NCBI RefSeq assembly: GCF_004010195.1
Contig: NC_057718.1
Location: 92,490,540-92,554,539, forward strand
Origin: Chiloscyllium plagiosum
Taxonomy: Eukaryota
Length of the DNA: 64,000 nucleotides
Direction: 5' to 3'
The notes below the pieces were generated by a model. The model was not told the DNA's origin and ran no database searches. It saw only the letters and a list, made by a program, of their open reading frames with translations. Both the position numbers and the translations under genes were made by a program. Positions 1 to 64,000 of this stretch are shown in pieces (the stretch's first letter is position 1; the number at the start of each line of letters is the position of its first letter).

Positions 1-190
1 TGAAGAAGTCGAGGGCAGGTAGGAGGCCAGCACGGGGTGTCCAGGTGGATGGGGTGTGTCGGAGGCGGGAGAAGGGGTCGTCAGAGGGTGGGCGAGAGTC
101 TTGGTTAAAGAAGTAGACACGGAGGCGAAGGCAGCGGAAGAATTGTTCGATGTCACGCCGCGTGTTGAACTCATTAATCCGGGAGCGTAG
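1..190 (-). mobile_element. Penelope-like element ORF fragment (region N-terminal to RT), cut by window edge
   Basis: Minus strand translates to LRSRINEFNTRRDIEQFFRCLRLRVYFFNQDSRPPSDDPFSRLRHTPSTWTP, the FFRxLRLxxYF...STWTP signature of vertebrate Penelope ORFs. Confidence 0.8.
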
Positions 191-194
191 ATAC

Positions 195-525
195 GTGTAG
201 CCCCAACAACACTCAAAAAGCTTAACACCAGCCAGCCTAAAGTAGCCCACTTGATTGGCACAGCATCACAAGCATCCAGTCCCTCCACTACTGATGCTCA
301 GTAGCGACAGTGTATACTATCTACAAGACACACCAAAGATCCTCGAACAACACCTTCCAAACCCACAACCATTTCTATCTAAAAGGACAAAAACAGCAAA
401 TATATGGGAACACCACCACCTTCAAGCCACTCACCATCCTGACTTGGAAATATATCACTGTTCCTTCATTGTTACTGGGTCAAAATTCTGGAATTCCCTC
501 CTTAATGGCGTTGTGGGTTTACCCT
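195..525 (+). mobile_element. 3' ORF2 fragment of an old CR1/L2-superfamily LINE
   Basis: Degenerate C-terminal ORF2 (...QHLPNPQPFLSKRT...WEHHHLQATHHPDLEIYHCSFIVTGSKFWNSL); WNSL is typical of CR1/L2 ORF2 ends. Confidence 0.65.
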
Positions 526-1134
526 TTGTGGGAAAAGGCTGGCACTCACTTAGACGCAGTCCTAAGATATTATGGTACTAAGGATGGTTGCTTATATAGC
601 TTGATTCTTATGGATGCAGTTGCAATGACAGTCAGTGATGTAAAATACCAATAAGTTTCCAGCTGAAAAGTTGTGTTCCCAGCAAAAAGTTACCTGTACC
701 ACCATGTGTTCTCATAAGCTGTTCTTTTTTGTTTCCTTCCCAGTACTATATTGTGAAAAGTTAGTCACAGCTGGCAGAGATTGACCTGGTGCATAGCTGG
801 GCTTTAAAAGTGGCACTATGCTCAAATTCTGGAAGCTCCTGGCAGTGTTGAATAGTTCTGTTGGTGAGAGCTGTTTTGCACAATAGCGTGAGTGCAGTAC
901 CATAGAAATGTGGTGCGTTCATAGTAACATAGACAGCATAAAATTGCATGAGAAAACTCGCCACAGCTCTTGGATAGAAACCCTCCATGAAACTCCCTCA
1001 TGTTGAAATTCAGCTGATATTTTTGGTACAATTCAACTGTATTTATGAACATTGTAAAGGATGGGATGAAAAGACAAATATCAAAATATGCAAATGACAG
1101 AAAGACAGGTGATATTGTAGACAGTGTAGGTAGA

Positions 1135-1555
1135 ATCATAGAATAATAGAGAATAGAAGGAAGCTATTTGGTCCATCATGTCTGTGTTGGCTCTTTGAAA
1201 GAGCAATCCAGTTAATCCCACTCTGTGGCTATGAAATTCTATCCACCAGTCAGTCAGTGCTTCAAAGTTTTAGCCATTTGTTGTGTGAGAAAGTGTTCTT
1301 TTGTTGATCACCGAAATTCTGTATCCTGATTATTGACTGTTCAGCCATTGGAATGGTTTCTCTTTATTTACTTTATCAAACTGCTTCATGGGTCAAAATA
1401 CATTCATTAAATCTCTTATGAATCTGTGCACTCCAAGGAGAAAAACCTAGCTTCTCCATTGGCTACTGGGGCAACGAATTGCAATAAAGTAGATCTTTTG
1501 ATTGTCTTCTCCACAATATTCATTGCTTGCTGAAAATGTGGTGACTAAACTTGGA
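1135..1555 (-). mobile_element. CR1 LINE 3' fragment (degenerate)
   Basis: Begins with a reverse-complement CR1 tail (GAATCATAGAAT...GGTCCATC), followed by degenerate RT C-terminal sequence; a small + strand RT piece (...SKYANDRKTGDIVDS) lies at ~1040-1132. Confidence 0.6.
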
Positions 1556-1569
1556 TATTTAGAAAAGCC

Positions 1570-3040
1570 TAAGGCAATCAGATTCAACATGGTTTTGTGA
1601 AAAAGAAAACATATTTGGCAAACCTCCTTCAGTTTTTGAAGGTATCACGAACAAAGTTGATAAAGGAACTTGCAGATTTGCATTTCCAGAGGGCATTCAG
1701 TAAAATGCCATGCAAAAAGTCATTGTAAAAAATATTGGGAGTGATGTATTAGCATGGATTGAGGATCACTTAATGCAGAGAACACAGATGCTGGATTCAT
1801 GAGTCCTTTTTAGGTTGGAAAACCCCAACCAATGACATGCCGCCCGGGTCAATCCCAGGATCCTAATTACTTCCTATCAATTTTAATAACTTGAAAGTGG
1901 TGACAGGGAGTAATATATCCGCATTTGGTGAAATACAAAAATGCATTCAGTTCTGCTACAATGCATATTTCTTCAACGTGAATTGGTTTTAACGTGATTA
2001 AGAATTTCGACCGTTACTTGTGGAATGCGAACATTCCCTGCCTGTATTGGCCATAACACAACAGGCCATAACACTATTCTGGCCCCATTAGTTTAAATGT
2101 TGTGGCTATTGCGCAATTTTCTTATAACGCGAGATCACACAAAAACGGAACTATCGCATTATATCAGAACTGACTGTAGATGGGAGGGCTTGTTGCGATG
2201 AGGACAAAAGGAATCTGCAAGGGGATATAAATAGGTTGACTGAGTGGGCAAAACTTTGGCAAATGGAGTTTAATATTGATAAGTGTAAGGTCGTTGGAAG
2301 AATCAAAAGGACGGTTATTATTTAAATGGAGAGAATCTTCAAAGAAGTGCAGGACAGAGGAAACTGAGTGTTCTTGTGCATGAAACACAGAAGTTAGCAT
2401 GCAGGTGTAGCATGTAAATAAGGAGGCGAATGGAATTTTGGCCTTCCTTACTCTGTGGTTGGAGTTTAAAAATAGTGAAGTCTTTCTACAGCTGTATAGG
2501 ATGTTGATGAGGCTGTGTCTGGAGTGTCGTGTACAGTTTTGGCTTCCATATTTAAGAAAGTACGTACTGACATTGGACAAAAGAGTTCCAGTAGACAAAT
2601 GAAGGGGTTGACGTCAAGAGTGGCCAAGGAGTTTAAGCCTTTATTAATTAGAATTTAGAAGAATAAAAGTGGATCTTGAAACATACAAGATTCTGAAGGA
2701 ATTGACAGTTTAGATGTTGTGAAGCTTCCATTAGTGGGGAAGTCTCGAACTAGGAGACATAGTTTTAAATGAATGTCCCCTTATTTTGTAATTATGGTAC
2801 AAAGGAACTTCTGTCAGTGGCTAGTGAAGGTTTGGAATTATCTGGACCAGAGAGTTGTGGAGGCTTGATCGCAGGAAGTATTCAAAGAGGAGATAGATAG
2901 ATTTTTGCAATATTGAGGAACTGAGAGCCTTGAGCAGCTGCCTTAAAAGAGGAGTTAAGGCCTGGGCAGATCAACCATAATCTTATTGAAAGGCAGAGCA
3001 GGTTTGAAGGTCTGAATGGCCTACTTCTAGACCTTCTTGT
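1570..3040 (+). mobile_element. CR1 LINE, 5'-truncated, RT to 3' UTR, interrupted by a MITE
   Basis: RT motifs (QHGF, LTEWAKLWQMEFN, VQFWLPYLRK) and a CR1 3' UTR ending TGAATGGCCTACTTCT. Confidence 0.85.
1944..2176. mobile_element. Tc1/mariner-type MITE (non-autonomous DNA transposon)
   Basis: Imperfect TIRs CATTCAGTTCTGCTACAATGC / GCATTATATCAGAACTGACTG flanked by TG/TA; removing the insert restores the CR1 frame (TK-I-DGR) at a TA target. Confidence 0.75.
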
Positions 3041-4184
3041 GATTTATCTTGACTTTTGAAGCCTATTCAGTCTGCCCTGAAATGCTCGTGAGGTTGTCCC
3101 CCAGCTGCAGATCATCACAGAGCACTTTGATGTCATCCAGTTAAGAGGTCATCAAATAGTTGAGAGGTATTTGTTAGACCCATGGTCTGCTATTGTATTT
3201 GAGACCTGTTCAAGTCCACAGGTTTCACTTGCTTTAAGCTTCGTCAGCTCATGATAACTGTGTAACTGAAGTTGAAAGTGTTTAAGACCCAACTTTAACA
3301 ATGCTATAACTATAAAATTGAGATTTCATTATTTCCACAATTACTGAATTTATTTAAGTGTATAGCTTTTGTCTGGAATATGTTTGCAATGGATGGGAAT
3401 ATGCATGAAGCACTTGTTACACACAATGTTCGTAATTTACCAGGTACCAAAGGGGAAGGAAAACGCCAATAAACAAGCAGTAACAACCATAAAGCAAACC
3501 GTTACTACCTTCAGAACCAATCATTTGTAACTTTCACTGGAAGTGGAAATCAGCAATGTCAAATGCCAGAAAACCTTTGTCCAAGATGGTTTTGGCTATG
3601 TTCAGTAATTTATGCTTCATCTGATTAAATGTTAATTGTGAAAATAATCATGAAAATTAAATAACTTGAATAATTTTTATATGGGGTTATTTCCCTTGAT
3701 ATAGAATATAACAGTGTGGCTGGGAAAAGGGAAAGATCTATAATTAAACTCCTTGAGCGGAGCGTGTGCTTTTTGATTAATGCTACTGGAATTTGGAATA
3801 TTTTGGTGGCATCTGTGAAGAAACTAAATTATTCCTGTGTCAAATTTTGCATAATGTATCACTGACGGAATGTAGTTTGTTTCTATTGGTAAGATTATGT
3901 AGGAGGAAGTATGTTTGATGGATGTTTTCCTCCGTATGCACTTGATACGGATATCTTGGAGTCTTCCCACTTGGAACTGGAAGTTCCCAGTACAATAATC
4001 TGGAAGACATTTCAATCACATGCAAATGATGTAAAAGTGTATCATCAAAAATTTCATATTGTATATTGGAGTTTTGGTTGGGCACAGAACAGGTCGAAAG
4101 ATCTCCAACTGTCAATGGGGTGGAAGAGATTGTAGCGCTGTTACTTAAATAAGCCACCATGCGTTACATTTTAACACCTGGTTA

Positions 4185-4401
4185 GAGACAAAAACACTGC
4201 AGATACTGGAATCCAAATAGACAGGCAGGAGGCTGGAAGGACACAGCAAGCCAGGCAGCATCAGGAGGTAGAGAAGTCGATGTTTCAGGTGTAACCCTTC
4301 AGCTCCCCCCACACCCACCCCCAGTCCTGAAGAAGGGTTACACCTGAAATGTCGACTTCTCTACCTACTGATGCTGCCTGGCTTGAGGTGTCCTTCTAGC
4401 C
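4185..4401. mobile_element. Penelope-derived foldback mini-element (two inverted pLTR arms)
   Basis: ~4230-4300 is the reverse complement of ~4332-4401; the left arm also carries the PLE tail (GCAGATACTGGA). Confidence 0.8.
4323..4357 (+). ncRNA. Minimal type I hammerhead ribozyme motif (CpG-decayed)
   Basis: AGTC-CTGAAGA-A-GGGT TAC ACCT-GAAA-TGTC-GACT; stem I AGTC/GACT pairs perfectly; two apparent CpG-to-TpG changes in stems II/III. Confidence 0.7.
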
Positions 4402-4995
4402 TTGCATTTTAATGCAGGCAGCATATTAAACATGTGATAAACAGAATTTTTTCTGTAAGTCATATCTTTTTAAAAGTGTGTACTGTAAATGATATTTTCG
4501 ACTTTTTCTATTAAACTGTATATTTTTCCCATGTATAGCCTTTAAATTGGAATTCAGATCCATGGAAAGGTTAGTCTAACAATAACGACCATTGAATAAT
4601 CCATGTTCTCGCACTGTTAAATAGTGAATACTTACTTCTCTTGAGGTCCAAGGGATTTTAACCACGCAATTTTATATCCCTTCCAGCCCCATTGCACTGT
4701 TCATCTGCTTATTGGCTTTATCTCACTTGCTGATCCTACCTTCTCTGATAGCTTTTAAGAATTTTTTTTTGACAGCTGCGTATTAGATGTCGCAAAATGA
4801 TCATCAGCAATGAGTGTGTAGATCCCTGTGCTTGGTCATCGACAGTGGCGACCTTGGAAGGGTGTAGAGCCCTTCCTATGGATTACCCCAGCTGTGGTCA
4901 TCCAGGAAAGCTGAAATGTAAATATTCAAATAATATTTATAATTATTTTGCACTATGTTTACAAAGTAAGTGTTGCTTGGGCAGCATTCATTCAT

Positions 4996-5161
4996 TGACA
5001 TTTCGGGCAAAAGCCTTTCATCAGGATGACATTCCTGATGAAGGGCTTTTACCTGAAATGTCAATTTTCCTGCTCTTCGGATGCTGCCTGACCTGCTGTG
5101 CTTTTCCAGCACCACACTCTCAACTCTGAATTCCAGCATTTGCAGTCCTCACTTTCGCCTC
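4996..5161. mobile_element. Penelope-derived foldback mini-element with hammerhead cores on both strands
   Basis: TSD GCATTCATTCAT at 4984-4995 and 5162-5173; palindromic centre ...TTCATCAGGA-TGACAT-TCCTGATGAA... Confidence 0.85.
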
Positions 5162-5871
5162 GCATTCATTCATGCCTCATCCACACTATTTTCCACACTA
5201 TCTTGATCGTTTTTCCCACAAAAGGTACAAATATTTTGCTTTAAGTGTTGATAATGTCCTTTCATGTTTCAAACAGTGTAAAGCTCCCCTTTCCTATTAT
5301 ACCATGTTGCTCTTGGATTAGAGCCCTTTGTTGTTGAGCCGCAATGATTTTGTTCAAAGTTGCAAAAATGTTGAACATTGGCAGCAATGATTTCTCAGTG
5401 TTAGTGTAACTATTAATTGTGAACTACTTTCTGATTGGCATATCTTTGAAGCATGGAATTAAAGATGACATGTAACCACAATAACATTTTAATTGTAGTT
5501 TTCTGCAGTAATTGAAAAGCCATATGAAGTGTAATTTGAAGGCTGCAATTTGAAGAAAGATAGCCTTCAGCAAATAGATTTGATTTAGTATGATGTTTTG
5601 GTGTGATCTACAGTAGGAGCAGGAATATGTTGTCCGTATCAAATGAAACACAAATATGCGTAATTTTTGTTTCTCTTTCCTTTTTACTAAAGGCCTTGAT
5701 CCCCTTATGGGGATATGATTCCATATATCTCCTTCAGGTGTTATGCCCGACTGACTATTATTCATGTGCAAACATTAGCAGTGAATGTAGACAGGCTATT
5801 TAACTGTGGAAATTTTCACTGCCTGCAATTACCTAATGTCCACATGCATATCATATTAGCACTGTCCACTA

Positions 5872-5935
5872 GATTCGAAAAGTATGGTGCTGAAAAAGCA
5901 CAGCCGATCAGGCAGCATCCGAGGAGCAGGAGAAA
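5872..5935 (-). mobile_element. Penelope pLTR remnant
   Basis: GCTGAAAAAGCACAGCCGATCAGGCAGCATCCGAGGAGCAGGAG matches the arms of the other mini-elements. Confidence 0.7.
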
Positions 5936-6049
5936 CCTGAACAATTTTCTTGCATAACCCAAGGGCATGAAAATAAACTATTTCACAATAGCTGTTCTGG
6001 ATGAATTTGACTTTCTGCACACAAATTGGAGATTAAATCATTTTTTATT

Positions 6050-6167
6050 TGCACTGATATCTGCTCTGCTACCCTGATGCACTTTGTGTGGTACAATCTG
6101 CCTGTATAGCACGCAAAACAACACTTTTCACTATATCTCAGTATATGTGACAACAATCAATCAATCA
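6050..6167 (+). mobile_element. Rex1/Babar LINE 3' tail
   Basis: Similar to the reverse complement of 14481-14560; ends GTGACAACAATCAATCAATCA. Confidence 0.65.
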
Positions 6168-8324
6168 GGTAATTCCTTACTGGATATATGTGCTAAAGCA
6201 ATTCTGGTGCTATGTAAACATTGACATATTAACAGTTAATCCTGCGTAACCTAAAACGTAATGGCTTTATTGACTGCAATTAAGTCTACTCATGCGCTCT
6301 TCACTAATTTAATTAGAGAAATAATGCAACTGTGGCCCAGTGAAATAAAGAAATTAAATGTGGTTTACTGAGGATCCACATTGAAAACGTATCAAAGCTG
6401 TTGTAAATAGAACAAAGATCTAAACAACATTAACTATGAGACTGTAGCAGTTTGAGAAATACCCATTATTTCAGGCAATACTGCAATTTTTAGCTCTTCC
6501 AGACAGATTTCTTCAAATACTTTAATTATCAAGATATCTGTACAGTATCTAAGTAAAAAGTCAGGGTTGTGGTCACCCTTCAGTGCTTTAAGAACAGTAG
6601 TAGACCTTTTGACAGATGGAATAGCAATACCTAGTGCTTAGCACTTGACACTCATCTTCACGGGAAGAGATTAGCAATCAGAAATTGGGGAAAGAGCAGG
6701 TGTTTAGTTTCTTTTCATGATCAGCAAGTGGAGACATATCTTGGGTGCTTACAGATGAAGATTCCACTTACTGCAGTCACTTCTTGTGCTTTATTAGTTC
6801 TATAAGTAGTCTTGAGGGTTAGCACTTGAATGTAAACATGAGGGTGTTGTCTACCAGTGATACAGCGTCTGCCACTCCCTCTGCCTGCCAATTTGCCTTA
6901 CTTTTGTCAGTGAGCTTATTTGTAAATCAAAGAGCTGACCCAGCCAGATTCCTGTTCCACTCAAACCCCTCCCAGAAAAGAGTATCTTCTGAAGCCCAGG
7001 CAACAATAATGAATGTCAGTTAAGCCCAAAGTACAGCTGAGGGATTTTGGTTTAAAGCAGAGGCTTTGGTGCAAAAATGCATTTATGGCTCTTTGTGTGG
7101 CAGCTCATTATGTGTGGGCCTGATTCATTAAGTAATTGGTTTGCAGTTGTTTACATGAGTATTAAAGCCTTCTGTTCAGAAGCCTTTGAGTGATACATTG
7201 TGCAAATGTAGCATGTTATGAATGCAGAATGAGAACTGGGGAACTTGTTCTATTGGCCAGACACAGCACTTGGTTGAAAAGAGAAAGTAAGACATTGGGT
7301 TCTGCTTTGCATAGCAATGACCCTCCTTAATAAACTTTACAGATTAATAAATGCTATCTATAAGAGAGGCAAATAGATGCTCTTAGCACATTTATATGTG
7401 CACATTTCATTATTATGATACTGAAGCTGGGGAAAAATTGAGTTCTTTCATACTCGAGTTTCTTAACCAAAGCAACTTAATGCTTAAGTGTTAATGGAAT
7501 TTAATGTTTATTGTATTATAAATCGTGGGGAAGGAGATAGATCGCAACACTTTATTATTAAGGATTCATTCATTGTAAATCTTTTGCAGCTATAGTAGTC
7601 TGTAAAGCAAAATCATTTTGTGGTTGAGTGGGGATGAAAGGCATAATGTACGAAGGAGTGAGTCTTAATAACCAGCTGCACTCCATGTAAAGACCACTTA
7701 TTCCCTTTTATTCAGAGCTGCATGCCATTGCTTCCTCTTCATTGAGAGTCATTGTTCCGATTTACCGAAGGCATCTAAAACAGATTTTATTTTTTCTGAT
7801 TTATATTAATGTGAGTATTTTCAAAATTTTTAGACACCTATCCTTGACTTTGTAAAATCTTAACAGCAGAGGTGTTTTTATTTTACAAGGGGCCCTTAAG
7901 ATTGAGTGTGTTTTGATTTGAGCAATACAAAACCAAGCATAAGTAGTGAGTAAGCTCCATAAGACTGGTGCAGGTGTGTAGTACAAAGTACAATGTAGCA
8001 GTAAGAACTTGCAGCCAGTGGAGGTCACTCTTATTCTAAGTACTGATGCATCTATACTAGGTTAGCTAACTATACCTGTTTAAAAATGCATTCAAGGATA
8101 CTGCAAAATAATGCAATGCGATTGAACTTTTTTTCCATGAATGTATTAAAATAAAACTACTTTCAGAGTTATTTCATGCACTACAGGAATATGTAAGGCA
8201 TTTAGATTCTTTTTAAAATGTATTTATTCATGGGTTATGGATGTTGATGATTGGTTAGCAGTTAATGCCCATTGAGAAGGTGGTGATGGTGAGCCGCTCT
8301 CTGCTTGGGGGCTAGAGATGCCCA

Positions 8325-8755
8325 AAAGAGATAGAAGCAGAATTAGGCCAATCGCGTCTGCTCTGCTATTCAATCAAGGCTGAGATGTTTCTCAACCCTA
8401 TTCTCCTGCCTTCTTCCTGTAAGCTTCGATCCCCTTACTAATGAAGAACCTAGCTGTCTCCATCTTAAATGCACTCAGTGACTTGGCCTCCACAGCTTTC
8501 CATTAGAATGACTTCCACAGATTCGCCACTCTCTAGTAGAAGGAACTTTTCCTCATCTCAATTCTAAAGGGTTGTGCCATCTCGCTGAAGCTGTGCCCTC
8601 AGGTTTTAATCTCTCCTACGAGAAGAAACATCAACTCCATGTCCATCCTACCCAGGCCTCTCAGTATTCTGTAAGTTTTAATGAGATCCCCCTCATCCTT
8701 CTAAATTCCATCAAGTACAGATCCAGAGTCCTCACCTGCTCCTTATATGACACTT
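8325..8755 (-). mobile_element. CR1 LINE 3' fragment nested in the older LINE
   Basis: Reverse-complement CR1 end (AGAAGCAGAATTAGGCC...CCCCTCATCCTTCTAAATTCC). Confidence 0.8.
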
Positions 8756-9763
8756 ATGACTCATATGCCCTTGCCATTCTATGTGACTGAGGTCACAGGT
8801 TTGGAAAATGCTGTTGAAGGAACCTGGGTGTATCTTGTAAATATTATATACTATACTGCTGCCATTGTATCTGCTGTGAAGTGAATTTCAGAGGTGGTGG
8901 ATAGGGGCTAATCAAGTTAACTGTTTTGTCCTGAGTGGTATCAAGCCGTCAGTTGCTGTTTGAATTGCACTCATCCAGTGATGTGAGGAGTATTCTATCA
9001 TATTCTTGGTTTTATGCCTTGTACATGATGAGTGTGTATTCAGGAGCCAGTAGTAGAGTTACGTAATGCAGATTTCTTAGGCTGTAACCTGTTTTGTAGC
9101 CATATCTGTACAGTTTGTCCTGTTCAGTTTCTGGTCAGTGGTAACTCCCGAGGATGTTGAAAGTTGTGGATTCAGAGATGGTTATGTCATTGAAAATTGA
9201 GAGGAAGTGGTTAGATTATCTGTTGTTGGTGATGGTCATTGCTGCTACTGTGAGGCATAATGAACACTTATCAGCACAAGTCTGCTGTTGTTCAGGTCAT
9301 GCTGCACAAGGACATAGGCTTCTTCACTATCAGAGGAGTGACAAATGGTGCTGAACTTTGTGAAATCAGCAAAGAATATGTCACTTCTGACCCATTGCTC
9401 GAAGCAAGCCATTTATGGAATGGCTCAAGATGGTTGGGCCCAGGACTCTACCCTGAAGAACTCTTGCAATGGTGTTCTTAGACTGAAATTGATTGACTGC
9501 TAACAACTAGAATAATCTTTGTGAAGAATATGATTCGAATCAATAGAGAGTTTTCCGCTTGATTCCCATTGTCTCCTGCATTGCTTCATTTTAACATAAG
9601 TGATCAAATGATATTTGATGTCAAGCACATTAACTCTCATCATACCTCTGGCATTCAACGCTTTTGTCCATGTTTGGACTGAAACTGTAAAAGGTCAGCA
9701 ATTGACGGAATCGATGGTGCTGCTCCTGGCATGCCTTCATTGTACCAGGGTTAGTCTTTTGCC

Positions 9764-9976
9764 TTAGTGGCGCTGGAAGAACACAGCAGTTCAGGCAGCA
9801 TCCAAGGAGCTTCGAAATCGACGTTTCGGGCAAAAGCCCTTCATATTCCTGATGAAGGGCTTTTGCCCGAAACGTCGATTTCGAAGCTCCTTGGATGCTG
9901 CCTGAACTGCTGTGCTCTTCTAGCACCACTAATCCAGAATCTGGTTTCCAGCATCTGCAGTCATTGTTTTTACCCC
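9764..9976. mobile_element. Young Penelope-derived foldback mini-element
   Basis: ~81 bp near-perfect inverted arms (9764-9844 / 9852-9932), PLE tail on the right; TSD TTAGTCTTTTGCCTTA at 9751-9766 and 9977-9992. Confidence 0.92.
9845..9880 (+). ncRNA. Minimal hammerhead ribozyme motif, intact core
   Basis: ATTC-CTGATGA-A-GGGC TTTT GCCC-GAAA-CGTC-GATT; predicted cleavage after GUC at 9876; stem III is the palindrome ACGU. Confidence 0.8.
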
Positions 9977-10809
9977 TTAGTCTTTTGCCTTACAGGTAAT
10001 GATGAAGTGAGGGATATGCCAAGCTTTGAGGTTACAGATCTTTGTTGAATAGACTTCTCTTGCTATGAGTGCCCACAGAACCTCATAGGTTATTAGATCA
10101 TTTCAAAGTTTAGCATATTTAGCATGATGATAGTGACTCACAGCACGGAGTGTATTCTCATTATGAAGACTTTGTTTCCATGAGGCCTGTGCAGTGTTCA
10201 CCCTTACCACTGCAGTCATGGAGAGATATGTCTGCAGCAAGTAGGTTTGTGATGATGAAGTCAATCAGTTTTTCTTTTTGGTTGGTTCTTTCACTATCTA
10301 CAGCTGACGTGATGTCCTTTAGTACTCTGTTGAATCCGTCAGTAATAGCACTGCTGAATCACTGTGGACATTGAAATTCTGCACCTAGAATTCATCATTT
10401 GTCTGTTTGCACCCTCAGGTCTTCTAATTGCTGTTTAAAATGAAGGTGGACTGAATCAGCAGCCGTGGGGGGCTTTAACCGCAGTAAATTCACTTGCCCG
10501 TGTTTGACCTGAGGCTGTAAGATTTCATGGCGTCCAAAATCAATGTTGAGAATTCACAAGGCAGTTCCCTTACCGCTGTGCCACCTCCTCTGGTGGGACA
10601 AGACCTGCCCTGGAATAGTGATGATTGCATCAGGGACTTTACCGATAGTGTATGACTCAGAGTATGATTAGGTCAGATGATTCCTACAAACTGCCAGATG
10701 GTAGTAAGGAGAACTTTGCAGTGTCAGCAGGATCAGGATTTGCCTTTGCCCTCGCTGGTGTCTAAGTCTAGATTGGGTAGTCTATCAGGTTTCATTTATG
10801 GTTGTAGTG

Positions 10810-11050
10810 CTTTAGTACAACTGAGTAGCTTGTGTTCACTGAACAACTAAGAGTGAACTACATTGTTGAGAGTCTGGAGTTAAATGTAAAGCAGACCAGA
10901 TAGGAATTGCAGATTTACTTCTACAACATGAACCAGATGGATTTTCATGGTTGTCATTTGATTTGCTTTCTTTTTAAATTACAGATTTATGACTTGAATT
11001 CAAATTGCACTCTCAACGATAGTCATGGATTACTAGTCCAGTCCACTATG
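10810..11050 (-). mobile_element. Degenerate tRNA-derived SINE (family of 25935-26175)
   Basis: Reverse complement has ACTGGACTAGTAATCC...TTTGAATTC...CATCTGGTTCA, as in the 25935 copy; a similar + strand remnant lies at ~11085-11270. Confidence 0.5.
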
Positions 11051-11282
11051 ATGATTTGAGAATTTCAATTTCATACAAGTCGTCAGCGACCATAACATTT
11101 AACAAGCCAACTGGTTCACTGACAATCTTCAAGCAAGGTCTTATGTAGTCTAGTCTATATATGATTCCAGCCATATGAAAATGTAGTTACATCTTAATGA
11201 CTCTGAAGTCTTTTATAATTGTGTCCATAGAAACCAGAGATGGGTAATAATAAAACAGTCCTTCTTAAGTAGTGTCATTGAC

Positions 11283-11926
11283 AGACAGGGTGGTGAAAAA
11301 GGTGTTTAGCACGCTTGCCTTCATCGTTCAGAGTATTGAGTACGGAGTTGGGACGTCATGTTACAGCTGTACAAAACAATGGTAAGGCCACTTTTAGAAT
11401 TTTGTGCACAATTCTAGTTGCCCTGTTATAGAAAGGATGTTGTTAAAGTGGAAAGGGTGAAGAGAAGATTTACAAAGATGTTGCTGAGACTGGAGAGTTT
11501 GAGTTATAAGGAGAGGCTGGATGGGCTGGGACTTTTTCCTTGAAGTTGTGGAAGCTGAGGGGTGGCCTTATAAAGGTATATAAAATCATGAGGGCCATAG
11601 ATAAGGTGAATAGCTAAGGCCTTTTTCCCAGAGTTGAGGAGTCCAGAATTACAAGGCATAGATTTAGGGTGAAAGGGCAAAGATTTAAAGGGACCTCTGG
11701 GCAACTTTTTCACAGTGAGTGCGATGCATGTATGGAATGAGCTGCCAGAGAAAGTGGTAGAGGCAGGTACAATTAAAACATATAAAAGACATTTGGATAC
11801 GTACATGCACAGGAAATGTTTAGAGAGATAGAGGCCAAACACAAACAAATAGGACGAGGTTAATTTAGGATACCTGGTCAGCATGGATGCCTTGGACATA
11901 TTTCTGTGCTGTATGGCTTTATGACC
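11283..11926 (+). mobile_element. CR1 (HER1-like) LINE 3' fragment
   Basis: KVERVKRRFTKML...WNELPEKVVEAGTI and tail TGCTGTATGGCTTTATGAC. Confidence 0.9.
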
Positions 11927-12079
11927 CGACACCCTAAGAACAAACTCAATACCATTTAGTATCTTTACAGGGCAGAATGATAGGTTTTCTTATTGTAAAT
12001 TTATTCTGATGCCGCATTCTGTATCCAATCATTTGCTCTCTTTCTTTAAGTAAAATTGCTTTAACTGAAACATTGATTT

Positions 12080-14080
12080 CCATAGGATATAGGAGCAGAA
12101 ATTAGACCATTTGGCCCATCGAGTCTGCTCAATTATGGTTGATAAGTTTTTCAATCCCATTTTCCTGCTTTCTCCCTGTAACCTTTGATATCCTTGTCAA
12201 TCAAGAATTTATCTATCTCTGTTAACACTCAATGATCTGGCCTCCACAGCCCTTTGGCAATGAATTCCATAGATTCATCACTCTCTAGGTAAAGAAGTTT
12301 CTCCTTATCTCAGTTCTAAAGAATCTTTACTCTAAGATTGTACTCTCAGGTACTCGTTTCTCCTGCCAGTGGAAACATCTTCCCAATGTCCACTCTGTCC
12401 AGGCCATTCAGTATTCTGTAAGTTTCAATCAGATCCCCCTCATCGTTCTAAACTCCATTGAGTATAGTCCCAGAGTCCTCAAGCGTTCTTCATATGTTAA
12501 GCGTTTCATTCCTGGGATCATTCTCGTGAACGTCTTCTGGACCTGCTCCAGGGCCAAATCATCCTTTCTGAAGCATGGGGCCCAAAATTGCTCACCATAC
12601 TCTAAATGTGGTCTGAACCAGAACCTTATAAAGCCTCAGAAATACATCCCCACTTTTATATTCTAGTCCTGTCGAGATTAATGACAACATTGTATTTGTC
12701 TTCCTAAATACCAACTCAACCTGCAAGTTTACTTTAAGAGAAACCTGAACTAGGACTCCCAAGTCCCTTTGCACTTCAGATTTCTGAATTTTCTCCCAAT
12801 TTAGTTTCTCCCCATTAAGTCCATGCCTTTATTCTTCCTACCAAAGTGCATGACCTCGCATTTTATCACAATGTATTTCAACTAGGTAAAAACAAGGACT
12901 TCAGATGCTGGAAACCAGATTCTAGATTAGAGTGGTTCTGGAAAAGCACAGAGTTCAGGCAGCTATTCCTGATGAAGGGCTTTTGCCCGAAACGTCAATT
13001 TTCCTGCTCCTCGGATGCTACCTGAACTTCTGTGTTTTTCCAGCTCCACTCTAATCCACAATGTATTTCAGCTGTCACTTCTTTGCCCACTCTCCTAACC
13101 TGTATAAATCTTTCTGCAGCCTTCCCATATCCTCAATACTACCTTCCCCTTCACCTATCTTTGCATCATCTGCAAACTTAGCCAGAATACCCACAGTTCC
13201 TTTATCCAGATCATTATTGTATAAAGTGAAAAGTTGTGGTCCCAACACTGACTTTTGTGGAACTCCACTAGTTACCGGCTTCCATGCTGAGGAGGACCCT
13301 TTTATCCCCACTTTCTGCTTTTTGCCAGACATTCTTTCCATGCTCATACCTTGCCTCTAACACCATGGCCCTTTATCTTTCTTAGCAGCTTCCAGTGTGA
13401 AACCGTATTAAAGGCCTCTGAAAGTCCAAATGGATAACATCCATTAGCTCTCCTTGGTCTAACCTGCTCGTTACCTCCTCAAAGAATTCTATTAGATTTG
13501 TCAGGCATGACCTCCTCTTGATGAAACCATTCTGACTTTGCCTTATTTTATCATACATTTCCAAGTATTCAGAAATCTCATACATCCAAAGTCTTATCAA
13601 CAATTGAGCTCAGGCTAATCAGCCTAGAATTTCCTATCTTTTGCCTTACTCCCTCCTTAAACAGGGGGGTTAAAATAGTGCTTTTCCAGTCCTCTGGGAC
13701 CCTCTCTGACTCCAGAGTTCACTCCTGAAAGATCACTATTCAAGCCTCCTCTGTCCCTTCAGCTATCTCCTTCAGAACTCTGGGATGTTGTCCATCTGGT
13801 CCAAGTGATTTATCCACCTTCAGACCCTACTGTTTTTCTCGCACCTTCTCCCTGGTGATGGCCACCATACTCATCTCTGCCCCCCGACTCTCTTGAATTT
13901 TTGGGATATTACTCATGTCTTCCACTGTGAAGACTGATGCAAATTACTTATTACTCAGCCATTTCTTTGATCCCCATTGCCACTTCTCCAGCATCATTTT
14001 CCAGTGGTCCAGTGTCCACTTTTACCTCTTACTTGCCCTTTATATATCTAAGGAGACTCTTGCAATCTTTTCTAATATTA
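12080..14080 (-). mobile_element. CR1 LINE, 5'-truncated (RT + 3' UTR)
   Basis: ORF-track fragments SGVPQKSVLGPQLFTLYNNDLD...KFADDAKIG and RSCLTNLIEFFEEV; same subfamily as 57010-62535. Confidence 0.92.
12884..13056. mobile_element. Penelope-derived foldback mini-element with hammerhead, nested in CR1
   Basis: TSD CACAATGTATTTCA at 12867-12880 and 13057-13070; inverted arms; CTGATGA-A-GGGC TTTT GCCC-GAAA-CGTC at 12969-12996. Confidence 0.9.
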
Positions 14081-14480
14081 TCGTTTCCACTGAAATTGGT
14101 GTTAAAACTGAAGTTAGGTAGTTCCCTTTGTAGTGGACCCTTCCAGAGTGGAATCTGGGATGTCAGAGTCCAAGGGCTTTGTGCTGGTGCCTTTGTTCTT
14201 TGGGCTCCACTGCTTTCTGGTGTTCCTGGCCATTTTGTGACCATTGCCTTGTGTCTTTTTGGATTGCCACAGTAACGCTTCTTGTTTGCCACCCTCTTGT
14301 GGAACTGTGTCCCTGGATTGGTTGCAACTCCTTGGCCTTCTTATCTCTCTCCCTGGTGGGCAGGGTGTCATTAATGGCTGTGCGCATCGCTGCAGTGTAG
14401 CGTTGGGGAATAGCTGAAATGAAACACACCTACGACTTGCATGCTTCTGGCAAGTTACTTTCTGTTTAGGGACACATACA

Positions 14481-15930
14481 TTGAATTGAATTTATTGTCA
14501 CATGTACCGAGGCACAGTGAAAAGCTTTGTCTTGCAAGCAATGCAGGCAGATCACTTAGTTAAATAGCGTAGATAAGTAAATAATAGGTAAACAGCGGCA
14601 AAAACAAAAACACAGGTACAGGCAAATGTTAAGCGTTTGTGAATCCATTCAGTATTCTAACAACAGTAGGGTAGAAACTGTTTTGAAACTGCTGGTGCAT
14701 CTGTTCAGGTTTCTGTAACTTCTCCCCAATGGTAGAGGTTGTAGAAAAACATTGCCAGGATGGGATGGGTCTTTGAGAATGTTGGTGGCCTCTCCTTGAC
14801 AGCGGGCCTGGTAGGTGGATTCTATAGATAGGAGGTTGACCTTTGTGATTGTCCGGGCCGAGTTCGCCACTCTCTGTAACCGTCTCCGATCTTGAAAGGT
14901 ACAGTTGCCATACCAGGTAGTGATACATAGAGACAGAATGCTCTCGATGGCGCACCTATAAGAGTTGGCAAGAGTATTCACGTCATGCCAAACTTCCTCA
15001 ACTGTCTGAGGAAGAAGACATGTTGTTGGTCCTTTGTAACCAGTGGGTCCACATGAAGAGTCCAACAAAGCTTGTTGTGGATGACCACTCCCAGGAGTTT
15101 GATACTCTCTACTTGTTCCACCTCTGTGCTGTTAATGTGTAGGGGGGCATGAATAACATCCCGCCAAAAATCAATAATGAGTTCCTTGGTTTTGCTGGCA
15201 TTGAGAGATAGAATGTTCTCAGTGCATTATTTTTCCATGTCTTCCACCTCCCATCTGTAGTCTGTTTTGTCGCCATTTGAGATTCGACCAACTATGGTAG
15301 TGTAATCTGTGAATTTGTAAATGGCATTAGTCTGGTATTTGGCAATGCAGTCTTGGGTATACAGTGAGTACAGTAGGGGGCTGAGTATGCACCCCTGGGT
15401 GGCTCCAGTGTTGAGTGTTAGTGAGGATGATATATTTTTCCCAATCCTTGTTGATTGTGGACTGTGGGTCAGGAAACTGAGGATCCAGTTGCAGAGAGTG
15501 GGGCTTAGTCTGAGATCACTAACTTTAGTAATCAGTCTTGAGGGAATAATAATGTTGAAGGCTGAACTGTAGTCAATGCGTAGGATTCTTATGTAGCTGT
15601 TCTTGGTGTCAAAATGTTCTGGGGAGGAGTGAAGGGCAAGTGACATGGCATCTGATGTGGATCTGTTGTTCCAGTAGGCAAATTGGAGTGGGCCAAGGAT
15701 AGTGGGAGGCTAGACTTGATTAATGCCACGACCTCTGCCAGTTGATCTGCACATGCTCTGATTGCACAGCTTGGTCCTCCATCTGGTCCTATCATTTTCC
15801 TTGAATTCACATGACGGAAAACTGATCTGACCTCTAATGCAGTGATTGCTGGGGTAGGTTTGTCAGGACTTGTTGGAATAGGTGTTACTTCGCTGCCAAA
15901 ATTCTGCTCAAAGCGAGCATAGAAGCATAC
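14481..15930 (-). mobile_element. Rex1/Babar LINE, 5'-truncated
   Basis: RT IDYSSAFNIIIPSRL...NTGATQGCILSPLLYSLYTQDC...KFTDYTTIVG; C-terminus YRCAIESILS.CIT.WYGNC, DPSHPG; short tandem 3' tail. Confidence 0.9.
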
Positions 15931-16089
15931 GTGTAAACAAGTTGCATTTTATAACTCTTAGCATGATTTCTTAGCAGTGACTCACTTTATGCTTACTTAA
16001 AGTCTATAAACCTTCACGACTTCTATTGCTTTTGACCACATAGGGTCTTCAGTGCTCAATGCAGTTACGACCCTCTATGGCATACAGAG

Positions 16090-17790
16090 AGAGGCCAACA
16101 GCCTGTCAGAGGAGGGAGCTGTCAAATACCAAGGGGTGGCCATGTCACTGGATGGCTCCATGTTATGTTCACGTTACACCAACAGTATATGCCAATACCT
16201 TGTGCGGCAAATACACTGTGCCTCTACCAAATGGCAGTGTCTGAAAATCGTATGAAAATCAGTCATGAAAGAGGAACTATGGTCTGTTGCCACCTCAGTC
16301 AATCAAGGGTCTCATCAGTTACACAACAGGTGGTTGACCATGGTCAGTCAGGCATTTGGATTCATGTTCTCAAGTTCCAGGGTCCTGGTTGGTCCTGCAG
16401 ATCAAATGCAACTGCTCAGAATTGTAGGTATGTTAGGATGTTGTGGAGACATTAGTCTGGGATTTGAACCATGCTCAGTTCAGACTGTCGTGCCAAGTTA
16501 GTCTTGGGGTTGAGTTGTGGTTAGTCGTGAGGTTTGCTCATTAATGTTTCGGGAGCTTCTCGGAGGAACTCCATGAAGAGAGTGGATACCTTAAATCTGG
16601 GGATGGGCCTTATTGGATCAAATTGCTGAGGAAATTATTAATGTGAAAGGAAACAATTCAAATAGAGTGGGACCTCATGGATCAGAGGAGGGGACCCAGA
16701 GCTCCAAGAGGGCTGAGTTTTCGCAGGTCACTATCACTTTGATGTCTTTATAGGTAAGTTGGAAGGCTAGGAAGGGCATAGCAGTTTGCAAAGCCATTGG
16801 CCCTGGAGTAAATTGGGCACATTGATGGTTATTTAAGGGGACTGAATAGAAACAGGCAAGGCTGAAAGGTCATTGGCACCACAGGAACTTCAACACAAGC
16901 TGAAGCATACAGCATGGGAGATCATTTTGCATCTCAGTCAGATCCTTTCTGGTTACTGCCAAGAGCACAATTAAAACTTTGCTATCTTCGATCCAATGTC
17001 AACTATGCAATGATGACACAAAATGACTGCCACTGCATGTAGAGTAGGCTGCTTTCATTTCCTTTGGGGACAGAATAAAGTTTTTGAATTTGAAGCCCTG
17101 CTTGGGGCACTTGGAGACATCATGAATCCATTGATACAGTATTGCATTCTGGTATCAAATTGCACTTCCCAAGAAGGTCATTTTTTGTTCAAGAGTGCAC
17201 TTTACAAATTATGGCCACAAGCAATCATGACGTTATGTTACCCACACTAATTATCTCCTTGTGATGTCCGCCACATAAATCTAATCAGTCAGTTACCTGA
17301 AAGTTTCAGGTGGGCTTTGCATTTCTGAAACACAAACCATAGCAGTCACTGGAAGGCAGTGCTTCACAGCTGCCAAGTTTGCACACTGAACTGTAAGCAT
17401 GCGCAGGCATGTTCATCAGTACCTTTTATTTGGAGGTGGGGTGTGTGGGGTTAGCCTATCCCATTCTAGCTTACTGCCAGAATTCTAATCCCCAAATTGT
17501 ATAAAAGTTGTGTAACATATATGTGATTTTATCTATATATATGAATGCCATATTTTGAAGGTTGTACTGGATATCCTGGGAGCTGTCATAATCCTTGCAC
17601 ACTGGAGAAGTCTCATGTTCCTGAGTCCTTTCTCAATTCAAACAGGGATGGCTGACGAGAGACCCAGAATACCTCTTCCAATTATGCCTTATGGCACCTT
17701 ACAAGATCCTGTGGCGAACACAGAATGAAGATGCAGCATTGCTTATGCTTCCATCAGGGCCATGTGGAACAGACCATAGGTCTCCTTAAG
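16090..17790 (+). pseudogene. PIF/Harbinger transposase relic (clear core at 17563-17790; upstream parts very degenerate)
   Basis: 17563-17790 reads, across frameshifts, GYPGSCHN..LEKSHVP...GWLTRD..Y....LMAP...VEQTIGLLK, matching Harbinger DDE motifs YPGS.HD / GWLLGD.GY / IEQTIG.LK. Confidence 0.7.
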
Positions 17791-17939
17791 CTGAAGTTTT
17801 CATGCCAGCATTTTTCCGGCAGAGCCTTGTAGTAGATTTGTAGTAGGGTCCAGCAAATGTGCACTGCCTCATTTGACTTACAGTGTCCTTCACAATGGGA
17901 GCTGACAAAAAGAAGATGCCCTGAATGCAGACGAAATGT

Positions 17940-18270
17940 GGGATTGACAGCAATGTTATGAAGGTGAGGTGTAGGACATCATACATTTTGGAAGGACTAA
18001 CAAGGGAAGAGAAAACACATTGAATAGTGGAACTTTAGGAAGTACAATGGATCAGAGATTGGTGTGCATGTCCACAGATCCTTGAAGGCAGTAGAAAAGT
18101 AGACAAGATGATTAAGAAAACAAATGGGACACTTGACTTTATTAGTCAAGGCATTGAAACCAAGAGGTAGGAGGTTATAATGGAACTGTAGCTGACATTA
18201 GTAAGTTCACAGTTGAAGTATTGTGTGTAAGTCTGGTCACCATACCATAGGATGGCTCTGGATACATTGT
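17940..18270 (+). mobile_element. CR1 RT fragment
   Basis: IHFGRTNK...GVHVHRSLK...QLKYCV.VWSPY-like translation. Confidence 0.7.
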
Positions 18271-18699
18271 CAGCAATGTGCTCACCAGATTGTGTTCCTA
18301 AGTCTCATGTAGGTAGAGTACCTATCAAGTTGGAAGTCTCTGAGCTGGTGGAGGATACAGTGATTTATTGGTGCATCCTCTGCAGGTTCAGTGGGTTTTT
18401 CCTTAGAGGTGGAATAGATATCTCAGTGTCATTTTGTGGACGTTTGCTGGATGCCACAAGTTTTTAAGTGAAGGAGAGGAAGTTTTTGAGTAAAAGTGAT
18501 GAGTGTGCGAAGGTTAAGAATGAGTTAACATTATTGGGAGAGCAGTGCAGCACAGCACAATGAAATTACTGAGGTCTCCCCATAACAACGTGAGCAGTTT
18601 AGTTCTTCTGGAGCATTTTCTCAGAATAGGAAGTGAGGAGCCTGATTTTTGCTCCATCTGCTCAATCAAGCCAGCCTTGGCTGTTTCAGCTCAGTTAAA

Positions 18700-18845
18700 G
18701 TCATAGAGATTCATAAAGGTTGCCAACACAGAAAAAGGCCCTTTGACCCATCGAGCCTGTACCAGTCAAAAGCAGCCACCTTGGCACTTGGCCTAAAGTC
18801 TTGAATGGCTTGACATCACAAGTGCATGTCTGAGTACTTGCTAAA
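18700..18845 (-). mobile_element. CR1 3' tail remnant
   Basis: GTCATAGAG...ACAGAAAAAGGCCCTTTGACCCATCGAGCCTGTACC. Confidence 0.6.
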
Positions 18846-19080
18846 TGTTTAGTTCACTTCTGAACCACATTTTTCCTGCCTTGTGAGGTGTCACCAGTGA
18901 GTGAATAGGAAGCACAGAGAGCAGGTAGGATTCATAGTTTGAGAGAATGGGGTGAGTGAGAGCTGTTGACTGGACATAATACATGCAATAGTGAAAGTTG
19001 TAGTTCATGTGCCTGGGTGAGACGTATGTGCAATGACAGCATTGGAATGAGAGGTGACACAGAAAAGACGGTATACTTAC

Positions 19081-19305
19081 CTTTGCAGAGCACAGACAAT
19101 CATTGATCTGTTTTTCCTGCACTTCTGTGCATTCATTTTTGCCTGCAACACAGCACTGATCTGGACTGCTATCTCTGTGTAGACTGGCTGCGTCGAGGAG
19201 TGTGATCTCCTGTGGTGATAAGTAGGATGAAGAACCTGCCCCATTGTTCTCTCCATCACAACCTCCATATCCCTATCCTTTTTGGGCCATCTACTCCATT
19301 GCAAT
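19081..19305 (-). pseudogene. Harbinger Myb/SANT-like DNA-binding gene relic (first coding exon)
   Basis: DMEVVME...VLHP....RR....TQPVYTEIAVQISAV.....AQKCRK, then KQINDCLCSAK in another frame, followed by a perfect donor AAG|GTAAGT (19080-19075). Confidence 0.65.
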
Positions 19306-19351
19306 CAATAATATAACTATCCTGAGCCACACCGTGTAAGGACGAGTTACT

Positions 19352-19707
19352 GTTGAAAAGTGTGGCGTTGGAAAAGCACAGCAGGTCAGGCAGCATCTGA
19401 GGAGCAGGACAGTCAACGTTTTGGTAACACACTAGTTAACTTGTAAGAATAAGTAGTGATTACCGATCCTATTTCCAGAAACCACTAATTAATTTTCTAG
19501 AATAAGCTTTCATTGTTTATTTCTGCAGAACTGATGTTTTTGGCTCCAAAACCAGGAAAGACAAAGTACTGAATATGATTCTTCGAATAACAAAGTAGTT
19601 TCACATACAAATAAACTATTGTCATTCCTTATGCCCAAAACGTCGACTCTCTTGCTCCTCGGATGCTACCTGACCTGCTCTGCTTTTCCAGGGCCACACT
19701 TTTCGAC
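19352..19707. mobile_element. Pair of inverted Penelope pLTR arms enclosing ~200 bp of non-PLE sequence
   Basis: 19352-19424 is the reverse complement of ~19635-19707. Confidence 0.75.
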
Positions 19708-20449
19708 CTTAAATGTGCAAGAGTTTACGTCTGATCCTAGCAACTTTGATGAATTGTAAAGTTGAAAATTATTTAGACTTTTCATTTTCCATTTTGCACA
19801 TCCTTTGTGAAACTTGGCAGCTCACAGATTTTGCGAACAATGAGTTTTAAATGTTGGCAATGTATTTTTGTTGTAAATTCCAAATTCAGGAGCTACTTGT
19901 TAAATGTAATTTGTTCACACAACAATCATCTTAATACTTCAGTGTCTGCTTTTGTCTCATGCAATTTTATCCTTACATCAGCGAAGACCAGTATAAAATG
20001 ACTATCTTTAAATGAAGAAATTCTTATCAAGTCAATTTAACTAATGGAAATAGAAGATTCAATTCACAATTCATTCAAAAGTGTTTTTAAACAATCATTT
20101 GAAGTTCATAATATGTAAAGGTGTAAATTTTGCACTTTAAGGAACTGACTGATGACAGCAGGGCAAATAGTGGAATAAATTAACTTCAGAGAATGATAAT
20201 TTTTTTATTTTTAACTTATTTTAATATTAATGGGTAACTTTAATCAAGTAACTTTAAACTGCAAACCTTTATAATCCCAATAAATCATTATAATTGTTCA
20301 TGTTAGGTAGTATTAAAATTCAAAAAATGTTGAAGGAAAATAATGAATTTTAGAATACCTGTTTAATGTAGTCAATTAATTTACAAACTGTTGAGTTAGT
20401 TTAAATGCCAAGAAGTAATTAACGCACTATAAAAATACCTTTTATTTTT

Positions 20450-20670
20450 TGTTTGATTTGATTTATTATTGTCACATGTATTGAGGTACAGTGATAAGTG
20501 TTATCTTAAGTGCTTTACTTGCAGATCGTACTATACAAGTGCATCAGGGTAACAGAACAGAGTGCAGGATACAGTGTGACAGCACCTGAGAAGGTGCAGA
20601 TAGAGATCAACATTAACATTAAAGAGGTCCATTCAAAAGTCTGATAACAGTGGGGTGAATCTGTTCGGAT
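20450..20670 (-). mobile_element. Rex1/Babar 3' tail
   Basis: TTTGATTTGATTTATTATTGTCACATGTATTGAGGTACAGTGA, similar to 14481-14520. Confidence 0.7.
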
Positions 20671-22023
20671 ATGAAACACTAATTCCTAAGATTGCGGAGT
20701 AATAATTACCATATGCATAAAAACAAATAGTTTTCTTGCATTTCTTATGACTTTTTGAATATCTATAACCTGTGCATATATTATAATATTTTTAATCTTA
20801 AAATTAGACTTTTTTTGAAAACATTACATAGTTATGTCATCTTATTTGCTTGCAAGTCCATTGGGAGCAATGGCTTGTTTGCTCCTTTGCTTTTAAGGAT
20901 TGAGAGAGTTTACTCTGACACTCATGATCTCATTTGATCTATGCATCATGAAGCACCAGAAAGATGGAGATATGTGCAATCTATTATAATTACACAGTTT
21001 ATAAGCCTGTTAGAGTGTATTTAAGGTAAAACAGTGTTGTAAGTGAGTACTGTGACCTGTTTGAAATTTTGCCATGCAATAGCCAAAGCGTATTTATAAT
21101 GGGGACAAGAGGGGCCAAAATCAAGAGACTTGCTGTGAAGGTACACCATGTCCACAACTGTGAACAATGGCATGAGAATCTAACTATAAGTAGACTTTGT
21201 CTTACAAGGAAGTGCTATGGAAGTGAAGTGAATGTCAGGTTTTATAATGGTTTTACTTGCTGTCTGTCTAATTTCAAATTAGAATGGAGTTGTGAATCCA
21301 GAGGAGAGGTAATTGTAATTTCTTCATGTGGAAAAGGCCCATGTGATTTACATTGCCATGGAGATGGGCTTTAGGAAGGGAAAGGAACACAGGCATGATA
21401 ATAGATTACAGGATTTCTTCAGATATTGCTGAACCACGGACACAAGTGAGTTTGCGGAAAGATTTGCTGAGTTTGGACGAAAGCGAAAGAATCTCCACTG
21501 TTATGATCCCAATTCATGCTATTATTGAAATCTGGCTTGATAGGTCATAATTTAATTTAATTTGGTTTTTCATTGAACCAAACACTCAATGCTGCAAGGT
21601 TCAGGTTTAACAATACAACAGAAGATGCAAAAGAAATGCAGATAAAAAAATGAAACTATTTGCATGTGACATAAATTTAAAGACTTAAAAGCACACAGTA
21701 AAATGTAATCTCATTAATCCCAGCAATGTTTCTTTACAGTGCTCACACCAGAGAGAATTTCCTTCTTTATCATGTAGATAGGACTAAATTTTAACTGTGG
21801 CTTCAATTCCCTAACTTGATAAACTAATAACCTCTGCCTGGAGTCTTCGTATAATTGAGCTCACACTTTCTTAGCTTTGTATAACTGGGTTTTTAGCCAA
21901 ATACTTCTGATCTGGAACTTTCAAATTAAACTCCTTACACCAAGGTAATCTTATTTCTTTACAGTCCTAAAACTGCCTCCCTTTCTCAGGAGCAACTATT
22001 TTACACATCCAGTTTCAGTCAAG

Positions 22024-24924
22024 ATTTGGAGATGCCAGTGCTGGACTGGGGTGTACAAAGTTAAAAAATCACACAACACCAGGTTATCATCCAACAGTTT
22101 TATTTGGACGCACCAATTTTCGGAGCACTGCTCCTTCATCAGGTAGTTGTGGAGTATAAGATCGTAAGACACAGAATTTATAGCAAAGGTTTACAGTGCT
22201 ATGTAACTGGAATTATATATTGAAAATGACTTGGATTGCTTGTTAAGTCTCTCATCTTTTAGAATGGCCATGTTGGTTTCAGTTCTTTCATATGTAAGTC
22301 TAAGAACTTTTTTTAATGTCACATTCTCAAGTGAACTTTAACAATAGGTGCCATGTCAGCTCAGATAATGCATTGAAGATGTGAGGTGCCCCGTGTGAAG
22401 CCATCTATGCCCCAGTATTCAGACTGATTCTATTTTTAAAACAGGGATTTACAGAATCTTACATGGATTCATGCAGTTTTTGAACAAAATAAAATATAAT
22501 TCTGCAAGTACAAATTCACCCCACAAAATTATTAATGTGTATGCATGTGGGGGGGGGGGCGGCCCGCGGTGAGGGGGAGTTGAGTGTCTGTGAGACAGTG
22601 TATGTATGTGTGAGCGCATAAAGGGGTATAAGTCAGTGAGAGGCTGTGAGTGTGTTGGGTATGTTATGTGTGAGCGTATGAGAGAGCTTGTGTATGAGAG
22701 AGGGGCTGCGTGAGTGTATAGGTCTGTCAGATTGTGTGTGTCTAGTGCAGTGGGGTCACCTGTAGTGTAACATGAACCAAAGTCCGGGTTGAGGCCATCC
22801 CCATTGGTACTGAACTTAGCTATCAGCTCTGCTTGGTCACTTCATGTTGTTGTCTGTCCCAAAGTCTGCCTTGGAGGATTGTCACCCAAAGGTCCAAGGT
22901 AGAATGTCCCGATAGCTGAAGTCCTCTCCAACTGGGAGGGAACAGTTCTGGCTGGTGATTGTTGTGCGGTGTCTATACATCCATTGCTGTAGCCTCTGCT
23001 TGGTCTCTCTGATATACCATGCCTCAGGACATCCTTCCTGCAATGTATGAGATAGACAATGTTGGCCGAGTCACTTGAGTACCTGCCGCGTACATGGTGG
23101 GTTGTGTAACCACATGTAATGGTGGTATGACCAAAATTGTATGCCAATATTCCAACATTTTCATGCACAGGTTCGAACAAGACTTTTCTACGCAGGATCT
23201 CCAACCAACACTATACGCTAGGTATATTGACAACATTTTCTTCATCTGGACCTGTGGCAAGGAGTCACTGAGAAAACTACACTGTGATATCAACGAGTTT
23301 CATCCCACTATCAAATTCACCATGGACTACTCTTTAGTATCTATCTCATTCTTGGACATATGCATCACCATCAAGGATGGGCACTTCAGCACCTCACTCT
23401 ACTGCAAACCCACGCATAACCTCACAATGCCACACTTCTCCAGCTTCCACCCGAAACATATCATAACAGCCATCCCCTATGGACAAGCTCTATGCAGACA
23501 CAGGATCTGTTCAGATGAGGGGGAATGTGACGGATCAAGGATGCCCGCATAAGAGTGGGGTATGATGCTCAACTCATCAACCACCAGTTCTGACATGTCA
23601 CAGCAAGAAACCATAATGACCTCAGGGGACAGACACGAGCTGCAACGGACATGTTACCCTTGGTTGTCCAGTACTTCCCAGCAGCTGAAAAGCTATGCCA
23701 TGTTCTTTGCGACCTGCAGCACATTATCAATGAGGATGAGCACCTCACCAAGACCTTCCCCATGCCTCCATATCTCGCCTTTAAACAACCACCAAACCTC
23801 AAATCGGTCATTGTTTACAGCAAACTGCCTGGCTTTCGGGACAACACCATACAATCCTATCACGGCAGACGTTACAAGACGTGTCAGAGTGTCGACACAG
23901 AAACCACCGTTACACGTGGGGACACCACCCACCGGGTACTCGTGACTTGGTTAATGTTGTCTGTCTCATATGCTGCAGGCAAGGATACTGTGAGGCATAG
24001 TACGTTGATGAAACTGAGCAGAGGCTACAGCAATGGGTGAATGGATACCGCATAACAATCACCAACCAGAAGTGGTGCCTCTCAGTCGGAGAACACTTCA
24101 GCGATCCAGAACATTTGACATCGGACCTCCAGGTGACCGTCCTCCAAGACTTCAGGACAGGCAACAACAAAGTGGCCGAGCAGAGGCTGATAGCCAAGTT
24201 CTGTACCCATGGGGATCACCTCAACTGGGACCTTGGGTTCATGTTACATGACAGGTGACCACACTGCACACTACACACTGTCTCACACACACACTCCTGC
24301 ACACCCATGCACTCATGCAGATCCTGTCTCATACACAAGTGCTCTCATATGCTCACACATACATTCCCCCACACTCACATCCACACACGCACATTCTCAC
24401 AGACGTATAGCCCTTTACACTCAGACACGCCCCCCCCACGCGCGCGCGCGGACGCACACACATACACACAAGTTTGTGGGGTGACGTTGTACTGCAGGAT
24501 TACATTTTATTTTGCTCAAAAACTGCATGAATCCATGTAAGATTCTGTAAATGCTTTTTTAGAAATAGAATCAGTCTGAACATTGGGGCAAAGACACCCT
24601 CACACAGGGCACCTCACACCTTCAATGTGTTATCTGAGCTAACATGGCATCTATTGCTAAAGTTCACTTGAGAAAGTAACTTTAAAAAAAGTTCTGGGAT
24701 TTAGATATGAAAGAACTGACACCAACATGGTCATTCTCAAGTTGAGAATCCAGGTCATTTTCAATATATAATTTCAGTTGTATAACATTGTAAACCTTTG
24801 CTATAAATTCTGTGTCTTACGATCATACACTCCACAACCACCTGAAGGCACAGTGCTCCAAAAGCTAGTGCTTTCAAATAAACCTGTTGGACTATAACGT
24901 GGTGTTGTGTGATTTTTAATCTAC
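22024..24924. mobile_element. Penelope-like element: + strand RT C-terminus/GIY-YIG/pLTR (~23128-24924) preceded by an inverted GIY-YIG/pLTR copy (22024-~23128)
   Basis: RT YSNIFMHRFEQDF...ARYIDNIFFIW...SFLD...LYCKPT; endonuclease end LSVGEHFS...AEQRLIAKF; ~1 kb inverted arms; TSD TTTCAGTCAAG at 22013-22023 and 24925-24935. Confidence 0.92.
22111..22146 (-). ncRNA. Hammerhead ribozyme motif in pLTR (damaged cleavage triplet)
   Basis: CTAC-CTGATGA-A-GGAGC AGT GCTCC-GAAA-ATTG-GTG; the sister arm at ~24838-24870 retains AGCTAGTG but has a damaged core. Confidence 0.6.
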
Positions 24925-25074
24925 TTTCAGTCAAGGTTTTGACAAATGGCCCCAAATTGAAATTATTAAGCTTTCTTTCAAGTTATAGGTATTTCACCTA
25001 AGCCCAAAAACTCCAGAAAATCGATTTGAAAGTCTAATGCATTACACAGTTTACTTTTTTTACTCTTAACTTTT

Positions 25075-25278
25075 CAGCGTGGGAAAAGTTTAAGTCGTGT
25101 AATGCACTGCCTGGAAATGTGTGGAGGCAAGTTCAATTGAGGCATTCAGAGGACATTGGATCGAAATAGTGTGCGAGAATATGGGGAAAAGGCAGGAGAT
25201 TCGCACTATTTAATAGAACTGGTACAGGCACAATGGGCCAAATGCTCTCCTCCGGGCCATAACAATTCTGTGATTCTG
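25075..25278 (+). mobile_element. CR1 3' end
   Basis: AATGCACTGCCTGGAAATGTGTGGAGGCAAG...GGGCCAAATG...AATTCTGTGATTCTG. Confidence 0.7.
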
Positions 25279-25934
25279 ACCCCGTTACTCTCCAGGACGT
25301 TTCTCTCTAATTTCACCTTTTCAAATAGATCACCATAGCTATAGAAAAAGTTAAAAGTTGATCATCATACCCCTGCAGGCACACAGAAAACCCATATACC
25401 TCTAGTTCAGAATTCAAAAATCCAAAAATAAATGATATTAAATTATACATAAATCACCCACTCTCACTACATTGTGCAACATAGTTCTGGGATTAGACAT
25501 TATTTGACCAGAAAAGGAAAATGGTAGTAGGTAATTAAAAATAAAGAATAGCATTGAACTTATTCCAGTCGGATAAAGTATCCACTTAAGTGGCAAGGTA
25601 ATGTATAACTGTGGCTCAAGATTTTCAGTGTGTTAAAATTTACAGCAGAGTCTTTAAGATAGTGCAAGACTTTATAGTACAAATTGCCTATAAATTATAG
25701 TTAGTCAATGTTTGTTTGACTAAAACTTGAAATCTTCTATTTGCTGTCACTCACCGGAAATTCAAATGTCTTTTAAAGGTTTGTGGTACTTACAGGAATT
25801 GTAGCAAATGTCTCTTAACTATTTCTAAACAAGAAATAGTTGTGACTGATGAAAAACTGCAATGTCTTGCACATTGGAAGAAAAGCAGAAACAACCTGGG
25901 GGAGAAACAAAAGCAACCTGAAATTCTTGTAGTG

Positions 25935-26175
25935 TTATCACTGAACTATTAATTAATCTAGAGACCCCAGGTTCATGTTCTGAGGATCCTGATTTGAATT
26001 CCGCAATGGAATTGTCGATGGTTGGAAAAACCAATTGGTTCACTCCTATCTGTTATGGAAGCAGACTGCCATCCTTACTTGGTCTGTGATTCCAGACCCA
26101 CAACAATGTCGTTGACAAGAAGGGAGATGCACTAAATGCTGGCCTGGCTAGCAACACCCACATCCTGTGAATAAA
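25935..26175 (+). mobile_element. tRNA-derived SINE with LINE-derived tail
   Basis: B-box-like GATTTGAATTCC; tail AAATGCTGGCCTGGCTAGCAACACCCACATCCTGTGAAT resembles the old LINE 3' end. Confidence 0.55.
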
Positions 26176-26459
26176 ACAAGAAAAAAAACTCTCCGGCATT
26201 GATTGAGCTAAAAGGAGATTGAAATTTATTTGGATATATTAGAAAACTAAAATATATGCAGACATTTCAGAGCAGAAATTAACAAAGCAAGCAAAGTGCT
26301 GAACCAAATCAATATTAAAAGTAAAGAATTCCCAAAGGAAGAGCCCTGAAATAAAGTGCTGAAGAAATTCAGCAGGTCTGTCAGAAACTGTAGAGAGAAA
26401 ACATATCGAGTCCAGTGATCCTTTGCAGGAGTCCTAGTGAATCTGTTTATCAATGTTTG

Positions 26460-27050
26460 TTTTTTCTGTATAATTTGTGTGATGTTAGTATCACTGGCAG
26501 GATGAATGTTTGCTGCCTCTCTGTAATTGCCGGCGAGAAGGTGGTGGTGAGCTATCTTGAATCTCTTCAGTCTATTTTGTTTAGTTATACCCACACTGTT
26601 ATGAGTGAATCATCTCCTGGTTTTTACTGATTAACAGTGTAAGAATGGAGATGCAGTTGACAAGATATAGGGCATCTCGCAGATGGTATATGTGGCTACC
26701 ACTGTGTGCCACAAGTAGTGGGGGTGAATATGAAAGATGGTAAATGGGGCACTGATCAAGTGAGCTGCTTTGTGTTGAATGAAACTATTGGTTGGTCAGT
26801 CTGCACTCACCTAAGCAAGTGAGAAGAATTCTAGCACACTGCAGAATTGTACCTTGGTATTAGAGGAAGGTTTGGAAGTGAGTTACCACAGAATTCCCAG
26901 CCTATGACTTTTTCTTATAATCAAAGTATTTATATGGTTGGTTCAATTAAATTTTGTTCATAGTAACTCCTTGGAAATTCAACAATATTAGTCGATTCTT
27001 TCCTCTTGGAATTGATCATTGCTTGACTCTTGTTTGGCAGAAATGTTGAT
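26460..27050 (-). mobile_element. Old CR1/L2-superfamily LINE 3' fragment
   Basis: Similar to 8215-9250 (GAGAAGGTGGTGGTGAGC; GATCAAGTGAGCTGCTTTGT; GCACTCACCTAAGCAAGTG). Confidence 0.55.
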
Positions 27051-27114
27051 CCAATATTTCTTTATCTTTCTGTACAAGATTTAAATCTATTTTATACTTA
27101 GTTGGTTTAGTCTG

Positions 27115-28050
27115 AGGGTGCAATTTTACCCTCTCTAGAAGTAGCGAGAAGGGGAAATTAGATTAGATTAGATTAGATTAGATTAGATTACTTACAGTGT
27201 GGAAACAGGCCCTTCGGCCCAACAAGTCCACACCGACCCGCTGAAGCGCAACCCACCCATACCCCTACATTTACCCCTTTAACCTAACACTACGAGCAAT
27301 TTAGCATGGCCAATTCACCTGACCCGCACATCTTTGTGACTGTGGGAGGAAACTGGAGCACCCGGAGCAAACCCACGCAGACACGGGGAGAATGTGCAAA
27401 CTCCACACAGTCAGTCGCCTGAGTCGGGAAATGGTTGGGTAAGTTGGCCCTGGAGACATACTTGTCCCCTTTTCAACACCTCACCAATTGAGTGGTGGGC
27501 AGAAAGGTCCATTGGGGAATTTTTTTGACTTGCCATCAATTAAGGTTTTAAAGTGGTCAATTAACTGTCATTTAAGGGCCTAAACTCACTGTCTTCCCCA
27601 TTACCTGCCTTCCTGGTAGGTGAGCAACTTGCTTGGTTTTTCAATTGGCTAACTTGGCCAATGTACCTAGCAGTTTTGGAGGGCAATCAGAGGCATGGAT
27701 GTGGATGGCCTCTGAAAGCTGACTCCAACCCTGCAAAAATCGAAAGAAGAATGATTTATGCCTGTTAGATCCCCTGGAAAGTAGGCCTTGACCTACTTGA
27801 GTCTTGCAGCTTCAGGCAGCCTAAAACACCACTAAAACATTAAAGTGATTCACCAAGAAGCTCACCAGTTAGCGAGCTGATTGACATACATGATCCAGCG
27901 AGCTTTTTTATTGGCAAAGATGGAGAGTCCATTGACGCCTAATATGTCAGTCCCTAAAAAAAGAAAAGTCATAGGCTGTGTGTTTCAGCACATTCTTCAA
28001 TTTGCCCTGCCCTCTCACATCACCGATTCAGTTTAGAAAATGCTATGTCA
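27115..28050. mobile_element. Possible non-autonomous Harbinger-type element interrupted by an HE1 SINE
   Basis: GGGTGCAATTTTACC TIR-like start; internal CAATTAAGG...CAATTAACTGTCATTTAAGGG motif also resembles ~16800-16840; family assignment is from memory only. Confidence 0.35.
27157..27430 (-). mobile_element. HE1-type V-SINE, 5'-truncated, with (TCTAA)n tail
   Basis: (ATTAG)n run 27157-27190; central GTGTGGAGTTTGCACATTCTCCCCGTGTCTGCGTGGG domain on the reverse complement. Confidence 0.9.
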
Positions 28051-28169
28051 GGTAAGGATGCTCAACAACAATAAGTCTCTGCTCAAAACCCTGCAAGTGC
28101 TGCTGCCGATATTTTATTTTTCACAAGGCATAACATGAAATGATATCATGTCAAACACTATTTATATTT

Positions 28170-28325
28170 GAAATAAAAACAGAAACAAATTGCTAGAAGA
28201 ACTCAGCATGTCTGGCAGTATCTGTGGAAAGAAAGCAAAGTCAACATTTTTGGTCCAACGACTGCAGTTTCAGCAGTTTCTGGCTTTGTTTCAGATTTCA
28301 GCATCTGTAGTTTTGTTTTATTTTC
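28170..28325. mobile_element. Penelope-derived foldback remnant (older family)
   Basis: Left arm TGAAATAAAAACAGAAA..TTGCTAGAAGAACTCAGC; right arm CAGCAGTTTCTGGCTTTGTTTCAGATTTCAGCATCTGTAG. Confidence 0.65.
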
Positions 28326-28399
28326 TACTTAAATCTCATATGCAACTAGCATCATCTCAACACATTTATGATATGGTTCCCTACACTTTCAGTTTTGGC

Positions 28400-28665
28400 C
28401 TCTTATGAATCCATTCCACCATTAGTGAATGCGTCTTTAGCTACATCTACCCCCAAGCTCAGGAATTCCATTTCCGGTCTACTTTACCTCTTTGCTGTGT
28501 TCTCCTCTTTTTAAGAGGCTTTCAAACAATCTACTTGTTTGAACAAAAATTTGGTAATCTATCCAAATACCAGCTTATGTGGCTTGGTGTTAATTTTGTT
28601 TCATAATATTCCTGAGAAGCAGCTTGGGAAATTTTAGTATCGTGAAAGAAGAAGTTGTTTTGTTG
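28400..28665 (+). mobile_element. L2-type 3' tail remnant
   Basis: CCAAGCTCAGGAATTCC...CCTGAGAAGCAGCTTGGGA...AAGTTGTTTTGTTG, resembling L2/L2-dependent SINE ends. Confidence 0.45.
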
Positions 28666-29726
28666 CTTACTGAATGAATCCTGTTCTGCTACCGATTTTA
28701 GATAAAAGCAGTAAGAACTTTCCTACAATCATAACTTACCAGAAGTATTGAAAATAGACAATTTGTTGTTCCTGTTTTCTGATACCTGAACCAGGTACAC
28801 AATCAAAATAAATGCTGTCTAGTGCAGTTGGTGCTGCAGCAGCTAAACTGTGCATCTGCAGCAAACAAAAGATCAAAACATTTCTGATGTGTTTGACATT
28901 TCAGAAGGCTAGCGATGCGGTAGACAGACAATCGGTCATTTGTCAGTGATGCTGAATCCAGTCTGCATATGCATCAAGCCAGATCAAAGCTTGCTCAGGG
29001 GCACATATTTACATAGTTATATTACTGATACTATGGGAACCCAGCAACCTTATTCTGAGAACACTTGTGTAAATGAGAATCCTTTGAAAATCCTTGAAAT
29101 TATTAGAAGTCAGTTGCGTTTCATGGCTTTTTGTCTGTGTGTAAAGGCTCTTCAAAATACATTTTACTTTTTAATCAAGGAAAATACCATTTAAAAAAAT
29201 GTTTTTAATCCCTCACCCTCACGTAAACCCAAGATTTGGGGGGATTATGACATAGGCCTTCATTGTCTACCAGTTTCTCAAATGAGGAACTTTATAATGT
29301 TTCAAATCAATGTTAACTTAATTTCATAAATTCAATGAGATGTGCACAACTGTGAATTATACATACATGCTAATGTAAAGATGAGTTAGCTACCTCAATA
29401 ACAAAACAAATTACATTATGTTATTAAAGAGCCTTTACACAGTTTAGCTTTCTTCAGAAAATATTTGTGTTAGTGTAATGTTGCTGCTCAAGATTATATC
29501 TGTCTACATAAAGAATCAATCAGTCTTATTGAATTGTGAGATAAAATAAACCAACATTCAAACATCAACCATAGGTCAATGGTGACTCCTCTTTACAAAT
29601 GAATGTTACTATTTTCCCATTATATGAGAAATTTTCAATAATACATATTTGTATTTCTTGCCTGTTGTGTGTATATTCAAGATTTTAATCACAAATTAAT
29701 TTCGTTATATTAATCACTTCTATTTT

Positions 29727-29793
29727 CTTAAACAATTCTGCTTAAACAATTCTGCTTAAACAATTCTGCTTTAACAATTCTGCTTTAACAATT
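29727..29793. repeat. 14-bp minisatellite, ~4.8 copies
   Basis: CTTAAACAATTCTG x3, then CTTTAACAATTCTG x1.8. Confidence 0.95.
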
Positions 29794-30142
29794 GTCATTG
29801 ACTTTGAATTTATATTAGTACCGACAGTTAAGAATGAAAGATTAGTTGACCCATGCATACTTTTTATAATTAACTTATAAGCTCCTAATCACTCGGTGGT
29901 GTACTCCAGCACCGAATAGAGAGATTTCAATTTTAAATGTTCGGTATGACTTGAGTTAGCAAATTTCAGTTGGAATAATTGCTGATAACTACAATTAGTT
30001 TGTATATATGGATAGTGGATGAAGCTCTGATTGGATTTGGTAGTGATGGCCCATTATTCAATAACTGTCTGATACTCACCATCCGGACTATCATGACAAA
30101 TGTAAAATTGGATCAAATGCTAACACACTCTAAACTATGCCT

Positions 30143-30439
30143 CACTGCTGCCTCACAGCACCAGAGACCCGGGTTCAATTCCCGCCTCAGGCAACTGTCT
30201 GTGTGGAGTTTGCACATTCTCCCTATTTCTGCGTGGGTTTTCTCTGAGTGCTCCGGTTTTCTCCCACAGTCCAAAAAAAATGTGCAGGTTAGGTGAATTG
30301 GCAATGCTAAATTGCCCGTAGAGTTAGGTGAAGGAGTAAATGTAGAGGAATGGGTCTGGGTGGGTTGCTCTTCGGAGGGTCGGTGTGGACTAATTGGGCC
30401 GAAGGGCCTGTTTCCATACTGTAGGTAATCTACTCTAAT
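30143..30439 (+). mobile_element. HE1-type V-SINE
   Basis: B box GGTTCAATTCCC, V-domain, CR1-like tail GGGCCGAAGGGCCTGTTTCC, TAATCTA end. Confidence 0.9.
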
Positions 30440-30524
30440 TAATTAATGCTTTGAGGAGATGGAGTAGAGTAATGAAGCCCGTGGAAGTGTTTAAATCATT
30501 ATAAAATAGTATTAAGGTAAAAGG

Positions 30525-31060
30525 TCAGAGCAGGCCATTTTCCCTCAACCTGATGCACCATTTGATATCATAGCTAGTTTTCTACCTCCAGTTCTACCCT
30601 CCAGCACTTTCCCCATATTCCTTATTGCTGAAAATGTGTTGCTGGAAAAGCGCAGCAGCACATTCCAGCAACACATTTTCAGCTCTGATCTCCAGCATCT
30701 GTAGTCCTCACTTTCTCCATATTCCTTATTGCCCTTACAACCAAAATCTCTGTTGATTTTTATCTTGGATATGTTCAGTGAGTGGGCATCCACAGCCTTA
30801 TGGACAGAGAATTCTTAAAATTCACAACCTTTTCTTTTCTTAGCCCTCAACAGTTAATCCTTTATTTTCTGAGATTGTGACCACCAACCCATGAAATATC
30901 ATTTTAGGAACTAAGCTCTTAAGAATTTTCAGCCTCAACAGGATCACCTTGATTCTTCTAAATTTTGGAGAACATAGAACCAGACTACTGAATATCTCTT
31001 TCTTAGTCAGTCCTGTCATCCCTGCAATCAGGCAGGTGTACATTTGGTGCATTTCCTGTA
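30525..31060 (-). mobile_element. CR1 3' fragment (degenerate)
   Basis: Reverse translation includes IAGMTGL..KE....LVLCSPKFRRIK; CR1 tail near 30530. Confidence 0.7.
30629..30716. mobile_element. 88-bp Penelope-derived foldback micro-insertion
   Basis: TSD CCATATTCCTTATTGC at 30613-30628 and 30717-30732; arms TGAAAATGTGTTGCTGGAA / TTCCAGCAACACATTTTCA plus PLE tail. Confidence 0.88.
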
Positions 31061-31274
31061 TACAGAGATGCCAGGTGTAACCTAACCAACAACAAATACA
31101 ATTACAGTCAGATATTTTGTCCAATTTTTAATACTTAAGATTAAGAAGGAAGTCAATGCTTGGGAATGGAATGTTTTAACACATTGCTTCTTGTGTTGAG
31201 ACAAATAAAACTTGACCAAATATAACTTGAAGAGTAAAACAGCTCTGTGCCAAAAATATGCCTTATAATAATAC

Positions 31275-32150
31275 TAGGAGAAAGTGAGGACTGCAGATGC
31301 TGGAGCTCAGAGACGAGAGTGGGAAAGCACAGCAAGTCAGGCAGCATCTGAAGAACAGGGCCAGGGCTGAGACTTAAATGGGAGGGAGGTGGGGTGGGTA
31401 GCTGGTAAAGCGATAGGTGGATGAAAGTGAGGGAGAAAGTGATAGGGCAGATGGGGGAGTGATGGACAGGTCCAGAGGGCGGTGGCAAGTTGGAGGCTTG
31501 GGATTGGGATAATGTGGGGAGAGGGGAAATGAGGAAACTGTTGAAATCCACATTTATCCCATGTGATTGCATGGTCCCAAGGCGGAATATGAGGCATTCC
31601 TCCTCCAGGCGTTGGGTGGTAATGGTTTGGTGGTGCAGGAGGCCCAAGACCTGCATGTCCTTGACAGAGTGGGAGGGGGAATTGAAGTGTTCAGCCATGG
31701 GGCAGTGGGGTTGGTGGGTGTGGGTGTCCCAGAGATGTACTCTGAAACGATCGCAAGGTGTCCTGCCTCCCTAATGTAGAGGAGACCACACCGAGTGCAA
31801 TAGATGCAGTAGATGACATTGGTAGAGGTACAGATAAATTTCTGATTGAAGTGGAAGGATCCCTTGGGGCCTTGGATGGATGTGAGGGGGGTGGTGTGGG
31901 TGCAGGTTTTGCATTTCCTGCGGCAGCAACTTCCCTTCCCATGTGGTTGACGAACCCTCCAGCGCATCTCCTCCACTTCACGCACCACTGCCCTTGAACC
32001 CCACCCCTCCCAATGGAACATGGACAGATACCTCCCGATCCTCACCTTGCCCCCCACCAACCTCTGCATATATCGCATCATCCTCCGCCACTTCTGCCAC
32101 CTGCAAATGGACCCCACCACCAAAGGTATATTTCCCTCCCTAACCCTATC
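31275..32150. mobile_element. Penelope-like element: - strand GIY-YIG/pLTR (31275-~31928) joined to a + strand upstream-ORF piece (~31929-32150)
   Basis: CKTCTH...FICTSTNVIYCIYCTRCGLLYIREAG and AEHFNSPSHS...RLEEECLIFRLGT on -; IILRHFCHLQMDPTTKGIFP on +. Confidence 0.88.
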
Positions 32151-32154
32151 ATTT

Positions 32155-32645
32155 CTCAAAATGCAGCACCTCACATTTATCTAAATTAAACTCCATCTGC
32201 CACTCCTCAGCCCATTGACCCATCTGATCAAGATCCCGTTGTAATCTGAGGTAACCTTCTTTGCTGCCCACTACACCTCCAGCTTTGGTGTCATTTGTAT
32301 GCTTACTAACTATGTTCACATCCAAGTCATTTATCTAAATGACGAAAAGTAGTGGTCCAAGCACCTTGTGGCATTTCTTTGGTCACCGACTTCCAGTCTG
32401 AAAAACAACCCTCCACCACCCTCTGTCTTCTACCTTCGAGTCAGTTCTGTATCCAAAAGGCTAATTCTTCCTGTATTCCATGAGATCTAACCTTGCAAAC
32501 CAGTCTCCCACGGGGAACCTTGTTGAATGCCTTACTGAAGTCCATATGGATCACATCTACTGCTCTGCCCTCATCAATTCTCTTTGTTACTTTTTCAAAA
32601 AACTCAATCAAATTCGTGAGACATGATTTCTAACGCACAAAGTGG
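32155..32645 (-). mobile_element. CR1 RT fragment
   Basis: Reverse translation NLIEFFEKVTKRIDEGRAVDVIHMDFSKAFNKVPRGRL. Confidence 0.85.
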
Positions 32646-33494
32646 TCTATCTTAATACATTAAATGCTGTATTGATACTTGTTTTGCAAATATAGCATTC
32701 TGACGTGGTCTCCTATCAAGTAAATACGCAAAACCTTAAGTAAACTTGTTCTTTAGGCCTGAAGTTTTTAAATGTTGAAAATCTATTTTCTTTTTCAATT
32801 GTAAGTAGTAGCTAAAAAATTATCATTATTTTCCAATTTTGCTTAGTGACATCGATGTATGTAAAACACTGATACACCCTTCATATAAGAAGATTTAAGA
32901 CTGACATTTTGGTGCCAAGTTTCCACTTGATTCTGGTTTTTATACCAGCACAACTTAGGTAAATTAGTCAATATGGTAGCAGAATTTCAGCATGAGTGCA
33001 TCCTAAACCATACTTGTGTTTATAAAATGCTGAAACAGTTTCAATTCACCTAAATCGGACTCTGTACCCAATTTTAATGCCTTCAGAGATTGCAAGATTG
33101 TACCACTGACTTTCAAATTGTGCTGGTTTTCTTAAGTTTAATTGGCTAAGAAGCTCACTTTGCTCTGATGAAACTATTAAGTTGCTCATTTTTAAGTTAT
33201 TTATGTTAAATCAGGTTTCTCACAGGAAGACAGGACAGCTTTATTAATAATGCTGATTTTGATGATAAGCCCTCGTTTAGCCACATTAACAACACCCAAG
33301 CTCAGAATTTACATTCATGATCCAGTTGATACTCAAATTTGCATCCTTTCTCTTCTCTTGCACCTTCCTCACCCTCACCTCCTAATTTCCTTTGTCAAAT
33401 AAGTCAGTTCAATGATGTGTCGGTATGCAGAATGTTGGTGTATAGAGGTATTGTTTTTACATTTGTTAAATGCTGCCTTATTTAATTTTAACAG

Positions 33495-33538
33495 GGACAG
33501 AAGCAAAAAAGAGAGGATTAATCCTGTAAAATCAAAAG
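33495..33538 (+). CDS. KIZ: Kizuna centrosomal protein, penultimate coding exon (44 nt)
   Basis: TTTAATTTTAACAG acceptor and AAG|GTAAGC donor; only one open frame, (R)DRSKKERINPVKSK; the terminal G joins CT of the next exon to give Ala in frame; resembles recalled human RHENKKKPVINLKSN. Confidence 0.82.
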
Positions 33539-34749
33539 GTAAGCTTGAGTTGCAAGACAGAAACCAAGAAATTAAAAAAAGCTGTTCATTCTTTCAGCAT
33601 AAGGAATTGCTTCAGATCAGTTACCTGTTCCTTTTCACTGTACACAGTCCCTGCAATATCTAAAATTAATCTGGTTTCCTTTTGAAGAGTTCAATGGAAT
33701 GAATATTTACTACGAAGATTGTAGTTTACTCCACAAATCAATGATCAGCCCAGAGAATGTTTTTATTTCAAAAATGTACTTTACTTATAAAAATATCTTT
33801 ATGTATATTTCGTCATGTTATTCCGAAGGCTAAGTTTGCCTCAGAACAAAATTCTCAGGTTCTACTTTGTTGTCTAACTCTCCAAATCAATGTTGTTATT
33901 TTAGCAAATGTATGTCTTTTGTAAGACTTAGTCTCTGCTGTCCTTAATTGTTTCTATTTTGCTGATGTTTCACATTCACCAAGACCGGGGACATAGAGCT
34001 AGGAACAGTGTGGTTTAGTTGTCTGAGGACAGTAACATCATTTGATGTGCCATTTGTTGCAATTGCCCACCACCATTACTTATTTCTCTAATAACATTAA
34101 AATAATTAACAGTATACATTAAAGAGCAAGTGATAATAACAATTGAACATTAAATATCAACTGCTACCAATACTCAAAACATTTACTGTTTTACTGAAGT
34201 TGGCTTAATGGGTTTGTTTCAGTGACACTGACTGTTCTCCAATGTCTTGTTCCGGCGGCAGTTCTTTTTTGTCGGTCACTGAATGTTAGCAACTCTTCAA
34301 CCAATTAGGGCATGAAAATCATGATCACTTCTAAACTCATCCTAATTCCACCCCCACTATTTGCAAAATCTATATATCTGTTTTTAGCCCAACAGATTAC
34401 AACTTGGAATGAAGCAGTTATCTTTATTTTTGCTTCTCTGTATCAATGTGTCTAAGCCCAATCAAACTGCCCACGCTGCTGTTGCTCAACAAAGTGTAAG
34501 GATTGATTCTGGTAAATTGGTATGGCTTAAGTCAACAGCAAGCAAGCTATTGGGGAGCATCTTAAAATATATCGAGAGATTTCATTTCCAAGGCTACACT
34601 TAATAGCTTAATAATATAAGCCTTTGGTTTTGTACTATTTTTCTGAAGCCATTGCCCCTGCATCTTACTGCAGACTGTTTGGTCTCACTAATATTTGTAT
34701 TATTCAGCTATTTCTTTGGACTTGTATACTATGAATTGATTCCCATATC

Positions 34750-35470
34750 CCAACATTTTACTTGCCTTCACAAGTAAAACTGGATGCTGCATCAAAATGT
34801 TTAGTGCTTATCAACAATGGCACCTAAACATTCAATTTCTCCAGGTGTTTAGCACTCATTGACACATTCGTGTTACTACTGTGTATTACCTTGCATACCT
34901 CTAATACGAAACTCAGCAAATTTTGTGATTTTACTCGACCCCAACGTAATGTATATATTTAAGATAAAAGGTAGCAGTCCTTGCATGGTGGAAACATCAT
35001 TGTTTACCATCTTCCAGTCTGAAAAGTATCAATTTACGACAACCTGCTTCCTTATGTATTTTCTTTTATCCAAGCTGATACTGTCCTCCTTTTCTGGGAG
35101 TCTTGGTTTTTGAATCAGCCTTTTAGGTTCCATATTTTCTAAGACTTCCTTAAAATTCATATAGATAACATCCACTGCCTTCCCATAATCTATTTTCTCC
35201 ATGATTTAATTCAACAATTCAGTTCCAGCAATTAAGCACAGTCTGCATTTCATAAAGCTTTATTGACTCTCTTTAATTAACGCATACCTTTCAAGTGCCT
35301 GTTGATATTTTTCTCCCCCCATTTATTGTTTTTAAAACCTTACATACCATGGCATTAAATTCACTGCCTGCAGTTACTAGGAATGTCCTGTGTCCATTTT
35401 TGAATAATTTTTACTACTCTCCCGAGCCCTGGCATCTCACCAAGCTCATCTTTAAATAGTTCTAATTTTC
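34750..35470 (-). mobile_element. Very old CR1 RT remnant
   Basis: Reverse complement shows degenerate GKAVDVIYMNFKEV and KFAEF-like motifs. Confidence 0.5.
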
Positions 35471-35505
35471 TTTGAATACATTGGCCATGATGAGTAATCC
35501 TCATT

Positions 35506-35826
35506 GGGCGACACGATAGAACAGTGGCAAGCACTGCTGCCTTACAGCGCCAGAGACCTGGGTTTAATTCCCGCCTCAGGTAACTGTCTGTGTGGAGTTT
35601 GCACATTCTCCCCATGTCTGCGTGGGTTTCCTCCAGGTGCTCCGGTTTCCTCCCACAATCCAAAGATGTGCAGGTCAGGTGAATTGGCCATGCTAAATTG
35701 CCTGTAGTGTTAGGTGAAGGGGTAAATGTAGGGGAATGGGTCTGCGTGGGTTGATCTTTGGAGGGTCAGAGTGGACTTGTTGGGCCGAAAGGCCTGTTTC
35801 CACACTGTAAGTAATCTAATCTAATC
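35506..35826 (+). mobile_element. HE1-type V-SINE, near full length
   Basis: tRNA-like head, V-domain, (TAATC)n tail; imperfect TSD GTAATCCTCATT / GTAATCCCAATT. Confidence 0.9.
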
Positions 35827-36228
35827 GTAATCCCAATTATTTCCCTAAATCGTTTATATTTTCTTCTTGATTGCTATCCCTCACTTTGGCTGAGTTGCAT
35901 TTCATTTTCTTGCAAAGCATTTGTGCAAAATATTCATTTAAATTTATGATGGGTGGTGCTGTCTTAAGTACCATAGCAGCTTACTGGCTTCTATTGCTTC
36001 CTCTAGCACTCGAATTTGACTTCAACACATATAGATGAGATAAAATAAATCAAATTTCTTTCCAGAAATTGCAAACTGAAATGCCTAGTTGGCCTGAAAT
36101 GAGTTTCCATTGGGCATAATTCTATAGTGTAGCGCTGATTGGACAGATTTATACAGATGAGCCGCCACAAAAAATGCTCACATCTTAAGTGGTGTGATTA
36201 TACACTATGGGATAGTTAATGCACATTG

Positions 36229-36247
36229 TTAGCGCCATCTGGAGGAA
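36229..36247 (-). promoter_or_regulatory. Candidate CTCF binding site
   Basis: TTCCTCCAGATGGCGCTAA closely matches the CTCF core CCASYAGRKGGCRS in non-repetitive sequence, with its CpG retained. Confidence 0.55.
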
Positions 36248-37670
36248 AGCCTAACCTGTATATGAGTACCATTGAGTTTGACCAGAGAATACTGTATCCA
36301 AATACGACAACGTGAATATCTGCACGATTTTTGTCTTTCACAGAAGTTAAGAAGGCAATTAATAACTATCAATTTTGGTGCAAAGCTCAAAAGCTGCATA
36401 ATAAAGTTTGACATTTTCTGAAGCATATATAACCTACACAGTGATATTGAGCAGAAAAAGAATGGATGAGTTCTACGTAGAAGTTATGTCATAGAAATAG
36501 AATACTTGGCACAAACAGTGTGGATAGGCATTTACCTATCACCTGAGCAAAAAATTCTAATTATATTCACCTGTTTTCTGTTTGCATGTTTCAGTCATTT
36601 ATTTTAATTAAATTATCAAATCCAGGTTTGCATTTCCCCTGCTTTACATTTCAGTCATGAAATTTGAAAGTGAATTCCACATTGCCTAATCTTTTTGTGT
36701 GAAAAGGTTTTTATTTGCCCTTTATTCTGTATCTCTAACATTTTGTTCGTATCAGTGCCCTTTGTTTCCAGCAGTTAAGCAATCAGAAACAATCAGTTTC
36801 TATCTCATGCATTCCAACTTTTCAAGCCTCAATATTTTCCCTGTGGTGTTGAGCCCATTAACTGAAGATAGTACTTTGAGGCAGGTGATTTGCTTTTGGA
36901 TGCCTGTCAATTTCTATATCAGACACCTTTATCCTTTGATTATATTCTGCTTGTAAGTCATTCCCAACCTTCTGTTATTTTATATCTAAACTTCCCAAAT
37001 TTGCCAATTATAGTCCAATTTGTAATTTTTTCCCTTATACCTGTTATTCTCTAAACAACCACCCAAACCTCTTGATTGGATTCCAACCTGTAACTCATTG
37101 CTACATATTGACTACTGTAAAAATAAACCATCTGAATTTTCTGGATCAACTCCAGTGTGCAGTTCACGACAGTGGTTGAACTACTTTTCAACAGTAATTG
37201 AATCTGCTGTTCAATAGAAAAGTAATTATTGTTTTGTAAAATGGTATATCATTGTGTTACACTTGTGATACTTGTCAGCCAGTTTTGTAGCAATAATTAG
37301 GTAAATCTTTTATTGAAATTTGTGTATGTCTGTTTTAGGATTAATTTTGTATGCCTCTTGTATTTTTGCATCTCTGCCTCGGCCATGGGCCCTCGACTGT
37401 GTTTGCTGTTTATTTGCTCCCATGTTTGTGGGGCTACATCTTCCAAAGTACGAAAATAGAATTCACATTTAAATATTTTCAATTTTCAGCAAAGATAATC
37501 TACAGCCTGATTATTCAAACCCAAAAGACATAATGTAATTTTGAAACTTTATATTTCAACAAATTAAACACTTTAATGTTTTAAGTCAGTAAGTTGGATC
37601 GTGTTGTTCCCGAAAGAGGGTCCCTGTGCAATTTGTTCTGTGTAGAGAACCCTGAGCCAATATAACAATC

Positions 37671-37794
37671 CCCCCACCTTGTCTCAGTCCTCATTTCCCC
37701 TCCCCCACCTTGTCTCAGTCAAATTCCTCGAACTCATCCTGTTCCTTGGATGCTGCCTGACCTGCTGCGCTTTTCCAGCAACACATTTTCAGCT
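37671..37794 (+). mobile_element. Short Penelope-derived insertion
   Basis: TSD CCAATATAACAATC at 37657-37670 and 37795-37808; pLTR sequence GGATGCTGCCTGACCTGCTGCGCTTTTCCAGCAACAC. Confidence 0.82.
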
Positions 37795-38759
37795 CCAATA
37801 TAACAATCATCTTGTTGATCCAATACTAAAATTAACACAAACACACATCATCTGGATTAACTTTGTAGAGATAATGTCAACTATCCAAATAAGTATTGTT
37901 GAAGAAAATACAGCAACAGAATTCATATTAAAACAGATCAAAAACTCCAAGTTAGTGACAGAAAAGAAACCCAATGATTTCAGGTCGGCCTGAGATTCCC
38001 TTACAAACATTCTGGTGATCAGGGTCTCCCATTGTAAACTATATTTTAATACAACAGTAACAACAGTTGTAATGCACAAGCTCTGTAGCCATGTTTATGT
38101 ATATTGATATTTGATTTAAGACACCTTGCACGCATACAGAATGAAATTAAGTGAACTGATGTAAAGCAATAACTTTTCGATGTCTTGATTCAAATTTTCA
38201 GCTTTATCTGAAATGTTAATACTTAGCTATTTTTTAATCAAATGCAGCACATTAATATGCATTTGGAAATTTTCAGCGACAGAATAAAGATGCTGAATTG
38301 AATGAGAATTCAAACTGATGCAAGTATTGTTATAATCCTCTTTCATTGTAGAACCAGCATTTTCTGAATAATAGGTAATGAATTGCAAATTTGCAAGTGC
38401 TGATGTCATTGAGAGTCATTGGGATGTTAATGTTGACTTTCGTTTTGTGCATTTTATCTGCTAAAACGAATATTAAAGTTCAACATTAAAGTTTTTAAAT
38501 TTCATGAAACATTTGAAAGTCACAAAAGTAACAGTGTTAGAGTAACAAGCTCTGAAAACGTGCTTTCATCCACATTGTCTTTTGGGTTCCTATTAAAGTT
38601 TTGTGGCTTTTTTATTTTTGTTGTCCTGTAGCCTAAGAAAGAAAGAAAGATGAGCAAAGATCAAAGATAAACATTGCATGCATTATTTTGCCAAGTAAAT
38701 GAGACAAGAGGACAAGCTGACCCTTAGATGAATAAAGTTGTTGTCTCTCATTCTTACAG

Positions 38760-38866
38760 CTTTTTGGGGTGAATCTGATGACAGTGCATCCGATATTGAA
38801 GCAATTCTTCATCCGAAGACATCAGAAGTATTTCAGGACGGAGATGATTTTGAAGATTTTTTTTAA
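38760..38866 (+). CDS. KIZ: Kizuna centrosomal protein, terminal coding exon
   Basis: TCTCTCATTCTTACAG acceptor; encodes (A)FWGESDDSASDIEAILHPKTSEVFQDGDDFEDFF*, matching the recalled KIZ C-terminus AFWGESDDSNSEIEAALRP...DDFYD. Confidence 0.88.
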
Positions 38867-39024
38867 CAGCAAAAATTAACCATTCAATTGACAAGGCATT
38901 ATAATGTACCCAGGCTTTGAATATAGAGTTGTTCAGTTGGAGAGAAATGTGTCTCACATGTTGTCATAGAAATTCCGTACAACTGCCTTCTCATTTGTTT
39001 CTTGCATTCAATCATTGTCGCAAA

Positions 39025-39634
39025 AATAAAGAAAATGGTCACCAGAGTGAATGTTTAGGTTTTTTGCATTTTTGCAGTGGCTGAGATTTCTTGGGATAGG
39101 TAATATTTTGAAAAACACAAAACTGGTACAGAAAGAGAGGAGAGTTTTTACAGGTATTGACTTCTTTACTATTTTCTTTTTCACCCAATTCTAACTGACT
39201 GCACTTGAGACCAAATTAAGTACTGTTCAGATAATCATTGTTGAATTTGAAAATTTTGAAATTATGTATGTACAGCAGAGTTCCACAAATAGTAATAAGT
39301 TAATGAACCAATAACCCATTTTAATTATAGCAACTAAGGGCTAAGTATTAAGTCAGGGGAGGATCATTTCTGCTTTAGTCTTTCATTGACATTATCAGGG
39401 TACAAATGAACATTGAAATGTAATCCCAATATAAAGCAAGTTACTTGTCTACTTCACTCTTACTCTCGTCAGTATAAGTGTATATGTGTGTGTGCTGTGC
39501 TATAATAAAGTGACCCTATAAAATACATTGATTTAAAAAAAACAAAAGGGTCACTGTGTCTTGTTGAGCAAAAAAAGAATTTTGAACACAATTGTGTATC
39601 AAACAGGAGGTTCTTAAAATACATCACCAATAAA
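39025..39634 (+). terminator. Candidate KIZ polyadenylation signals
   Basis: AATAAA at 39025, 39504 and 39629; the last is followed by a U-rich tract (TTTTGTTTTT). Confidence 0.45.
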
Positions 39635-41890
39635 GACCAATTTTGTTTTTAGTATCACGTGTCAGTAATATATTTTACCAATGCTGATGCAAATTGAAAG
39701 GCAAATTATTTGCAGTTGCCCTGCTTTGCTCAAAGGTTTTTTGTTGCAGTCTTCAAATGTCAAGCTGATTCCGTGAATGTCAAGTGTTGATTCTGATGAA
39801 TGATTTTTTTTTGTTACAAGAGTATCTAAATAGAGTTTAGATTCCAGTAATAGGAAGTTTAAAAGAATTAAGTGCATTATTTCTACCATAGTAGTTGCCT
39901 TCGAAATCATAAATAGATCAGAATATTGCTCCAGTAAAACCGAATACCTAGTCTCTCCTGAGAACCTCCGCAGTTACAAATGTTAGATTTTAGCCAAATA
40001 GCAATTAAACGATTAACATTATTTGGAATTAACACAAAATGCCCCATTAGTTGCTATTCTTGTATTTGTAGAAATGTATTTACTATGCTGCAAATCTATA
40101 TCATTATAGCTAGCAATGTATTGGAAAGAAGTGCTTGATACCCCTTTCTATCTAATGTATAAGCTGCTACTTATATGTTGTGCTGGGCTTTAAGTCTTGC
40201 TCTGTAGCCCTTTTGGACTTTTTCCAATTGTCCAAAACTGACACCAGTAATGGTGGTTTCACATTATTTAAGTAAAACTTAATATATTACAGCAATGAGC
40301 AGAGTTTATCTGCTATATTCTTTCATCCATTTGTTTCTTTAGTTGCAGCTGTCACATCCTGTTCCATATTCTTCCCACAGTTTGCTCTTGTTTACCCTTC
40401 AGGTGCTAACTGTTGAATCTTCTTGCCGCAAAATTCATCCCATCCCATTTTCTGCCATGCTCCCACCAACCTACCCATAATGATATGTACAGGTATAAGA
40501 TAGCATTTGTGTTCCTCATCACTTTCTCTTCTTTCACCACAAACTGCTATGTCTAGATTTTTGCCCAAGTGGAGAGCCTCTTGTGGTGAAAATGGTGGAC
40601 AAGCATGGAAATCACAGATCCTGTCCCAGATGTGTCACTTTATATTTTTGCAGGGGCTGGTTGTGTTCTCTCATGCACAGTTCAGAGGCAGCTGGCCATA
40701 TACATCATCAGCTACTTACACTTGTGTGATATTGATTTGGGAAACCTGAACCGTGCAGAATAGATCTGGTCTGAACTTTGTGCATTTCTTAGGTTAGCCA
40801 AGGTATCACGTTGAAGAAAGAGGATTGGGATACAATCCCAGGACACCTTTGGGGCAGTTCAGGTGCACATTAGAATTTATAAAAAGCAGGCATCTGTGTT
40901 CATAATAATGCATCAACTCATTAAACACCAAACTCAACTGCTAACAGACTTGTTGAGATTAATTGTCAAAAGCAATGGCTAAGAGGACCTGACAAAAGTG
41001 TCAACAGAAACTAATCAACAGAGAGACAAATTGTGCTTGACAAATTTGCTGGAGTTCTTTGAGGATGCAATCAGCAAGATGGATAATGCGGCTCTAGTCG
41101 ATGTGGTGTATCTAGACTTCCAGAAGGCATTTGACAAGAGGCTGCATATAAGATTGATCCAGAAGGCTAGATGCTGGAAGTAATGGCTAGATTATTGGCT
41201 TGGATAAAGGATTGACTGAGTGATAGAAAACAGCGGGTCAGGATAAATGGGTCCTTGTCTGGATGGTGAACTGTAACGAGTAGGGGGCCGCAGGGTTCAG
41301 TTCTCGGACCTCATCTATTTACAATCTATACAAATGATCTGTAAGCAAGATCAAAGTGTAACATAGCAAAATTTGCTGACAATATGAAAATAGTTGGGAA
41401 AGCAGGCAGTGATGAGGAGATAAGGAATTTACAGATGCATATTGATAGACGAGGAGAATGGTCCAAAATCTGGCAGATGGAGTTTAATGTGGATATGTGC
41501 AAGTTTGGCCAGAAAAAAAGGGCAAATTATTATTTAATTGGGAAGCAGATTCAAAGTACGTTAGTGCAGAGGGATCTGGATGTCTTTGTGCATGAATTGC
41601 AGAAAGTGGGTATGGAGGTACAGCATATAATAAAAAAAAATGGAATCCCGGCATTTATTGTAAAAGGACTGATTATAAAAGTAAAGAAATGTTACAATTA
41701 TAAGACGTTTGTGAGAATATGCCAAGAATATTGTGACTAGTTTTGGTCTCTTTACTTGAGGAAGGATGTGGTGGTGGTTCAGATAAGGATCACCAGGTTG
41801 ATTCCAGGGATGAAAAGGCTATTGTACGACGAGTGGATGAATAGCTTGGGCTTGTACTCGCTGGAGTTCAGAAGAATGGGGGGCGGTATC

Positions 41891-42172
41891 TGAAACAAAA
41901 ACAGAAATTTCTGGAAAAGCTCAGCAGGTCTGGCAGCATCTGTGAAGAGAAATTAATTAACGTTTCAGGACCAGTGACACTTCCTCAGAACTGATGGTGG
42001 CGAGGAAAATGTCAGTTTATATGCAGAAAACAAATGTGGAGGGAGGAGATAAGGAGTAACTGATAGGTGGGAATCAAGCCCAAAAAGAGAGAAGAACAGT
42101 TAAACAGACAAAGGAATAGATAATAATCTGGCCAGGAGGGTGAATAGCTGTTCGTGGAGACTTAGTGGCTAA
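41891..42172 (-). mobile_element. Penelope pLTR fragment with degenerate hammerhead
   Basis: Reverse complement of 41955-41992 is AGTT-CTGAGGA-A-GTGTC ACTG GTCCT-GAAA-CGTT-AATT. Confidence 0.7.
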
Positions 42173-42297
42173 ACGGAGGAAATCTGATTGAGGTACATAA
42201 CACAAAAAAGAGGAATGATAAGGTGAATGTTGAACAAGAGGGCATAGATATAGTGAGATCAGATAGCTTCAAAACTGAGATGAGGAGAAACTATTTG

Positions 42298-44082
42298 TAG
42301 AGTCATAGAGATGTACAGCATGGAAACACACCCTTCGGTCCAACCTGTCCATGCCGACCAGATATCCCAACCCAATCTAGTCCCACCTGCCAGCACCTGG
42401 CCCATATCCATCCAAAGCCTTCCTTTTCATATACCCATCCAAATGCCTCTTAAATATTGTAATTGTACCAGCCTCCACCACATCCTCTGGCAGATCATTC
42501 CATATACGCATCACGCTCTGCGTGAAAAGGTTGCCCCTTAGGTCTCTTTTATATCTTTCCTCTCTCACCCTAAACCTATGCCCACTAGTTCTGGACTCCC
42601 CGATCCTAGGGAAAAGACTTTGTCTATTTATCCTATCCATGCCCTTCATAATTTTGTAAACCTCTATAAGGTCACCCCTCAGCCTCCGACGCTCCAGGGA
42701 AAACAACCCCAGCCTGTTCAGCCTCTCCCTATAGCTCAAATCCTCCAATCCTGGCAACATCCTTGTAAATCTTTTCTGAACCCTTTCAAGTTTCACAACA
42801 TCTTTCCGATAGGAAGGAGATCAGGATTGCATGCAATATTCCAACAGTGGTCTTACCAATGTCCTGCACAGCCGCAACATGACCTCCCAACTCCTGTACT
42901 CAATACACTGACCAATAAAGGAAAGCATACCAAACGCCTNNNNNNNNNNNNNNNNNNNNNNNNNNNNNNNNNNNNNNNNNNNNNNNNNNNNNNNNNNNNN
43001 NNNNNNNNNNNNNNNNNNNNNNNNNNNNNNNNNNNNNNNNNNNNNNNNNNNNNNNNNNNNNNNNNNNNNNNNNNNNNNNNNNNNNNNNNNNNNNNNNNNN
43101 NNNNNNNNNNNNNNNNNNNNNNNNNNNNNNNNNNNNNNNNNNNNNNNNNNNNNNNNNNNNNNNNNNNNNNNNNNNNNNNNNNNNNNNNNNNNNNNNNNNN
43201 NNNNNNNNNNNNNNNNNNNNNNNNNNNNNNNNNNNNNNNNNNNNNNNNNNNNNNNNNNNNNNNNNNNNNNNNNNNNNNNNNNNNNNNNNNNNNNNNNNNN
43301 NNNNNNNNNNNNNNNNNNNNNNNNNNNNNNNNNNNNNNNNNNNNNNNNNNNNNNNNNNNNNNNNNNNNNNNNNNNNNNNNNNNNNNNNNNNNNNNNNNNN
43401 NNNNNNNNNNNNNNNNNNNNNNNNNNNNNNNNNNNNNNNNNNNNNNNNNNNNNNNNNNNNNNNNNNNNNNNNNNNNNNNNNNNNAGTCTTCAGGCACCTC
43501 ACCTATGATTATTGATGTTACAAATATCTCAGCAAGAGGCCAACCAATTACTTCTCTAGCTTCCCACAGAGTTTTCGGGTACACCTGATCAGGTCCTGGG
43601 GATTTATCCACCTTTAACCGTTTCAAGACAACCAGCACTTACTCCTCTGTAATCTGGACATTTTGCAAGATGTCACTATCTATTTCCCTACAGTCTATAT
43701 CTTCCATATCCTTTTCCACAGTAAATACTGATGCAAAATATTCATTTAGTATCTCTCCCATTTTCTGTGGCTCCACACAAAGGCTGCCTTGCTGATCTTT
43801 GAGGGGCCCTAGTCTCTTCCTAGTTATTCTTTTGTCCTTAATATCTTTGTAAAAACCCTTTGGATTCTCCTTAATTCTATTTGCCAATGCTATCTCCTGT
43901 CCCCTTTTTGCCCTCCTGATTTCCCTCTAAAGTATACTCTTATTGCCTTTATACTCTAAGGATTCACTTGATCTATCCTGTCTATGCCTGACATATGCTT
44001 CCTTCTTTTTCTTAACCAAACCCTCAATTTCTTTAGTCATCCAGCATTCCCTATACCTACCAGCCTTCCCTTTCACTCTGAC
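42298..44082 (-). mobile_element. Young CR1 (HER1-like) LINE spanning an assembly gap
   Basis: Little-degraded MKLERVQKRFTRMLPGLE...WNDLPEDVVEAG; KSPGPDQVYPKTL; tail CTCTATGACTCTA. Confidence 0.92.
42940..43484. other. Assembly gap (N run)
   Basis: 545 N. Confidence 1.
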
Positions 44083-44629
44083 AGGATCTTCTCTCAGAGG
44101 ATTGTGAATCTGTGGAACTCACTGCCAAAAGAGTGCAGGGGAGACAGGATCAACAGATTCAAGAAAGAACTAGATATATTACCGATGAAAAGCAAGACAA
44201 AGGTCAGTGGGGAGCAGGCAGGAAAGACCAGGATAAGATCAGCAATGTTCATGGTTAACGGTGGAGTGGGCTCAAAGGGCTGAATTGCCTACTTCTGCTG
44301 CAAGTTTCTATGTTCATATGAAAGAACTGCCTAAGGAAGTTGTCAGTATATCAAGGCATTTGAAAGTCCTGTGTTTTAAATCTTGGAATAAACATTTGGA
44401 GTGTTTAACAAAAATCATTGCTACTTCAATCTGTGTTGCCATGAGCCTGAGGGTTCCCATTACAGGAATTATTTCACAACCATCTATTTTCACAGGGCTG
44501 TGCCTGTAACATTACAGTTTGATTGACTGCTACAAGTGATTGTTGCCTCTTTGAGTGCAATTATGAATTTCAATGCTTATCATTATAAGTGACCAGGCAC
44601 TGGGGGGATAAAAGTTACGTAATTGAAGG

Positions 44630-45012
44630 CTGTTGTGGTGTCACCATAGTCTGACTAGACCATCGGGGCTGCTCTCTTATTAAAGAGAAGTAGCTGGTGA
44701 TGATTTAACCTGAGTGCCACCAGACCTCAGGCGAGGGAAGAGTTGAGAAGGAAAATCCTTCATGGTAGTCTCAAACCAGTGGTAGAATTGAATGCACGCT
44801 GTTGGTGTCACACTACTCTGTAAACTGAGGGTTTTCCTGATGAAGGGCTTTTGCCCGAAACGTCGATTTTACTGCTCCTCGGATGCTGCCTGAACTGCTG
44901 TGCTTTTCCAGCACCAATCTAATCTAGACTCTCGTTTCCAGCATCTGCAGTCATTATTTTTATCTTTATAACTACTCTGTAAATCAATGATCCAGCCAAC
45001 TGAGCTAAACCA
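44630..45012 (-). mobile_element. tRNA-derived SINE of a different family, interrupted by a PLE mini-element
   Basis: Reverse complement begins GGTTTAGCTCAGTTGG (A box); B-box-like ATTCAATTC follows once the insert is removed. Confidence 0.6.
44825..44970 (+). mobile_element. Penelope pLTR-only insertion with intact hammerhead core
   Basis: TSD ACTACTCTGTAAA at 44812-44824 and 44971-44983; CTGATGA-A-GGGC TTTT GCCC-GAAA-CGTC at 44837-44864. Confidence 0.9.
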
Positions 45013-45122
45013 ATTCCTGAACTGAAGGTATTTAAATACATTACATGTGTTTTTCATGAATGAGTATTTTCAATGTAGTGAAGTCTGCAATAGAAAATAC
45101 ATATTTTGTACGACCTTATTTT

Positions 45123-48100
45123 TTTGTAAATATATTTATTAACAAATTTTTTTAACTTTACAAACATATAAAATTATTGAAAAATACAATCAATTACAAA
45201 TATCAGAATAATAAAAAGAAAAAAACCATAAGTTACAATACAACTACTGACTACTAACTACTAACCTACCCTATAATACAAAACAAACCCTAACACTGTA
45301 CAAAGCAACACCGAAAAAAAGAAAGGAAAGCAAAATAAAAACAAAATACAGAACAGCTATGCTCGGTGCAAAGCTCCAGAACAAAGGAACGGGAGCGTTG
45401 TATATATACCCGTATTAACTCAGGAGACCCCTTCCAGGGCCCAGGGCTTGACAAATCTAACCATCCTGGTTAAACAAACGCCCGAGTTAAGATAACTGAC
45501 AAATCTATATCCAAATAACTCAAGTAGGGCTGCCGTGTGTTATAAAAATGGTCTGCTGTGTGGTGTACCATGTTTGTAAAAAAAAGTCCAATGGAATGTG
45601 CTCCATAATTAATTTCTGCCATCCCAGCAAGCCTGGCAGGTTCTCAGACACCCAATTCATCAGAATATTCTTCCATGCATAGTATACAAGAGTATTAAAT
45701 GGTTCTTTACCATGCCCATCTAAAGATGGTAAATTTGGTAGACCGAAGAGGAGAGATTTCGGGTCTACTTTGACTTCAGTCCTCAATACCCTCCCTATCT
45801 CTCCTGCCACAGTGCTCCAATAAACACGGAGCCTGTGGCAAGTCCAGAAGCAATGAGTAAGAGTACCTACATTTATTTTACATTTGGGACACACTGAAGT
45901 TTTTTAAACTTCACAGACGGTCTGGTGCCAGATGAGCCCTGTGCAGAACTTTTAACTGCGTAGTGCATGTCCTATTACAGATTGAGATCTTTCGAGTATT
46001 TTCCCATATGTTCTCCCATGTTTCAGAAGAGATCTCCACTCCTAGCTCTTGCTCCCAGACCTTACATGACCAGTTAATATCCTGCCAGGCCCTGCCATCC
46101 AGCAGGCGATAGAGAGCACTAACTGAAAGGGTGCTTGTGGAGTGTAGCAACAACCTCTCTGTATCGGGCTTATAGGGCTTAGTGAGAAGCATAGTCTTCT
46201 TCTGGATGAAATCCCTAACTTGAAAAAAACGGAAAAGATCTCTGCTGGACAACCCGTGTTTGCAGCTCAGTTGCTCAAAAGACATCATAACCTCCCCCTC
46301 AAACAATTCTCCCAAACTAGAAACTCCTCTCGCTGCCCATAGTTTGAACCCTAAGTCATCATTCCTGGTCGCAACCCTGCCATGCCAACTATAGGAATAA
46401 ATGGCGAATTCTTGGATAAACAACCCTTACTCTGACGCATCGCCCTCCATGCTTTGGCTGTACTAATGACAATGGGGTTCCGGCAGTGGTCCATAACTGT
46501 CCTCATCCATGAACAATAGGTTAATAAGAGGGCACTTTGCTTGGGAGGCGTCAATATCCAGCCACATTGAGTTTGAATTGTTACCTATCCAATCGCAGAC
46601 AAAGGACAGCAGGGAACTCAATTGATACCTTCTGATGTCTGGGAAATCAACTCCTCCCCCTCCTTGAGGCAACTGCAATTTAGTGAGGGGCCGCCCACGA
46701 TGCCAGACAAAGGAACCAAACCACCCCATAAGCTTCTGCAGCATTGATCTGGGAAACATTATCAGGAGCATAGGCATGGGATAAAGCAAACGAGGAAGAA
46801 CATTCAACTTAATGAGAGATATTCGCCTCAGCTGTGAAATTGGAAGAGCCTCCCATCTCTGGAGATCTCGCCTAATATTGTCGAGCAAAAGAGCAAAGTT
46901 CATCTGATATAACAGATCAAACCTGGGGGTAATAAAAATGCCTAGGTATCGGAACCCTGCCCGTGACCACTTAAAAGGGAACTTAGGGACACTTTCAACT
47001 TCTGGCACATCCTGAAGGTTCCCCAAAGGCATAGCCTCCGATTTTGCAAAGTTAATCTTGTAAACTGAAATAGCCCCAAATGAATTGATACATTGTATCA
47101 AATGGGGCACGGAGGTCATTGGGTTCGATAAAAACAGAAGGACATCATCTGCGTACAGTGTAATCTTGTGTGCCCTCGATCCCATTTCTGGAGTGGTTAT
47201 GTGGGCTTTCTGACGAATGGCCTCTGCCAGCGGCTCTATCACCAACGTAAACAACAACGGTGAGAGGGGGCAGCCTGCCCCTACCAATCTTAAAATTCCC
47301 AGACCTCACCCCGTTGGTGATAACCATGGCCAGAGGGTGGCGATATAAAACCTCCACCCACCTAGCAAAGACTCCACCCAACCCGAACTGTTCTAAGACA
47401 TAAAAAAGATACGGCCATTCCACCGGGTCAAATGCTTTCTCTGCATCTAAGGAAATCACCAACCCCAGAATCGATTGTTGCTGACAAACTTGAACCACAT
47501 TCAGCAACCTTCTAATATTATTAGAGGACCTACGGCCCCTTATAAAGCCTGTCTGGTCCTCTTTAATAATATGGGGCAACACCCTTTCCAATCTCAGTGA
47601 CAGAATCTTGAAATCCGAATTTAATAGAGAGATGGGCCTGTATGTGGCACAATCCTCAGGAACCTTCCCCTTCTTAAGAATTAAGGAAATATTAGCTTCC
47701 CTCAAAGATAGTGGTAGGCATTCCTACATATAGGAGTGATTGTACATCTCCAACATCAGCCCTGACAGAATCCCTATAAACTCTTTATAAAACTCACCCA
47801 GCCGACCATCAGAGCCAGGCGCTTTCCCACTCTGAAGTTGCCTAGCTGCCTCCTGTATTTGCTGAACTGTCAAGGGGGCATTAAGGAGAGAGGCCTGTTC
47901 TAAGGTTACCCCTGAGAGGTCCAAGTTCTTAAAGAAAGGTCTCCATTTTAGCCCTCCTGTTCTCGCAACCTTCAGACCGATACATTTCAGAGTAAAAGCT
48001 CCGAAAAGCCTCATTAATCCTTTTAGCATCATATGTAAGGACCCCAGCACTGTCTCTGATTGCAGCAATGGATTGTGGAGCACGCTTTTTCCTAGTCAGG

Positions 48101-48986
48101 TATGCTAAGTACTTTCCTGGCCTATCTCCATATTCAAACAGCCTTTGTCTAGCAAAAGCAAGTTCTTTCTTTGCGTTTTGTGTCAATATTGAATTCAAGA
48201 CAGCCCAGAGGGCCGTGATCCGCTATAGCTTAGTCACTGAGGGCCGCGCAAAATGTGCTGCGTCGGCGGCTTTCAACCGCATCTCAAATAGACGCTGCTG
48301 TTCCTCCTTCTGTCGTTTCCAGCGAGCCGAATAGGAAATAGCTAATCTCCTAGCAAAGGCCTCAGCAGTCTCCCATAGCATGGACAGACTACTAGCCGTG
48401 CCTGAGTTGATAGTCAAGAATTCCCGAAACTCCTTCAAAACGTATTCCACAAATTTCGAATCCTTAAGGAGAAAATGGTCCAAATGCCAGTGCCGCAAAC
48501 CTAGCCCTTCACTCTTGGCCTTAATCTCCAAATATACTGCCGCATGATCAGAGATAAATATATTCCCAATTTTACAATCCATAATCGAATCCAGAAGGGC
48601 CGAGGAAGCCAGAAAGAGGTCAATCCTACTGTGACATTTATACGGGTTTGAAAATAAGGTGAAGTCCCTGCCAGTAGGGTGAAGACATCTCCAAATATCC
48701 ACCAGTCTCAACTCCTCGCATAAGTCAACCACCTGCTCAGCATGCAAAGAAATAGTTGGGGGCCCACATGGCATCCTGTCCACTGTTGGATCCAAAAGAC
48801 AATTAAAATCCCCCCCCCCCCTATAATAATGTGCCGTGTTCCAAAAGCACTCAACTTAGAGAAAGCACTAATCAAAAATTTGAGGGGATGCGCTGGAGGA
48901 CAGTAGACATTTAAATTGCGCCAAGTATAAGTAAATAAAGACTCGTGGAGTCGAAGAACTATATATACAAAATCTACTCTATCATA
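45123..48986 (-). mobile_element. L1-clade LINE, 5'-truncated within the endonuclease, ORF2 disrupted
   Basis: EN (NVYCPP, SRIDLFL, SDHAAV), RT (SLDAEKAFD, GCPLSPLLF, LYADDVLLFL), C-terminal CPKC...HCFWTC; AATAAA + A tail; TSD GTACGACCTTATTTT at 45108-45122 and 48987-49001; TT/AAAA target on -. Confidence 0.95.
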
Positions 48987-49029
48987 GTACGACCTTATTT
49001 TAACACATCTCTGCATAGGTCCTGAGTTC

Positions 49030-49537
49030 TGTCATAAAGTCATAGAAATGTACAGCACACAAACAGACCCTTCGGTCCAACCCGTCCATGCTGACCAGAT
49101 ATCCCAACCTAATCAAATCCCACTTGCCAGCACCCGGCCCATATCCCTCTAAAGCCTTCCTATTCATATACCCACCCAGATGCCTTTTAAATGTTGCAAT
49201 TGTACTAGCCTCCACCCCTTCCTCTGGCACCTCATTTCCATACACTTACCACTTTCTGTGTGAAAACATTGCCCCTTAGGTCTCTTTTATATCTTTCCCC
49301 TCTCACCCTAAACCTATGCCCTCTAATTCTGGACTCCCCCACTCCACGGAAAAGACTTTGTCTATTTATCCTATTCATGCCCCTCATGATTTTATAAACC
49401 TCTATAAGGTCACCCCTCAGCCTCCGACACTCCAGGGAAAATAGCTCCAGCCTATTCAGCCTCTCCCTATAGCTCAAACCCTCCAACCCTGGCAACATCC
49501 TTGTAAATCTTTTCTGAACCTTTTCATGTTTCACAAC
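49030..49537 (-). mobile_element. CR1 (HER1-like) 3' fragment
   Basis: VQKRFTRMLPGLEGLSYRERLNRL; near copy of 42298-42800. Confidence 0.92.
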
Positions 49538-50610
49538 AGGGCAGCAGGTCAGGCAGCATCCAGGGAACAGGAGAATCGACGTTTCGGGCATTAGCCCTTC
49601 CTCAGGAATGAGGAAGGTTGGTCCAGCAGGCTAAGATAAAAGATAGGGAGGAGGGACTTGGGGGAGGGNNNNNNNNNNNNNNNNNNNNNNNNNNNNNNNN
49701 NNNNNNNNNNNNNNNNNNNNNNNNNNNNNNNNNNNNNNNNNNNNNNNNNNNNNNNNNNNNNNNNNNNNNNNNNNNNNNNNNNNNNNNNNNNNNNNNNNNN
49801 NNNNNNNNNNNNNNNNNNNNNNNNNNNNNNNNNNNNNNNNNNNNNNNNNNNNNNNNNNNNNNNNNNNNNNNNNNNNNNNNNNNNNNNNNNNNNNNNNNNN
49901 NNNNNNNNNNNNNNNNNNNNNNNNNNNNNNNNNNNNNNNNNNNNNNNNNNNNNNNNNNNNNNNNNNNNNNNNNNNNNNNNNNNNNNNNNNNNNNNNNNNN
50001 NNNNNNNNNNNNNNNNNNNNNNNNNNNNNNNNNNNNNNNNNNNNNNNNNNNNNNNNNNNNNNNNNNNNNNNNNNNNNNNNNNNNNNNNNNNNNNNNNNNN
50101 NNNNNNNNNNNNNNNNNNNNNNNNNNNNNNNNNNNNNNNNNNNNNNNNNNNNNNNNNNNNNNNNNNNNNNNNNNNNNNNNNNNNNNNNNNNNNNNNNNNN
50201 NNNNNNNNNNNNNNNNNNNNNNNNNNNNNNNNNNNNNNNNNNNNNNNNNNNNNNNNNNNNNNNNNNNNNNNNNNNNNNNNNNNNNNNNNNNNNNNNNNNN
50301 NNNNNNNNNNNNNNNNNNNNNNNNNNNNNNNNNNNNNNNNNNNNNNNNNNNNACGTGGTCGATGATGCCCTCCACCGCATCTCTTCCACTTCCCGATCCT
50401 CCGCCCTTGAACCCCGCCCCTCCAACCGCCACCAGGACAGAACCCCACTGGTCCTCACCTACCACCCCACTAACCTCCATGTACAGTGCATCATCCGTTG
50501 CCATTTCTGCCACCTCCAAACGGACCCCACCACCAAGGATATATTTCCCTCCCCTCCCCTATCAGCATTCCGTAAAGACCACTCCCTCCGTGACTCCCTC
50601 GTCAGATCCA
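49538..50610. mobile_element. Penelope-like element spanning an assembly gap (inverted pLTR left, + strand ORF piece right)
   Basis: - strand hammerhead ATTC-CTGAGGA-A-GGGC TAAT GCCC-GAAA-CGTC-GATT at 49574-49609; PLVLTYHPTNL...AFRKDHSLRDSLVRS at 50355-50610. Confidence 0.85.
49669..50352. other. Assembly gap (N run)
   Basis: 684 N. Confidence 1.
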
Positions 50611-50671
50611 CAAACAAGAGCATTGCCTTAGGATGGGACAGATATTTAATGAGGTAGGTTTGAAACAATAT

Positions 50672-51370
50672 GGCCAGCATATGGATATAAAAGAGACCTC
50701 AGCGGCAACTTTTTCACGCAGAGGGTGGTATGTGTATGGAATGAGCTGCCAGAGGAAATGGTGAAGACTATACAATTGCTACATTTAAAAGGCATCTGGA
50801 TGGATGTATGAATAGGAAGAGTTTGGAGGGATATGGGCCAGCAGCTGAGACTAGATTGGGTTGGGATATCTGGTTGGCATGGACAAGGTGGACCTTGGAG
50901 TGCAGGTTCATAGCTCCTTGAAAATGGAATCACAGGTAGATAGGATAGTGAAGAAGGTGTTTGGTATGCTTTCCTTTATTGTTTCCAACCTACCTCATTA
51001 AATATCTATCCCACCCTAAGGCAATGCTCTCGTTTGATGTTAGCCAGATTCTACCACTCACCTCATCCAGAAGAACTCGCCCGTGCTTGGAATTCCAGAA
51101 TAGATTGTCATCCCTGGTGCCAATGCCACACTTAAAAGGTTGTGGCACATCTGGACAAGTACTGTCAGTCTGGAGCTGCCCTGCATGGTGACTGACATTT
51201 ATTCTGTATATGGCAGAGAAGGGATGATATGGAGGTGCCAGTGTTGGATTAGGGTGGACAAAGTCAGTAGTATAGGAGTTGGGAGGTCACGTTGTGGGCT
51301 ATACAGAACATTGTTTCAGCCACTTTTGGAATATTGCATGCAATTTTGGTCTGTGTCTCTATGACTCTAT
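50672..51370 (+). mobile_element. Scrambled CR1 (HER1-like) fragments with an internal foreign insert
   Basis: 3' end (50680-50895) fused to an upstream RT piece (DLGVQVHSS, 50891-50980); CR1 resumes at ~51266. Confidence 0.75.
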
Positions 51371-51720
51371 AAGTTGTCACTTAGTCAAAATAAGAGCCAA
51401 TTTGGTAACATGCCATTGTCTTTTATAAGAATTAACTCTGATCGAAACAGTAATTAGTCAGCCTAATATGTTTGTCTTCCTGCTGCCTGCCCTCTTAACC
51501 ACATTCCACTCTCTATTTCTCTTTGCTCTTTTGCCGAATCTTTATTTTTCCTCTCTCTCTAATCTTAACACTTTAGTTTAACCAACAATGGATCATTTTG
51601 ACTTGTTTGAATAATTTCCATTATCTGTTCTTCTGACCAATATTAGTATATGGCAAACATTAGTTTTGAACTAGCATTGCTTCATATTAGATATTTCTGA
51701 GGAATTAAAAACTAGTACTG

Positions 51721-52025
51721 ATTAGACTACCTACAGTGCAGAAACAGGTTCTTCAGCCAAGCAGTCCACAACAACCCTCCAAAGAGTAACCCACCTAGAC
51801 CCATTTCTCTCTGACTAATGCATCTAACATTATGGGCAATTTCCCATGGCCAATTCACCTAACCTGCACATCTTTGGACTGTGGGAGGAAACTGGAGCAC
51901 CGAGAGGAAACTCACACAGATATGGGGAGAATATGCAAACTCCACACAGACAGTCACCCAAGGCTGGAATCAAACCTGGGACCCTGGTGCTGTGAGGCAG
52001 TTGTGTTAACCACTGAGCCACCGTT
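51721..52025 (-). mobile_element. HE1-type V-SINE
   Basis: Reverse-complement head GGTGGCTCAGTGGTTAAC, B box GGTTTGATTCC, V-domain. Confidence 0.9.
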
Positions 52026-52194
52026 CAGCAACAAAAACAAGAAGAACAGCAGGTAGGATGATTTCCAAGTGACCCAGTTCACAGCTAATTCAAGCTTTAT
52101 CACTGATAACTACATTATTAATTTAAGGAGATGCAAATGTTTAGCCTTATGTAGGGAATTAAATACCAAAATTTTAAAAGAAAATGACTTTTAA

Positions 52195-52420
52195 TCAAAA
52201 ACAGAATTTTTTGGAGAAACTCAGCAGGCCTAGCAGCATTGGTGGAGAGAAAGCAGAGTTAACGTTTTGAGTCCAATGACCCTTCTTCAGAACAGGAGTC
52301 GCTAGATTCAATGTTAACTCTGCATTCTCTCCACCAATGTTGCCAGACATGCTGAGTTTCTCCAGCAATTGATGCTTTTGTTTCAGATTTTCAGCATCAG
52401 CAGTTCCTTGTGTTTTTTTA
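52195..52420. mobile_element. Penelope-derived foldback mini-element (older family)
   Basis: Arms ~52212-52265 / ~52311-52364; - strand GTT-CTGAAGA-A-GGGTC ATTG GACTC-AAAA-CGTT-AAC at 52258-52293. Confidence 0.8.
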
Positions 52421-52628
52421 AATAATGTTTAGTCAATCTGTTGGAACTTACTATGAATTTTAACAACCAAATTAGATGATTTGGAGGTCAGGTCAGATGT
52501 TAAAACTTTAAAATTCTATAATTCAAGCCCAGCTCTCCTATCTTGGGTTTAGTATGGCGAGAGCAGAGAGCCGACCTCTTTGTCTGTGACTGATTAGCAA
52601 TGAGATTGGCAATCTCTGATTTAAGCTT

Positions 52629-52820
52629 CTTTTTCACGCAGAGGGTGGTATGTGTATGGAATGAGCTGCCAGAGGAAATGTGGAGACTATACAATTGCTA
52701 CATTTAAAAGGCATCTGGATGGATGTATGAATAGGAAGAGTTTGGAGGGATATGGGCCAGCAGCTGAGACGAGATTGGGTTGGGATATCTGGTCAGCATG
52801 GACAAGTTGGACCTTGGAGT
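52629..52820 (+). repeat. Local duplicate of CR1 segment 50709-50901
   Basis: Near-identical, including apparently private variants and the same chimeric end GGACCTTGGAGT. Confidence 0.85.
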
Positions 52821-53374
52821 TAAACAGTGCCAGTAAAGCAAACAACTACAGGGAGAGGGCAGTTCAGCACTGCTTATGTGTCAAGGGGACAAAGAGTGTT
52901 TCACTGCCCCTTCCACCCTACCCCAGCCCAGGACCCTCCTACCTCCCACACTCACCTCATCTGAACCTACCCCAGGATCACCAATTTTTTTTTAGGATCG
53001 GGTATATTTGCTCTTGCCTCCTGCCTTGGAATCCTCCTTACCTACTTGAAGCTAAACCTATTCATCAGGGTGACCTTTGGGCAGAAAATGTTTCAAGGAC
53101 AGAGATTGTGTGCTGTGGACTTTGCGATTAACTGTCTGAAACAACACTTGCTCTTCCACATTCATTCCTGTTAATATCTAGACTTCAATCCCTCTGGTTA
53201 TCTAGGTTGAGTTGTGATGTGTTTTTTTATGCTTATTATCAGAGTGAAATCCTGCCATAATAATTATAGCTCAATCTTAATCAGCCATATTAACTTGATT
53301 TATTAGTTACAGACTTAGAAAATATTTTACCTACAGAATGTAATTACATTTGTTTTGATAGTGACTTGATTCTG

Positions 53375-53625
53375 GGACCTAAGAGGCAACATTTTCACAC
53401 AGAGGGTGGTGCAAGTATGGAATGAGCTGCCAGAGGAAGTGGTGGAGGATGGTACAATTACAACTTTTAAAAGATATCTGGATGGGTATATGAATAGGGA
53501 GGGTTTAGAGGAATATAGGCCAAGTGCTGGTGAATGAGACTAGATTAGATTAGGATATCTGGTCGGCATGGATGAGTTGGACCAAAGGGTCTATTTTCTT
53601 GCTGTACATCTCTATCACTCTATCA
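53375..53625 (+). mobile_element. CR1 (HER1-like) 3' end
   Basis: WNELPEEVVEDGTI; tail CTCTATCACTCTATC. Confidence 0.88.
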
Positions 53626-54229
53626 CCTGTCAAGTCACATGCGACCATTTGTTTTTCTCCTGAGATTATGTTTTTAATATGTGATCTTAATTTCAGTTGG
53701 ATTAACAAATTTGTTAGAAATTGATATCGGTCAATTTAATAACAAGAAGAAAGATCTAAATAGTAGGATTAACTGTTATTGTAAATTTGAAGGAAATATC
53801 TTTTTACGCTCTCTAATTTTAAATATTCATAAGGATTACAATTCAGTGATACTTGACACAGAATGAAGGATGCAGGTGCATGTAATCTTTTCATGTATTT
53901 CATATATTTCTTGACTGTTACAATCAGCATAATTAATATCAACGTTAAAAGTAGGAACCAGAACTAGATGTGTCAGAGGTAACCATAACCTTAACCAACT
54001 GCAATATGCCCAAATAAAAGGTTTGAGATCTATCTTTAGTATAATTTATGATGGCAGAGAGTGTACTGAAATAATGCATTGAGTTAGGAGCAAGAAATAG
54101 TTTATCACAGTATTCCTATATCTATGTTCAAATATCAACTATAATCTTGCTCAAAGATTATACTTAACAAATTTACAGCATGTGCTGTTATGTAGTGATA
54201 AAGCTAAACAGATGAGATGAATATTCCTT

Positions 54230-54337
54230 TTGAAACGTTAGCTTGCTCTCCTTCCATGGATGTTATCTGACCTGTTGTGATCTCCAGTATTTGTTGTTTT
54301 CAGTACAGATTCCAGCATCTGCAATAATTTGTTCCTA
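54230..54337 (+). mobile_element. Penelope pLTR 3' remnant
   Basis: GAAACGTT...TGACCTGTTGTGATCTCCAG...ATTCCAGCATCTGCA. Confidence 0.65.
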
Positions 54338-57009
54338 TCTAATGAAGGGTTATTTCCTCCCTGTGAGAAGTGCAGAGGTATTTGTTTCAATACAACTGGT
54401 AAGTGAGGTGAGGAGACACTTTTTCCACTGCAATAGATAATGAAATTACTAATTGTTCTCCAGCAACTGATTAAAAGCACAGATTTCCCCATTGGGGGTT
54501 GATTATGTACACATTTCCTTTCATATTATTACATCATTCCCACACCCAGTATTCCATGCGACAGTGTAATCTCCAATTCCAACCTCCAAATGATGAATAC
54601 CACCAAAGAGGTGCAAGATTTTAATATAGGTAATGCAGTGCATACTTTAAAATATAGGAAATAATTTGAAGGAATAAGAACAATTGTAGCACAAATAATT
54701 CATCTACTTGGGATGCTGTAGTGTTACTTTGTGGGATTTAGTTAGCAATGTGCTTAATTTACTGGAAACATTAGATTGTAATGAAAGTGTCAAAATAACG
54801 CAAACCTTGCCAACAGTAACCAGAAGGTAAAATATCCTGCAGAAGGCAATTGTGGCTACAAAAGCCTCCACTCTGCATCTAACCCTGGATGGAAAATTAT
54901 GCTGTGCTTTTACTCACTATCATTGACAATTTCTTAAAAGTTCATTAACAAATACTTTTTATTTTAGTTTTCAAGTGCTGCACTAGTTATGAAATAGTAA
55001 GGTGTGTTGCAATAACTATTCAGTGAATGCTGAGCATAATAGGGATAATGGATTATTTGAAAAGAACTGATCTAGATTCATGTTGTCAAGGCAATGTTTT
55101 GTTTGAAGTACAATGCCTGAAGACACGGCTCTTGACTTTCTATGTACAGAACAATTTTCAAGGGCGCATTGTCAGAGACAATAGAAGAAACTGAATCTGT
55201 TCAACAGCAAACGGATTTCTGAAGCAAATTTTGCAGTGTCTCAATTAACTATGTACAAACTAGGCTCAAGTTATTTTTTTCTTTAGCTTCTTTTAGCACA
55301 AGTTCATGAAAATGGCTCAGATATAATATAAGCCAGAGCTGGATAATGTGTAGGAGTTGTCTGAATCTTGACCAATTAAAATAAACACAACTGAAAAGAT
55401 TCAGATTTATCTTTAGTACAATTTAGGAGGGAAGCAAGGATACTGGAGAGATGCAGTGTGTCAGGAGGATGAGATACATGTATCACAGTGTTCCTACCTT
55501 TTATTGAAGGTCATCTCAATCAGTATTTGCTTGAAGACGATCCTCACCAAAGCTACAGCATGCAGTGCATTTGTGATTTTAAAATGTTTAATTTATAGAG
55601 TTTAATTTGTATATATAAACTTCACTTTTGGAGTTTGGACTTCAAAACATTGGCAAACAGGTGTTGGTTACTTTTCTGAAGGGTTTTCTATTTCAAAAAA
55701 ACTTCAAAGTTGGTCAATACTTCTGGAACAGCAGGTTAATGCTGCTGATAGACAATCCCACCACAGCTACACGCTTTATCATCTGTACTATAGAATAATC
55801 CAAACACAGTCAAGGAGCTGGAGTGGATGCCGAACACAGAGCTTTATAAGGAGGCTTCTTGCTTTTGCTAATATGTGCTCCTGCTGTGTAAGACTAACTG
55901 CAAAAGAATAAAATGGTAGCAATGTGGTTGATGGGACCTGTTCTGAATTCTATGGACAACAAGCTACCAATCTTACAGGTTCTGATACAGGTACTGCCTT
56001 TCTGACCCTGACAACAGCCAGTGCATAATCCCATCTCTTCACCTTTCCTGAAACCAAGCACTCCATCGCCACCACCGCGCCCCAGCCTTCCATATGGAAA
56101 ACTACATCAGTCTGTCTTACAAATTCCTGAGGATCTTTGATTTGTATGTTTTATTTGTATGTTAGTATGTTTTATTGTCTCTGAGGTGGGTAATTTAGTT
56201 AGGACGGTGAGTCTTCTACTGTTTGTGAAAATATGGTGCAAGCATTTTGGATGAAGCATCTTATTTTGTTTTTGCTCACTGTGTGATTTACATTTAAAAA
56301 TCTAAGATCAGATATGAATAACCTTAATACTGCAATATGAATATCTTTGTAAGCAAACAAAAAGACAATTGGCCATTGAGTTTTTTTTAATATTAATCCT
56401 TCATGGCCCCGGAACATCTTTATAAACGTTTCAAAATGTCCTCAAGTTTGTGAATCATAACATCAGCAACCTGTCTGGAACAGTCTTGGTATGGGTATGC
56501 TAAAATCATAGTAAAAAAGATTTGAAATTATTTAAAGTGGTGGCTAACCACTTCTCACTCAAAAGTTGAATTCACAACTGTACATTTTTTTTGAGCAAAC
56601 CAGAATGAACTCTCCAAAAAACAATTTCAGTGATTAATTTGGCTTGCTGTTACACTAATGTTCCTTGTGGAAGAAATTGGAGTAGAATAAGCAACCTCAT
56701 CAGATGTTTTACCATCGAAATGAACTTAGATATTTCCAGCCCAACTATCTGCTTAATTTTGGCTGTCCTTTTGGTAATTTGAATAAAACTTGCTACATCA
56801 GTGAGCAGACATTTCAGGTTGATGCAAAGTAATTGATTTCAAAGTTTATGCATTTTGATTCTTCACAAATGCTACAGGACGTGCTTGATATTTTAATTGT
56901 TATCTGCATTTCTAGGATCCACATGTTACTTCTTGTTAAATGGGTGATTTCTTTATGACTTCATGCTTGAAAGCTCCCTCCCAACCTCTTGCCATTGCTG
57001 TAGCTGCAG

Positions 57010-60000
57010 AGCACAGGGCAGTCAGATGTTAGTAGGTGAGTGCTGTGTAGCAGCATTTGGGTACACCAATTTTCTTGATACTGCTGGGGAGCAACCTGGG
57101 AAGGTAAGTAATATAAAATCTTACCTCGCAGTTTTGCGGCCTTCACTTCAAGAGAGGAGCTGAGTGGGAGAGAATGGAGAACAGTCTGTGAGGGTAAGTG
57201 ATTGATTCTGAGGATTTCAGCAATGGGGAAGGTGAAAGATGTTGTCACTGGAGGGCTGTAATTTGATTGTTTAATAAGGGGTCTACTAAATTTGAATCTG
57301 AGTTAAATTGAATCTGGTTAATTGATTGGTTGCAATTTATTTTTTGGTTACAACTTGCATTTAGATGAAGAAAATAAGCAGAGGTATAAAAATAGTTAAA
57401 AATTAAACAATAACTAATTCAAAACTATTTAAATAAAATAAGAATGGAGGGTCAGATGATGTGTTGTTTCTGCATGATGTGGGAGCTGGTGGACCCCGTT
57501 GTGGTTCCCAGGGATTATGTTTGTCGTAAATGTTGGTTGCTGGAAGAACTCGAGCTCAGAGTCAATGAGCTGCAGTCTGAACCTCAAACATAGCGACACA
57601 TGAGGGAGGGAGAGAGTTCCCTGGATACTGTGTTTCAGGAGACAGTCACACCCTTAGACTAACTCAAATTCGGCCAGTGTTGAGGGACAGGAGGGTGGGG
57701 CTGTGAGTGAGGCAGATAGAGGGATCCAGGAGGTGGAGTTGCAGGAGCCTCCACCCTTGTCCTTGTCCAACAGGTTCAAGAGTTTTGCTTCCTGTGCAGA
57801 TGGAAATGGAGACTGCAAGGAGGATGACTAACTGACAGCACCACCATGGTACAGGGAGCCGTTCAAGTGGGGGGGGAGGAGAGAAAAGAAATGTTGTTGT
57901 AATTGGTGATAGTATAGTTAGAGGCATAGATACTGTTCTCTGTAACCAGGGTTGAGAGTCCTGAAGGTTGTGTTGTCTGCCTGGTGTTGGGTTTGGGATA
58001 TCTCATGTGGGCTACAGAGGGACTTGGAGTAGGAGGGTAAAGATCCAGTGGTCATGGTCCATGTGGGTACCAACGGCATAGATCAAACTAGGGCAGAGGT
58101 TCTGTGAAGGGGGTGTGAACAGCCAGGTGCTAAATTTAAAAGCAGAACTAAATGGTGGTAATCTCTGGATTACTACCTGAGCCATGAGCTCATTGGCACA
58201 GGGTCAGTAAGATGAAACAAGTAAATGTGTGGCTCAAAGTTTGGTGTGGGATGAAATGGGTTTGAATTCATGGGACATTGACACCAATACTGGGGAAGAA
58301 GGGACCTGCTCCGATGGACGGACTTCATCTGAATCATACTGGGACCAGAGACCTGGCGAATTGCATAACTAGGGCTATAGACAGGACTTTAAGCGAAATG
58401 TGAGGGGGGAGGATACAGTTATCGGATAAATTAGAAAACCTGAATTAAAGGAGCAGGTAAAAATGCAGAACTCAGGAGAGGTTATTAAAATCTCCAGCAT
58501 TGGTACAAGTAGGACAGGGTGTTTGGAAAGGGATTGCAACGAAGCTTCAAGTACACTGGACAACCGAATGACCATGAGAAGATGGACAGTTAACACAGGA
58601 CTGCAGGTGTTATATCTGAATGCATGCAGTATAAGGAATAAGGTAAATGAGCTTGTGGTGCAGATTGAAATTGGCAGGTATGATGTGGGCATCACTGAGA
58701 TGTGGCTGCAAGGGGATCAGGAATGGGAGTTGAATATTCAATGATATACATCACATCGAAAAGATAGGCAGGTGGGCAGAGGAGGTAAGATTGCTTTACT
58801 GGTAAGAAATGAAATTAACTCAATAATAAGAAACAAAGTAGGATCAGGTGGTGAAGATTCTGTGTGGGTAGAATTGAGGAACGACAAAGGTTAAAAAAGA
58901 ACATAATTGGAGTTATGTCCAGGCCTCCAAATACTGGTCAGGTGCTGGGGCGCAAGATACACCAGGAGATAGAAAAGATGTGTAGGAAACACAAAGTTAC
59001 AGTGATTGTGGGAGATTTCAATATGCAGGTGGACTGGGAAAATCAGGTTGCTGGTGGATTGCAAACAAAGGAATTTGTGGAATGTCTATGAGATGGCTTT
59101 TTGGAGCAGCTTATGGTGGAGTCCATTGTGGAACAGGCAATACTGGATTTAGTGTTGTGCAATGAAGCAGACTTAATAAGGGAGCTTAAGGTGAAGGAAC
59201 CCTGAGGAGGCAGTGATCATAACATGACTGAATTTACTCTGCAATTTGAGACGGAGAAGGTAGAGTCAGAGGTAACAGTGATACAGCTAAATAAAGGAAC
59301 TACAGAGCCATGAGAGATGAGCTCGGTAGAGTTGACTGGGAGAGGAGCCTAGCAGGAAAGACAGTGGAACAGCAATGGCAGGAGTTTCTGGGAGTAATTC
59401 AGGAGACACAGTAGAATTCATCCCGAGGAAAAAGGGATGAATCCTCCCTGCTACGGGGAGGATAAGACAACCATGGCTGACTAAGGAAGTCAGGGATAGC
59501 ATAAATGCAAAAGAGGAAGCACATAATGTGGTGAAGGGTAGTGGGAACCCAGAGGATTGGGAAGACCAACAGGGGACAACAAAAAAATGAAGAGGGAAAA
59601 GATTAAAAATGAGGGTAAGCTAGCCAATAATATAAAGAAAGACTGTAAGAATTTCTTTAGTTATATAAAGGGCAAAAGAGGGGCAAAAGTGGACATTGGG
59701 CTGCTGGAAAATGATGCTGGAGCGATAGTAGTGGGGAATAAGGAAATAGCCGAGGAACTGAATAATTACTTCGTATCAGTGTCCACAGTGGAAGATACGA
59801 GTAAGATCCCAAAAATTCAAGAGAGTGAGGGGGCAGAGCTGAATATGGTGGCCATCACCAAGGAGAAGTTGCTAGAATAATTGAATGGCCTGAAGGTGGA
59901 TAAATCACTTGGACCAGATGGATTACACCCTAGAATTCTAAGGGAAATAGCTGAAGAGATAGTCGAGGCTATAATGATGATCTTTCAGGAATCGTTAGAG

Positions 60001-60202
60001 TCAGGGAGGGTCCCAGAGGACTGGAAAATCATGAATGTGACACCCAGGTTTAAAAAGGAAGTAAGGCAAAAGACAGAAAATTGTAAACCAATTAGCCTAA
60101 CCTTTGTTGTGGATAAGATCCTGGAATCCATTGTGAAGGATGAGATTTCTGAATACTTGGAAGCATATGGTAAAATAGGGCAAAGTCAGCACGTTTTCAT
60201 CA
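57010..60202 (+). mobile_element. CR1 LINE 5' portion: 5' UTR, ORF1 (zinc finger/coiled coil/SGNH esterase, ~57444-58410) and ORF2 EN + start of RT; disrupted
   Basis: MEGQMMCCFCMMWE...YVCRKCWLLEELELRV; VVVIGDSIVRG; VHVGTNG; EN YLNACSIRNK...GITEMWL, GDFN, GSDHN; KSLGPDGLHPRILRE. Confidence 0.92.
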
Positions 60203-60482
60203 TAGAGTCATAGAGATGTTCCACATGGAAATAGACCCTTCGGTCCAACCCGTCCATGCCAACTAGATATCCCAACCCAATCTAGTCCCGTCTGCCAGCA
60301 GCTGGCCCATATCCCTCCAAACCCTTCCTATTCATATACCCATCCAAATGCCTCTTAAATGTTGCAATTGTACCAGCCTCCACCACATCCTCTGGCTGCT
60401 TATTCCATACACATACCATTCTCTGTGTGAAAAAGTTGTCCCTTGGTCTCTTTTATATCTTTCCCCTCTCACCCTAAACCTT
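60203..60482 (-). mobile_element. CR1 (HER1-like) 3' end inserted in CR1
   Basis: CATAGAGTCATAGAGATG... near copy of 42298-42580. Confidence 0.9.
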
Positions 60483-60760
60483 TGAATTTATGAAGGGAAA
60501 TAATGCTTGATAAATCTATTGGAATTCTTCAAGGATGTAACTATTAGAATTGATAATGGGGAGCCATTAGATGTGGTGTATTTAGACTTTCACAAGGCTT
60601 TTCACAAAATCCATCATGAGAGATGACCATATAAAATTAAAGTACATGGGGTGTGAGCAGGGTATCAAGATGGATATAAAACTGACTGGCAGAGAGGAAG
60701 CAAAGAGTATGAATAAACAGTTTTTTTCTAGATAGCAGGCAGTGATTACGGGGTACAGGG
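60483..60760 (+). mobile_element. CR1 RT fragment (more diverged)
   Basis: CLINLLEFFKDVT.RIDNGEPLDVVYLDFHKAF. Confidence 0.75.
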
Positions 60761-60766
60761 TGGAAG

Positions 60767-60975
60767 GTGGCTCAGTGGTTAGCACTGCTGCCACGCAGCA
60801 GACTTGGGCAACTGTCTGTATGGAGTCTGCACATTCTCCCTATGTCTGAATGGGTTTTCTCTGGGTGCTCTGATTGCTTCCCACAGTTCAACAATGTGCA
60901 GGTTAAGTGGTTTGGTTGTGCTAAATTGTCCCATAGTGTCCAAGCATGTGCAGACTAGGTGGATTATCCATGTAT
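60767..60975 (+). mobile_element. HE1-type V-SINE (internally deleted)
   Basis: GGTGGCTCAGTGGTTAGCACTGCTGCC head and V-domain. Confidence 0.8.
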
Positions 60976-60980
60976 TAGCC

Positions 60981-62535
60981 ATGAGGGGGCAGAGCTAAGC
61001 ATTCTGGCCATCATCAAGGAGAAGGTGCTAGAAAAACTGAATGGCCTTAAGGTGAATAAATCACCTGGACCAGATGGACTACACTCCAGAATTCTAAGGG
61101 CGATAGCTGAAGAGATTATGGAGGCGTTAGTGGCGATCTTTCAGGAATCACTAGAATCAGGGAAGGTCCCAGAGGACTGGAAAATCACTAACAAGACACT
61201 TCTGCTCTAAAAGGGAGTAAGGCAAAAGACAGAAAATTATAGGCCGATTAGCCTAACCTCAGTCGTGGGTAAGATCCTGGAATCCATTGTGAAGGATGAG
61301 ATTTCTGAATATTTGCAAGTGTATGGTAAAATAGGGCAAAGTCAGCATCGTTTTATCAAGTGGAGGTCATGCCTGACAAATCTGCTATAAATCTTTGAGC
61401 AATGGAGTGATATGGGTCAGGTGCTAGCAGGTGGGACTAGATTGGGTTGGGATATCTGTTCGGCATGGACCAAAGGGTCTGTTTCTGTGCTGTACATCTC
61501 TATGACTTTATGACTATAAATATGAGCAGGTTAGAGAAAGGAGAGCCAGTGGATGTTATCTCCTTGGACTTCAAGAAGGTCTTTGGCAAAGTGCTGAATG
61601 GGAGTATACTGAGTAAGATGAGGGCCCCTGATGTTAGAGGCAAGTTGCTAGCATGGCAGCCAGTGACAAGTGATATTCTGCAAGGTTCAGTGTTAGGACC
61701 ACAACTTTTCACTTTATACATTAATGATTTAGATGAAGGAACTGAGGGCATTCTGGCTAAGTTTGCAAATGATACAAAGATAGGTGGAGGGACAGGTAGC
61801 ACTAAGGAGGCAGGGAGGCTGCAGAAGGATTTGGACGGGTTAGGAGAGTGGGCAAAAAAGTGGCAGATGGAGTACAATGTGGGAAAGTGTGATATCATGC
61901 GGTTTGGTAGGAAGAATAGAGGCATGGACTATTTTCTAAATGGGGAGAAAATTCAGAAGTCTGGAGTGCAAAGAGACTTGGGAGTTCTAGTCCAAGATTC
62001 TCTTGAAGAAAACTTGCAGGTTGGGTCAGTAGTTAGGAAGGCAAATGACATTTGGATGGGATTTATTTTGAGACAACATGAATATAAAAACAGGGGTGTA
62101 CCTCTGAGGCTATATGCTCTGGTCAGGCATTTGGAGTATTATGTGCAGTTTAGGGTTCCATATCTCAGGAAGGATGTACTAGCCCTCGAGCCTGTTCAGA
62201 GTAAATTCACAAAAATGGTCCCAGGAATGAAAACCTTAACGTATGAGGAATATTTGAGGACTCTGGGTCTATACTCGGAGTTTAGACGAATTAGATGGGG
62301 GGAATCCAATTGAAACTTACAGAATACTGAATGGCCTGGACAGAGTGGATGTTGGGAAGATGTTTCTGTTGGTAGGAGAGACTTGGACTCGAGGGCACAG
62401 CCTCAGAGTAAAGGGAGCACCTTTTAGAATGGAGATAAAGAGAAACTTCTTCAGCCAGAGAGTGGTGAATCGATGGAATTCATTGCCACAGAAGGCTGCG
62501 GAGGTCAGGTTTTTGAGTATATTTAAGACTCTATA
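60981..62535 (+). mobile_element. Second CR1 copy of the same subfamily, 5'-truncated; HER1-like tail inserted at ~61405-61517
   Basis: 60981-61358 repeats ~59825-60201 with scattered differences; QGSVLGPQLFTLYINDLD, KFANDTKIGG, WNSLPQK. Confidence 0.9.
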
Positions 62536-62971
62536 AAAACAAATCTAATGGTTTGATTGTTAAAGTTTAATGGGATGCTGTTGTGCTATAAAGATGTAAG
62601 GTGTTCATACTTTGAGAAAATGGTGGCAACATCAGTGTTTACTGTGTTAGACCACCAGTCTCAAAAATCCTGGGAGGGTGGTGAGGATGGCAAGTGGTCA
62701 TATTATATTTCAAACTGTCCACTTGCTTCCAAAATAAAGGAGAGTTAGGGTCTCAAGGACAGCCAATCAGGATTTCTGCATGGATACGTGAATCTTGTAA
62801 TTCATTTTGATGTGGAGACGAGTTTTCAGAATTTGTTTATAGTTCATGGATACAGGTAATCTGCCAGCATCTCTGTGGAAGAGACTAAGACAGCTACAGA
62901 CCAAGAATCCTTTGGATGAGGGCACATAGAGAATGCAGATAGGGGATTTGCAATCAGATTAAATAGACCAA

Positions 62972-63590
62972 GAGCTGAATTTTCTCAGCCCCTGAACGAT
63001 GTGGGCAATGGCAATTTAGTTGGGAAAATATGGTGAGATCAGAAAAATTAGATTTCTAAAATTAAGAAACAAGTCTGATTTACATCCAAGGTTTCAACCT
63101 TGAGAATCTATGTGCCCTCTAAGTTTTCTTGCCATTGATTGGACTTCCAGAACTGGAAGTCAATGGTCCTCATGCCAGACAGTGAGCACGTGCCCTCTGA
63201 GTGGCTGAGGGAACATGACTCACCACTGAGTAGATGCTGATGCAGAATATCAATACAATGCAGCCCAATTTTCAATCAGAGCCATTGAGGAATGGACCAT
63301 AGGTTCCCCAAGATGGGATTCTGATGTTTGGATTGGCTTGGGATGTTTTGCAGCACAGACCAGACAGAGTGGTATTGCATAATTCTTGCATATTGTGCTT
63401 TACGTAACTGGAATGAGCAAAGAGGGGATCTGGTGGATGCTAAAGAGCTGGGAGAGCAGCAGCAGTCTTCAAAGGAGGAAGATGGAGATATTGAGCAGGA
63501 GAAATATCACCTTCTGCATGATAGATCCCTGCAGCATTGGGTGCTACAAGCCAGACAGGACTTAATTGATACCCGATTCCAGTAGATGAG
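62972..63590 (+). pseudogene. PIF/Harbinger transposase C-terminal relic
   Basis: DAEYQYNAA....RAIEEWTIG..KMGF*CLDW...CIILAYCALRNW..QRG...ARQDLIDTRFQ*; TIR-like GAGCTGAATTTT at 62972 (tentative). Confidence 0.78.
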
Positions 63591-63654
63591 AATTGAGTGC
63601 AGTGACAGCTCCTTGACTGTAAACACAGCATATACTCTCTTTGCCTGCTTTATA

Positions 63655-64000
63655 CAACATAATCACAAGGAACAAGAGCAGGCCATTTGGCCCTTCCAAA
63701 CTACTCATCATCCAATAAGATGATGGCTGAGCTGATTTTAAGCTCATTTCTACATTTCTGCATACCACTGATAATCTTTTATCCCCTTTGTGATCAAGAA
63801 TCTCTTTACTGGTGCCTGAAAAATATTTTTAAAAGATTCTGCATTCTTTTTGAGGAAGGGAATTCCAAAGAAAACTCTTTCCCCATCTCTAATTTAAATG
63901 AGAATGCCCTTATTTTAAAGTTATGACTCCTCATTTTAGATTCTCCCACAAGAGGAAACATCTTTTCAACATCCACCTTGTGCTGGTATGGGATTCATGA
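63655..64000 (-). mobile_element. CR1 3' fragment, cut by window edge
   Basis: GGAACAAGAGCAGGCCATTTGGCCCTTC...TTCTCCCACAAGAGGAAACATC. Confidence 0.75.

What the first reader, a model, noticed from the sequence alone, without database searches (positions are those of the whole stretch)
9751..9992. Palindromic ~210-bp Penelope mini-retroelement with an intact hammerhead ribozyme and a 16-bp TSD (type copy of a recurrent system)
Seen: two ~81-bp inverted arms meet at CTGATGA-A-GGGC TTTT GCCC-GAAA-CGTC. One arm carries a ~45-nt extra tail, and TTAGTCTTTTGCCTTA is duplicated on both sides. The same tail-plus-TSD design recurs at 4996, 12884, 30629, 37671 and 44825 (the last two with one arm only). 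Foldbacks without a clear TSD occur at 4185, 28170 and 52195. None has coding sequence. Established: Penelope-like elements carry minimal hammerheads in their pLTRs and often have inverted 5' pLTRs. Inference: these behave as a MITE-looking but retrotransposed, non-autonomous ribozyme-hairpin class, dense enough to shape the genome. Arms repeatedly begin just 5' of the ribozyme core, which may mark a preferred RT stop or template-switch site.
Basis: partly seen in the sequence, partly recalled or inferred. Interest (0 to 1): 0.75.

Follow-up and report, generated by a model that had tools for sequence, protein, structure and literature searches.

The report
Head-to-head Penelope retroelement stub, ribozyme buried
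This 210-base mirror-image insertion is real and absent from the same site in a related species, but it is one of thousands of short stubs of a known kind of jumping gene (Penelope-like), likely built anew at each landing site when both cut DNA strands copy the element's RNA, and its ribozyme is predicted to be locked inside the hairpin.

Summary
In detail: two 78-bp inverted arms, a 16-bp TSD and a minimal hammerhead motif; a related species has the empty site.

The arm is the pLTR plus tail of an abundant Neptune-type Penelope-like element; a 99%-identical arm follows a GIY-YIG fragment elsewhere. The genome holds 22,918 exact tail motifs and 1,980 such hairpins.

A propagating mini-element is not supported: 33 of 35 hairpins have distinct centres, and the 14 copies of this exact centre span four subfamilies with the tail on either arm.

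All 35 hairpins pair one tailed arm with one tail-less arm. Neither arm is routinely contained in the other, and one insertion joins two subfamilies. This favours priming from both cut strands at two fixed RNA sites over snap-back copying.

The ribozyme is predicted to be sequestered (27.8 kcal/mol). The architecture is published, and this scan noted it before (74 notes, at least 12 genomes).

The parts
9751..9766 (+). Left target-site duplication (16 bp). Its last 3 nt (TTA) also match the inverted arm.
   Evidence: present once at the empty site in organism B
9767..9844 (-). Inverted, tail-less pLTR arm (element positions q5 to q82-85; q1 = 9848). Its hammerhead core is broken.
9845..9939 (+). 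Direct pLTR arm, q-2 (ATT) to q92
   Evidence: 99.2% identical over q1-127 to the arm of EN-bearing copy L090
9849..9876 (+). Minimal type I hammerhead motif: core 9849-9855, extra A 9856, stem II 9857-9868, GAAA 9869-9872, CGUC 9873-9876. Predicted cut after 9876.
   Evidence: layout matches the min-HHR of PMC4209133
9940..9974 (+). 35-nt tail (q93-q127), which in other copies runs on into the start of the element's ORF region
9975..9976 (+). Two extra C, matching neither the element's continuation nor the left flank
   Evidence: continuation sequence
9977..9992 (+). Right target-site duplication (16 bp)
4984..5173 (+). Related insertion, older subfamily: short inverted arm plus tailed arm, 12-bp TSD
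12867..13070 (.). Related head-to-head insertion with the tail on the left arm, 14-bp TSD
30613..30732 (+). Very short head-to-head insertion without hammerhead, 16-bp TSD
   Evidence: read by eye
37657..37808 (+). Single tail-less arm without hammerhead, 14-bp TSD
44812..44983 (+). Single arm with hammerhead motif and tail, 13-bp TSD

Best explanation
The element is a short head-to-head insertion of the pLTR and tail of a Neptune-type Penelope-like retroelement, likely made when the element's enzyme cut both target strands about 16 nt apart and each cut end primed its own short cDNA on the element's RNA.

Shown:
- Parentage, TSD and empty site.
- Fixed outer ends (q126-130 and about q92).
- One tailed and one tail-less arm per hairpin.
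- Variable inner ends that pile up at the ribozyme's 5' edge.

Inferred:
- One strand starts at the tail end and the other about 35 nt upstream, helped by 1-3 nt of pairing (here TTA moved the start to q82-85).
- Both cDNAs stopped at the ribozyme's 5' edge and were end-joined.
- The product is a dead end whose ribozyme is predicted to be sequestered.

Cause of the stop zone is unresolved. My odds: RNA 5' end of a short pLTR leader about 0.5, RT pause about 0.3, endonuclease nick at ATT or a splice boundary about 0.2.
For: Parent: RT (RVT_1, E 2.4e-8), GIY-YIG (E 9e-5) and a CX4CxxC linker lie upstream of this arm family.

Empty site: contigs from two studies of organism B join 9753 to 9980, a 226-nt skip equal to the element plus one TSD.

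Ends: tails end at q126-130 in nearly all of 94 copies. 33 of 40 inverted arms end at q86-97 and none at q98-100. 35 of 35 hairpins have one long and one short arm.

Independent arms: in 30 adjacent pairs the inverted arm reaches further 5' in 14, the tailed arm in 9, and 7 are within 5 nt. L059 joins two subfamilies inside one 16-bp TSD.

Microhomology: 2.0 nt at the inverted end versus 0.56 shuffled (n=30), and 1.3 versus 0.47 at the tail end (n=88).

Published biochemistry: an anole PLE protein cuts and extends both strands and has two RT starts bracketing the tail (PMC11167929).
Against: - Most hairpins have same-subfamily arms (26 of 35 concordant by an automatic hexamer call; most of the rest were uncalled), which snap-back copying also predicts.
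- Asymmetric centres could arise by later deletion in a long palindrome.
- PMC11167929 reports no difference in start site between strands and no homology at the start, so the strict pairing and the microhomology go beyond what that paper shows.
- The microhomology values are inflated by calling the longest possible TSD.
- The stop zone was chosen after seeing the data; 4 ends were hand-corrected and 15 of 94 were censored by withheld sequence.
- The sample is from the first 7 Mb of one contig.
Confidence: 0.72

Rival explanations
1. Snap-back or self-priming: one cDNA folds back at its 3' end and copies itself (or an antisense template self-primes), and the endonuclease resolves the intermediate to leave a tail on one side.
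For: Proposed for Adineta PLEs from palindromes at inverted junctions (PMC3846280 passages). The tail is ascribed to EN resolution in PMC8557442. Several centres here contain short perfect palindromes (listing). It always gives one tail.
Against: The inverted arm holds sequence absent from the tailed arm in 14 of 30 pairs. One insertion has arms from two subfamilies (L059) and a second looks discordant (L163). Single arms also end at about q92 with a TSD (37671; several loci), so that end exists without a fold-back.
Confidence: 0.18
2. A non-autonomous palindromic mini-element (MITE-looking, retrozyme-like) is transcribed and re-inserted as a unit by the parent's enzyme.
For: The exact centre recurs at 14 loci. 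At least 1,980 hairpins exist. pLTR sequence alone suffices for mobilisation in trans in Adineta (PMC3846280). RNA reads cross some inverted joints (3 reads at each of two joints).
Against: The 14 loci fall into 4 subfamilies (5, 4, 3 and 2 loci), with the tail on the ATT arm in 5, on the other arm in 8 and absent in 1. 33 of 35 centres are distinct. TSD-to-tail spans form a continuum from 119 to 1163 bp. The window copy's three arm differences are not shared by its three same-centre, same-subfamily relatives.
Confidence: 0.07
3. A DNA-level MITE or post-insertion inverted duplication.
For: Terminal inverted repeats and small size.
Against: Variable 11-18-bp TSDs, asymmetric ends fixed at element-specific sites, and collinearity with RT/GIY-YIG coding copies.
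Confidence: 0.03

Closest known systems
EN+ Penelope-like insertions with inverted pLTR, 30-40-bp tail and TSD (Adineta vaga Pen2a, PMC3846280; general scheme in PMC8557442)
   Same: Head-to-head inverted 5'-truncated pLTR, 35-nt tail on one end only, variable-length TSD, hammerhead in the pLTR.
   Different: No ORF between the arms: both sides stop within the pLTR, giving a 210-bp hairpin. TSDs are longer (mode 14-16 versus 8-10 bp in the Adineta passages read). Thousands of copies.
Neptune clade of PLEs (or Nematis)
   Same: RT with YIDD and a GxAMG motif, C-terminal GIY-YIG with two internal cysteines, and a CX2-5CxxC linker, which PMC8557442 says is absent from Penelope/Poseidon.
   Different: No tree was built, so Neptune versus Nematis is not formally separated. 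Neptune is preferred from its vertebrate distribution (named for fishes in PMC4209133).
Poseidon of Anolis carolinensis (PAc) in vitro system, PMC11167929
   Same: Two fixed 3' ends bracketing the tail, both target strands used, hammerhead at the pLTR-ORF junction.
   Different: Different PLE clade. The strict one-tailed/one-tail-less pairing, the 1-3-nt microhomology and the stop zone were not in the main text I read.
Minimal PLE hammerheads (PMC4209133)
   Same: Extra nucleotide before stem II, G-C first pair, palindromic 15.2-16.2, no helix III loop. That paper also notes motif pairs on opposite strands about 100-700 bp apart.
   Different: Here the motif is paired inside a 78-bp stem and the mirror copy lacks CUG.
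Non-LTR retrozymes (bioRxiv 10.64898/2026.07.22.740005)
   Same: Non-coding, derived from PLE pLTR, type I hammerhead.
   Different: Retrozymes are direct tandem repeats with at least two complete ribozymes in one orientation. This element is inverted with one motif.
L1 twin priming (recalled, not from a call)
   Same: Both nicked strands prime cDNA, giving an inverted 5' part inside a TSD.
   Different: In L1 the inverted part comes from a different, upstream RNA region. Here both arms copy the same region from two fixed start sites.

Membership tests
EN+ Penelope-like element (parent family) | RT domain followed by a C-terminal GIY-YIG endonuclease | tested here: met
   RVT_1 in L062 and GIY-YIG in L008/L015. 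An EN fragment is collinear with a 99.2%-identical arm in L090. No intact full-length ORF was seen, because long copies have withheld interiors.
EN+ Penelope-like element | pLTR in direct tandem and inverted arrangement | tested here: met
   Direct tandems and inverted arms; inverted arm in 40 of 94 tailed copies
EN+ Penelope-like element | 30-40-bp tail on one end that overlaps the ORF-start region | tested here: met
   q93-q127, 35 nt. 883 exact matches to the motif just downstream of the tail; most of the 30 fetched copies run from the tail into the ORF region.
EN+ Penelope-like element | Variable-length TSD and empty orthologous site | tested here: met
   88 of 188 distinct tails have an exact TSD of 11-18 bp; empty site
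Neptune/Nematis clade | CX2-5CxxC linker between RT and EN | tested here: met
   Seen in L010, L019, L088, L090, L095, L107 and L142; definition from PMC8557442
Neptune clade | RT phylogeny | not tested
   No reference set was in hand
Minimal hammerhead ribozyme | Conserved core, stem II and GUH site | tested here: met
   stem II probability 0.95 in the isolated arm
Minimal hammerhead ribozyme | Able to fold in its genomic context | tested here: not met
   Stem II probability 0.0 and a 27.8 kcal/mol penalty in the full element; stem I has only 2 pairs before a U-U mismatch (prediction only)
Minimal hammerhead ribozyme | Self-cleavage | not testable with these tools
   RNA reads showed no piled-up ends; the genomic test was ambiguous
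Propagating non-autonomous element | Copies share centre, polarity and diagnostic variants from one master | tested here: not met
Non-LTR retrozyme | Direct tandem units with two or more complete hammerheads | tested here: not met
   One motif, inverted arrangement
MITE | Fixed-length TSD and symmetric terminal inverted repeats | tested here: not met
   TSD 11-18 bp; one-sided tail in 35 of 35 hairpins

The most novel reading that the evidence does not exclude
The thousands of stubs are a fossil record of the unsolved PLE insertion cycle. A dimeric enzyme would prime both target strands on two adjacent RNA sites in an obligate one-of-each pairing, occasionally on two different RNAs. The 5' ends would map two RNA ends in vivo: the leader's start at q-7..+8 and the hammerhead cut at q30. 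The latter would be genomic evidence that the minimal ribozyme cleaves in the germ line, which RNA-seq failed to show in the anole.
Probability: 0.3. Interest if true: 0.6.

Novelty: new member of a known kind. Interest (0 to 1): 0.3.

Why it matters
The locus itself is an ordinary dead insertion. Its value is as data. How Penelope-like elements make inverted pLTRs and one-sided tails is stated to be unresolved (PMC8557442). This family is young and numerous enough to discriminate between models by counting junctions, and the counts made here favour two-strand priming over the published self-priming idea. It is also an annotation warning: these stubs look like MITEs or ribozyme genes and are neither. 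The copy is a presence/absence marker between two related species.

Tried and rejected
1. Rfam scan: no family at gathering score.

2. Loose hammerhead pattern: 19 window matches versus 10.9 expected, too loose to use.

3. Ribozyme-cut footprint, genome-wide.
- A pattern for arms starting at q30 gave 760 hits. Of 30 loci checked, 18 lie in an internal 17-nt duplication of one subfamily, 3 are 1-nt insertions and 9 are true starts.
- Controls gave 61 at q27 (not checked locus by locus) and 217 at q33. About 56 of the 100 listed q33 hits were 1-nt deletions by eye, and that pattern carried an extra base that excludes an older subfamily.
- The rough excess at q30 is 3-8-fold, but most such junctions share GA with the inverted arm, so the true end is ambiguous. 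Inconclusive.

4. A single transcription start at the stop zone. About 6 of the 10 fetched ORF-continuing copies that reach the ribozyme's 5' edge extend further upstream, 3 stop in the zone and 1 is unreadable (by eye). No untemplated G was evident at solo 5' ends (by eye).

5. RNA. No RNA holder was listed for the locus. On a family reference, X21 gave 1,223 reads in both mate directions with no place where many molecules begin or end; X22 gave no reads (no test).

6. In organism A samples X5 and X7 no listed contig spans the site, which says nothing about polymorphism.

7. The TSD part failed on a regex error and was redone.

8. A shared-junction direct-tandem mini-unit: junctions were mostly different.

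9. I first took the parent for Poseidon and corrected this to Neptune-type.

Full report
Coordinates. q1 is window 9848, the first C of CCTGATGA.

Observation. The element spans 9767-9976 between two copies of a 16-bp repeat. It is the strongest inverted repeat in the window. The arms pair over 78 bp with 3 mismatches. The right arm carries the hammerhead motif at 9849-9876 and continues for 47 nt.

It is a true insertion. In two studies of a related species (organism B), one contig runs from 9980-10800 directly into 9431-9753. That is a skip of 226 nt, equal to the element plus one TSD, with flanks differing at 40 of about 1,140 positions. The 3/78 difference between the arms fits an insertion near or after that split (inference).

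Parent. The right arm matched all 40 scored loci (of 1,055 candidates) at 97-100%. Many of these continue upstream into a 3' UTR and coding remnants. The remnants include RT (RVT_1, E 2.4e-8), GIY-YIG (E 9e-5) and a CX4CxxC linker. PMC8557442 (passages) gives that linker as present in Neptune and Nematis and absent in Penelope/Poseidon. L090 has the EN fragment collinear with an arm 99.2% identical to ours. An exact 22-nt tail motif occurs 22,918 times, and a motif just downstream of the tail 883 times.

Is the hairpin a propagating class? An exact-arm pattern with a centre of at most 30 nt finds 1,980 loci. I examined 35 of the 50 listed: 33 centres are distinct and 23 have a TSD of 10 bp or more. 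Our exact centre occurs 14 times. Those 14 belong to four subfamilies, and the tail sits on the ATT-bearing arm in 5, on the other arm in 8 and is missing in 1. One master cannot easily give this pattern, whereas independent joining within narrow stop zones does. Spans of TSD-flanked inverted insertions run continuously from 119 to 1163 bp.

Ends. I fetched 94 of the first 100 listed tail copies, selected without regard to their 5' side. Tails end at q126-130 in nearly all. Forty have an inverted arm, and 33 of those end at q86-97, mostly q92-93. All 35 hairpins pair a long arm (q114 or more) with a short one (q105 or less). Inner ends vary, but 24 of 94 tailed arms stop at q-7..+8, a rate of 0.0355 per nt against 0.0047 elsewhere (Poisson p about 1e-13). 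Fifteen of 40 inverted arms stop at q-10..+8. Caveats: the zone was chosen post hoc, 4 values were hand-corrected, and 15 copies were censored. A second zone at q28-39 (14 events, p about 4e-6) overlaps the predicted cut site at q30. It also overlaps the subfamily-variable stretch where alignments drift, and the genome-wide test was ambiguous.

Mechanism. PMC11167929 (parts 1-2 of 4 read: main text and start of methods; supplements not seen, and its Fig. S2 may bear on insertion ends) shows a PLE protein cutting and extending both target strands, with two RT start sites bracketing the tail. It found ribozyme cleavage dispensable in vitro and no RNA-seq ends at the cut site. The two fixed outer ends here match that scheme. 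Neither arm is routinely contained in the other (14, 9 and 7 of 30 pairs), and L059 combines two subfamilies within one TSD. TSD ends share more bases with the element than shuffled pairs do; at our locus this is TTA. I therefore favour priming from both strands followed by end-joining (0.72) over the self-priming model in PMC3846280 (passages; 0.18). Against this: most arm pairs are of one subfamily, and central deletions could create asymmetry afterwards. Why cDNAs stop at the ribozyme's 5' edge is not settled. Copies that run into the ORF often extend upstream of it, and RNA reads showed no piled ends.

Ribozyme. The motif matches the minimal hammerhead of PMC4209133 (parts 1-2 of 4 read), where a tested single motif did not cleave and dimers cleaved weakly. 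In the isolated arm stem II forms with probability 0.95. In the whole element it forms with probability 0.0, and forcing a ribozyme-compatible fold costs 27.8 kcal/mol. The minus-strand copy lacks CUG. It is not a retrozyme by the tandem criterion of bioRxiv 10.64898/2026.07.22.740005 (part 1 of 5 read).

Novelty. The inverted pLTR, one-sided tail and TSD are described (PMC8557442, PMC3846280). Six literature searches (listings only, apart from the papers named) showed no paper on this family or on twin priming in PLEs; subscription journals and Repbase were not covered. The scan's own notes hold 74 matching findings in at least 12 genomes, several with the same reading. These are not independent evidence, and my reading was recorded before I saw them.

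Verdict. A real feature and a new member of a known kind. Interest 0.3.

Noticed in passing
L173, L179, L190 and others: One subfamily carries an internal 17-nt tandem duplication just 3' of the hammerhead (q30-46), seen in both short and long copies, so a source element with this duplication was active.
   Followed up: partly
L205, L207, L209, L212, L216, L221: Short direct-tandem units: pLTR, tail, a short piece of the ORF start, a jump to the 3' UTR, then pLTR again. Junctions mostly differ, but L209 and L212 share nearly the same one. These carry two same-strand hammerheads and are better retrozyme candidates than the palindromes.
   Followed up: partly
L059: TSD-flanked hairpin whose two arms come from different subfamilies; L163 looks similar.
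   Followed up: partly
L115, L219, L226, L036: Template jumps into the arm land at ATT or a few bases upstream, the same zone where cDNAs stop. ATT is also the preferred cut motif reported for the anole enzyme (PMC11167929).
   Followed up: no
L225:1336-1356 and most long copies: A pyrimidine tract ending in CAG lies about 18 nt upstream of the ribozyme and resembles a splice acceptor. In D. virilis the PLE intron ends at the ribozyme's helix I (PMC4209133).
   Followed up: no
window 50611-51036: 60-bp inverted repeat, 93% complementary, 306 nt apart, unrelated to the Penelope arm.
   Followed up: no
window 19347-19712: Two older-subfamily arms in head-to-head orientation separated by 210 nt of unrelated sequence, with no clear TSD.
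   Followed up: no
window 4185, 28170, 41911, 49542, 52195: At least three further, more diverged Penelope-like pLTR families, several with different stem II sequences in the hammerhead motif.
   Followed up: partly
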